Source: Vitrella brassicaformis CCMP3155
Lineage: Eukaryota; Protista; Chromerida
Length of the DNA stretch: 64,000 nt
NCBI GenBank assembly: GCA_001179505.1
Contig: CDMY01000475.1
Coordinates: 1-64,000 of the forward strand
Direction of reading: 5' to 3'
Positions 1 through 64,000 of the stretch are shown here, one piece after another (the first letter of the stretch is position 1; each line of letters begins with the position of its first letter). The notes beneath the pieces are model-generated. The model ran no database searches and had not been told where the DNA came from. It saw only the letters and a list, made by a program, of their open reading frames with translations. The translations under genes were made by a program, and so were the position numbers.

Positions 1-245
1 CGAGTCTGCGCTACACTGGACTACTCTTGCTCATCGTGTGCATGATGCTGCCACGAGTGCACGCACTGCCAATCTCACCAGCCAACCTGACACACAAGGG
101 ATGCAGACACACACTCGATTTCTTTGTCAAGCTGCTCGTGCTCACAGGCATCCCTACCTTGCTGGTTGGTCGTTGGGTGTGTCGCAATGAAGGCGGAAGC
201 GACGACACTAGCTCAAAGATACGTCCATGGGCATTTCCTAGTTAG

Positions 246-2430
246 TTCAAGGCTTACGGGGATGACTTCCAGAAGTGGAAGACGCACTTTGAGTCGTGGG
301 CGTCGATCAATGGGTTGGCTGAGGTCGTGGCTGACGAGGCACTCCACGAGAGACCCCAGCTGACAGTGGTCGGCCCCATGCCTGTACCACAATACGACGA
401 CAACGGCAAGTGGACTGATACCTACAGTCAACAGAATACAGAGTGGGATCTGCTGAAGCACCAACAGAAGGACGAGATCCACAAGCGTCATCTCCTTCAC
501 GCTGAGCTCTTGTCGGCCTGCAAGGGTAACGACACTGCCTTCAATCTGGTGAAAAACGCACAGATAGAGGCAGCAGCAGAAGACAAAGACCCACTGTTAA
601 AGGTTGATGGATGGCTGTCTTGGCGAGCTCTGATGTCTAAGTACAACCAGGTGTCACCCTCTGAGTTGTCGAAACTGCACACCCTCATCCGCACGTACCA
701 GTGGAAGGGCGATGCGTCAAACCTCGAGCCAAACCTCGGCTACATGATCGGCAAGTTCGAAGAGCTGAAGTCTCTCGAGGCTCAGCGCGCCAAGACCGAC
801 GAACAGCACAAAAAGCTGGTGTATGGCTTGGACGAAACCGACAAAATAGCCGCCGTCAAGGCCATCCTGCCCAAGTAGGCATACCAACAACCATTGGCCT
901 TCCTCAACCTGCAGCAACAACACGAAGCAAACAACAACTTCGCTGCTTTTCAGCAGTTGCTGCGCAACCACTGTGACCAGAACCTGCCAAGGTCTGCACA
1001 GAATACGCACGCGAGCAGCTCAGCTGCCGGCGCAAAGCATGACACAGTCATGACCAACAATGGCGAGTCTGTCGCGCCCCCTGTCGCTCACTCTGCAATG
1101 ACCCTCGATGAGGTGATGACCAACAGCAACTCCACCAAATGCGACATATGTGGCATGTCGAATCACTCGACTAAGGAGTGCTGGCACCTGGGCATAGCTC
1201 GGGATGCTGTACGAGCCAATAGAGCCCACAGAGGCCGTGGCAGAGGCGGTCAAGGGTCATCCAGAGGGCGGGGCGGACCAAACGGCAACGGCCGTGGCCA
1301 TGGTGGTGGACCTAAGAAGGGAAACAAACACACCATCGGCAAGAAACACAGCAAGGTGAGTGCCAAAGGCACCACTGGAACAGACAGAGATGTGCATCGC
1401 ACCCACCAAATGAGTGAGGATAGCGAGAAGCGAGCAAGAGCAGCACACAGCGCTGATGGGAATGGGTTCGATAGGCCTGATCAGCCTAACGTGGCTCAGG
1501 ACATCAGAATGCCCACAGCTGTAGCTAGGATTCCCTCAGTTGTGCAGTGCAATGTCGCAGCTGATGCTCACGCTGACGCTGTCGATGCTCTTCATATACA
1601 TGATGAGGCACTGCTTGACTCAGGCTGCAGCTGGCATGTCTTCACTTCTCCTGATTTCTTTGTGCACCTCAGGCCGCTCCCACCAGCAACCAGCCAACTC
1701 AAGGTGGCCAACGGGGCAAAGGTGGCTATAGAGGGCGAGGGCGAGGTGGCCCTTAGGGTCAACCTGAAGCCAACAAACAGGACAAAACGCCTGTACAAGG
1801 GCACGATGCCAAAGACGCACATAGTGCGATTGACGAATTGTCTGTATGTGCCTGACCTGAAGTACAATTTGCTCTCAGTCAGCGCACTCGAGGACGAAGG
1901 ATACAATACACGCATGGATAGCCGCACTGTGTACAAAGAACCATACACACATTCATTTGTGCGGAAGGGGAGGCTCTACATGCTTGGTGTGTCACCTGCT
2001 GCTCACGCGGACAGGGCGACCAACGAATGCACCACACGAGAGGCGCCTGCAGCTGCTCACGCGGCCAGGCCGCAAGACGCTACCTATCCTGTGTGTAAGG
2101 AGAAGGAAGAAACGAATGGGAAGTCAATGACAGGCATCATAAATGCAGTCAGCAAGTGCCGTTCCTATTTCTCGAAGTGGTGTGCTGACCGGTCAGGTTC
2201 CACCTTTCTCGGTTTCACATTCTCGAGAGGTTTCGGTGCTGGTCGCACCGATGCCCCAGGTCGGGGTCAGGACAGCCCAGGGCGGGCTGAGGTGACTTGT
2301 TGCCACTGCAATGCTCCCCATGTGAAACCGCCTACAGACCAACGTTTCCTGCACACAAAGAAAGGAACGATTGATCTCTGGCAACCACACACAATGCATG
2401 ACTGTCAGGTGTGCGGCAAGAGATTCAGTA
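246..2430 (+). pseudogene. copia gag-protease region, interrupted by TAG at 243-245 and 876-878
   Basis: ORFs 27-245, 315-878 and 894-2648 are all in one frame, separated by single TAG codons; CCHC knuckle and DSG protease motif present. Confidence 0.85.
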
Positions 2431-5250
2431 ACAGGTGTACCGACTCTTGGACGCATTCCAGACTCCCACCAGCCTGCCGCGGATCTGCTGAGTCAAGGGC
2501 AACCTGCTGGTGTTGTCGAGGCTTCAGATCAGCCCGATGCTGCTGGTCCCTCTTGCTCGACGGACGAATCGGATCGACACACGCCAGACGATCCACAAAC
2601 ACACAATGGCCATCCTGCAGGACAAACAAAGCAACACATCGGCCATGATCCGTTTGCATCTCCTGTGCAGTCTGATGTGCAGATACCTGTTCCACCCGAG
2701 GAGGGAGATCCAACATTCTGGCTGCAACACAAGCGACTAGCACACCTCAATCGCCGTGACATGGATCTACTCAGAAAAGACCTCGGTGAAGGACTGCATG
2801 TGTTCGACATCCCTCCATCCGACTGCAAATGCGTTGGGTGCCTGAAGGGTAAAATGACAGAGAATCCACACAATGAACCAGGCACAAGGGCGACACGCAA
2901 GCGTCAACTGGTGCATTGCGATATCTCCGGACCACATCGACGATCGGTTCTCGATGGCCATCAATACTATATGGTCTTCGTGGACGATTGCTCACGTCGT
3001 GTGTCTGTGATACCTCTCAAGCGTCGACGCGATGCAGGCACAGGCCTCAAGAGATACATCGCGGAGGTCGGACACATCGAAGGGCTGAGATGTGACGGAG
3101 CCAAAGAGCTGGCTGAAGGCAATCTGCTCCATGCAGCCGCCCAGTTCGGAATCGCCAAATCGTTCAGCGTCCCGCACGTCCATGAGCAGAATGGCGTGGC
3201 TGAGAGGATGATACAAACGCTGAACAACACGGCAACATCGATGCTCGCAACGGCGAATCTGCCGGGGGGCTTCTGGCCGTGGGCTGTGCAAGCAGCCGCC
3301 TGTGTGCGCAATCGGTGTCCCTGCAGAAGCAACAAAGGGAACAAAACACCATATGAGATGTGGAAGAACTTCAAACCTGACCTACGCAAACTGCGTGTGT
3401 TTGGATGTTTAGCCTACCCGTTTGTGCGGAAGCATGAACGAGCCACGAAGTTCAGTCCCAAGTGCGACGCAGCGATCTTCGTTGGCTATCATCCACAAAT
3501 GAAGGACGGATACCTCTTCTGGATACCGTCTAGAAGACAAACAAAGGTCACAAACACAGCCACCTTCTTTGAACATATGTTCAATGTACAGAAGGGTGTC
3601 AATCCATACTTCCTACCGCTTCGAGAGGGGGAAGGAAATGGCGACACACATGGGCAGGACGCTCAAGGAGCGCCAGACGCCCAAGAAGCGCAAGACGCAG
3701 ACCAGCAGCCCATCGATGAAGACGCCTTTGACGCACCGCCACTGCCACAACTAGCCCCCGAAGGGCCACTCATGCAGGGAGCTGACGAGCACGGACTCGA
3801 TCAAGCACCAAATCCCCATGAGAGTGAGCAGATGGAACGGTCAGGCGCACGATGAGGACATGCACAAGGGTCAGAATGATGCGACAGACCACAAACAAGA
3901 GGCTGGGCAATAAGATGACGACTTGGCCGTTGATGTGGAAGGAAATCCAATCAACAAAGAGCCACAAAGTCTTCGTAGATCTGGTCGTAAGCGCCAATGG
4001 AACACACAAATTGGACGCGACTTCATATCTGCCCATGCGGACGCCGAGAGCGAACCGGCAGAAAGATCGGTGCTCAAAGAGCGTATCTGGTGCCTCTTCG
4101 GTGTTGTTGAGGATGCGGTCGAAACATGAACCACTCAATACGCCCGTGGGCCTGCACGCAAACAAAGACGCAAAAGCACAGACATGTGCTTTCTGTCTGG
4201 CAAAACCAACGAGAGAGTGGTTGCCTACGTGACAGATGATGATGACGGTGTGTATCTCTTCATTGGAGACGAGCCGCGAACGCACAAAGAGGCCATGACC
4301 TGCAAAGACAGAAAGGAATGGCAGAAAGCAAGCGACAAAGAAATGATATCGATGGATGAGAAAGGTGTCTATATGTACGTACCAAGATCACAAGCAACGG
4401 GGAAGATACTGCCCAGCAAGTGGGTCTTCACTCGCAAGCCTGACAAGTTCAAGGCACGTATCGTGATCAAGGGATACGCACACGACCCAAAGGAAGTCAC
4501 ACAGACCTTCTCACCCACACTGTCACAAGTCGCTATGCGTGTCTTCCTTGTCTTGGTTCTCTTAGCTGGTAGGTCGCTATATCAATGCGATGTTGATGTG
4601 GCGTTCCTCAACTCCCCTCTAGACCGACCTGTCTTCATGAACTGCCCTGAAGGATACGAGAAGCCCGGCATGGTGTGGATGCTCTTGAAAGCTCTCTACG
4701 GTCTCAAGGAAGCACCGAGGGCCTGGCACGTCACNNNNNNNNNNNNNNNNNNNNNNNNNNNNNNNNNNNNNNNNNNNNNNNNNNNNNNNNNNNNNNNNNN
4801 NNNNNNNNNNNNNNNNNNNNNNNNNNNNNNNNNNNNNNNNNNNNNNNNNNNNNNNNNNNNNNNNNNNNNNNNNNNNNNNNNNNNNNNNNNNNNNNNNNNN
4901 NNNNNNNNNNNNNNNNNNNNNNNNNNNNNNNNNNNNNNNNNNNNNNNNNNNNNNNNNNNNNNNNNNNNNNNNNNNNNNNNNNNNNNNNNNNNNNNNNNNN
5001 NNNNNNNNNNNNNNNNNNNNNNNNNNNNNNNNNNCGTGAGAAGGTCGAGGCGGGCGAGGTGGAGGTTGGTTGGATCCCATCCGCTGAGAACGTGGCAGAT
5101 GTGCTCACCAAGAACCTGCCTGCAGGCAAGCACACACCAGTGACAGAGAAGCTGTTCAGCAACCCGTCACACGCCACGCAAGACTTCCTCTTACCGAGGG
5201 GCACAAGGATGGATGTGGAATCTGATGAGGAATCCGATATGGATACATGA
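2431..5250 (+). pseudogene. copia integrase-RT-RNaseH region, frameshifted and containing stops; RT partly lost in an N gap
   Basis: Integrase in ORF 2371-3855 (different frame from gag); RT in ORF 4184-; RNaseH C-terminus 5036-5250; stops near 3911 and at 4127-4129. Confidence 0.85.
4735..5034. other. assembly gap (300 N)
   Basis: Run of N. Confidence 1.
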
Positions 5251-5324
5251 GGGAGGCAGAGCAGATGTAGATCTGGCAGATGGCTTCACTCTAGGCTTCG
5301 TAGAGGGTCTTGAGTGAGAGGGGG

Positions 5325-5579
5325 TGTCGAAGGGCACTCAAGCCCGAGCTTAGGCTGCTACGTCAAACGAGCAGCAGAGCCCACCGAAAACCGTCTGACC
5401 CACGAAAATTCCGTCTGGGGCTAGGTAGCTTCGTGAAACGGAGCCTGCTATTCTGGGCCCAACGCCATAGCCTTGCAGTGCGTTACACACTGGGTCTTTC
5501 CAAAGAGAAAAGACTCTGACTCCATCTGCTTGGTCATCAACTACTCTACGAGCAACTTGAGCACGCTATTTATCCGACA
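5325..5579 (+). repeat. 3' LTR of the copia element (~255 bp)
   Basis: Preceded by purine tract GAGTGAGAGGGGG (5312-5324); starts TGTCG and ends CGACA, a perfect 5-bp terminal inverted repeat. No second LTR in the window to confirm it. Confidence 0.75.
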
Positions 5580-5984
5580 CGCAACATGCGTCGAGACGCT
5601 GGGGCTCGCCATGAAAGCTCGCATGTGAAATCCATTGCAAAGTGGCAGCAGCAATGGACATCTAAGTACGTGATTAGTTTTGACGACCACCACATCACCG
5701 CGCCCAAGTTCCACTGCACGGGGCGGCTGGGCAGGGGCAAGGACTGCATCGTGAACGAGATCACGGCGTTCAGCGCAGGGGAAGCTGGCGCTCAAGACTG
5801 CCAACCGCCCAGCCAACAACGGCCTCATACTCGAGGAGCTTGGGATCCTGCAGACCCTCACGGGCCGGACTGGCTGTGCTCTGCTGACCGGCTCATGAAT
5901 CCATGCCTCCCAGACATACTTTGCCCTCGATTGAAGCAAGTGACTCATAGTTCGTTCACATAGGCCGTCTTCGCGCAGACATGT

Positions 5985-8900
5985 CTATCTATCGGCTAGG
6001 CCTTCCTCGCCGGCCCTTTGGGCGCGGCCAAGTACTTCTGTATCGGCGCCGGGCTGGTGGTCGCTGTCGGGCTGGTCGCCCACTCGCCTCTTGAGTGTGG
6101 CGATGGACGACCGCAGCAGCTTCATCGGGAACATGTGGAACAGACACACCAACGAGTCACCTAAAACTCTGCATTTGATGGATGGCATGCAGAGAAAATT
6201 GGAGGTGTCTGTGTGTGTTCCTGTATGTGTGTGTGTGTCTGCATCTTTGTGTCCGATCCTCACCTGTACAGGTCTTCATCTCGGTAGTCGAGGGCGTCAA
6301 AACCCTGGATGAGACGGTTGACGTCACGCGGCGGCAGCAGCAGCGTAGGACCACCACCCCTACCCTCATCCCTCACGGCATTGTCTTCCTCCCCCTCCCC
6401 CCTCTGGCCCTCCCCGTCCGCTGCTCTGGCTGCGTCCAGCCCCTCTTTGAGCAGCGCCTTGGTCGCATCCGCAGCCACACGCAGGAACCGTTCATGCCTC
6501 ACACCCTGCTGCGCCATCGCCCACAGCAACACAGCCACGTTCTCCAGCCGAATCGTGTCAGATCGACCCTCGTCGTGTGTCCCGTTGCTGATGTAATAGT
6601 GTGCGAGGGTGCTGGTGTTGGGTGATGATGGGATCCGCAAAGCGATGGATGCGGGGGCGTCGGCTCGGTCCAGCCGTAAGAGCATCTCGTCAGCGATGGC
6701 TGTCAGCAGTGATGCGCCATGCTGCCATTGGTCGCCATTGGGTGGGCTCTTGTCCTTCCGCGCTGCCACGCCAAGCGCCAGGGCGAGATGGCCGAGCTGA
6801 ACGTCGTGCAGAGTGCCCAATCCTGGACACAGACAGACAGACAGACAGACAGACATTGATGGATGGATGGACGGACGGATGTCCCCGGCGTGTTGGCTCT
6901 CGTGTCTATCACTCACTGCACTGACCGTGTTGCATGGCAGCCTGGCCGACGGCCTCGCAGACCTCCCTGTTGGCCCGGCCCATCTTGGCCACCGACCACA
7001 CCATCAGACTCACGTCACGCCTGCATCCACATGAACAACACATACATGCGCCCGCGTCTCCCTCCGGCCGCTCTCGACTCTGCGGCTCCCTCCCTCACCA
7101 TACCATGGCCATGTGTGTGCCTTCTGTATGAGCAGCCGCCTGGCCGCCAACATGAGGGGCAGCGGCACACCCACACCCGCACGGGGAAACGCCGACATCT
7201 GACCACATACATCCATACATACATAGAGAGAAAATGGATTTCTCCCCCTCTCAACGCTTCATCTCTCCTTCTCACTCACCAGGAGGCACAGCCCCCTTGA
7301 TGTGAAGCTCTCCAGCCGTTTGGCGGCCTCTGCTGATGCGTCGGGGTGGTCATGGTCACTGGCCGCCGGCAGGCTGGGGACGAGCGCCTCAGCGAATGTG
7401 GTGAGCAGGAGGGGGTCGCGCCACGACCCACCACCGCCGGACCGCTGCGCGTGCTCGGCCATGCTCCACGCCAGCTGAGCCAGATCCTGATCGACGGATG
7501 ACACCACACACATACGCAGATTAGTGTGTGTATGAGAGAGAATGTGTTTGTGTTTGTGTCTTGGCCATCTTGACCTTTTCGTCGAATTCCATGAGGTGTT
7601 TGCGTGTCTGTCTGGCGAGCATGGAGAGGAGCGACGAGGGGCATGACCGAATGAGGAGGAGAGAGCTGAAGAGCAGCGCCACCGAGCCGGCCGGGAACAT
7701 CTCGACGCTGATAGATAGATAATGAATGGTTGGACGGATGGAGACACAGAAAGAAGAAACAATGGAATTAATACGTCTGTGTGTCTTGATTGGGCGTGGC
7801 GTGTAGCTTGCTGACCTCTCCTCGTCAGCCAGCGATTGCTGCACGGCGCTGCACACCTCAAGGTCGGCGAGGCCCAGCCTCTCCAGGCCCCACACTGCGA
7901 GTGCCATCTCCCTCGGGGATGTGTCGTCGATCTGCCGGATGAATGCAGCCCTCAACATGGCCAGAACCGTCTCGTTGCGATAGTCTACACAGACACATCC
8001 ATCCACATGCACAGCCTCACATCAATGTATCTATCGAACTGGGCGCTCTCCGCCACCCCTTCGCTCACCGCTCGATGCGGCGACCCATATGAGCGTCGAC
8101 ACATCGCTTGCCACCCCTGCCTCCTCCAGTCCCTTGGCCAGCTTCTCCCCCACCATCGCCCACACCCCTGCAGTCAGCGCCGCGATCTCCCCGCCGGTAT
8201 CATCATCATCTGGCCCCTGCGTGTGGGTGTGCAGGTGTGTGATGGCGGTCAGCATCTGGGTCAGGTGGAAGAGCGTGAGCGCGTCGGGCCGCTGCAGCAC
8301 GGCGCCCAGTGCGAGGGTGAGGTCGTCAGGGGGCAGGCTGTTGAGCTTGCACAACGCCCACAGACTCAGAGTCAGGTCACTCGCCGGGCCCATGCTCATC
8401 CTGACACAGAAAGGGACCACATCTCTCTGTATGTCGGTCAGCTGTCCGTCCGTCCTGCGACGGACTGACTGACCTGCCGATGACGTGGTGCCGCGCACCG
8501 GCGAGGAACATGCGTATGGTGGGGTTGGCGGGGCTGACGGTGCTGCGTGTGAGGCTCCAGAGGGTGAGTGACAGCTCCTTGGTGCTCAGCTGGTGCAAAC
8601 CGAGCTGAAGCAGACGCTGGATGCCCACCAGATACACCTCCTCGCGACCCAGACCGCGGCGCGCGTAGATGTACAGAATGCCGCTCACTTCCTGCACAGC
8701 AACACACGACCCATACCCATTGAGGGATGGAGTGGCTTGCCGGGCCGGCATGGGTGGGGTGGATGGGTCTGTGTTTAGTAGTAGTACCCTGCTGGTGCCT
8801 TCGTTGAGGAGGGATTCCAAAAAATCCGCGTCAACGAGCTCCCTGTCGGACGGCGCGGTGTGCATTGCAAAGGCCACGATGCGCGGCACCAACGGGTCAT

Positions 8901-9882
8901 CCCCACGCAACCTGCGATATGCACACACTCCCGTCGACAATGGTGCTGTGCTGCTGCCCCCGTCCCCTCCCTCCTTGTGTCTCTCACTGACCTCTTCCTG
9001 ACGAGCCTGGCGATCTTCTCCTGCAGCCTGGCCGAGTGCACCCCAATCCTCGCCATGCCCCGCGCCATCCAGAAGGCGCTCATGGAGGAGCACCACCGGT
9101 CCTCCACCCCACAGTAGGCCACCACAACCCTCTCGATCACCCCCAGGGCCAGGGCACCCACTTGACCGTCCTCCAGCAGCATCGCCCGCCGTGACGCGGC
9201 GTCGTCGGCACGCGAAGTGCGGGGGTTCGAGGGGAAATCCAGGAAATGGAGAGAGAGTGCGTCGAGCAGACGGGCCAGCTGGGAGGGGCGGAGGGAGTCG
9301 ACGAGGGAGGGGGAGGAGAGGAGGATCTCACACGACTCCAGTAGCAGCACCAACACAGCTGCACCCACCCATGGATTGGGACACACATGAAATGAACCCG
9401 CGAGGCATCATTCACACGACTGCATGCCATGCATTCACTGGCATGCATGCCTTTCGCACCCACCGTGTTGGTCTTTGATGTTAAGGTTATTCTTGACGCT
9501 TGGCGTGAGAGAGAAGGCCCGTAGAAGGTTGGCTATAGCGCCGATGAGGTTGGGGTCGTGCCGTGACGAGCAGCGGATGACGTCCTGCCACAGGCGGCCC
9601 TCGATCGTCTTGCTCAGCGCCCGCCACAGCCGAGATCCTCCGTACTGAAGGAGCAGAGCAGCCCACACGGACCAACACACGTCTGTCTGTCTCTCTGCCT
9701 GTGTCATGTGGATGGATAGACGCAAGACGTACGTTGAGGTCTCTGAGTCCGAGCGCCAGGTGCCCCAGGTGTGTCAGGTTCCCCGACGCCAGCAGATTTA
9801 CTTCCGACCCCAGCAGCCAATCCTCCAAATCCTGCGAAACCATCACATACAAACAAGGCAACACCCCATGTCCAGTGTGTTG

Positions 9883-9914
<32 letters not shown>

Positions 9915-11080
9915 CCCGCAACACCCTCTCACTCCCACCTGACCTGAAGGAGCTGTGGCGATTGGTTGCTCTCCCACAGTCTGCCCAGCGCCCACACGAG
10001 CCGCGACACAAGCGCCAGTGGGACGGCCGATGACTGGTTGGTGGCGGGTGCAGGGGATGACGTGGGTATGGTAGGGGACAGAATGGGGGGCTGCAGGAGG
10101 ATGCCCTCGTCCTGGGCAGCCTTGAAGGCCTGCGCAAACGTCACCTGGACACAAACACGCCATGCCCACATAGAAGAGGTGGGTACGCATCTTTTCTTGC
10201 CTAAGTGGCTGTGTCCCCTCACCGCCAGGCTGAATGCCTGTTTGTCGGTCCCCTGGGTGGACACAGCGTCCAGCGACTGCCACAGGGTGGTCAGGGATCT
10301 CTCCCTCTCCACGCGCACGTCACCCCTCTCAACCACCACCCGAGCACTGCCCACGGCACGTGCCTCAAAAACGGCACTTTGCTGCTTAATCCCACCATCC
10401 TTGTGCCCGTTGGCCCACCGCTGGGCTTCTGTCTGTGTGCCGTTCAACCCGCTGCTGTGGGTGGTGGTGGTGGTGGGAGGGGCGATGTCTGCGATGCGCT
10501 GCTCCATCGACGAGGCGGTGAGCTCTTCGAAGGGCGTGGATGTTCGGGGACCGCGACGGCGCAGCGGAGTGCGGAACACCACCTGCACTCACACCACACA
10601 CAGAGAGCACGACAGACAATGTGCAGATGTAACTAACAGAGAGAGGGCCTTCCTTGTACTCCCTCACTCACTGACCTCCACGGTAGGTGTGTTGCCGCTG
10701 TCGCCATCCCTCGCCCCGATTGTCTCCCGCTCGGCCACCCTCGCGGCCGCCTCCGCCCCGCCTCCCGTCGCCCTCGGTGCGACACCTTTGCCCTTCCGCC
10801 GACCCATTGCGGGCGCATGGCCTCTTCGAGGCACATTGCGCGATGACAGAAAGGCGGCGAGGGCGGCATCGGCACTCAGCCGTCGTGGGTGCTTCCTCCT
10901 GCTTGGGTGGAATGCCGCTGAAGGATGCCTCCTACCGTCGGTCGCATCACTCGCAGGAGGCGACAGATGATGATGCCTGGAAGTAGCTGCTGCAGTCATG
11001 GTATGAAGCAGTGGTAAGAATGCCGTCAAGAGGAACAGGAAGAAGCCGATAGCTGCTGTGCAGGTCGTCAGAGGCCGCAT
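5985..11080 (-). CDS. multi-exon alpha-helical repeat protein (OPR/HPR/FASTK-like) with a bipartite, probably plastid, leader
   Basis: N-term MRPLTTCTAAIGFFLFLLTAFLPLLHTMTAAA followed by an R/S/A-rich stretch. Recurrent helical motifs in successive exons: SPREMALAVWGLERLG, STKELSLTLWSLTR, DLTLSLWALCKL, QDLAQLAWSMAE, ENVAVLLWAMAQQG, VSRLVWALGRL. GT-AG microsatellite introns between exons. Confidence 0.65.
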
Positions 11081-11479
11081 GAGATCACCGCACCGAACGG
11101 CCAGCCCGACGCCCTCATCGCCGCTGACCAGGGGACACCCAACCATCGCCGGCAGATGAGGAACAGACGGCCGCCATCGTGACTCGCTGACGACGCTCTC
11201 GCGGAATGCACTCTGCTATCGGCGCACGCACTGCTGCCCAGATCCGCCAAATTCGCAAGCTGTCTTCGCTTCAGCAGTCGAGGCTGCGTTGTGCAAAGGC
11301 GCTGATATACTGCCAAAGATAGACAGCGTCACTGGCACAAGATCGCCTCTGTGGCTGAGCTCGCAGCTGCCAAGGGGCGGGATCCGCTGTCTTGTTACCG
11401 GAGATCTGGCAGGTTGCGTGTCCATCCGCCATTGGTCCTCATTCATCCGAATGAGCGAAGCAGTGGCCGGCTCCAACAG

Positions 11480-13681
11480 ATGAGCAGCGGTGAATGGCAA
11501 GCCAAACCGGTGCTGCTGCTGCTGCTGCTGACACACATCGCCTTGATCATCTGCTGCGGAGTTGGGAGTCAGTCGAAGGACGTCAGCATGACAGTCAAAC
11601 GGACCCATCAGATGACGGGTTTTGTTGCCCCTGTGGGAGGGGCGGAGAGGAGGCGGCGAGCGAAGCATGGCGGCCTCACGGTGCTGCGGAGCCAGGTAAG
11701 CAGAAAAACAAACAAGACAGACGAAAAGATGCACATAATCCAATCCTTTCCTATGTGTGTTTCCTTCCTTTCAGGCAACTGTGCGGCGTCTGAAGGACAG
11801 CCAGGCCACCGCTGCCCCCCACCACACACCCTCCCCGCCCTCCCCGCCCTCCCCCGCACCACCACGATACCATCACCCAGTCAACGACACATCCACGACC
11901 AGCATCAGACAAGACCCCGTCCCACCGCCTATTCCCCCTCCCTCCCCCTCCGCCCCTCTCTCCAGCACCGAGCTTGAGGAGCTTTCGCAGAAGGTCGAGG
12001 CGGCCCTCAACGAGAAGTACACCATCATGATACCTGGGCCGGGTGCCGGTGGGCCGCCTGCGAGGCCGCTGGCGATGAACCTGGATCTGTGGCACTGGCG
12101 GGCTGACGCGCTGATCAAGGAGCGGCGGAAGGACAAAGTTACCTTGGGGGTGAGGATACTGCGGCACTGCATCAGCCGGGACCCGCTGGATCCTCGCGCG
12201 TGGCTAATTCTCGCCAACTATGAGATCACTGCGGTCGGTGAGGCAGACCGACAGCAGCCACACATGGATGTATTGCGTTGCGTTGTGTTGCGTTGTGTTG
12301 TGTGCAGAAGAATATCACGGGTGCTCGTTGGCTGCTGGACGAGGGCGTCCGGAACTGCCGCAGGAGTGTCGACGTGCACGTGGCAGCCGGACGATTCGCA
12401 CAGAGGGTATGGCACGATGCACGGAACGCTCTTGTCGCCCGTGCCGACCGATGCTGGCATCTGTGTGTGTGTGTGTGTGTAGTTTGACAAGGATTACCGC
12501 AAGGCGGTGGATCTGTTCAAACGGGCCAGCGAGATCGACCCGAAAGCGTAAGTGACAATTAAAGACAGCGAGAGAGCGAGCAACAGCTGGACGGGTGTGC
12601 TGCATGGCATGTCGTGTGGTATACATACCAGCACCTTGCCGGTGTTGGAGTTGGCCAACCTCCAATTCAACCTCCGAAACTACGACAGCGCAAGGTGTGT
12701 GATATCCCCACACATATGACCTGACCCATCTCCGCTCGCAGCCTCACCTCGCCTCAACCCACCTCTGCTCTCTTGTGTGTTGGTGGCGTGGCGTGGCGTG
12801 TCAGGCGTGTGTTGTTGGGTGCGTTGCAGCTCGATGCGCGTCACGGTCGTGCGTATGAGATGCTGGGGCGGCTGGAGAGGGAGAGGGGGCAGCCGGCAGA
12901 GGCCGTCCGGTGGTTCACAGAGGGCACACGAGTCGACTCGGACAACATCGCACTCTGGCAGGGCCTCGCTCTGGCCCACGAGGCACTCGGGCACGTCGAT
13001 GAGGCGAGGGACGTCATGCGCCAGGCCACAAGCATGCCCTCATTCAGCAATAACTCATGGCTTTACCAGGTGAGGTGGGCCAGGCAGGGCAGGCCAGCCG
13101 GGCGGGACACACCGAACGAGAGGGTGACCATGAAGATTAGTGCTGTTGTGGTCTTGTGGCTACTTAACTGCACTTACACAGACATGGGGGTCTCTTGAGA
13201 GCCGTCACGGCGACCCTGTTCGAGCAGAGCAGCTGTTCGACAGGGCGCTCAAGCTCGACCCCACACGAGGGGCTGCGTGGCATGTAGGCATTGCACCAAG
13301 GCAACATGGAGGACGCCTCGACAGCAACCAACCAACCCATGTGTCTGTCTGTGTCTGTGTCTGTGTCGATCGATAGTCGTGGGCCAAGTTGTGTGAGCAG
13401 CTGGGTGAGTACGGCCGTGCCCGTATGCTGTACTCCCATGGTGTAGAGGCCATCCCGGCCAACCAGCTGCTGTGGCTGTCGTGGGGGGAGCTGGAGGCCT
13501 CACTCGGGGACAACGACAAGGCACGATCCCTCTACTCGTCAGCCCTCTCACGCAACCCCCGTGGACCCAAGTCAGCCCAGCTCTGGTGCAGCCTCGGCAA
13601 GCTTGAGGGGGCCGTGGTACGCACGCCTCCCTGTCTGTCTTATGCGCCTCCCCCCTCTCCCGCGCTCACACATGAAGGCGT

Positions 13682-13716
<35 letters not shown>

Positions 13717-14715
13717 TGTTGACTGGATGGATGGATGGATGGCAGGGCAACGCGACGCGAGCGCGTGAGTGTTTCGCGACATCCCGTCAGGTGGCCTACC
13801 GTGCTGTGGACCAGGCGCTGTGCACCCTGGCGTGGGCGCAGTTCGAGGCGGCCATGCGCAACCCACCAAAGGCACGGCAGCTGTTCGAGGAGGCACTCAC
13901 CGCGCAACGATCACTCAAAAGCATATGGGAAAGGTCATCCACCGAGAGAGAGAGGGAGAGAAGCATATGACCCACACACACATCTGTCTGTCTGTCTGAC
14001 GGCATGCCCGGTCCCTCACCCTTCCCGTGTGTTCAGTTACGCGTTGTTTGAGGAGCTGTTGGGCAACGTGGGTCGTGCCATCGAGCTTCGTCAGCGGGCC
14101 ACCTCAGCCCTCCGTCGCGACGCCGACTCGCCAGCCAACTCCCTCGCCCTGCAGTGGCTCAAGACGCGAGGAGACACCACAGTCGTCGACCCCCAGCAGG
14201 AGCCCATCGGGACTCTCCTCGACCAGGCCGGCGATTTTTTCAGGAAGCTCCTCACCCCGCCGTCCGCCAAACCGGGCGGGGCGAGCGGCACGACCGTCAA
14301 CCTCATGGCTGGCGAAATGGGCCCACAGCAGCAGCAGCACCAGCAACAGCCGTTTTACCCCGCTGTCCCGCTCTCCCCGCCTCAGCAGGTGGTGCGGCAG
14401 CGGGCGAGGCAAAGGCGTGCGAGGCGGGCGAGCCGGGAGGTGCGCATGATGGCCGAGTACGTCCGCACACGGAGCCAGCAACAGACACCAACGGCACAAG
14501 AGAAGAACACCCAAAGCTGCAGCAACGAGGTGGTGGTGGTTGACTACAGAGGGGGGTTGGGGTCGGGGTCGGGGGTGGAGAGGAGACCCCAGCGGCAGCA
14601 GACGGGTGGCCGTGTGAGTGCGAATGGTGCGGTGTTGGTGCGTGAGGGGGCGGGGGCGCCTTCGTCGAAGAAGACAGAGACACACAGGCAGGAGGAGGTG
14701 GCAGATGGGGCCTAG
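11480..14715 (+). CDS. HAT/TPR-repeat protein resembling HCF107/Mbb1 plastid RNA-stability factors, with bipartite leader
   Basis: MSSGEWQAKPVLLLLLLTHIALIICCG signal peptide, then a transit-like GFVAP..RRRR stretch. Many HAT repeats, e.g. RAYEMLGRLERERGQPAEAVRWF, TWGSLESRHGDPVRAEQLFDRALKLDP, LWLSWGELEASLGDNDKARSLYSSAL, AWAQFEAAMRNPPKARQLFEEAL. Confidence 0.8.
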
Positions 14716-15197
14716 GGGGTGACCCAACGATCTGTGCATACACAATGTGCAGAGACGAGGGAGGCACAGCAAGGGGTGTGGTGGTTGGCTGGTTTCTCGA
14801 GTGTGTTGGGATGGACAGGACAGCAGCATAGGAGGAAGGAAGGAACCACAGGAAGGGAAGGCCCTATGTGTATGTGTGTCATATATGAACACGCACGTGT
14901 GCACCGCACATTGCGAGTGGGTCGTGGGGATCCTCGTTAAACGAAAACGTCCCTCCATCAGTCCTCATGCATCCATCCATCCATCCATTTATGACGTGAG
15001 TCCAAACCGTGGCGTGTGTGGTGTGATGGTCCAAAAGCCCCTAAAACCCCTTACCCCGGCCCGCGCGGTGCCATGGTGTTTTCCCTAGCCCCTCTCACCC
15101 TCCCTCTCTCTCCCTCTCTCTCTTGCTCTCGCGAACAGAGTACTCCCTCCCCTGCCTGTGTCTAGGTTATCAATTATGTGTGTGTGTGGTAGTTAGT

Positions 15198-18100
15198 CTA
15201 GTCGATATCCATGGGCTCTTCCCAGCTGGCTGCCGTGCTGGCGGAGAAGGGCCTCTGGGCGGTGGCACCGATCTTGCCGATGTCGAACTCGGCGAACAGC
15301 GGGTAATGGTCAGACGGATTCCTGATATATGGATGGGTGGATGGATGGACAGGCACCACACAGCCACACACACATAGAGCAGCACATGGATGAGTGCGGC
15401 TGTGCATGACCCTGCCTGCCTGCCTGCCTGCCTGCCCCACTCACTCCTGATTGTGATGGTCTTTGCCGAAGTTGGCGTGGATGTATGGGAGACCCTTCTT
15501 GGCGGCCTCGTCGTTGAGGATCTCGAACCGCGTCACGGCGTGGTACAGGTTCCGCGACACCAGCATGTGGTCCAGCTGAGATCTTCTCTGAACATACACA
15601 CACACACACACACAGTCACATCCACGTGTGCGGGTGTTTAGTGTTGTGCCTTTGTCTGCTGTCTGTCTTTCCCTCCTTCATGGAAGCAGACATAAATACC
15701 TGGCGCCAAATGTATGTGTATCGCTCCTGCTGGGGGATCTTCGGAGTGAGAGACCACATCTGCTTGTTGGTGCCCTTACGCTTCCTGCACAGACACACAC
15801 CCACACACACAAAGGCGGCCAGGCAGGCAGGTTAATGGAGGGATGGATGGAGACACGTACGTATTGCATTGAATGGCGCGTCTCTCTCTCTCTGTGTTGC
15901 GCTGCACGCATTAACACGGACGTACGCACCCGTTGGCCCCATAGCGAATGATCTGGAACACCCAGCTGGCGGCCCAGTCCTTCTGCAGGTCTTCCCTTTT
16001 TGTTGACAAAGGCAGACACAACACACCAGAGCCTCCCGACCTCATTCCTCCCTCCCTCCCTCCCTCCCTCCCTCGCTCCCTTACGATATTTCGAGTTCGC
16101 CGGATCGCTCGTCGAGTTCAAAGTAGTCTTCCGGGTTGTATCCGACCTTTACGGTTGGGCTGGTGGCGTTGAAGCCGCTGGTGGGGATCTGCAGCGGGTG
16201 GGCCGTGCCCTTGGGGTCGTGAATGTGGCGGGCATCGCGCGTCTCCTCCGCCTGGTCGTCGAAATCGTTGAAGTCACCCTGCATGAGCGAATAGAGGACA
16301 ACACGGCATTCGTGTGTGTCCGTACGGATGTCTTTGTGTGTGTAGTGCGTGTGTGTGTGTGTGTGAGTGGTGGCCTCACCACCAGGATGATCTCGTGATG
16401 GTCTGGTATCTCCTTCCTGTGGCCATGGCCGGGAGGAAGCCGTGAGACATCAACAGAATTAAAGCAGACCGGCACATCAATGGAGATGTGTGCGGTGCGT
16501 TGTATGTGTGTGCAGGTCTGTGTGTGGACGTCCCGTCACACGCACTCGATGATTTCGTCGAGTATGCGGGCCTCCACCTCTCGATACATGCAGGAGTTGG
16601 AGTCTGCAGAACACACACGAGAAAACCTCTCTCCCTCCCTCCCTCCCTCTGTGTGTGTGTGTGTGTTTGTGTGTGTGGTTACGCGATGGGATGGACTTGA
16701 GGTGGATGTTGATGACCGAGATCATCTGGCCGTTGACGTTGATGTCCATCCGGGCGTATTTGTTGAGGGCGATCCCCTCGGGTATCTTGCTGTAGTCGTA
16801 GTCCTTCCCACGCTCCACGCCCTTGTACTTCTGACACATCGGGTTCTGTGTGACGGGGAATCCGCCCGGCTTTATCCCGTCAAGCCTGCAGACACACACA
16901 CATCCACACAGACATGTGACGTGGATGTGCTGTGGTGGGATGAGCTGGGGGGCGTGTGTGTGTGGTGGTGGGGAGGGTGTGTTGTTACTTGGTGACGAGG
17001 TCTTTGGTAGGTCTGATGCGCGATGCGAAGCCGACCTGCTGGTTGCTGCGGAAGTCGCCACCCTGCGTAGCGAGCGGCAAGAGAGATTAGATGTGCGCTG
17101 TGGTACTTCGTGTACCTGGATATGGAACGGATCGAAGCCAATTTGGTCCAAACCAGAGTAGGCCAGCACATCCGACAGACTGCGACACCCATCCAGCTGC
17201 AGAAACACAGACAGACAGACAGACAGACAGATGGATAGAGAGAGAGAGAGTGCACCTCTCCGTTCCATCCGTTTCTCCCTCGCCATGGACGGCTTACCTC
17301 CGAGAAAGTGACCAGGTCGAACCCGAGTTGGGTGTAGAAGTAGTTGAGCCATCGACTCACGTCGTTGATGCGCTTCCACTGGCGCATGCAGCCGTCGTGC
17401 GCATCACCTTCTACGAACTCGAGGCTAGCGGCGCTCTTGCACGACGGCATGAATTTGGTCTCCGGGCGCTCCCCGTTGGCCACTCCGCCGAGAGCCTCGG
17501 ACAAGGGTCGCGTGACGCACTCGGTGACGTCCGGCGACCAGTCCTCGGGGCACTGCATCACCCTCGCGAGTTGTTGCTCGGGCAACGTCTGCCACTTAGC
17601 GCGGCGGGACAGCGGAGAAAACAGCCACTCGACATTCTGAAACGCACTCGCAAGGAAGCAGACAGGCACCAAATACCTACCAACCAGTCGGCTCAGATCC
17701 ATCCATCCATCCATCCATGCAAACCGCCCCAATCCACCCACTCACCCAGTGGAAGAGCCGAAGGATGTTATCCGTCTTGCCGCCGGACCTGCCGCGCTTC
17801 TTGTTGGCGAGTGGGCAGTCCTCTTTGGGCGGCCGCGGGGTCGCGCCCACGACGGGCTGATTTTCGTCATAGCTGTGCTCCGCGATGTGCCGGACAGCGT
17901 CCATGCCCGTGTCGATGAGGCTGCTGGCACCGTCGTCCATGAGCACCTCGGCCGTCTGCAGCGGCCTCTCTAACAGATCTACCGGCAGACCTGCACACAC
18001 CACATCAAGAAGGGAAGGATGCATCAGCCAAGCCCACCTCAGCCCACCATGGCTATCCATGCCATCGTGTCGGCCAACACAGATACGGAGGGGCGGCCCA

Positions 18101-18279
18101 CACCTGCATCCAGCCATCCATCCATGCGATACATCTCTATGTGTCCTTCATCTCCATCCATCTGCCATTTCATTTCCCTCACCCCAGTCGTTGGTTTCGC
18201 AGTCGGCACCGCGGCACTCCTCGGCAACGGTGGCCAGAAGAGAGGGCAGGGCCAGCAAAACCAACAAAAACGCTATCAT
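15198..18279 (-). CDS. secreted endonuclease/exonuclease/phosphatase (EEP, DNase I-like) family protein, copy A
   Basis: Signal peptide MIAFLLVLLALPSLLATVA. Spliced motifs RLFHW|NVEWLF, FDLVTFSE, VINIHLKS, GDFND, LDHMLVS and SDHYPLFAEF form the canonical EEP catalytic set. Confidence 0.85.
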
Positions 18280-19264
18280 TCTTGTTGATGATGATATCTC
18301 GATCTTCGTGTTTGGCTAGGTTGCTGTGAGGGTCGAGACTCTGGCCAGTATTTCGTCCACTTCTTGTTCAGCAGTGATCCGATGTGCACGCAGCGGCAGT
18401 ACGTCGCAGGCCAGGCGCTTTTCCCCACTCGCCAACACGCAAAAACGTACATGTACGCAAGTGTATGGGGAGAAACATATATGGTGCATGGGTGTATGAA
18501 TGCGCATGTACGGTATGGCCAATACATATGTCGGTTTGACAGGCTGTCAAGCCGCCATTGGGGTGGGCCACCCATTGCCTCACTCAAAGGTCGGCTGGAC
18601 GGACCATACATAGTGTAAGGACCCACTACCCACCCTCATCTCGTGGCCAGCCGGGCCGGGATCACGGCCGTCTCCCAAGCGAAGCAACACAGGAGGTTAT
18701 CTGCAGTGATGCAGTGATTCACTGAATGAATGAATGAATGAATGAATGAATGAACGAATGACAATGACCCATCATTGATTGACTCATTGCTTGACTGACA
18801 AGCACACACTCGTGTGACTCGACTGGCGCCGCGTCACTGCATAATGGCAAGGTGATCCGTTCGTTTCTTGCGGCCGGCCGATCAAATCACATTGCAAACT
18901 GACTATCGTGACACTCACGTGAGATCACAAAACAGCAGCAGTGCCACCATACGAGCGCAATGAGAACGAATTGTATGTGTGTCATATATGAACACACACG
19001 TTTGTACCGAACATTGCGAGTGTGTCGTGGGGATCCTTGTTAAACGAAAACGTCCCTCCATCAGTCCTCATGCGTCCATCCATCCATCCATCCATCCATC
19101 CAATGGCACGGCATGTGTGGTGTGATGGTTTAAAAGCCCCTAGGGCCCCTTACCCCGGCCCGCGCGGTGCCATGGTGTCTTGCCTAGCCCCTCTCACTCT
19201 CTCTCTCTCTCTCACTCTCTCGCGAACAAAGTACTCCCTCCCCTGCCTGTGTCTAGGTTGTCAA

Positions 19265-20750
19265 TTATGTGTGTGTGCGGTTGTATTTCAATTCCTCTTT
19301 ATCAAAATATTCCCCTGCTATTCTCTCTCTGTAATAAAACAGATGTTCCTCATATTTTGCGGGCCTCTGGGCGGTGGCACCGATCTTGCCGATGTCGAAC
19401 TCGGCGAACAGCGGGTAATGGTCAGACGGATTCCTGATATATGGATGGGTGGATGGATGGACAGGCACCACACAGCCACACACACATAGAGCAGCACATG
19501 GATGAGTGCGGCTGTGCATGACCCTGCCTGCCTGCCTGCCCCACTCACTCCTGATTGTGATGGTCTTTGCCGAAGTTGGCGTGGATGTATGGGAGACCCT
19601 TCTTGGCGGCCTCGTCGTTGAGGATCTCGAACCGCGTCACGGCGTGGTACAGGTTCCGCGACACCAGCATGTGGTCCAGCTGGGAACCTCTCTGAACACG
19701 CACACACACACGCACACCAAGGTCACATCCACGTGTGCGGGTGTTTACTGTTGTGCCTTTGTCTGTCTGCTGTCTGTCTTTCCCTCCTTCATGGAAGCAG
19801 ACATAAATACCTCGCGGAAAATGTATGAGTATCGCTGCTCCTGGGGGATCTTCGGAGTGAGGGACCACATCTCCTTGTTGGTGCCCTTACGCTTCCTGTA
19901 CACACACACACACACACACACACACAAAGGCGGCCGGGCAGGCAGGTCAATGGAGGGATGGATGGAGACATGTACGCATTGCATTGAATGCGTACCTCTC
20001 TCTCTGGGTCTCTCTCTCTGTGTTGTGTCTCTCTCTCTGTGTTGCGTGCATTAACACGGACGTACGTACCCGCTGGCCCCATAGCGAATGATCTGGAACA
20101 CCCAGCTGACGGCCCAGTCCTTCTGCAGGTCTTTCCTGTCTGTTGACAAAGGCAGACACAACACACCAGAGCCTCCCGACCTTATCCCTCCCTCCCTCCC
20201 TTACGATATTTCGCCCTCTTCAAAGTAGTCTTCCGGGTTGTATCCGAGCTTCACGGTTGGGCTGGTGGCGTTGAAGCCGGTGAAGGGGATCTGCAGGGGA
20301 TGGGCCGTGCCCTTGGGGTCGTCAATGTGGCGGACATCGCGCGTCTCCTCGGCCTGGTCGTCGAAATCGTTGAAGTCCCCCTGCATGAGCGAATGAAGGA
20401 CAACAACCACGGCATTCGCGTATGTCCGTACGGATGTCTTTGTGTGTGTAGTGCGTGTGTGTGTGGGTGAGTGGCGGTCTCACCACCAGGATGATCTCGT
20501 GATGGTCTGGTATCTCCTTCCTGTGGCCATGGCCGGGAGGAAGCCGTGAGACATCAACAGAATTAAAGCAGACCGGCACATCAATGGAGATAGATGAGTG
20601 CGGTGCGTTGGTTGTATGTGTGTGCAGGTCTGTGTGTGCACGTCCCGTCACACGCACTCGATGATTTCGTCGAGAATACGGGCCTCGACCTCTCGATACA
20701 TGCAGGAGTTAGCGTCTGCAGAACACACACGAGAAAACCTCTCTCCCTCC

Positions 20751-20787
<37 letters not shown>

Positions 20788-22400
20788 GTTACGCGATGGG
20801 ATGGACTTGAGGTGGATGTTGATGACCGAGATCATCTGGCCGTTGACGTTGATGTCCATCCGGGCGTATTTGTTGAGAGCGATCCCCTCGGGTATCTTGC
20901 TGTAGTCGTAGTCCTTCCCACGCTCCACGCCCTTGTACTTCTGACACATCGGGTTCTGTGTGACGGGGAATCCGCCCGGCTTTATCCCGTCAAGCCTGCA
21001 GACACACACACACATCCACACAGACATGTGACGTGGATGTGCTGTGGTGGGATGAGCTGGGGGGCGTGTGTGTGTGGTGGTGGGAGGGTGTGTTGTTACT
21101 TGGTGACGAGGTCTTTGGTAGGTCTGATGCGCGATGCGAAGCCGACCTGCTGGTTGCTACGGAAGTCGCCACCCTGCGTAGCGAGCGGCAAGAGATACTA
21201 GATGTGCCTGTGGTACTTCGTGTACCTGGATATGGAACGGATCGAAGCCAACTTGGTCCAAACCAGAGTAGGCCAGCACATCCGACAGACTGCGACACCC
21301 ATCCAGCTGCAGAAACACAGACAGACAGACAGACAGACACACAGATGGAGAGAGAGAGAGAGAGAGAGAGTGCACCTCTCCGTTCCATCCGTTTCTCCCT
21401 CCCCATGGACTAGCGAATGGGCTTACCTCCGAGAAAGTGACCAGGTCGAACTCGAGTTGGGTGTAGAAGTAGTTGAGCCATCGACTCACGTCGTTGATGC
21501 GCTTCCACTGGCGCATGCAGCCGTCGTGCGCATCACCTTCTACGTATTCGAGGCTAGCGGCGCTCTTGCACACTGTCATGTGTTTGGTCGCCGGGCGCTC
21601 CCCGTTGGCCACTCCGCCGAGAGCCTCGAACAAGGGTCGCGTGACGCACTCGGTGGCGTCCGGCGACCAGTCCTCGGGGCACTGCATCACCTTCGCGAGT
21701 TGTTGCTCGGGCAACGTCTGCCACTCGGCTCTCCGGGACAGCGGGGAAAACAGCCACTCGACATTCTGAAACGCACTCGCAAGGAAGCAGACAGGCACCA
21801 AATACCTACCAACCAGTCGGCTCAGATCCATCCATCCATGCAAACCGCACCCATTCACCCACTCACCCAGTGGAAGAGCCGAAGGATGTTATCCGTCTTG
21901 CCGCCGGACCTGCCGCGCTTCTTGTTGGCGTGTGGGCAGTCCTCTTTGGGCGGCCGCGGGGTCGCGCGCCCACGACGGGCTGATTTTCGTCATAGCTGTG
22001 CTCCGCGATGTGGATGAGGCTGCTGGCACCGTCGTCCACGAGCACCTCGGCCGTCTGCAGCGGCCTCTCTAACAGATCCACCGGCAGACCTGCACACACC
22101 ACACCACAACGACTGCACAGAAACCGACCCAAGAAGGGAAGGATGCATCAGCCGAGCCAAGCCCACCATGGCTGTCCATGCCATCGTGTCGGCCAACAGC
22201 AGATACGGAGGAGCGGCCAACACCTGCAGCCATCCATCCATCCATCCGATACATCTCTATGTGTCCTTCATCTCCATCCATTTGCCATTTCATTTCACCT
22301 CACCCCAGTCGATGGTTTCGCAGTCGGCACCGCGGCACTCCTCGGCAACGGTGGCCAGAAGAGAGGGCAGGGCCAGCAAAACCAACAAAAACGCTATCAT
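19265..22400 (-). pseudogene. EEP family protein, copy B; probable pseudogene because of an exon-2 frameshift
   Basis: Same exons and motifs as copy A, but a 2-bp insertion (gtcgcgcgcccac vs gtcgcgcccac, ~21963-21968) plus an in-frame 24-bp deletion shifts the frame upstream of WNVEW. Confidence 0.7.
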
Positions 22401-22920
22401 TCTTGTTGATGACGATATCTCGATCTTCGTATTTGGCTAGGTTGCTGTGAGGGTCGAGACTCTGGCCAGTATTTCGTCCATCCGCAGTGATCCGATGTGC
22501 ACGCAGCGCCAGTACGTCGCAGGCCAGGCGCTTTTCCCCACCCGCCAACACGCAGAAACGTACGCAAGGCACTGACCCACACGACGGCCAGCCAAGCCAA
22601 GCCAAGCCAAGCCAACACACCCGACAATTCATTCCTCATTACTACCCGGCCAAGACACCACTAGCTAAAACCCTCTCACGCACAGTACAAACAGGCAGAC
22701 AGGCACGCACTGCACCTCCCTCGCCCCTCCCTCCCACCCGCCCGCCCGCCCTCCCTCACTTGTGTCTATCGTACACACATGTATGTATGACATACACACA
22801 CCATCACATCCACCAAAAAGACATACACTCACTCCACTCACTGCCGCACTGCCGACGCATCGCATCGCACCGCACTGCACCGCACCGCACCACACGACAG
22901 CACTCCACACTACCCCAGGG

Positions 22921-23450
22921 CTACCATTTTCTCCTCAGCACTCTCAAGGAGCTCATGCCGCTGTAGATGAGGAACCCCTTGCCGATCCCGCCGCTGGCCG
23001 GGCTCTTCTTGGGCGTCATGAAGGACGGCAGGTACTGGTACATGCGCACCTTGGTCGCCCGCATCCCATGCGTCGCCGTCAGATAAGACGCCTCGCGGTA
23101 CCTCGTCAGCCTATTCATCGACGAAGAACCCTCGCCGCTGGTATAGTGGATGGCACGGCTCAGCCGTGCCCGCACTCGCCCCAGTGTCGGCCCAGGGAGA
23201 TGGATGACACTGCTGTTGTCTGCTGTCGGCGTTTCTGGCGCAGCGGTATCACTATCAGCAGCATCCGATGCGGTGTCGGTGCTGGTGTTGGTGGGTGCTG
23301 ATGCCGTATCCTTCTTCTCGCCTGTCTTGCCCGATACATCAACCACAACTGTCTTGCTGCCAGCCGGTGCAGACGAATCCTTGTGCTGGTCGCCGGCACG
23401 TGGCTCGTCAGCCTTGCGTGGGCTGCGGGTCTCCTGTTTGCTGCTTCTGC

Positions 23451-23484
<34 letters not shown>

Positions 23485-23574
23485 TCCATCGTATGAGTAT
23501 GTCCAGCTGAAGTACCATACGGCGAAGGAGCCCGCTGCACCGACCGCAACGCCGCGGATGAAGGGTCCCCACAT
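22921..23574 (-). CDS. hypothetical protein with N-terminal hydrophobic anchor and Ser/Thr/Asp-rich linker
   Basis: Clean 217-aa ORF; N-term FIRGVAVGAAGSFAVWYFSW; poly-Ser; head-to-head with the helicase gene. Confidence 0.55.
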
Positions 23575-24146
23575 GACTTGACTGAAAGTAGGGGATGGGA
23601 AGGAGTGACTCGTTCAGCTCAGACAGCGCCTCATGGCTGCGGTGTGTGAGTCAGCAATGGGAGATGAATGATTCCTGAACGGAAGATCACAACAGAGCAA
23701 ACTCATGTCACGTGAGCCCTCGCGCTCACCCCTTCTTCTTGCGTCATTCACTGTGGTGCTTACATTCTTCTTGCGTCATCACCATCATCTCCCGGCGCCA
23801 AAGCCTTCTTTCTTCATGCGAGCTTAGCTCGCAATCTTGGGTTTTGCCCCTTTGGCGTGGTTGAAGAGATACAGAGGGCTTGTCGTGGCAACCATAGTAT
23901 CATTGTTCGTCATTTGATAGCCCGGCTGCCTCCAGCCCGCCTCAAGCAGCACAGATCTCTGCCTCTGCTGACCGACGTGACGCGCGGAGGATGCCTTGGC
24001 CTTGCCGTGTGTTATTATTGGAGCTCACCAGCTGAGCCACCTTGTGCGGGAGGCAGATCGAGTGGCGAACAGCAGATCTTGGACAGCCGAGCCTCACTCC
24101 GAGCCCTCCGTCTTTCTCCTCAGTGTCATACGAGGTGTATTGCAAA

Positions 24147-27100
24147 ATGAGGTGAGTGAGTGAGCGACACCTGCGTGACGTTGGCGTAGGACCCATCTGC
24201 CATCGTCTTCGGACGTCGTGTGATGTGTGTGTGTGTGTGTCAGTGGTCCTGCTCCAGTGGCGAACAGCAGATCCACCACAACAACCGACTCGCTGGATGA
24301 GGCCGACACCAACGGCGAGACCGACGCCGGCCACATGTACAGCCAGCTGCTGCCTGCAGACCTGCGGACGGGTGCCGGCATCTTGTTGGTCTGCATCTTC
24401 AACGAAGAGCCCTATGTGCTGCTGGCACTCAACACAGAATCTGACAAGTGGAGTGACTTTGGAGGTAGGAATGGGCCGAGGGGAGGGAGACTGGGCAGAT
24501 GTGTGTGACAATCATTGTTGCCTCGCCTCGCCTCCCCTCTCTGCTGTGTGTGTGTGTTGTGTGCAGGGAAGAAGGGGCCCCATCAGGCCACGCATCTCGA
24601 AATCGCATGTGCTGAGCTCACCCAGCAGACCTCCGGCAGCCTCTCCATGACACCATCGGCACTCAGCGCGGCCGTGCGACACGACCAGGCCACCCCGTTC
24701 CCTTTGGGCCGCCGATCAGGCGACCAGCACTCACCGGCCGACGTCACCTCCACTGCCTATGTGTGTTTTGTGGTGCCCTGGCAGTGCGGCACCGCCACAC
24801 TCGGCCATGCCAGCATACACGATCTCACAACAGCCCTCACGAGTCGTCTGCGGGAGGGGGACGGCGGCAGCCACACCAGCAGAATCGTCGCCATTTCCGT
24901 TGGGACCTTTCGCAACATGCTGCTGGGGGATGATGCGGAGGATCAGGACATGGACGAAGTGGATGCCACCGGCACCCTCCGGGACCACCTGTATCGCCTG
25001 GGGGGCCGGCTCGCGGAGGCGCTGGGGTCAATCGTCCAGTGTGGCAAGTATGTGCCCTGTGAGAGTCTGACGTGTGTGGTGGGCGTGTCGAGTGCTGGGG
25101 ATGAGCGTCAGATATGGCAGCATTGCGTCACGCAGCCAACCCTCGCCCGCATCCTCAGCTCGTTGATGCAGCACGTCCCTGCAGGGTAAGCAAAGCGGGT
25201 GCAGCATCACATATGTACCTAAATCACCGTCTGTGGTCTGTCGTGTCTGTGTGCATAATTATGTCAGCAAGGGAATGCTGGCTGTGAGGGTTGTGGTTCA
25301 GCACAAGCTCCTGATGGCGCTGGCGCGTGACGACAGCAAGCAGCCAAGTGTGTCGTTTGAGGAGATAGGTGCGGCGGCGAGTGTGGCGGGCTGCCATGGT
25401 GAGGCCATCGTCAGCGGATGGAAGAGCGTCCCGCCATCCTCACTCGCACTCGCAGGTCAGTCAGCACTGGGTGGGGTGGCTGAGTGAGTGAGTGGATGAC
25501 TGGGCAGGGCAGATTGGGGCATCGTTTCTACGTTCTGTGTGTGCCTTCAATGCAGGTGGTGGTGGTGGTGAGGGTGAGGGTCTGACTCTGGAGCCCTCCC
25601 AGGCCTTGATCGAGCTGCTGACGGCACTGGTGAGGGATAAAGCCCAGCAGATGGCCCGGCGGGCCATGTCACGGCGCATCAAAAGCGAGGATGACATGCG
25701 CAAACACGCCAGCCCCGCTCTTCGGCCATCAGTGCCACAGCCGCACAGCACCCCGCCATACACGGAGCTGCAGCCCGGCTCGCCCAGCTATGCGGAGCTG
25801 CTCCGACTGGCAGAGATCCGCGAGTTCCCGCACCGACCAAAAGTGTACCAGGTGGGGTGCGCTTGACAGCCACAGGACCGTCCAGTGATTGGTCTTGTCT
25901 TCGTCTCTGCTCAGGTCAACATGCCCGCTCGCCGAAGCGGTTTCCGTGCGTATCATGAGGCAAACAACAGCATTGTCCTAACGGCCTTCGTAAGCTACCA
26001 GCCAAGGACGGCAGGGGGATAGAGCCGACACAATCGGCGATGCCTCTCTGTCTCTCTGTGTGTGCTGTGTGTGTGTGTGTGTGGACTGTGTTTGTCAGTA
26101 CGGCTGTGTGTCCATCGACGAGGCACTCATTTTGGCAGAGGACGGGCCCGACGTCAGCCTCGCGACCGACGACGTCATCGAGGGATTCTTCGCGCTCTGC
26201 CTGCCGTCGGTCGTCTCGGAGGACATCTGCCTTGTCCTCTCCATCGCACCAGGACACGCCTATCAGGGCGTCCCCCACACTCGCACCCTGGCGGCCCTGC
26301 AGGCCCATGGGTGCGGCAGCGTGCAGACCAACATCGGATTCTACCTCGTCCACAAGGAGCAGGTGGGTATCATATAGACGGGCACACCACATGGGACCCA
26401 CACCACCCGGCCGTGCCATTTTCCTGCCAACATATATTGGGTTGAGTTTTCAGGTGTGTGTGGACTACCTCATCGTCAAGGACCCATCGAGCTGCGAGAC
26501 TTTCCCCGACGCCCTGCAGCCTCCCCCCGAGGAGTCTCGGGCATCCGAGCTGTGGCGGGCGTGGCATCAGGCGGAGCGACGCCGTCAGGGACACGCCAAC
26601 AAGGCGGCCTCCAACAAGGACATCTACAGTGCGTGTGAGCAGGAGGTGCAGGACATCCTGGCGCAGGTCGACGGGGCGGCATCATCTGGTGGTGGCGGTG
26701 GGCTGATGCAGCAGGCTCGCCTGCTGGGCGGGCTGTGGCGCCGGCTCGAGTGGGCCGACAAGCACTACCTCGTCCAATCCTTCCCTGCCATGCGGAAGAA
26801 GACCGAGTTCGACGCCTTCATGAACCACTCGTCGCGCAATGTTTGCGTCATTACCGCGGCCACGGGCATCGGCAAGACTGTGGTGGTGCCACAGTGGACC
26901 CTCTCATGGCTGCAGACCCACCGGCCATCCGCCCTGACCGGCCCTGAGAAGGGCAGCAAGAAGCGTGTGGTGGTGCTGGTGCCTCGTCGGGAGCTCGCCA
27001 AGGAGCAAAGCCGCTTTGTGGCCGAGCTGCGAGGCGTCGGCCATGGACCTGGTGGCGAGGTGGGCTACGCCATCGGCTCACACCCCTACTACGACAACGA

Positions 27101-30100
27101 AACATCGCTCCTCTACGCCACGAGCGGGTATTTATTTTTTGCCCGGCATGTTTGTATCTGCACATGTATCTTGGTGTGTGTGAGCATGTCATGCTGGCAG
27201 GTACTTCTGGCGGCTGACGTCGTCGTCCAGCCCCCAGCAGCTTGCGGCGGACTGGGCAGCTGTCATAGTCGACGAGGTGCACGAGCGGTGCCCCCAGAGT
27301 GACATGGTCATCCACAAGCTGCGGTCGCTCAAGTATGAGCTGGGCGACGATGCGCCGGTGGTCATCCTGCTGAGTGCCACCATCGACATCGACTCATATC
27401 GGTCCTTCTTTGAGGAAAGCGACGTGCCCTTTAGTGCTATGGAATGGGTTAGTGAGGGTGGGAGGGAGGGAAGCAAAGGCAATAGAAACCATGCATGGGT
27501 CTGGTCTGCGGGAGAGCTGTCTTGCGTGTCTTGGTTGTATGTGTTAATGTGTGTTGTGTGTTGTGCAGCAAGACATGGACACGGTGTTCCCGGTGGACGT
27601 GCAGTATATGCCCATCCCTGAGGTCAAGGCGTGCGAGAAGACACGAGACGAGCTGCAGAAACAAGTGACTACAAAACCTCCACAACACGAGAACCATCCA
27701 CAGACCATTCATTTATGTGTGTGTCGACAGGGATACTTCCACGGCTTCGCTCAAGCGGTCGTCCAGGCCATCCGCAAGGCGCCGGCACTGGTCGACTCCA
27801 CACACACCACCCCCTCTCGCCGCGCCCCTCGCCGTGGTTGCTTGGTCTTCGTCGCCACGCGCCCACAAGCGGAGACCCTGTGTGTGGCGCTGCAGCTGGC
27901 ATTGCGTCAGGAAAAGGACCTGTTTGCTGAGGTCATGCCGTTCCACGCAGGCATGGACAGCCTCGACAAACAACAGGTAGGTACGAGCGGGCCCGTAGGT
28001 GGATCGGATCGTCCGTGGAATTCGCTCTCCCTTGGCCGTCCCGTGCAGGTGTTTGAGGAGGGCCCCACGCAGTCGGGCAGCGGGCAGGCCTGGCGGATTG
28101 TGGTGGCCACGACCATCGCCGAGTCTGGGCTGACGCTGCCGCATCTCGAGCTGGTGGTCGACTCAGGCAGAAAGTTCGTCAACGCCTTCGATCCCTCCCG
28201 ACAGATGTTCATCCGAGGGTTTCAATGGATATCCAAGGTGAGCCCACACGCACACCTTCATCCGGCCGTTACTGTCCTCAGCCACACCAATCACCGTGTT
28301 CTGTGCGTGTGGTCATTAGGCGTCGGCCGTTCAGCGTGCAGGTCGAGCTGGTCGCCTGAAGCCGGGTACGAGTGTCCGTCTGTTCAGCGAAACGCAGCTC
28401 GAGAACTTCCAGGCACGCTGCCCACACCCACAAGGACACACATGCATACAGAGTGTCATAGGATTGCATGCGACCCATGTCTGCAGATGTACGACGACCC
28501 TGACATCAGCCAGTGTGATCCATCTCAGTTTCTCATTAGCGAGCTGGGCGCCCGGGGGCCAGGCGGTCGGCTGCCACATGCCCATCGAGCAGATCTTTGC
28601 CAAACTCCCCTACAACATCCCTCGCGACGGCCTGTGGACGACGCTCAAGTGCCTGGTCGACTTGGGAATGGTGACGCAGGACATCCATATGGGCACCATT
28701 GCCCTCAGCGAGCTGGGCAGGAGCATCCACAACCTCCCCGTCGACCCCCGATGGGCCGGCTGCATCCTCTGCGCACACTCACACGGCTACCTGTCGCCCA
28801 TGGTGAGGGTGGCCTGCCTCGGAGACCCACTTTCGTTCGACCGGTCCCTCAAGACCGCCAGGCGACTCCGCGACAACGGCTCGAGCTTCGACGACGGCGT
28901 GAGGGGCCTGGCGGACTTCGAGACCGTCCTGGCACTCTACGAGTCGTGGGAAGAAGGCAAGGTCTCCGCCGAGCAGCTCGGCGACCTCGTGGGTGACTTC
29001 GACAAGGCAAGCCGCCCACAACACAGACATCCATTCTCTGGCTTGCTGCTCACGTCTGTCCTTTCCATCTTCGTGTGTGTGCAGGTTGAGAGTGCGGCGC
29101 GAAACATCGAGGCGACCATCTACCGCTCCCACGGCTACATTGAGCCCCAGGGGCACACCGACCGGCTGACCTGTCTCCGCCACGCCTTCTTCAAGGGCTT
29201 CTCAGACCAAGCCTGCTACCCGGACGGGGACGAGGTGCGGCTCGTGCGGCCGCGCACCCACTCCCTCCGCGTGACCCTCGACAAATCCCGAACAACACGA
29301 GTGTGGTGCGTGACCGACACCATCTACCTCTACACCTTCTTGACGGGCTTCCGCTCCTCGTCCGGCCCCGCCGAGATGGTCACCAGCGCAGTCGCGAGCG
29401 GACTCGTGGCGGTGCCAGCACAGGTAGCTGATTCGTGAGCACACGTCACGCGTGCATGCATGTGCAGATCCGATCCCATATTTGGTTCTTTCCTCCCTCT
29501 CTGTGTGTCTTGGTAAGTGGGTGGAAGACGCCGCATCAGCAGCGGGATGGTTTGACGACTGCAAGCGGGTTTTGGCTAGACGACGCGACACCGAGCAGCT
29601 TACCTTTGACGTCCCCTTCCAGTCTGGTCCACCTGCTGGCAGGGTCCCGCTGTTCCTGAAACACAAGGTAGGGAGGCCATCACACGAGAGAGAGAGAGAG
29701 GGGAAGGCAACCACGAATTCTCATCCCGGTTGTATGTGCCTCCCTCTGTGCAGCTTCCTCTCATCCAGCGTGATTTCGCCTTCGTCAAGATCCAGAAACC
29801 GACCCTGGTCCCCAACAGCAACCACGCCATGCCGACCTTTCATGTGACGGCCCCTCGGGCGGCCCAAGCCGCGGTCACACAGCGCATCACTCGCGACATG
29901 GACAGCCTCGCGCTGGCGGTGTCGAGGGTCCCTTGGAGCGAGGCCACCGTCGACCTGGCGGGGCTGCGTCAGATCGAGGACACACTTGTGGATGAGGCCA
30001 ACCGGCTGCTGGAGCGGAGCAATATCGATCCATATCGGCTGACGGTCAGCCAGACACAGATACAGACACCTATCTGCATCCATGGCGATCCCTGCCTCTG

Positions 30101-31096
30101 ATGGATGCGTGTGTGTAGGTGAACGGAACTCCATTGAACCACGCCTGGCACCACATGACGGACCTCTGTGTGCGGTCAATCAAGCTGGCGCTGCCCTACC
30201 TCAAGCGCCGCGCTGAGCGAATGCTAAGCGCACACACAGACACACACGCACACACACACACACACGCGCACAGAGAGAGAGAGAGAGAGGGAAAGATTGT
30301 GTGTGCCCTCCTCTATGTGTCGCGCAGCTGGCCAGCCGGGCCCCCATATATATATCATCGCCCACCCTCCGCCCCCTCGATGGCGGGCAGGAGAGCCCTG
30401 AGGAGTCCTGGCGTCGTGCGATGCTGTGTGACGGGCTGAGGAGCTCTGCGGGCATGCGCGACGACTCGGGCTGGGGCGACTCGGAGGAGGCTCGTATCAT
30501 GGCCTGCATATCCCACTTCATCTCGCACCACACGCAAGTAAGCACATGAGACGAGACGTGTGAGCGAATGGGTCTGTCAACGGGTGGGTGCATGGGGGGA
30601 GTGTCTGTGTGTGTGGTTTGTTCAGTTGTTTGTGTATGGCGACTTTGTCGGGCGGTATGTCATTGCCGGCGAGCACCCGGGAACCACACTGACCATCGGC
30701 TTCGACACCCATCACGGCAAGCCGCCCAACCCCACTCTCTCACCCCCTGTGGGATCTGCCGAGGACGCCATGGAGGAATGGAGTGAGCACTAAATGAGGC
30801 GCACACAGGGGGAGGGACCAATGCGAGCAGCGCAACACCTTCTCCCTCTGCCGTGTGTTCTCATCTCAGATCGTGTGGTGGATTGGGCGTCGAGCAACGA
30901 TGTGTTTCGCGTAGACGAGATGATGCGCCGCGGCCGACACACGGACGTCTTCCACGTCACGGACCCCATCCGGCCGCTCCCTCTCCATCCACCTCACCAA
31001 CTGCGCATCGCTGCGCGACGAGTGCGGGCACCCCGAAACAGAAATCCAGGCGCTGCAGCTAGGGAGCGATGGGCGTGTGGCGCTGCGTGTTGGTGA
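24147..31096 (+). CDS. multidomain DEAH/RHA-type RNA helicase with N-terminal Nudix-like and PARP/ART-like domains
   Basis: Intact SF2 motifs: TAATGIGKT (~26860), VPRRELA, VIVDEVHER (27271), LLSATID, LVFVAT, FHAG, VVATTIAESGLTL..VVDSG, QRAGRAGR (~28332); HA2-like LSELGRSIHNLPVDPRWAGCIL. Micro-exon ATGAG|GT at 24147. Accessory domains are detailed in findings. Confidence 0.85.
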
Positions 31097-32015
31097 CCCC
31101 TCTGTGGTCGGCGTGTGCGGGTGTCTGAGTGAGGTGCTGGCACGTGTGCGAGTCAAGTGTGTGAGGGTGGTGAATCCGATGGTGTTTGGTGGGCAGGAGG
31201 GGCGGGAGAGATGGCAAGCACGGGGGTGGACAGTAGAGTAGATGAGATGGGCAGGGGTGGAATTGGAATTGGGGGTCAGGGCTGACACTGGTCTGATATT
31301 GTAGCTGGCTCTCTGCCTCCATTCATTCACTCATTCATTCATTCATGCATTCATTGGGGTATGACGTCTGGAGGGCATCCCTCCACCCATCCGTCTCTGC
31401 CTTGCTGCTTGGAGCTCGTCTGTGGGGCCTCTCCCGCTCTGTCGGTGCTTGTGCGTACGTTCGTGCGGTGCGTCCATATGGGTGGGTGGGTGTATACAGT
31501 GACATTTATACACTTCCGCGCCTCCCTATGTATGTCTTGACATTCATTCGTTCATTCCATCTAGCTATATATCTCCGCGTAGATAGATAGATATATATGT
31601 ATGTGCATACGACGACCGAACAAATGATTCGTACATACGTACGTACGTACGTACGTGTGTCCATGTACGTATTATGTATACATTGTGTGTACGGGTGTTT
31701 TCCTTCGTGTTTCTTTATTTGTACGGATTGATTCCAATGGATTGATTGATGCGTGCTGTGTGTGTGTGTCCTGGATGGACGGATGGATGGATGGATGAAT
31801 GGATAGATGGATCTCCCTCGCTGTCCTTGGAGCAAGATGTTTTATCCGGGAGTGCTCAGCTGCGTGATTCGACGCCAAATGCCAACCATATTCACACAAA
31901 TACACACACACACACGCACTCACACATACGAAAAGAGCTCACCAACAAACCAAAAAAGTCGCTCACGTCTAGCAAAACTATCAATCAGCGCGGAAAGCAT
32001 CCGTGCGTCCGTCCG

Positions 32016-32850
32016 TCATATGGTGCGCCTCAGCACGGCCCTGGCCATGCGTCGCCTCCGCCCCCTGCCCTTGCCCTTGCCGCTGCCCCTGCCCCGCTCA
32101 TTCTCTGATTTCAGCTTCTGCTCAAACACCAGCTGGGCTTGCCACACCCGGTCTGAGAATGCGCCAAGACCGCCGTTGTTGAGTCCGGCCGTCCTCGCCG
32201 CCCAGTGTGAGGGCCGGCACCAGTTGAGGACCGACGGCGCGGCCACCACACGGTCGTTGAGACCGAAAGGGATGAACGCAACTGACGGCGATACGTCACA
32301 TCACACACACACACGCACACACACACACACACGGATAAGTCCGCCTGCATGCCTTTAAAGGATAGGATTGCTGACTGGCAGTCGCTTCTTGGCTCACTCA
32401 CCCGGTGCGCATCTCGAGAACGACGATATGCGATAGCCTGCAGCAACCAAGCACGGCAGTGATGGGTGGAGAACGGAAGACGGATAGACCGTCATCTCAT
32501 CGTGCCGGCTTAGCCTCTTCCCCACGCACATCACATACCTCGGCTGCATCACACAGAAACACACAGAGGCATCATCCGGCAACAGACAGTCACGCGATCA
32601 TGATGCCCATTCTCCCGCCCTCCCTCCCTCCATCCGGCCATCCATCCATCCATCCATCCGTTCATTCACTCATTCGGATGTGCGTGCGCATACCTCAGCG
32701 TCACAATGCATCGGACGAGCGGAACGAGGTGATGAAGGCCGACGAGGAGGACTAACAGCAGCGCTGAGCGAGTTGCAAACACATCCATACATTCCATCCT
32801 GTGCATCGCATTCATCCCCCATTCCTTCTCCTTCGTTCGTACCTTTCCGC
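32016..32850 (-). CDS. possible small spliced gene with a hydrophobic leader; model unresolved
   Basis: Exon-like segments ALLLVLLVGLHHLVPLVRC (~32700-32765) and AFIPFGLNDRVVAAPS..RRTI* (32016-32275) flanked by splice-like sites; phases could not be reconciled. Confidence 0.25.
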
Positions 32851-33086
32851 CATGGTATCACCACAGCGGCTCATTCTCGCGCCTCCACCCATCTATCTAC
32901 CATCAACGCCGTCAGATCTTGATAAGCTCGCAAATAACGACCGGGCGAAACCCTCGCTGCGGGCCAGGCGGTGTGGCCAGCTTCTCATATAGCGGTCGTT
33001 TACCCCAACTCGCTGTTTTCGGTTTTCGTTAACCTCGCGGGGCTTACTTTCCCCTTCGACCCTCGGAGGGTGTGGTGCGCCAGGAT

Positions 33087-36000
33087 GCGTCGTGGTTCGC
33101 ACCATCAGCATGATCTGTTGTCGCATGAGTACCACGAGGTGACATCTCCCGAGGCGCTGCAGCACCTCCACATCTACTGCAACGCACTCACAAACGGACT
33201 CAAACACTTGTACACGCACGACTACACAGCTGGTAGGCTCGTGCTCGGATGGCGTCATCGCAGATCTCCCCTCCACCCATTGAAATCCATGCGTGTGAGT
33301 GTGTGCAGCGTTGGCCTGTGTGGAGGAGGCCCAGGTGGCGGCTTATGGCCTCGGTGATGTCAAGAAGGCCGCAGCCATGGGCAAGTAAGCACCTGCAGGC
33401 AGACAGAGATAAAGGCGGATGTTTTCTCCGTCGCCCCTTCTGTCTGTGTGTCGGTGTGTCAGGTTGATGTCTGTGATATATGGCTATAGCGGTTACGGCG
33501 GCCATGCGCGTGATGTTCTGACCGAGGTCATCGAGCAGACGGACGACCCCCTGCAGCAGACAGTCATGCTGGCGTCCCTGGCGGCCGTGGGGACCATCGA
33601 AGGCGACCTGCACACGGCACGACTGAGGCTGGAGCAGGTGAGCATCGCCTGGATGCGAAGGTCCTTTCTTCCACGTGTATGTGTATGCCTGTTCATGTGC
33701 GTATGTATTCAGGCGTTGAAGATATCTCGGCAGGCTGGGAAGGTCCGTGAGCATATCGTGCACGTCCACACACACACGGTTCTTTTTGTGATGGGTGTCG
33801 TGTCATTGGCCAGCATCTGCTGTCGCATGCTGTGCGGAGCGGCGGTGCGGGCAGCCGACTCACGCACGAGATCGCACAGATGCCACTTAGAGCCATCACC
33901 AAGTTAGCTTCCCACCCATCCCACCACAATGCCTGCCTCACTCTATGTGCTGTCTGTCTGTATGTCAGTGTGCTCTTCGGTGTCCCTGACATCCGCCTGG
34001 CCGTACAGGCGCTCCAGCAGCAAAAGAATGCATACAAGTCAGTACCCACTCTTGATAGATAGATAGATTGGTGGGCGGATTCACATGTCATCCAAAGACA
34101 CACGGGGGGGCGGGCTGACATTGCAGGTCAGTGAGCAGTGGCACGTCTTTGCGTCTATCGCTTGTGGAGGACCTGCTCGGCACCCTCACCCACCAGGCGG
34201 AGATGGCCCAGCGCAGCGACCACCCCCAGGGCCAACACACCACACACACCAAAGACGGAGACACATTCGGTGAGTCGGTGAGCCCGCCTCATGCACCATA
34301 TCCACAACACAACACACCACAACACGTTCGTTATCTGCAGATGTCGACCGAGAGGAGGCGATGCAGCTGGCCCGTTCGCAGCGTCTGCGGTTCAACACTG
34401 AGCGACTCCACCTGCTCGCCACGGCGGCGGACACACCGGGGGCCGGACTCCGTGGCTGGGGGCCGGCAGCCCTCTTAGGCCTCACTGTGACCATCCTACA
34501 GTCACCCGAATCAGCCAGTGCAGCCAAGAACGAGCGGAAACGACTGGTGGGTACCCGACATGGCNNNNNNNNNNNNNNNNNNNNNNNNNNNNNNNNNNNN
34601 NNNNNNNNNNNNNNNNNNNNNNNNNNNNNNNNNNNNNNNNNNNNNNNNNNNNNNNNNNNNNNNNNNNNNNNNNNNNNNNNNNNNNNNNNNNNNNNNNNNN
34701 NNNNNNNNNNNNNNNNNNNNNNNNNNNNNNNNNNNNNNNNNNNNNNNNNNNNNNNNNNNNNNNNNNNNNNNNNNNNNNNNNNNNNNNNNNNNNNNNNNNN
34801 NNNNNNNNNNNNNNNNNNNNNNNNNNNNNNNNNNNNNNNNNNNNNNNNNNNNNNNNNNNNNNNNGGGGGGGGTTGGTGGGTGACCCATGCAATGGCATGG
34901 AGGGAGGGAGGGAGGGACGGAGCAGAGCTGATGAGATGATATGCGTGTGTCCGTGCGGGTGCGGGTGCAGGAGGCCCAGGAGATGTTGGATTTCGTACGT
35001 TCGGTGGTGAAGGGCCACTACTCGGCCGAGACGGCGCCTAGGGGGAAGGGCCAGAAGGGCAGCACCAGCCCTGCTCCAGCGGCCTCGCTGGGTGACCTCA
35101 CACAAGACAAACTCAGAGACCTGGTGCGCGGAACATAGCCAGACCATTCATCTCGCGTCCGAACTCTCTCTCACTCTGTGTGTGTGTGTGTGTGTGTCGC
35201 GCAGCTGCGTTGGTCTCAGATGGTTCAGACGTTCCTCAACATCATCGTGGCCTTCATCGAGAGTCCCCAGCACCAGCACCTCCCATTCACCGCACAGTCG
35301 AGACAGAGCAGCAGCCTCTACGCATCCGTTCTCTCGGGCGAGGCCGACAAGGAGCGCGGCAGCGGCAGCGGCAGAGAGAGCCGGCCGGGCACCGCTGCTA
35401 GTGGTGCTGGTGCCGCCAGTGGTGGTGCAGAAGTCGCCATCGCTGCAGCAGACCCCCTGGCGGCCATCGGTGACACACACACACACACACACACAGAGAC
35501 AGAGAGAGAGAGAGAGAGAGAGAGGGCACACACACAGGGAGAGAGGGAGAGAGAGCGTTTCTGTCCATCTGTCATCTCATCTGCGGTGCATCATCTTTCT
35601 GTTTGTCTTTGTCTTTGTCTGTGTGTGTTGTCAGCGTTGCGTTTGTGTCTGCGTGAGGGCCTGAAGGGTGTGCGGCACTACCGCAGCCACGTGATGGAGG
35701 CCACCAAGGCCGCTGGACAGACAGACGAGGCCGCCAAGCACCTAGCAGAGCTGGACAAGGTGAGAGAGAGAGAGAGAGAGAGAGAGAGGGACACGTTGAT
35801 GCAGGCCTGTGCGTGTGTGCGTATGTGTTCAGGAGGTGGCGTTGTTAGAGTGGGCGTTGCAGCTGCTGCCGAAGCTCATCAAAGGAGGTGCAGGGGTAGG
35901 GGCCGCGGAAACAACAGCAATCGCAGCTGCAGCGATAACATGCCCCGCAACGCAAGAGCTCCAAGACAGGTCGGTGCCCAGGGAGGGGAAACACGTGTCC

Positions 36001-37986
36001 AAACGTCTCGTCTTGTGATGGGTCTGTGTGTGCGCCTAGGCTAAATGGGCTGGTGTGGGTGTCGAGCGAGCGCATTGCTAAGCACCTGGACCTGGCCAAG
36101 GCCCTCGTCAACCAAATGCTCAACCGCCTCAAGGCCATGCTAGAGAGATCACTCTACCGGTCCGTCCGTCCGTCCGTCAGTCAGCACGTGGCCGGCGCAT
36201 CCGTCGGATGCACTCACCTTTTGTGCCGTTGCTCGGTCTGTGTATCGACAAAGCAGTGTGGGGATATCCCGTTTGTGTGCTGCCGTGAGACAGAGGCGCC
36301 GCTACCAAGTGCGGTCGCTCGGGTGCCCACTGCAACTGGTGNNNNNNNNNNNNNNNNNNNNNNNNNNNNNNNNNNNNNNNNNNNNNNNNNNNNNNNNNNN
36401 NNNNNNNNNNNNNNNNNNNNNNNNNNNNNNNNNNNNNNNNNNNNNNNNNNNNNNNNNNNNNNNNNNNNNNNNNNNNNNNNNNNNNNNNNNNNNNNNNNNN
36501 NNNNNNNNNNNNNNNNNNNNNNNNNNNNNNNNNNNNNNNNNNNNNNNNNNNNNNNNNNNNNNNNNNNNNNNNNNNNNNNNNNNNNNNNNNNNNNNNNNNN
36601 NNNNNNNNNNNNNNNNNNNNNNNNNNNNNNNNNNNNNNNNNGGGGGGGGGTCGGTCCGTCTGTCTGTCTGTCTGTCTGTGTGGGGGAGACAGATGGGCAG
36701 CAGCCATCCATCCTGTCTGTCCTCTGTCGTGTATATCAGACGCATATAGCCGTTCACGCGTTGGAGGGGGGCTTCGAAGTGCTCAAGCTGCACAGCAGAA
36801 CCAACGGAGTGGTCAGTCAGTCAGACAGACCAGTCCAGGAGCCTCCGTGTCTCTGTCTGTCTGTGTGCCTGCATCGGTCGGTCGTTTGGTCCATCCATCA
36901 GGCGCCACGCTATTTCCGTGTCGAAGACGGCTTTCTCTGGTGGGTAGGCACCACAAGACAGCCGCTCCAGACCTCTCGCAATGTGTCTGTCCATTCATTT
37001 GTCTGTCTGTCACTGACTGCAGTTGGAGCAAGCACCGTGAGTACCTGTTCCAGCAGCCCCACCACCACACCCCGTCCCTCCCCCGCCCCTCACACTCGCA
37101 CTTCGAATACGATACCACCGACTTCCACAGATCCCTCTCGCACCCACACATCCACACCCACACCCACCAGCAGCAGCAGCCCTCACACCTCTCCCCATTC
37201 ACTTCGGGCAGGGGCGACCACCCCCACACACACCCGCCCCATGACGTGGGAATGGCTGTGGGGCGCTGCGGTCCGGGTGCTGCCAAGGTAGTGCTTCCAC
37301 GGCGGGTGTCTCTGCAGCAGGTCTGGGGGGTGCGCTATGGGCAGCGGAGCGACAACTTCAGGACGAAAAGCGCCGCCAAGGGATGTGCACCAGAGTGAGC
37401 ATGCCAGTGCACTGACTGCAGAGAGAGGGAGGAGGCTACAGATGCAGCGGATGTGTGGGGCCGGGGGTTTGGGCTTCAGGTTGTGTTTGTCGATATTTCT
37501 GAAGCCACCGGGTGACACAGCCGGACAGGCCGGGCGGAAAGGTACACACAGACGTGTCGCATGGAGACAGCAGCGTGGTGTAAAGATGGCTGCGTATGGA
37601 CTGCAGGCAAGAAGGGCGACCCCCATCCGCAGCGGCAGTCCATCGATCTGATCTTCGCCACCTTCCCCAGCCTGTTCCTCTTTGTGTGCGGCCTGCAAGT
37701 GCTCACCAAGACCGTCAACCCACACATGAGCACACTGCCGCCAGGCAGACTGCTCTGGTGTGTACCACACAACACACTCGCAGCCCGGCTGGCCTTTGTA
37801 TCTATCTGCTTGTCTCGTGTGTGTGTCTGTGTGCAGGTTGCGTGTGTGGTACTCTCTGTGTCGCAGCTACCCCCACCAGCCGTCGATGTCGTTTGTCAAG
37901 GTGCTGCTGGCCAAACAGGCGGACATGCAGCACCACACCGCTGCCGCACTGGCGCGGGTGGCAGAGGGGGCAATATGATACGATAG
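33087..37986 (+). CDS. large multi-exon hypothetical helical protein with TPR-like N-terminus; spans two N gaps; 3' end uncertain
   Basis: In-phase exons, e.g. YTA|ALACVEEAQVAAYGLGDVKKAAAMGK|LMSVIYGYSG..LHTARLRLEQ|ALKISRQAGK; later LRWSQMVQTFLNIIVAF, EVALLEWALQLLPKL, IAKHLDLAKALVNQML. May be more than one gene. Confidence 0.5.
34565..34864. other. assembly gap (300 N)
   Basis: Run of N. Confidence 1.
36342..36641. other. assembly gap (300 N)
   Basis: Run of N. Confidence 1.
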
Positions 37987-38782
37987 ATAGCGGACCTTAT
38001 ACGGATGGATGCGTGAGCTTGTGTGTGTGTGTGTGTGTGATGAGGGTGTGGGAGTGGGGGTGCAAAGTGATATTGAACTTCAGCAAGAAGCTGCCTGCGG
38101 TGACGTACGTATTCATTGCATCTCAACGTGCACATAACATGGGCCACTGACTGCGTCATGATGACTATCACACACACGACACAATTTGTCCGTCAACCCC
38201 ACCCGCCACTCTCACGACAAGTGTACCCGCCACTTGGGCCAGACTGTGTGAGAGGTCGTCAGCGTCTGCTACGACACAGCATCCCCTGCCACCAAGTGGG
38301 GCCGAGGGTGCGGTGACGAAGCAGACACCGACGAACTCTCACACCAGACCGCGTGCACACACAATACGGCAGCACCACACCACAACAGGGGGACATCCAT
38401 GCAGCAGCCAGGCGACAAGACGACCGACCCATCAATTCGTCAGGCTCGAGGAGGATCCATCCACCGGAAAACACAGCCATCAATCCATCCATCGGCGCAC
38501 ACGACGCATCACACCACACCCCAGCACCGCCCGCCATGTCACGACAACACGGCAAGGCAGGTGGATCGAACAATGAATGCTCTCAATAAGGGTATACACA
38601 CACGCCACGCCCGGCTGGGAGGCATCCTCTCGTGTCCTCTTCTCTCGTCTCCTCTCGTCACACACACGACGGCCGGAAAAAACACAACCAGATACATATA
38701 CTGGAGGAAAAAGGACGCCATGCCGTGGCGTGTGGGCGGGAGTGAGGGAGTCGGTCGGTGCCTCTCTCTCACCAATGGGGGG

Positions 38783-38819
<37 letters not shown>

Positions 38820-39090
38820 GAGAGGCATTGTGATGTATCGGTGGCCACTGATTCTTTAAGGCAGGCAGCTAGGCGAGTGAGTGTTGATATGCACACAGAG
38901 GGACAGACAGGATTGCGGATCATAGGAGGGGATATATGGCCGCGTCATCGGCCTGTCTGTGGGAAGAAAACACGAAACTGCTGACTGAATAAAAGGGGCA
39001 GGCAGGCAGGGCACCAGGCAGCTTCGTGATCGTCAATCACCGCCGCCCTTGTCTGTCCTCCGCCCGCGAGAAATCAAAGAAAAAGTTTAG

Positions 39091-41633
39091 CTACACGGTC
39101 AGCTCCCTGCACACACACACACACACACACGTGTGTGTGTAGGTCCCATCAACATCCCTCTCCCCTCCCTCCCTGCTGCGTACCCACCCGTGCATTGGTC
39201 TCTTGGGGTCGTTGTAGTTGACCCAGTCGCCAGCAATGGGGGCGAAGAGCAGGTCCTTGGGCACGTTGAAGCCCTCGATGTACTCGCCCATGTGCTGGCC
39301 CGTCTGGGTGATGAGGCGGTCCTGCTCGGGGGGCAGCTCGCCCACCTCCTGGGGCGTCAGCAGAGAGTTGGCCACCAGCCAAGCCGCGTCCTTGTGCAGC
39401 AGCATGTGGCCGTACAGATCCAACAACGGCAGCAACACTGATATATATATGGATGGATGGATGGATGGATGGACGACACACACAGACAGAGACAGACACG
39501 GGCAGGTGGTGTGTGGGAGTCGGGTTGGGGGTGCTGTGAATGGAATGGTACCTGGCTGCAGTTTGCGCATCTTGGTGTCGAAAACGACGTCAGCGAAGGC
39601 CTCGAAGCACCGCTTCTCGGCAAAGGCCTCGGCGAGCTCCTGCACCAGTCGCGCCTCCTGCCGCATCCACACCTCGAAGATCTGTCCCGAGTTGCCGCCC
39701 GTCTTGAGCATCGACGCACCCAGCGCACGCCCCTTCATCACCTCTCGCTTCGCAAGCAGCCGCGACACCCTCACCGGCCCCTCACCGGCCCCGGTGTCTG
39801 CGAGCCCCTTTCGGTTCTTCCAGCCCTTCTGCACCCCGTCGAGCAGCTCCTTGGCCACCTTCTGCCACAGCACGCGGTTGTCCCCCTCCGCCGTGATGCC
39901 TGCGTGTGCGCCTGTGATGGCCTCGCCGAAGAGATTGCAGGCGAGGTAGCCCTGCCCCCCGCACCTCTCGCGGCAGATACTGGCGGTGCGCTCGGCGTGC
40001 CACGACATCATGGGTTTGATGGCGCAGCACAGCAGCAGCACCTCGTACCGCAGGGCGTCGATCTGGTCCTTGGGGGCGGCCTTGTCCTGCCGCAGAGCGT
40101 TCAGCTGCGCGTACTTGTGCTTGCACTCGGTCATGAAGAAGGTGAGGGCGTATGTGGCGGCGACGAGGGGCATGAGGGCCTGCTGCTGCAGCTGGTACTC
40201 GGCAATGGCCGTGTCGCTCTTGCCCGTGGGGCCCACGCACAGGCGGCTCTGGGAGTAGCGGACGGCGATCGTGAGGGCCAGTTTGGTCTGGCCGAGCATC
40301 ATGGAGGCGATGCACAGACGGCCGCTCAGCAGCTGGTCAGCCTGGATCACGAAACGCTGACGGCGGCCCTGCACCGTGCTCTCGAACTTGCCGCCCTTGT
40401 GAACCGTCGACACACGATCCAACAGGTGCTCACGGGGAATGCGCACCTGACCACACACACACAGACAGACACACACGCACAGATGGACGGCCGGGTGCGG
40501 GGATGTGTGTGGCTGGTTGGTCGTCTCACGTACGTCTTGGAAGTGGAGTTTGGCGTTGTCGACGCCGTTGTTGCCTATCTTGAATCCCATGTCCTCGATG
40601 GTGACGCCCTCACACACCCGACGGTCATTGTGGCGGATGCGGACGAGGAAGGGGTGCACCCCCTGGCTCTCGCTGCTCAGGCTGGGGATAATCAGCTGCG
40701 CGAACACCACACACCAGTGGGCGTGCTGCGCCCCGTTGGTTATCCAGTACTTCTGGCTGTCAGCCACACACAAACACAGAGGGAGAGAGAGGGAGAGAGA
40801 GAGGGAAGGCTTTCTCGTCTTGTGTGTTGACTTTGTTTGTCGTGTGTTTGTGTGTTTGCCCACCTGAGTGGCGTGGGGCAGTTGATGATGAACTCGTCTG
40901 TGTGTGGGTCGTACGTGGCCGTCGTCTGCATCTCCACCGCATTGTTGCCGAACCCCAACTCAGTCAACGCGAAACAACCCACCTGCACACACACACACAC
41001 ACACACACACAGAGCCAAACAGACAGACACGCAGTCAGTCGTCGTACGACCCCCAGCCCCCAACACTACCAATGAATTGAATGCACTGACTGACGCACCT
41101 GATCGAACGTGTCCACATCTGGTATGATGCCATGGTGTTTGTCGGTCCCCAGCTGCAGCAGCGTGCCGCCGAAGAGGTTGAACTGCACCGTCAGCTTGGT
41201 GGCGGTGCCGGGGTCCCCCAGAATGCCCACTGCCTCGTGCACCGTGAAGACGTTCGCCGGGTTGCGGATGAAGTCCCACACAGACACAACGCCGCCCTCA
41301 CACAGCGTCTTGAGCCGCCTGTAGGCCAACTCTGACCGACCAGTCACCAACACACAACAGAAACACGGCAGGCACTGATTCCTTCCTCTCTGCCCTGAGG
41401 TGTTGTCTTGTGCTGTGCTTGCCTCTGTGGGCGGCGAGGGCGACGTTGAATCTTGGCGTGAAGAGGTCCCTGTGCTGGCGTGCGATTCTGAAGATGCGCT
41501 GTCTGTTGTCGTGGTTGTCTGCGTCCATGAGGTGCTGCAGCTGCTCCATCACCTCCCTGTCCGACAAGGGGGATGACGCAGAGGCCGCAGGGCTGACGCT
41601 CACGTGAGCCGCAACTATCTCCAATCGATGCAT
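39091..41633 (-). CDS. ACOX: peroxisomal acyl-CoA oxidase
   Basis: [88 protein letters not shown]; N-term RLEIVAAHV is PTS2-like. Confidence 0.92.
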
Positions 41634-41797
41634 TATCCTCAAGCAACTCACAACTTGCCGACAACGAAAGAGGAGCAGCTAAGGGCAATCCCAACAATGC
41701 AAGAAGCTAAGCTCGCAGACGTGAGGCTCTCACGGGACTCAATCTCTCTCCTTACAGCGTGTAGGAGGCGGAGTGATTATCTATCAGGTGTCAGGTG

Positions 41798-44700
41798 ATG
41801 CAGACGAACGGCGACTGCGCTGCTGCACCTGAGTCGACTGGTGCTCCGGAGGTGACCACCGAAAACGATGGAGTGCAGACCATCGAAACCGGTCCGTCAC
41901 ACAGAACAGAACACCACAGCAAGCCATCCACGACACGACCAAGGCACCGCATGCAATGCAGCGCATCAGATCAGATTCCCTGACCTCGTGTGTTGGTGTC
42001 CGTCTGGTTGCGTGCGTTGTGTTGCAGGTCCTCGGGGCGAGATGCTCCTCAAGATCCGGACTGACGACGGCGCGGCGGACGAGATGGCCCGCACCCTCTC
42101 GCCCTTCGCCGAGCAGTTCCCCTCGTCGACGACTACGGAGGATCTGTTGATAGTCATCAAGGTGGGCACATCGACGCTGCTCGACTCGCGCAAGAACCGC
42201 CTGTCGCTCGCCAACGTGGGCCGACTGGTCGAACTCATATGCGACCTGCGACTCAAGGGGTTTCAGGTGAGGGAGGGATGGATGCATGGATTGATGGAAT
42301 GACAGACAGGTGATCTATCTGATCGAGGCTCTATCGGCTCTCTGGGCGTGGCGTCTGCTCTGCAGGTGGTGTTGGTGTCATCGGGTGCTGTGGGGCTTGG
42401 GTGCCATCACATGCGCATGAGTCGGCCGTCAACAGTCATCGGCAAGCAGGCTGCAGCCGCCATCGGCCAGGGCAGGCTCATGGTACGGACGGACGGACGG
42501 ACAGACATCTGGATGGATGGATGGATGGGCAGTGTGGATTGCATTCTGATTCATTCTGTGGTGAGTGTGTGTCGTCCATCAGCGGATGTACGACGACGCC
42601 TTTGCGTACCACAACCAGAAGGTGGCGCAGCTGCTGCTGGCGAGGCAGTGGTTCCTCGAGAAGGAGAACTACGCCCAGTTCCAGGCCACACTATTCGGTC
42701 AGCCCAGCCACCAGTCAGCCAGGTCTCGCGCACGGAAACATGCAATAAGGCAGACAGACAGGTGACGGACGGTTGCTGTGCTGTGTGTGGCTTGTCTATC
42801 GTCAGAGTTGCTGCGTATGGGTGTGGTGCCGATTGTCAATGAGAACGACGCATTCACAAACGACCAGATCCGATTCGGCGTGAGTGCAGGAGAGGAGGGA
42901 GCATCGCGTCTGACTGATCTGTGTGCAGAATCAGATCTGATGTGACATGCCTGTGTCTGTCTGTCTGTCTGCCTGTCTGTGTGACTGATTGTGTGTCAGG
43001 ACAACGACACCCTGGCTGCCTATCTTGCCGTCACCATATCGGCACACTGGTGGGTGAGCTGGGAATTCTCACTTGCGCATGACCCAACGAGTGATTTGTC
43101 CTTATGTTGTGTTAGGTTGTTTCTGCTTACTGACGTGGACTGCCTGTACACGGCCAACCCCCGCAGCCACAGCGACGCCAAGCCCATCCCCTATGTGGAG
43201 AACATCGACGACCTCCACCGACTCATGACGCAGGACGACAACGCCGGCACGGCATTCGGCACCGGCGGCATGCGCACCAAGATCCTGGCCGCCCGCATTG
43301 CTGTCGCCACCGGCATACACACGGGGCTCTGCAACGGACAAGAGCCCCAGTAGGGAACGCACGCACGAGCTGGCTGGCTGGCTGGCTGGATGGATGGATG
43401 GATCTTTCTTTCTGTTGCTCTGCATGATACACAGGCGGATTCTGGACATGTTGGATTTCGCCGAGGCCCGGGCCCGCCCCCCTTCGCCCCCTTACCTGAT
43501 GCTTGAGAACAAAGGCGACCAGCAGCAGCAGCAGCAGCAGTTGGAGCTGCCCGAGTTCCGGCTGCAGGTCAATGGGGAGGACGTCAGCACTCCGCAACAG
43601 AGAGACCACACCGACCCGACTGAACAGGTAGGTGAGACACAGAGAGAGAGGGAGAGCAACCAACACGCACACCCACACCCACACACACACACCCTTGTAT
43701 GTGAGTGCAGATGTACCCCAAGTTCCACATCGAGGCCTCCGGTGCCTTCCCGGCCCTCTCCGCCTCCCCCTGCCCCTCCCCCGCCCCTCAGGTCAACGGC
43801 TACGGCCCGACCGCTGCTGCCGACTATGGAGAAGGTGAGGATGGTCTGCCTGATGAGGAAGACGAGTCGCCTCAGCGTCGGTTGCGGCTGCGGCTGCTGA
43901 CCTCACCCACCAGCCTGCAGCGCAACTACCCCTTCATGGGCACCATCTTCAGGGCAGCCGAATGCAGCCAGTCTATACGCCTCAGCAGGAGATGGATACT
44001 CACTCTCCCGGTGAGCTGGGCAGACACGCAGACAGGGGGAAGGGGGACAGCTGGAGGGAGGGATGGAGGGCCTTTGTGTGGGTTGTGTCGTGTGTGGGTC
44101 AGGTGTCTGGTACGATTTACATTGATGACGGTGCGGCCAAGGCGGTGCTGCTGCAGCACAAGTCGCTCCTCGCTGTGGGGGTCCAAAAAGTGGAGGTGTG
44201 CGCGTCTGTCTGTCTGCACACGTAGACGGCCGGCTGCAAGTGTGTGTGTGTGTGGATGCATTGCATGCCTGTTCTATACTGTCCATCAATCAGGGTCGGT
44301 TCATATCGATGGAGTCGGTGGCGCTGCGGCGGTACGATGCGCCAGAGCTCGAGGGCGACCTGGCCAGATGCCTCACCAACTTTTCGGTACGTCCGTTGGT
44401 CGGTTCGGCATACACAGACAGCACAGGTGTGTGTGTGTCAACTCAACCATGTCTGTCGGTCTCCATGTGTGTGTGGTTAGAGTGAGGAGCTGGACAAGAT
44501 CAAGGGCCTGAAGTCTGAGCACCACGCAGAGGTACTGGGGTACAGTTGCGGACCGGAGGTCGCATTCAGAGACGACATCATATTCGTAAGCATGGCACAC
44601 AAACACGCCGAGGTGCGTGGTACATGACGCTTGTATGTGTGATGGATGGTGTGTTGGTCACTATCAGATGAACGTTGATCCGGTAGAGGAGATCGACCAG

Positions 44701-44826
44701 GGCGAGACGAGCATAACGGTGCCAACCAGCGTGTCGTCGCCAGCCGTCACCGAGGACATCCAGCACCACCACTCGCCCACGGATAACTTGAAACTCATCG
44801 CAGCGGCCAAGACGGGCCGGGAGTGA
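41798..44826 (+). CDS. proB: glutamate 5-kinase with C-terminal PUA domain
   Basis: IVIKVGTSTL, VVLVSSGAVGLG, KQAAAAIGQGRLM, VPIVNEND..FGDNDTLAA, LLTDVDCLYTANP, GTGGMRTKILAA; PUA-like GTIYIDDGAAKAV..SLLAVGV. Confidence 0.93.
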
Positions 44827-45143
44827 GGGGGTGCACCCCATCAACATGAACTACGTACGTCCGTCTATGTGTTGTGTGTAGCGTGCGTACGTACGTGTAC
44901 TAACCGTGTGCACATGTGGGGCGAATCGTTCGTTTCTCGCGTTTCTATAGATATAGACAGACATACGGGTCATTCAATGACAGACAGACAGACATGCATG
45001 GCGAGGTTTGGTGCATAGCTTGTGGATCGATTTGTGGCGTGTTTTATATATGACGGCAGGCCGACAGACTACCGACGTCATGCATGACGGGGACACACGT
45101 ACGTACAGACAGACGTCGATGCATGTCGATGCATGCATCTACT

Positions 45144-46023
45144 TCACCACAGTGAGTCCTGCCTCAGCCCCCCCTTGCCTGCAGTGCACTGCGGAGGGAT
45201 TCCGGCTCCAACACTGCCCCGGGGGTGATGCCATGCTGCTTGAACCAACCTACAGGCATCTCTAGCCTGATCGATCATGTCATGCCCACAAAGGGACGTT
45301 GTTACGTGTGTGTCGGTGCCTGCACTGCTTATGCTTGCCCCATTTTAGCGTCGCTGCGGTCACTGTACACCCACGTCTCGTCATTGGCCTTAAGGTGGTG
45401 GATCTGCACACACACACACACACACACGCACACTCACAGGCAATTCGGCCGTGTGTCCTTTTGCATCCGTTTACGGTCTTCCCTCCTCCCTCTGCATACA
45501 AACGTACATCAGTGAGCACTCCCGCGGTATCGAAGAAGCCAGCGTCGAGGTCGAGGGGCGTGTCCTTCATCCTGCAACCCAACCAGTGCAAAACAAAGAA
45601 AAACGACGTGTGGCGCGCCGCGCCCACGAATGGTCCGATGTGTTGACGCACACCCACCAGAAGACGCCCCGTCTTGGCCGGCTGTAGACGAACAGCATAC
45701 CCGTATTTTCGCCCAGACTCTGCCGCCCCATCAATCCCTCCTGATGCTCCCCATCACTGACGGCGATCTGCCGAAGGGGAAAAGTAATGTCATGCCACTC
45801 TGTCGTGTGATGCGTACAGACCTGGAGAATGTCATCCATATCTCTCTCCATTGCAATCACTGACCTGCACATGGATTGCGGCGCCTGAGAGGACAAGAGG
45901 GAAACGGCTGGCGAAGGTGGCCGGCTGCCGGTGCACCCGAGCAGACGACAGCGCCCTGGTGTGGCACAGAAAGACCCAGAGGAGGGAAAAGAGACCGCCA
46001 AACCTCATCTGATGGATCGTCAT
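45144..46023 (-). CDS. DUF192-family protein with a hydrophobic N-terminal leader
   Basis: Spliced GLMGRQSLGENTGMLFVY..FW|MKDTPLDLDAGFFDTAG..LEMPVGWFKQHGITPG matches the DUF192 pattern as I recall it; leader MTIHQMRFGGLFSLLWVFLCHTRALS. Confidence 0.8.
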
Positions 46024-46112
46024 GTAAACACAGCGGCACTGATCATCTGCGACTCCCTCTCGGGCGCATCTGTGACCTTCTGTTCTGCAGAAGAAGAACA
46101 TGTCGGGGGTGC

Positions 46113-46631
46113 ATGAGAGGAGGTCTTCATCCACCATCATCTCGTTCCGTAGCCTTCGGCCTCATCGTTTTCTTTCTCCTCGTTCGCGTGTCCACTGGCG
46201 GCTCTGGCTCGCTGGTGGTGCTGAGCCGTGGTCACCGCAATGGATCCAGCCTCCGATGCGCACCAAACGCCCTGCTGGTGAGTACGTCACACACACCAAT
46301 AACACCACTATGAGCGATCTCGAGTCCGTTCCGTGTGCGTTGCATTGCCTTGCAGCCGTTCCTGGTCAATGACAGAGCGGTGAGTGGGCCAATCGTCTTC
46401 AACTGGTGCAGACCGACCAACTACCCCTCTCGCCTGGCGACCTTCACCGGCGGCGGGATCGGCACCTATGTGGGCCGCATCTGGCAGCGGCAGATCATCG
46501 AGATGCGCCGCGAGAGGACCACCGAGGAAGAAGAGCGGGAGGAGAGGCGCAGACAGGCTGAGCAGAGGAGACGGCAGGGCGGCTCGCGCCGGCAGCTGTT
46601 GCTGCGCATGTTTCGGAGAGGGAAGGTGTGA
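46113..46631 (+). CDS. small hypothetical two-exon protein with hydrophobic N-terminus and charged helical C-terminus
   Basis: MRGG..VAFGLIVFFLLVRVS..PNALL|GTGAGT intron..CAG|PFLVNDRA..EEEEREERRR*; phase-0 splice is consistent. Confidence 0.4.
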
Positions 46632-47170
46632 GGGCATGGGCGGCGAGTGTCCTCCCTACCTGTGGCTCTTTGCTTCTCACGTGCGAGTGTGTCGATTTCT
46701 CGTGTCTAGGAAGCAATTTTCTCGGAGGCGTGGGTTGGGCCACAGAAAACTAAGGAGTGGTCGTGAGTGACGTGACACTGTGTGTGGATATATTCTTGTT
46801 GTCACCGGAAGGACAGGTTGTACGCGCAGCTCATTAAATGCAGGAAGGATGCAAACGAGAAGCATCAAAGTGTCGCACTCCATTCCCTAACTAACTGCAT
46901 GCCAACTGATGTCGCACTGCAGTGCTCAAAAAAGGTCAGTCAGCGTCCATCACATCGACAACAAACGCGCACTGCGGCGCACAGCAGAGGGAGGCTGAAT
47001 CAATCGCCCGTCGATAAAAGCGAAAAGGGGTGCAGTGACTGACATTGATATTATGAGTACAGGACATCACAGGACAGCACAGCAACAGACGGACAATCCC
47101 ACCTCTCTCTTGCCTTACGTATACACGCACCCATCCATTCACCCACCAGCCCACCAACACATTCATCCAT

Positions 47171-49925
<2,755 letters not shown>

Positions 49926-50042
49926 ACGGGGGAAGGGAGGGAGGGGAGAACTTGATAGTCTTTTTTGTTTCACAGAAGACCCTTCCTCGAAGTTTCCGGC
50001 GCGGGAAGGGAGAGAAAGCGGGAACGCGGCGGCCAAGATCCG

Positions 50043-51440
50043 ATGTGGCGACGTTCACTTTCATCATTCGGATTCTCGGGCCAGGCCCTTCACTCCTGTT
50101 TCTTCCCCAGAACGTCCGTTTGCACACGCCCGTTCGCCACCAGCATGAAGGAGAAGGTCGTCTCTGTGCTCTACAAGGGCGGCGCCGCCGGCCGTGAGAA
50201 CAAGCGCATTCTGGGCTGTGTCGAGGTAGGAACGCGCACACACAGCGTCGATTGGTGTCACTCACTGTGTCTATGGTTGTGCTGATTTAGAATGAGCTGG
50301 GCTTGCGCAGTTTTGTGGAGAGCAAGGGAGCTGAATTCGTCGTGACGAGCAGCAAGGATTACCCCAACTCGACGCTGGGTGGGTCGAGACTGACAGATCT
50401 CACGCATGACCGTCCGTCATTTCTACACTCTACTGCTTGTGTCAACAGACAAGCATCTCCCGGACGCTACTGTGGTGATATCTCAGCCCTTCTGGCCCGC
50501 CTACATCACGGCCGAGCGAGTCGCCAAGGCGCCCAACCTCAAGCTAGCTATCACAGCAGGTGTTGGCAGCGACCACGTGGACCTCGCCGCTGCATGCGAG
50601 AAGAACATCACCGTGGCCGGTAAGTCAAATAGACGGACGGCAGAGGTGACATGATGGATGTACGGTGTGCTGTCCTGCTGCTGTGGTGTCAGAGGTGACG
50701 GGTTCGAATGTGGTGTCGGTGGCTGAGCACGTCGTTATGATGATTCTCTCCCTCGTCCGCAACTACCTGCCCTCCCACGAGATCGCCACCAGCGGCGGGT
50801 GGGACATCGCCGAGTGCGCCTCACGCGCCTATGACTTGGAGGACAAACACGTCGGCACTGTGGCCGTGGGTAAGTGGGGGGAGACCTGCCAACGATCACA
50901 CAATACGTAACAGATACTGGTGGGTCTGAGTGTGTGTGTGCCTGTAGGTCGCATTGGTCATCGCGTGTTGAAGCGTCTCGTGCCGTTCGATGTGCATTTG
51001 CACTACTTTGACCCGTTCAAGCGTCTATCGCCCGAAGACGAGAAAGCGGTAAGCACGCAACATGCCCACCGGGGGCTCGCTGGATTTGCCATGGCCGCTC
51101 TCTCTTTCTCGTGTCAGTTGAACGTGACGTATCATGCGACCCTCGAGTCCATGCTGGCGGTCTGCGATGTCATCACTATCAATGCCCCTCTGCACCCGAT
51201 GACAGAGAACCTATTCGACAGTGCCATGATCGCCAAATGCAAGAAGGGAGTCTACATCGTCAACACTGCCAGGTCTGCTCGGCACATACACACAGCTGCA
51301 CAGAGACGGATGCATGGATGTCTCCCCCTTTGCAGAGGCAAGATCGTCAACGCTCAGGCGATGGCCGATGCGGTTGCTGCGGGTCATGTCGCTGGCTATG
51401 CGGGCGACGTGTGGTTCCCACAGGTCCCCACACGTGCACG

Positions 51441-51475
<35 letters not shown>

Positions 51476-51809
51476 TGAATCGTTTTTTGACTCTGTGTTT
51501 TGGTGTGGGCAGCCTCCACCCAAGGACCACCCGTGGCGCACAATGCAGTGGAACGGCATGACTCCACATTACTCCGGCACCACACTCGACGCACAAGCCC
51601 GTTACGCTGCTGGGACGAAGGAGGTCAGGACGAGCACCAAACATACAGAGGTGCCTGACTGGATGATCCACTTGCCCGTTTGTGTGTGTCAGATTCTTGA
51701 GAATTACTTCGACGGGAAGCCGCAGCGCCAGGAGTACCTGATCGTCGATGCCGGCAAGATCGTATCACCCGCGTACACTAAGGGCAACACTACCACTGGC
51801 GCCAAATAG
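50043..51809 (+). CDS. FDH: NAD-dependent formate dehydrogenase with putative mitochondrial presequence
   Basis: [18 protein letters not shown] presequence; [94 protein letters not shown]. Confidence 0.95.
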
Positions 51810-52462
51810 ACAGACAGATGCATACAAGAGACACAGCCGACACACAACCGGTGATAATTAGAATCGGTTCCACACACGCATGAATGGTGAAATGGCAAGG
51901 GGGATCAAAGAAAGGAGGCACCGCAACTCTTCCTTTTTTTTTGGTTTTTGGTGTGTGTTTTTCCAAGTCGGATGTTTGAATGGTCTGCTGCTGGATAGGC
52001 CTCCATTTCTCCATAGTGTTATGTATACATACACGGTGCTTCACCTGCATGCCATGCATGGATGCGCTGTACGTGTGCCAAGTTGTGTGTTTTTCTGCCG
52101 ATCAACTCGATCGGTGCACTGCCTGGTGTGTTATTGAAAGAAAGGTATGAATGAATGAATGAACGGTCCTCTCACTTGGTTACTCTGGCAACACGCGATG
52201 CGAGAGCATCGACTTGGCAAAGCGATCTGTGGATGTCTCCCTACTTCTTGGGTTTTTCATGTGTTGGGCGTACTTGCCGTCAACCAGCGTCTCTGATTAC
52301 ATACACACAGCACTGCGTCATTCTGCCGGTGTGCATGCCTCGCCAGAATGTGGCTGTGTGGGGACGGGTGATCGAGATGCGGGAGGCAGTGGTGGTTCAA
52401 CAAAACTCACGTGCGCTGACGACGCTGTAGATTTTCCTCCTTGCATGTGTCGTGCTGCATGG

Positions 52463-55400
52463 ATGAGGGGCATGCGAGCGACTCTGAGGTACAGTGCATC
52501 TGCTCATCGACACATCGAAGAGGCATTGTTGGCAAAGCGAGATGAGAACGATCAGGAGGAGCTGCATTTACGATGGGGGCAGGGGGGGTGTCTGGGACTT
52601 TCCTTCTATCTGACTTGTTCAATTGCGATGGGCGGCGGGCAGTCCACGTGCGGAGAACTTCGAGCACAACGTGCTCACCTCCTCGTCGACTCGCAGGCAC
52701 CCTCACGCCCACAGAAGCCTCGCGTGAAGCGGCCCCGGATCAGCGGGAAGCGCCTTGCCGCTTCCGGTCGCGAGCCTCTCCTCGGCTCCGACAGTGTCTT
52801 GGAAATCGACGAAAACGGGGCGTATCTGGTGAGGCGACACAGTCAGCCTCTCTTTTGCCGTGGATGTGGTCTTTGGTTCCCATCGGTGCAGGGCCCTCTG
52901 GCAGTGGGGCAGAGGAGCGGATGGGCGGTGCAGCAGACCGCAGATCACTTATACGAGGGTATGCATAGCCATGATTGAGATCCATTCACACATCTTCTCG
53001 TCTCTTGCGTGTGTCTTTGAACACACACCTCTTCAGGCGAGTTCGAGTCATCAAAGAAACATGGGTGGGGGGCACTGACGTGGCTTCATGTCAAAGACGC
53101 AGTGCAGGTGACATACTTTGGTGACTTCGAGAGTGATCTGCCCAGCGGTGAATGAACGCATTTCCATATGGACATCGATTCTCGCCCTCTCATTTCCTGT
53201 GCTTACCTGCTTCCACTCAGGCAATGGTGTGCTGGTGCATCCCAAGGGTCATCTTATTACCATCACAAAGGAAGGAGCCCGGTTCCTCTTCGACCGCAGA
53301 TCTCCCTGCACCCCCCTGAAGACCACCTATCGACAGCCATTGCCTTCCAGCAGTGGCCCCACGGCACTCCTCTCTCAAGCGTCAACCCGTGAGTCGCTCA
53401 GCAGCCCCATGCACAAGCCCCTTTCCCCCAAGCTCAGTCCATCGACTCGGTTCCATCTTCCCAAGTTCCTCGTCCGAAGCCAAGCAACACGGATAGGTTT
53501 CGCTGGTGTCCGATTCTTGAGTGGCGGCAAAGATGACAGCAAGGAGCCACCGTCTCTCTCCGGCCTCCGCTCAAGCGACAGTGAAATGTCAGTCGGCCAG
53601 CAGTCATTTTATCGACAGCTGCAGCGCGACGGAGCCGTCTTTATTCACGACAACGACAGCAACAGAAAGGGGCAGCGAAAATACGAGTCAATGCCAACGC
53701 CAAACGAGGACGGCTTCATTGACATTGGCGAGCACTACGAGAGGGATTTTCTGGCGCTACCTTACATCAATGCGCCAACAGAGGAGAAGTCCAAGAGCAT
53801 AATCGCCGAGGCCTCAGCGGCAAAGGCGATTGAGTGAGTACCACACACATAGCAAGGGATGCCGGTCGATTGTATTGACTCTCCTTCTTTTGTTTGTTGC
53901 TTTCTATTTACGTGGACGCCGACACATCTGAGCCAGTTCCTGCAATCTGTGTCTTTACCATTCTCCGCCCACGCCCTGCGTCGCGTGTCAATCGATGGGG
54001 TGGCTTTCATCAACGCGACACAACACGGTGACAACACAAGCGAGACACAGGGCAAAGTTCTCATTGGTAGAGGATTTGTGTTGTATGTATCAGATTTGGT
54101 GGCCTGGGGCTGCCCAGCCCAAGACAGTAAAGCTCTCGACATCATCAAAAGGTGGTTATCAGCAAGGGTGACAAGGTGCCTGGACACTAAGAGGCAAGCC
54201 CGCATCCTACAGTCTGGCAGGACAAGACACAAGTAGCTTCCCGTTGATTGCTTTCAGGCTCACATCGCAGCAATGTCCAGATGAAGCGACTACTCGAAGG
54301 CCAAGTCGTCTGCCACTCTCTCTCCCCCGATGTCTTCAGCGTGCATCGGCACTCCGAGCGAGCCGCCCACTTCGGCGCAGCTCCATGCAGGAGACATGCC
54401 ACTTGACGTCTCTCCTCAACCGTAACGGCGTGAAGGTCATCCCCAAGGAGTACCTGATGGGTATCATGAATACAACACAAAGAAGAGCACAAGAGACACA
54501 CGTGTGCACATGTGTGTTTCAGGTAATAAGTCCATCGTCAAGGAGACGGACACCATCAGTATTTACAATGAATGCTGGAAGGGCTGGTCGGATGATCCTG
54601 TGGCGGACGGGAGGCCACAAATCGGGTACAATCGATGGGCGCTGCCTAGGAGACAGTCAATTGCGGTGACGGTGAAGTGCTTCAAAGCTGATCTGGAGAC
54701 CAGGTCAGTTTCGGCAGTTGAGCTACATGCAAATTCTGCTGCGGCTTCAAGTTATGTGTTTATGTCTGTATGCAGACAGCACAGCATGGCTGCCTTCAGG
54801 AAGGAGCTTGAGGCACTGCTGACGGTGGGGTGCCATCTTGAGGACGATGCGGCACCAAAGGATGTCGTGAGGCTGCTGGGTGTGGTCAAAGAAAGGAAGA
54901 CGGTAACCAGAATAACAGAATAACAGACAGACACTGCAGACACTGTGAATGCTAGCTGTCGGCATCCTGTCGCTATATTTGTCTCTGTGCATCAGACCCT
55001 CATCAAGCATCGTCGCCATTCAAATGGCAAGGCCAATGAGGAGAGCCAGGTCAGTCAAGGCGGGCCGCTTTGCAATGATGACTGGCTCACTGCATACGAT
55101 GTCATGTCACTGTCAGTGCTTCACCAAGTTCAGCCTTGTTTTCGAGCGTCAAAAGAGCCGACTGTCTACCTTCCTACGCAGCCGACAACAACGCGGCAAG
55201 AAGGCGGGCGTCGGCCGTGTGTTTGGTTGCTGCGGGTGGGGAGTGAGGTCAGCTGTGGATCGCATGACCGCATTCGGCAAGGCCGAGCTGCTCGGGGGCA
55301 TTTGCAGGGGGATGACCAGGCTGCACAAATGTGGTGTGATCCATGGCAGACTCAGCAGGTGAGGGCGTGAGGAGGGGAAAATTTTAGAGGGACCGCAATA

Positions 55401-56156
55401 CAATCTGGAATGGTCTTGTATCGCAGTGACTCGATATTCATCAACAAAGACAACACGCCAATGATTGGCGGATTCGACGATGCATGGGTCGAGGTAAGGA
55501 CCGTAAGGATGTCTTTGATTTAGGCTGTGCACATCATGTTCTTCTTCTTCCTTATTTAGAGCAATTCGACTTTCAAAGCCCCCCCAGCCCAGCCCAACCT
55601 CACAGTCTCTCCAACCGTCATCCTAGATCGCCGCTCTCACAAGCCACCTCGCCGGGCCTCACAGAAGGCCCTCTTTGCCCGAGTCGATTCTACTGGCGAT
55701 CCTCGCTACACTGCGCCGGAGGTGCTTCGTGGCGAGGGCTTGACGGAGGCGGCAGATGTGTATTCCTTCGGTATGATCATGGGGGAGGTCTTCTCGAGAA
55801 GCAGGCCTTTTAATGGTACTTGATTGCAGACGCTTAAAGGCATGGCTTCCCTGATTGTATGTGCATATGTCCGTCACTATGTGTGTGTCTCTCCTTCAGA
55901 AAACTCAGATGCTGCTGTTGTGTGCGGGCGAGGATACTCTCAGTTGCTGACCGCCCCATCGACCATCGCCGAGGCAGTGCCTGCGCCCTTGCGAGAGATG
56001 TACGATGCCTGCCGCAGGACAGATCCGAACGCCAGGCCATCCTTCAGCTGCTTGCTCGATGCCCTACAAGCTATTGTATATGCTGACGAAGCCACGGACA
56101 CACTCGGAACCTTCATGGGTGTAGAGTACTTTTGGGATGATTGGGAGCTGGTATGA
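52463..56156 (+). CDS. TKL-like pseudokinase with long N-terminal extension; 5' end uncertain
   Basis: VTVKCFK (II), AFRKELEAL (III), VVRLLGVV (IV), GICRGMTRLHKCGVIHGRLS (VIb, HRD absent), IFINKDNTPMIGGFD (VII, DFG absent), GDPRYTAPEVLRG, ADVYSFGMIMGEV, CRRTDPNARPSF. Confidence 0.7.
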
Positions 56157-57031
56157 GTGGGTTGTGCTTCGCTTGTTTCTTGTGCAGTGGAGACATAAGC
56201 CGTGTGTAAGGCAGTCCGGTTTGTTATGAATTGTGGGCAACAAGTCTGTCTGTCTTGCCCGCTTTGTCTCTCTGTTGAAGGGGGTTGACGCACAAGAGAG
56301 AGGGAGGGAGGGAGGGATCTGTATTTTGAGTGCACGCTTCTCGCCGTGTCGCTTCGCGTGTACATCAGCTTAATCGATCAGAGGCCTCCTAGTGCCGTTT
56401 GTCTGCCTGTGAGACCTTGACTCGCTGCACGGCTATGGATAACGTGTGTATGTTTGCGCTTCAAAATAGTGCTGAGGTACCTGGCCTCCTCAGCCGGGCC
56501 GTCGGCCCCACTGCAGCCTACACACATACACACACACACACAGCCACAGTGGGCATCTATCGCCCCGCCACACAGGCTCTCGCACCTGTCTGCTCGGCCG
56601 CTCCTTGAGCTTGAAGATCCTGAACTCGGGCGCATGTGGTGCCGGCGTGGCCTTGGGCTTATTGACGGACCGCTCGGTGGGCTGTTAGGCGGACGGCCCC
56701 ATGAGGCGGTTGTCGCGGTGTGCGCGGGGTCGGTCGCAGATGATACATCGCAAAGAGGGATGGATCGTGTGTGCGCAGTGCAGTGATGGATGCGTCCGCT
56801 TCAGAACATCGTGGTAGGCGGCACAAGAACGACTGATGCCAAGCAAACAGAGCCATGCCGAGCACTGGGGCCGCTGTGTTTACGTGATGCACGGCACACT
56901 ATTAAAAACACTAACGGCGGCACCAAAACAGGGCATCAGCAGGCAGCCAGCTCACCTCTCGCCAATCATCACTGGTGAACGTGTTCATTTCAGGTGGAGG
57001 CAGGGCGGCAATTTGCTATTCCGTGGTGTCT

Positions 57032-58582
57032 ATGTCCCACCATGGTAGTCTGCCTGCCCCAGACCTGCCCCTTCACCCGCCCCCCTTCATAGCCACCTCC
57101 TCCCGCCCCCCTCACCCACCCCCCTTCATCACCAAGCGCTCGCGCGACGCCGGCCGGCCAGGCTACATCGCTCTCTGCTCGCCCAATGGGCTCAGCAGCT
57201 GGCAGGACTGGCGCACCAAGCACGAGGAGCAGGGCAGGAGCGACATCGCCAATGACAACTTCTCCTTCCGCAGGGCGCAGCCCAACAGCGACTACTATAG
57301 TGAGGAGGAGAACTGCTGGATCTTCCAGACCCGCCGATCCAACCAGTATTGCAGCCTGCGGTGCCGCGTCCGCCTCCACGCCAATTTTCCCTTCTTGGTA
57401 TGGACGTGCGGCGAGTGCCATCTGTGCCGCGGGGGCGGGGGGGAGCGCCTCTCGTGCAACAGACGGAGGCTGTTCGGCAACGCCCTGATGGACGACAACG
57501 CGGCGGCGAGGGCGCAGCGGATTGTGTGTCTGTGTGGGCGGATCTATGACAGCAGCAAGTTCTACAAGGAGCACATGAGCCTGTGGCACGACCCTGGGAT
57601 GATCGCCACCAAGGGGCCCGACCATATGCTCGCCGGACTCGGTGAGACGGGCGGCACACAGGCACACGCACACATACGCAGAGAGGGAGGGAATATTAGT
57701 TTCAGCGTGTGCATGTGCCGTATTGGTGTTGATCACCGACAGAGATCCTGAAGACCTATGACAGCACCAGGGGCAGCGGCAAGCAGTACCTGGAGCTATT
57801 CGAGATCAAAGACGTCAGTCACCCTGGTCAGACACACAGTTCTCTGTGCTGTGCGGCACCCATCTTGCTTGCCTACATAAATGGTGCGTTGTGTTCTTGT
57901 GTATCAGACTACAACACCAAATTGCACGCGAGCGACATCATTGGCTTTTTCGAGGACCGGGGACTCACTCCCGATGTGCGCCGGAAACACACGCAGCAAA
58001 CCACACTCAGCACAGCACAGCAGAGATACGCTCTCACGCACTCTGTCTCTTCTTTCCCCTTCAGTCACAGATGCAGACGACGTTGATGTCGACGATGCAC
58101 CCCTTGCAACGGTCAGAGGCCTTCAACGCCTTCCTCCCACAGTACAAAAGCAACAACCAAGCACTATTACGACAAGCCGCGTCCTCACGCGTCAGCAGTG
58201 GTGTCAGGGGGCCACCACAGACGGGCAACGCCTCCTCGCAGCCACCATACCCCCACTCCCACTCGCACCAGTGCTGGTCGCAGCCCCCATTCGCCCCTCT
58301 GCCCGCGTTGGCGCCCTCGACGCCAGACGGCCTTCACGGCAAGGACATGAGCGAGCAGGGTGGCTCTGGGTGGTCCAGTGCTGCCGGGGGGGAGGGGGGC
58401 CGGGAAGGCGACCAGCATGAAGGAGGGGGCGATCAGGGGCCACTTCTTAATGCAGCGCTGCCTCACAGCCCGGTCGGCAGGGGCGTCAAGACGGAGGCAC
58501 ACGCTACTGCTGCCGACGGCACCAAGGTCGGATCAGAGATCAGAGACAACACGGCACCCAGCACCTATCATGCACTGGCTCT

Positions 58583-58613
<31 letters not shown>

Positions 58614-59736
58614 CCTGCCTGCCCTTCTAGCAGATGGACCAGTCGTCTCCGCCGATATCGACAATGTCGTCAGCCTTCACCCCGCCCCTCCAAAGGCAGC
58701 CCTACCCCTCTCACAGCCGGCCATCCCGCCCAGGCAGCGACAGCAGCAACGTCCTTGGATGTCCAGACAGCGATATGCTCGAGCCAATGGCCATCATAGG
58801 CGGCGACTCGCAGACGGACTTCTTCGGCGGCGTGCGCGTCAAGGAGGAGCTGATGGACGGCAGCGACGATAATGTGGTGGGCCTGGGCGGCCTTGGCGAC
58901 CGTGGGTTTGGAGTGATGAGTCCAATGGGCGATGCTGCCACGAGAAGATGCTCACCCAGGGTAAGGATTGGGATGGTGGGAAGGAGGCAGCAAGCAGAGG
59001 TCCATTGTGTGTGTATGTGTGTGGTGTGAGTCAGTCGAGTTCTGCAGCCGTCAGCAGCAGCAGGAGCAGCACGACGTCGCCCGATCCAGGGCCGGCCCTC
59101 ACTTTGGTGCGGATGCGCAAGGCCAACGGTGGCAAGGCGCTCTCCCGTTACGTCCCGAATACCACCACCATCGGCGACCTTACAGACGACTACAACCCAT
59201 TCAGGCCGCACGCCTGCATTGTCAGGCCCTGCTTCGACACAACAGCCACAGCCACAGCCACAACCGCTACCGACACCAAAACCACCGCCAGCAACACAGC
59301 CAGCAGCAGCTCCGGCAGTGGGGGCGAAAACGGTGAGGGCGGCGAGAGCAGCAGTGGCAGTGGCGGGGAGCGGGGCGTGTCGGGCCCCGCCTTCGCGTCT
59401 GACCCGAACACGACGCTGCCGTGCCCCATCGACCGCACCACCACTCTCCACCAGATGTGTCGGCATTACAGCCAGCCGGTGGAGGGGCCCCTGACGCTCA
59501 TATTCGACGAAGACGACACCGAGGGCTGGTGGCATCCTACAGTCTGGCAGGACAAGACACAAGTAGCTTCCCGTTCATCGCTTTCAGGCTCACATCGCAG
59601 CAATGTCCTAATGAAGCGTCTACTCGAAGGCCAAGTCGTCTGCCACTCTCTCTCCCCCGATGCCTTCAGCGTGCATCGGCACTCCATGCGAGCCGCCCAC
59701 TTCGGCGCAGCCCCATGCAGGAGACATGCCACTTGA
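57032..59736 (+). CDS. hypothetical Cys/His-rich (Zn-finger-like) protein, possibly a transcriptional regulator; 3' end runs into duplicated kinase-derived sequence
   Basis: CWIFQTRRSNQYCSLRCRVRLH..WTCGECHLC and CLCGRIYDSSKFYKEHMSLWH (C-x-C-x12-H-x4-H); in-phase downstream exons; S/P/Q/G-rich regions. Confidence 0.55.
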
Positions 59737-60086
59737 CGTCTCTCCTCAACCGTAACGGCGTCAAGGTCATTCCCAAGGAGTACCTGATGGGTACCATGTG
59801 TGCAAGAAGAGCACAAGAGACACACGTGTGCATGTGTGTGTTTCAGGTAATAAGTCCATCGTCAAGGAGACAGACACCGTCTCCATGTACATTACATGCT
59901 GGAACGGCTGGTCGGAGGATCCTGTGGCGGACGGAAGGCCACAGATCGGGTATAATCGGTGGGCACTTCCCAGAAGACAGTCCATCATTCCAGAGGCCTC
60001 CTAATGCCGCTTGTCTGCCTGTGAGACCTTGACTAGCTGCACGGCTATGGATAACGTGTGTATGTTTGCGCTTCAAAGTAGTGCTG
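59532..60086 (+). repeat. internally deleted paralogous copy of the pseudokinase locus: 54202-~54660 joined to 56379-56474
   Basis: Direct visual alignment shows the same exon and intron sequence at an offset of ~5330, then a jump to the sequence 3' of the pseudokinase gene. Confidence 0.92.
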
Positions 60087-60407
60087 CTTCTCATTCCTGA
60101 GGCGATTAATCAGTAGCCACATCGAGGCCCACCCATGCATGACGCATCAGCTCAACCGTGTCCCTTCATGCATTGATGGCCAATGACAACCAAAGCAACA
60201 CACGAACCCATCGGGGTCACTGCCCATTCACCATCTCACTCATCGTAGCAATCTCACAGGCGGCTGTCAAGAATGGAGCACTTCAGCGTGCCCTATTCGT
60301 AGTGAGCAGCATGGATAGTGGACCATTGTGTGGGGTGGTTAGAGGACAGCCAGTCGCAGAACAACAATCGCCACGCCATCGCCAGCACCGTTGTCTCCTT
60401 CCATCCG

Positions 60408-62894
60408 TCACAGTGCCGATGTGTCCACAGAAAAGTCATTGGCACTCATCTGGTCGATGCGACTCAACACCTGCGCACAAGCCACACACACACGCATGGA
60501 GCAGCTCCATGCACAAGTATCTTTCCCCATGCTCACTCACCTGGCCCATTCTGTTGAGCTCTCCGAGTGTCTGCTGCTGTCTTGCGATCTCCTCCACCTC
60601 TTCCTTGGACATCGGGCCGGCGCGCTGGCTCAGCTGCTGCACTGACTGCTGGTGGATGGCGGCCAAAGCAGCCGCATTTGGCTGCACACACACGGCCAGC
60701 CAACAGAGAGGATGGTATATGATTCGTCGTGGTGGGCATAGGTATGCATTTCTCACCGCCATGTAGTTGGCTGATGTGTCGGGGTATGCTGCCGTGACGG
60801 TCTCGCCCATTTCCCTGACACTCTTCTTGACGGGCAGCCCCGCCGCCCGCCGGGCCTCCTGCTCGTCGAGCTCCGCCTGCTTCTGACGCACAGTGTGCTC
60901 CATCTGGGCTGCCTGCCACATACCCTGGGACTGATAGATAGACACATACACACACAGGCAGGGAGAGGGAGGGGGGAATGTGCGTTCGATCCATCTGTTG
61001 GCGTGGGTTTGGTCTGTTTGTTGTGTGTGGGAATGTTACCGCAGCGCCGCCGATTGTGTCCTGTATGTTTGTGAGTCGGCGATCGACGGCCGCGTCAAAG
61101 TCCTTCTTGAGATCCTTGTCGTCACTTCTCTGAGCCCTGCATGGACGCGATGGAGAGGGGAAGGAGAGATGCGCGTGGGTTGGTGTCTGTGCTGTGTGAT
61201 GGTGTGTTGTGTTGTGTTACCTGGGGTTTGGGTTGTCGTATGCCCATTTGACAGTGATCATCTCGTCTTTCCTGTCGAGCCACTGATCCATCATGGCCAC
61301 CTTGGCGAACTCGGCCGCAGCCCTGACGACCCAACCCCACCCCCCACACACACAGACAGACAGGCCATGGCAAATGGATGGATGGATGTATGGGTGTGGA
61401 TAAGTGAGTGAGGGCGTGCAAGTGCTACCCACCTGTATTCGTATTCGACGAATGCGATGTTCTTGTTGGGGATGACGCGCATATGGACAATGGGACCTGC
61501 AGACAGACAGTACACACCACAGTCAGTTATGAAGGGGCTTTAGGTCCGTTCGTTCATTCACTGCCCCCCGACTCACTCACCCCACATGGAGAAGTTCCGC
61601 CTGACGCTCTCCTCCAAGACGGCATACCCATCAGGGAGGCCACTGACATAAACAAACAAACAAACACACACACGTGAATGAGAAACCTATATGCTCATCC
61701 CTCCCTCGCTCCCTGGCTCCCCGATGAGCTGAGCTACCCACCCACCGGTCCATTTTGAGGTCTCCGATGAAGAGCGTCCTGCAGTCCTTCTCAAAGGTCC
61801 CCACACCGCCCATATCGTCGCGGTGCTTCATGTGCCGCTCGCGCCCGAAGATGTCGTGAGTGTTGTCCAGGTGCTGGTTGTCCTCGCGGGTCGGCACACG
61901 GTGGTAGTACCGGCACTCGCGGCCCAACATGCAGCAACCCTACACACAGACAGACAGACAGGCAGGCAGGCGACACCATAACATGGGGGCATTGTGGCTG
62001 GGTGAGAGATTGGATGGGTATCCCATTCCGCGTACCCTGGCGAAGTAGTAGCAGAAGGCCGGGAATTCGGTTTCGGGCTGCGTGTCGGCCTTGGTCCAAC
62101 CAGAGTCACTGAGCAGACACACAGATGGGTTCATATGCTGGCCTGGCTTGGCGCGCTGCGTGGGTGCGGTGCGGTGCGCACGTGTATGGGTTGCATCTGG
62201 TGGAGGCCGGCTCGCGTTCCTTTCGGTCGAAGCGGTCGCTTGCGTACTTGCCGTACCAGATGTTGTAGTCCTCAGCACCTGAATCATTGCACCATCATAC
62301 ACACATAAGTGGCCACATGCAGGCTGGCTGGCTGGCTGGCTGTGCCTGTCGTTCTCTCTCCCTCGCCCTCTGCCTCTCCCTCCTCTGCCCACCCACCCAC
62401 CTTGTGTGTACGAGTATTTCTTGAACTCTGCCTGCGCCTGCTTCCTGGCAGGCCTGCCCAGCTGCGCCGCGGTGGGTATCCTTTCGTACTCGAGCACAAT
62501 GGGATCATATCGGTACTTGGACTCGTAGTCGGCATCGGCAGCGTCGTCCTTCTTCCTCTTCTTGCCCCCACCCTGCTCGTCGTCCCCAGACGCCGACACG
62601 TGGCCTGCCGTCGGCTCACCAGCAGCAGCAGCATCTGACCAACAGAGAGCGGATGAATGGCAGTGTGTCTCATGCATCAAGCCTTCCTGCGTGATGCCAT
62701 CTCTCACCTGCCGGTTTCTCGCCCTCTCCCGTTGCCTCAGTGGGCTGTCCATTGGCTGTGGGTGGCGCCTCTGGATCTGTCCATGACATCTCGCCTGTGG
62801 CGACGTTGTAGAAGTAGGGATTCTGGCTGTTGGGGTCGACGAACTGCACCCAGAGCGGCTTGGCAGCTCCCGTCATCGACGGATCCTCTGACAT
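60408..62894 (-). CDS. CWC2: pre-mRNA splicing factor CWC2/Cwf2-like (CCCH Zn finger plus RRM) with an N-terminal WW domain
   Basis: RPARKQ, YNIWYGKY, DSGWTKAD, FCYYFARGCCMLGRECRYYHRVPT, DIFGRERH..DDMGGVGTF, RTLFIG, IAFVEYEYRAAAEFAKVAMMDQ, ITVKWAYDNPNP; N-term WVQFVDPNSQNPYFYNVATGEMSWTDP. Confidence 0.92.
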
Positions 62895-63133
62895 GGCGGA
62901 AAATCGAATGGATGGGGACGGTCAACAACAGACTGCTGCTAATAGACTTCCCAGAAGCCAAAGCTGGCCTCAGAAGCTCTGCGCGCTTAGCTCAGAGATG
63001 TGCGAGCTTTTCCCCTCCTGATGGCCCTTTTTTCCCTACTGGCCTACCAGGCAGTGCACCCCACCACGGTCAGCAAATACAACTGTCACTTGCCCATGAA
63101 TCGTTGCTGATCTGTGTGTGTTGATCTCTGCAG

Positions 63134-63892
63134 ATGACGAGCTTCGTGCGTTTGAATGTCGGCGGTCGTGAGTTCAGTGTGGCGAAGTCCACGTTGTCAC
63201 GCCACCCCGACACGCTGCTGGGGCAGCTGGTGACCAACGAGTCGACGGCCGAATACCAGCAGATCCAGCAAGGCCAGCCCGTCTTCATCGACGCCGACCC
63301 CTCTCTCTTCCCCTGTGTGGTCGACTACTACCGACACGGCACGCCGATACTCATCGACAGCTCAGTCGACAAACGCAAGCTGATGCGCGAGATGCGATTC
63401 TTCGGAATCAACGTCAGCCAGAGTGATATGGAGATGTCGGAAGAAGACCAAGCACTGCAAAAGGACGGGGTGGCTCGACGGATGGCTAACAAGATCGCAT
63501 ATGCAATCCTGGGTCGCGTGCCCCGTCCAACACCCCCCAACAGTACATACGTTCGGAGCCTTCAGGACCACGTTGTCGCCGCGTGTGAGTGGGTGGGGCC
63601 TGATGCGGACTGGCTGAAGGTGGTCAGCTCGAAGGATGACGTACATCTGATCAAGCATTCCATTCTGATCGGAATGGTGTCTGAGGAGCTTGACAAGATG
63701 ATTGCGCCCAAGTATAGGTCAAATGTGATTTTTCATTGGGAGCCGAAGATGCACGATCACTTTTATATGGAGGTGAAGTTCTTGACGGTACGTGCGTCTG
63801 TCTGCACCTCACGAGTGCCGGGCCACACGCCAACGATCAAAGGATGTGTGTATTGTTTGCGTTGTTTGCCGTGCTCTCAGAATGAGGTGTGA
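63134..63892 (+). CDS. BTB/POZ (KCTD/T1-type) domain protein
   Basis: VRLNVGGREFSVAKSTLSRHPDTLLGQL..VFIDADPSLFPCVVDYYRHG..LMREMRFFGI; probably a small intron near 63788; 3' end approximate. Confidence 0.88.
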   Translation: MTSFVRLNVGGREFSVAKSTLSRHPDTLLGQLVTNESTAEYQQIQQGQPVFIDADPSLFPCVVDYYRHGTPILIDSSVDKRKLMREMRFFGINVSQSDMEMSEEDQALQKDGVARRMANKIAYAILGRVPRPTPPNSTYVRSLQDHVVAACEWVGPDADWLKVVSSKDDVHLIKHSILIGMVSEELDKMIAPKYRSNVIFHWEPKMHDHFYMEVKFLTVRASVCTSRVPGHTPTIKGCVYCLRCLPCSQNEV

Positions 63893-64000
63893 GTATGTTC
63901 GTTGCCCTCTCAGCGAAGAGCTGATCCTTCTATTGCACCCCCGTGTCCATAGATATTCGGTGCGTGTCTTTCCATATGTGTGCCTTTTCTGACTCAGCAG

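What the first reader, a model, noticed from the sequence alone, without database searches (positions are those of the whole stretch)
24147..31096. Multidomain helicase: pseudo-Nudix + PARP/ART-like + intact DEAH helicase in one polypeptide
Seen in sequence: splicing GT-AG introns by hand gives one continuous frame. It runs from a Nudix-like domain, through a helical linker and a PARP-like domain, to a complete DEAH/RHA core with HA2 and about 500 aa of unassigned C-terminus. Established knowledge: helicase-PARP and helicase-Nudix pairings occur in RNA surveillance and antiviral proteins (ZAP/PARP13 is an inactive PARP acting in antiviral RNA decay; Nudix enzymes decap RNA and process ADP-ribose). 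Inference: this may be a lineage-specific RNA surveillance or innate-defence effector in which dead enzyme folds act as ADP-ribose, NAD or cap sensors coupled to an active ATPase motor. I do not recognise this architecture from any described family.
Basis: partly seen in the sequence, partly recalled or inferred. Interest (0 to 1): 0.85.

Follow-up and report, generated by a model that had tools for sequence, protein, structure and literature searches.

The report
Frame-broken Nudix-PARP-DEAH helicase gene

Summary
The gene is real. Twenty exons (window 23855-31934, + strand), spliced as I modelled them by hand, reproduce a 6,446-nt transcript assembly exactly, and two other RNA data sets agree. 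The Nudix-like and PARP-like exons therefore sit on the same mRNA as the helicase.

Pfam does not recognise the Nudix-like or PARP-like segments. Both align to four or five distant relatives, from a metagenome scaffold and from Logan assemblies of sequencing runs, all of unidentified organisms, whose Nudix and PARP domains are detectable and have intact motifs. Those relatives also carry a C-terminal nucleotidyltransferase-like domain. One appears to start with two Macro domains.

The claims of "one continuous frame" and an "intact helicase" fail. In all three transcript assemblies and in the genome, the family's frame shifts by one base at 28559, just after helicase motif VI. It shifts again between 30229 and 30403. 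The mRNA's main ORF is 1,240 aa: 1,095 real residues plus a 145-residue off-frame tail. The HA2/OB region and the C-terminal remnants lie in other frames. The public 1,703-aa model bridges the breaks with introns that no transcript assembly shows.

In Vitrella the Nudix, PARP and nucleotidyltransferase catalytic residues are all replaced, while helicase motifs I-VI are intact.

Verdict: a degenerate, recently frame-broken member of an apparently undescribed multi-enzyme RNA-helicase family.

The parts
23855..31934 (+). Whole mRNA: 20 exons and 19 introns. Two introns are GC-AG (28413-28486, 29007-29084); the rest are GT-AG.
   Evidence: The spliced exons equal transcript L001 exactly. L002 and L003 have the same junctions.
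24147..28996 (+). Main ORF of the mRNA (1,240 aa, P0001), spliced from exons 1-14. Residues 1-1095 are in the family frame; residues 1096-1240 are an R/P/G-rich off-frame tail.
   Evidence: An in-frame stop lies upstream of the ATG in the 5' UTR.
24374..24781 (+). Nudix-like domain (aa ~46-147, exons 2-3). The degenerate Nudix box lies at 24461-24637 (GGKK...AELTQQTSG).
   Evidence: hhalign to the family Nudix profile: 88%, E 3.4e-6. Alignment. No Pfam hit.
24782..25845 (+). Linker with a ~130-aa Vitrella-specific insertion plus a helical segment. No fold assigned.
   Evidence: Alignment A3. The AF2 model has low confidence (pLDDT 37).
25846..26483 (+). PARP/ART-like domain (aa 442-566) spread over four exons. 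The triad positions read Y (25984-26107 site), F (26177-26197 site) and G (26333-26483 site).
   Evidence: hhalign to the family PARP profile: 96%, E 3.8e-9. That profile hits PARP12/14/15/ZAP. Coordinates.
26484..28558 (+). Coiled linker plus DEAH helicase RecA1-RecA2. Motif I 26853-26879, Ia 26973-26999, II DEVHER 27271-27288, III SAT 27373-27381, V 28109-28135, VI QRAGRAGR 28332-28355.
   Evidence: Pfam DEAD 1.6e-11 and Helicase_C 1.7e-10. PDB hits DHX15/Prp43, DHX29, HrpB, DHX36 at about 1e-30 to 1e-27.
28550..28560 (+). Frame break 1. The family frame ends at 28558 and resumes one base out of register at 28560, inside the run CCCGGGGGCC.
   Evidence: The sequence is identical in the genome and in three transcript assemblies.
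28560..30229 (+). WH/HA2-ratchet/OB and alpha/beta-repeat coding remnants (exons 14b-18a) in a second frame. This frame is stop-free for 557 codons in the mRNA.
   Evidence: Family HMM positions 909-1231, E 1e-18. tblastn with P0007, E 1.7e-14. Open-frame statistics.
30230..30403 (+). Frame break 2. A (CA)n(GA)n microsatellite stretch is retained in all transcript assemblies. The second frame stops at 30437-30439.
   Evidence: The annotated intron here is absent from L001-L003.
30403..30965 (+). Nucleotidyltransferase-like domain remnant. The motif region 30526-30706 reads YGDFVGR...TLTIG, where the family has YGGFIRD...DLDVG.
   Evidence: Family C-terminal HMM, E 1e-8. Alignment A4.
30984..31238 (+). 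Possible extreme C-terminus in yet another frame, ending ...RGW as in the family. This would imply a third frame break near 30965-30984.
   Evidence: Weak: BLASTP E 0.67 and HMM E 5.6, but colinear with the family.

Best explanation
This is the Vitrella brassicaformis copy of a rare family of very large multi-enzyme RNA helicases. The family layout, read from its intact members, is: (two Macro domains in one member) - Dcp2-like Nudix hydrolase - mono-ADP-ribosyltransferase-type PARP domain (H-Y-hydrophobic) - DEAH/RHA helicase with HA2 and OB - alpha/beta KH- or ferredoxin-like repeats - (a CCCH finger in one member) - small PolyA_pol-head/Gad2-like nucleotidyltransferase. My inference for the intact enzymes is that they act on RNA ends: decapping to a 5' phosphate, ADP-ribosylating that end, unwinding, and 3' tailing, with Macro domains reading or erasing the mark. 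The Vitrella copy is degenerate. Most key catalytic residues of all three accessory enzymes are substituted. The mature mRNA carries a one-base frame break right after helicase motif VI and a second break in a microsatellite. The known transcript assemblies can therefore only encode a 1,240-aa protein (dead Nudix, dead PARP, RecA1-RecA2, off-frame tail) that lacks the HA2/OB module DEAH helicases need to grip RNA. The most likely state is a still-transcribed gene that lost accessory catalysis long ago and was recently disabled or truncated. Shown here: the transcript structure, the frame breaks, the motif states and the homology. Inferred: the family mechanism, and non-function of the truncated product.
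For: One mRNA matches the spliced genome exactly. The family HMM and P0007 map colinearly onto the transcript in frame 2, then frame 3, then frame 2 (E 2.5e-93, 1e-18, 7.8e-9). The break sequences are identical in the genome and three RNA assemblies. Intact relatives carry Pfam NUDIX (L005 ORF, 23.1 bits, above cut-off; P0008, E 1.6e-3), Pfam PARP (P0003, 30.8 bits, above cut-off; P0007, P0008 and P0016 below cut-off), the helicase domains, OB_NTP_bind, HA2_C and zf-CCCH_2. The family PARP profile hits PARP12/14/15/ZAP and the Nudix profile hits Dcp2. The C-terminal domain carries the motif YGGFIRD...D-x-D, gives weak Foldseek/VIA matches to mtPAP, TUT4/7, CCA-adding enzyme and MenT3, and scores 0.95 with 184 shared features against Atlas Gad2/PolyA_pol clusters. 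Two Macro exons join P0016 in phase through two GT-AG introns, giving a 2,130-aa ORF. Vitrella motif losses are shown. The downstream frame is stop-free for 557 codons (chance about 6e-7), so break 1 is young. Human PARP10/11/15 ADP-ribosylate phosphorylated RNA ends and macrodomain hydrolases reverse it (PMC6582358).
Confidence: 0.5

Rival explanations
1. The truncated 1,240-aa product is the functional form. It would be a pseudoenzyme scaffold in which dead Nudix and PARP folds bind cap, NAD or ADP-ribose ligands and the RecA1-RecA2 ATPase signals, with the downstream part being discarded. This is essentially the first reader's sensor idea without the HA2 module.
For: Thirteen exons and 1,095 codons stay open with all helicase motifs intact, while both solid frame breaks (and the third, weak one) lie downstream. 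Most catalytic residues of the accessory domains were replaced while the ORF survived, which suggests a long period of selection as a non-catalytic protein. ZAP, among the structures the family PARP profile hits (9e-9), has long been described (my own knowledge) as a PARP-like domain that lacks transferase activity yet functions.
Against: DEAH/RHA helicases use WH-HA2-OB to form the RNA tunnel (established knowledge of Prp43 and DHX36 structures). A stop codon six exon junctions upstream of the last exon would normally trigger mRNA decay. The downstream frame shows no nonsense mutations, so it has not been free to decay for long.
Confidence: 0.25
2. A full-length (or nearly full-length) protein is still made. 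The breaks would be bypassed by minor splice forms: an alternative acceptor at 28563 skips exactly 76 nt and restores the frame, and a GT-AG intron of about 30170-30327 removes the microsatellite. Alternatively the breaks are allelic or culture-specific variants.
For: Both bypasses are arithmetically in frame. The downstream 557-codon frame is intact. Microsatellite length is intrinsically variable.
Against: None of three independent transcript assemblies shows either bypass. The 28563 acceptor lacks the T/G-rich tract seen at the other 19 acceptors. Skipping 28487-28562 would delete residues that are conserved in the family.
Confidence: 0.17
3. The N-terminal segments are not Nudix or PARP homologues at all, and the resemblance is chance. 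The gene would be just a divergent DEAH helicase with a long novel N-terminus.
For: Pfam, PDB sequence search and the Atlas find nothing for the Vitrella segments alone. The AF2 model is of low confidence.
Against: The segments align colinearly with relatives that do score as Nudix and PARP. hhalign gives E 3.8e-9 and 3.4e-6. Domain order and spacing match the relatives.
Confidence: 0.05

Closest known systems
DEAH/RHA RNA helicases (DHX15/Prp43, DHX29, DHX36, bacterial HrpA/HrpB)
   Same: Motifs I-VI are present. The family members have RecA1-RecA2 followed by HA2-ratchet and OB. PDB sequence hits reach 2e-30 for Vitrella and 6e-70 for P0008.
   Different: No described DEAH helicase that I found carries Nudix, PARP and nucleotidyltransferase domains. 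In Vitrella the HA2/OB part is out of frame.
Mono-ART PARPs of the PARP12 / PARP14 / PARP15 / ZAP (PARP13) group
   Same: These are the best structural-sequence relatives of the family's ART domain (2e-15 to 9e-9). Intact members have an H-Y-hydrophobic triad like mono-ARTs. One member appears to be a macro-PARP, like PARP14/15. P0008 has a CCCH finger, like ZAP/PARP12. Vitrella has H-to-Y at the histidine position; from memory ZAP does too, but this was not checked here.
   Different: No WWE domain. The domain is embedded between a Nudix hydrolase and a helicase. Sequence identity is low.
Dcp2-type Nudix mRNA-decapping enzymes
   Same: The family Nudix profile's top five PDB hits are all S. 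pombe Dcp2 (9e-5), followed by human DCP2. Relatives have a canonical Nudix box.
   Different: The match is weak. There is no Dcp2 N-terminal regulatory domain. The Vitrella box reads AELTQQ.
PolyA_pol-head / CCA-adding-type nucleotidyltransferases and phage Gad2
   Same: The motif hGG(F/Y)(I/L)RD...D-x-D is present. Fold matches to CCA-adding enzyme, MenT3, mtPAP and TUTases are weak. Atlas look-alikes are Gad2/PolyA_pol clusters at 0.95.
   Different: There is no Pfam or PDB sequence hit. The domain is short and C-terminal. The catalytic Asp residues are replaced by Thr in Vitrella.
Giant-virus (Nucleocytoviricota MAG) DEAH helicases
   Same: The helicase core matches proteins of about 670-1,220 aa on 24 IMG/VR giant-virus contigs at E 1e-32 to 1e-74.
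   Different: Only the helicase core matches. No fused Nudix, PARP or nucleotidyltransferase domain was found.

Membership tests
DEAH/RHA helicase (SF2) | Motifs I (GxGKT), II (DExH), III (SAT) and VI (QRxGRAGR) in RecA1-RecA2 | tested here: met
   GIGKT, DEVHER, SAT and QRAGRAGR are located. Pfam DEAD and Helicase_C score above their cut-offs. PDB hits reach 2e-30.
DEAH/RHA helicase (SF2) | WH-HA2(ratchet)-OB module in the same polypeptide | tested here: not met
   The module is present in the DNA (family HMM, E 1e-18) but in another frame of the mRNA after the break at 28559. Pfam finds no HA2 or OB domain in the Vitrella pieces.
Nudix hydrolase | Homology to the Nudix fold | tested here: inconclusive
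   hhalign to the family Nudix profile gives 88%, E 3.4e-6. That profile hits Dcp2 at 9e-5. There is no direct Pfam or PDB hit, and the structure model is unusable.
Nudix hydrolase | Nudix box GX5EX7REUXEEXGU with catalytic Glu residues | tested here: not met
   Vitrella reads GGKKGPHQATHLEIACAELTQQTSG: R is replaced by A and two Glu by Gln. Relatives keep REFDEETG.
PARP / ARTD ADP-ribosyltransferase | Homology to the PARP catalytic fold | tested here: met
   hhalign gives 96%, E 3.8e-9, to the family profile. The profile hits PARP12 at 2.1e-15. The evidence is transitive; there is no direct Pfam hit.
PARP / ARTD ADP-ribosyltransferase | NAD-binding H-Y-E or H-Y-hydrophobic triad | tested here: not met
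   Vitrella has Y, F and G at the three aligned positions. Relatives have H, Y and V/W/Y.
Pol-beta-fold nucleotidyltransferase (PolyA_pol head / Gad2-like) | hGG...RD and D-x-D metal-binding motif, plus the fold | tested here: not met
   Relatives carry YGGFIRD...MDIDVG. Vitrella carries YGDFVGR...TLTIG. Fold evidence exists for relative P0008 only and is weak.
Macro-PARP (PARP9/14/15-like) | Macro domain(s) in the same protein as the PARP domain | tested here: not met
   No Macro domain was found in the Vitrella mRNA or in the neighbouring ORFs scanned. Macro domains are present only in the L004 relative, by inferred splicing.

The most novel reading that the evidence does not exclude
The intact relatives define a new class of single-chain RNA-end processing machines. 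In this reading a Dcp2-like Nudix exposes a 5' phosphate, a mono-ART PARP caps it with ADP-ribose, Macro domains read or erase the mark, and a DEAH motor and a 3' nucleotidyltransferase work on the same RNA, for antiviral or RNA-quality control. The Vitrella copy would be a naturally inactivated, ligand-sensing derivative that is still produced by frame-restoring isoforms.
Probability: 0.12. Interest if true: 0.85.

Novelty: new variant of a known kind. Interest (0 to 1): 0.55.

Why it matters
RNA ADP-ribosylation by PARPs is so far known mostly from test-tube work on human enzymes. A natural protein that joins a decapping-type Nudix, a mono-ART PARP, Macro domains, an RNA helicase and a tailing-type nucleotidyltransferase in one chain would be strong genomic evidence that ADP-ribose marking of RNA ends is a real pathway. 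It would also supply a tractable enzyme for testing that idea.

For the Vitrella locus itself the value is more modest. It is a well-documented case of a transcribed gene caught early in decay, or converted to a pseudoenzyme. It also shows that the public protein model is an artefact of forcing a continuous frame.

Tried and rejected
- **RNA/DNA read evidence:** Transcript assemblies were used instead.
- **Direct Pfam, PDB-sequence and Atlas searches with the Vitrella Nudix-like and PARP-like pieces:** nothing found.
- **AF2 of Vitrella residues 30-585 with a 7-row alignment:** pLDDT 37, unusable, so no fold search was run on it.
- **Word-indexed homologue searches** (P0008 N-terminus, full-length alignment, N-terminal alignment): these returned only the query itself or generic HrpA-like helicases. 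Family size is therefore unknown.
- **PDB sequence search with the C-terminal profile:** no hit.
- **Giant-virus origin:** IMG/VR holds relatives of the helicase core only. The PARP and nucleotidyltransferase profiles found none. The PARP gene next to the L008 helicase is an ordinary WGR-PARP.
- **A tiny intron or alternative junction rescuing break 1 within the assembled transcripts:** rejected, because the mRNA sequence is fixed and identical to the genome.
- **Programmed +1 frameshifting:** no recognisable slip or stall site, and not testable here.
- **Neighbouring genes:** no Macro, PARP or Nudix domain in the ORFs scanned.
- **Literature:** no paper on this architecture in the searchable library.
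Full report
**What is there**

The window has about 60% G+C and holds spliced eukaryotic genes. I spliced the + strand by hand between 24147 and 31096. A search of 1.84 billion representative proteins with the largest helicase exon returned a 100%-identical 1,240-aa protein, P0001. Its cluster includes CEM15967.1 / A0A0G4FP09, an unnamed 'RNA helicase' of Vitrella brassicaformis CCMP3155 (P0017, 1,703 aa), plus MMETSP transcript ORFs.

P0001 is encoded on three transcript assemblies from three different data sets: JGI 3300017148, Logan ERR558152 and Logan SRR646408. These align to the window in 20 blocks. Concatenating those 20 exons (23855-31934) reproduces the 6,446-nt transcript L001 exactly.

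The Nudix-like, PARP-like and helicase exons therefore belong to one mRNA. Two of the 19 introns are GC-AG (28413-28486 and 29007-29084).

**The frame is not continuous**

The ORF that starts at 24147 runs through 13 exons and into exon 14, then stops at 28996.

- **Mapping of relatives.** A family HMM built only from the non-Vitrella relatives maps colinearly on the mRNA in three pieces. Positions 179-890 fall in frame 2 (E 2.5e-93), positions 909-1231 in frame 3 (E 1e-18), and positions 1321-1397 in frame 2 again (E 7.8e-9). tblastn with the closest relative, P0007, gives the same pattern.
- **Break 1.** The last family-frame residues (…ELGARG) end at 28558. The next frame (QAVGCHMPIEQIF…) starts at 28560, inside the run CCCGGGGGCC. 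Residues 1096-1240 of P0001 are an R/P/G-rich off-frame tail.
- **Break 2.** This lies between 30229 and 30403, across a (CA)n(GA)n microsatellite that all three assemblies retain.
- **Possible break 3.** A third break near 30965-30984 is suggested only by weak, colinear matches to the family's extreme C-terminus, which ends …RGW.
- **The public model.** The 1,703-aa model keeps one frame by inserting introns that no transcript assembly shows. At break 1 this turns motif VI, QRAGRAGR, into QRAAKRSS.
- **Age of break 1.** The downstream frame is still stop-free for 557 codons. The chance expectation is about 6e-7, and off-frame runs in this mRNA reach only 139-174 codons. Break 1 is therefore recent, or it is bypassed in molecules I could not see.

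**Domain identities**

Taken alone, the Vitrella N-terminal segments hit nothing in Pfam, PDB sequences or the Atlas. An AF2 model was unusable (pLDDT 37). The relatives settle the question.

| Relative | Source | Pfam hits |
|---|---|---|
| P0008 / P0021 (1,667 / 1,672 aa) | ENA metagenome scaffold; a Tara Oceans fragment is in the same cluster | NUDIX (E 1.6e-3), PARP, DEAD, Helicase_C, HA2_C, OB_NTP_bind, zf-CCCH_2 |
| P0016 (1,715 aa) | 37-kb Logan contig | PARP, helicase, HA2_C |
| P0007 (1,394 aa) | Logan contig L005 | PARP, helicase; an upstream ORF scores NUDIX above the Pfam cut-off |
| P0003 (fragment) | Logan contig L031 | PARP above the cut-off, weak NUDIX, DEAD |

- **PARP.** A PARP profile built without Vitrella hits PARP12 (2.1e-15), PARP14, PARP15 and ZAP (9e-9).
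- **Nudix.** The Nudix profile's best hits are Dcp2 decapping enzymes (8.9e-5).
- **Vitrella segments.** They align to these profiles at 96% (E 3.8e-9) and 88% (E 3.4e-6).
- **Helicase.** It is a bona fide DEAH/RHA member.

**The 'unassigned' C-terminus**

An AF2 model of P0008 residues 1200-1667 (pLDDT 62) gave two results.

- The last domain gave weak but consistent matches to Pol-beta-fold nucleotidyltransferases: mtPAP, TUT4/7, CCA-adding enzyme and MenT3.
- That last domain carries the class-II signature YGGFIRD…MDIDVG.
- The Atlas places it with Gad2/PolyA_pol clusters (score 0.95, 184 shared features).
- Pfam and PDB sequence searches do not see it, so I call it a candidate nucleotidyltransferase.

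**Extra context**

On contig L004, two ORFs with Macro domains (E 1.8e-41 and 2.3e-9) lie just upstream of P0016. Two GT-AG introns of 94 and 69 nt join them in phase to P0016, giving one 2,130-aa ORF. This splicing is inferred; there is no transcript for it. It would make that member a macro-PARP helicase, and it ties the family to ADP-ribose.

**State of the Vitrella copy**

| Element | Intact relatives | Vitrella |
|---|---|---|
| Nudix box | REFDEETG | AELTQQTSG |
| PARP triad | H-Y-V/W/Y | Y-F-G |
| Nucleotidyltransferase motif | GG…RD…D-x-D | GD…GR…T-x-T |
| Helicase motifs I-VI | intact | intact |

The history I infer has two stages. The accessory domains lost catalysis while the ORF was still maintained, which is a pseudoenzyme stage. 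Recent frame breaks then cut off everything after RecA2.

**Mechanism**

For the intact family I infer an RNA-end machine. Decapping by the Nudix domain would leave a 5' phosphate. Human PARP10/11/15 ADP-ribosylate phosphorylated RNA ends, and macrodomain hydrolases reverse this (PMC6582358). A DEAH motor and a 3' nucleotidyltransferase would act on the same RNA. None of this was tested.

For Vitrella I rank the possibilities as follows:

- a recently disabled, still-transcribed gene (0.5);
- a functional truncated pseudoenzyme-ATPase (0.25);
- a full-length protein made through unseen isoforms or alleles (0.17);
- chance resemblance of the N-terminal segments to Nudix and PARP (0.05).

**Novelty**

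I found no paper describing a Nudix-PARP-DEAH(-nucleotidyltransferase) protein. All the domains are known kinds, so this is a new architecture, not a new principle. Family size and host organisms remain unknown because the sensitive search could be run only once and with a divergent query.

Earlier notes of this scan on the same stretch (s1-235833, s1-227079) reached the same 'dead domains' reading. Other notes report a separate Nudix-RWD-PARP-like gene with intact motifs elsewhere in this genome (s1-242728, s1-201661), which I could not examine.

Noticed in passing
window 28413-28486 and 29007-29084: Two of the gene's 19 introns use GC-AG boundaries (CAG|GCACGC and AAG|GCAAGC). Both are confirmed by three transcript assemblies.
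   Followed up: partly
window 28320-28560 and 30170-30327 (public model CEM15967.1 / P0017): The deposited 1,703-aa protein model keeps one frame only through introns and micro-exons that are absent from all transcript assemblies. One of them destroys helicase motif VI. The model should not be used for domain or structure work.
   Followed up: yes
L004:8593-15148: Two Macro-domain ORFs join the Nudix-PARP-helicase ORF P0016 in phase through two GT-AG introns, giving a 2,130-aa ORF. A second, split DEAH helicase paralogue lies at L004:4252-5877 on the minus strand.
   Followed up: partly
L006-L029 (IMG/VR giant-virus contigs): Giant-virus MAGs encode DEAH helicases of about 670-1,220 aa that match this family's helicase core at E 1e-32 to 1e-74. 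In L008 an ordinary WGR-PARP_reg-PARP gene lies about 1 kb away on the other strand.
   Followed up: partly
L005:2-796 versus L005:762-4946: In the closest relative's contig, the Nudix domain sits in a separate, overlapping upstream ORF in another frame from the PARP-helicase ORF. This could be a frame break or a retained intron in that organism too.
   Followed up: no
P0019 (MMETSP Transcript_36973): This ORF covers HA2 to the microsatellite and then ends in 30-odd residues that match nothing in the window. It is probably a chimeric assembly across the CA repeat.
   Followed up: partly
window 34500-34999: G+C drops sharply to 25% in a window that is otherwise about 60% G+C.
   Followed up: no
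window 39091-40863 (-): An exon-sized ORF with acyl-CoA oxidase / acyl-CoA dehydrogenase domains. The other neighbouring ORFs scanned had no Pfam hit.
   Followed up: no
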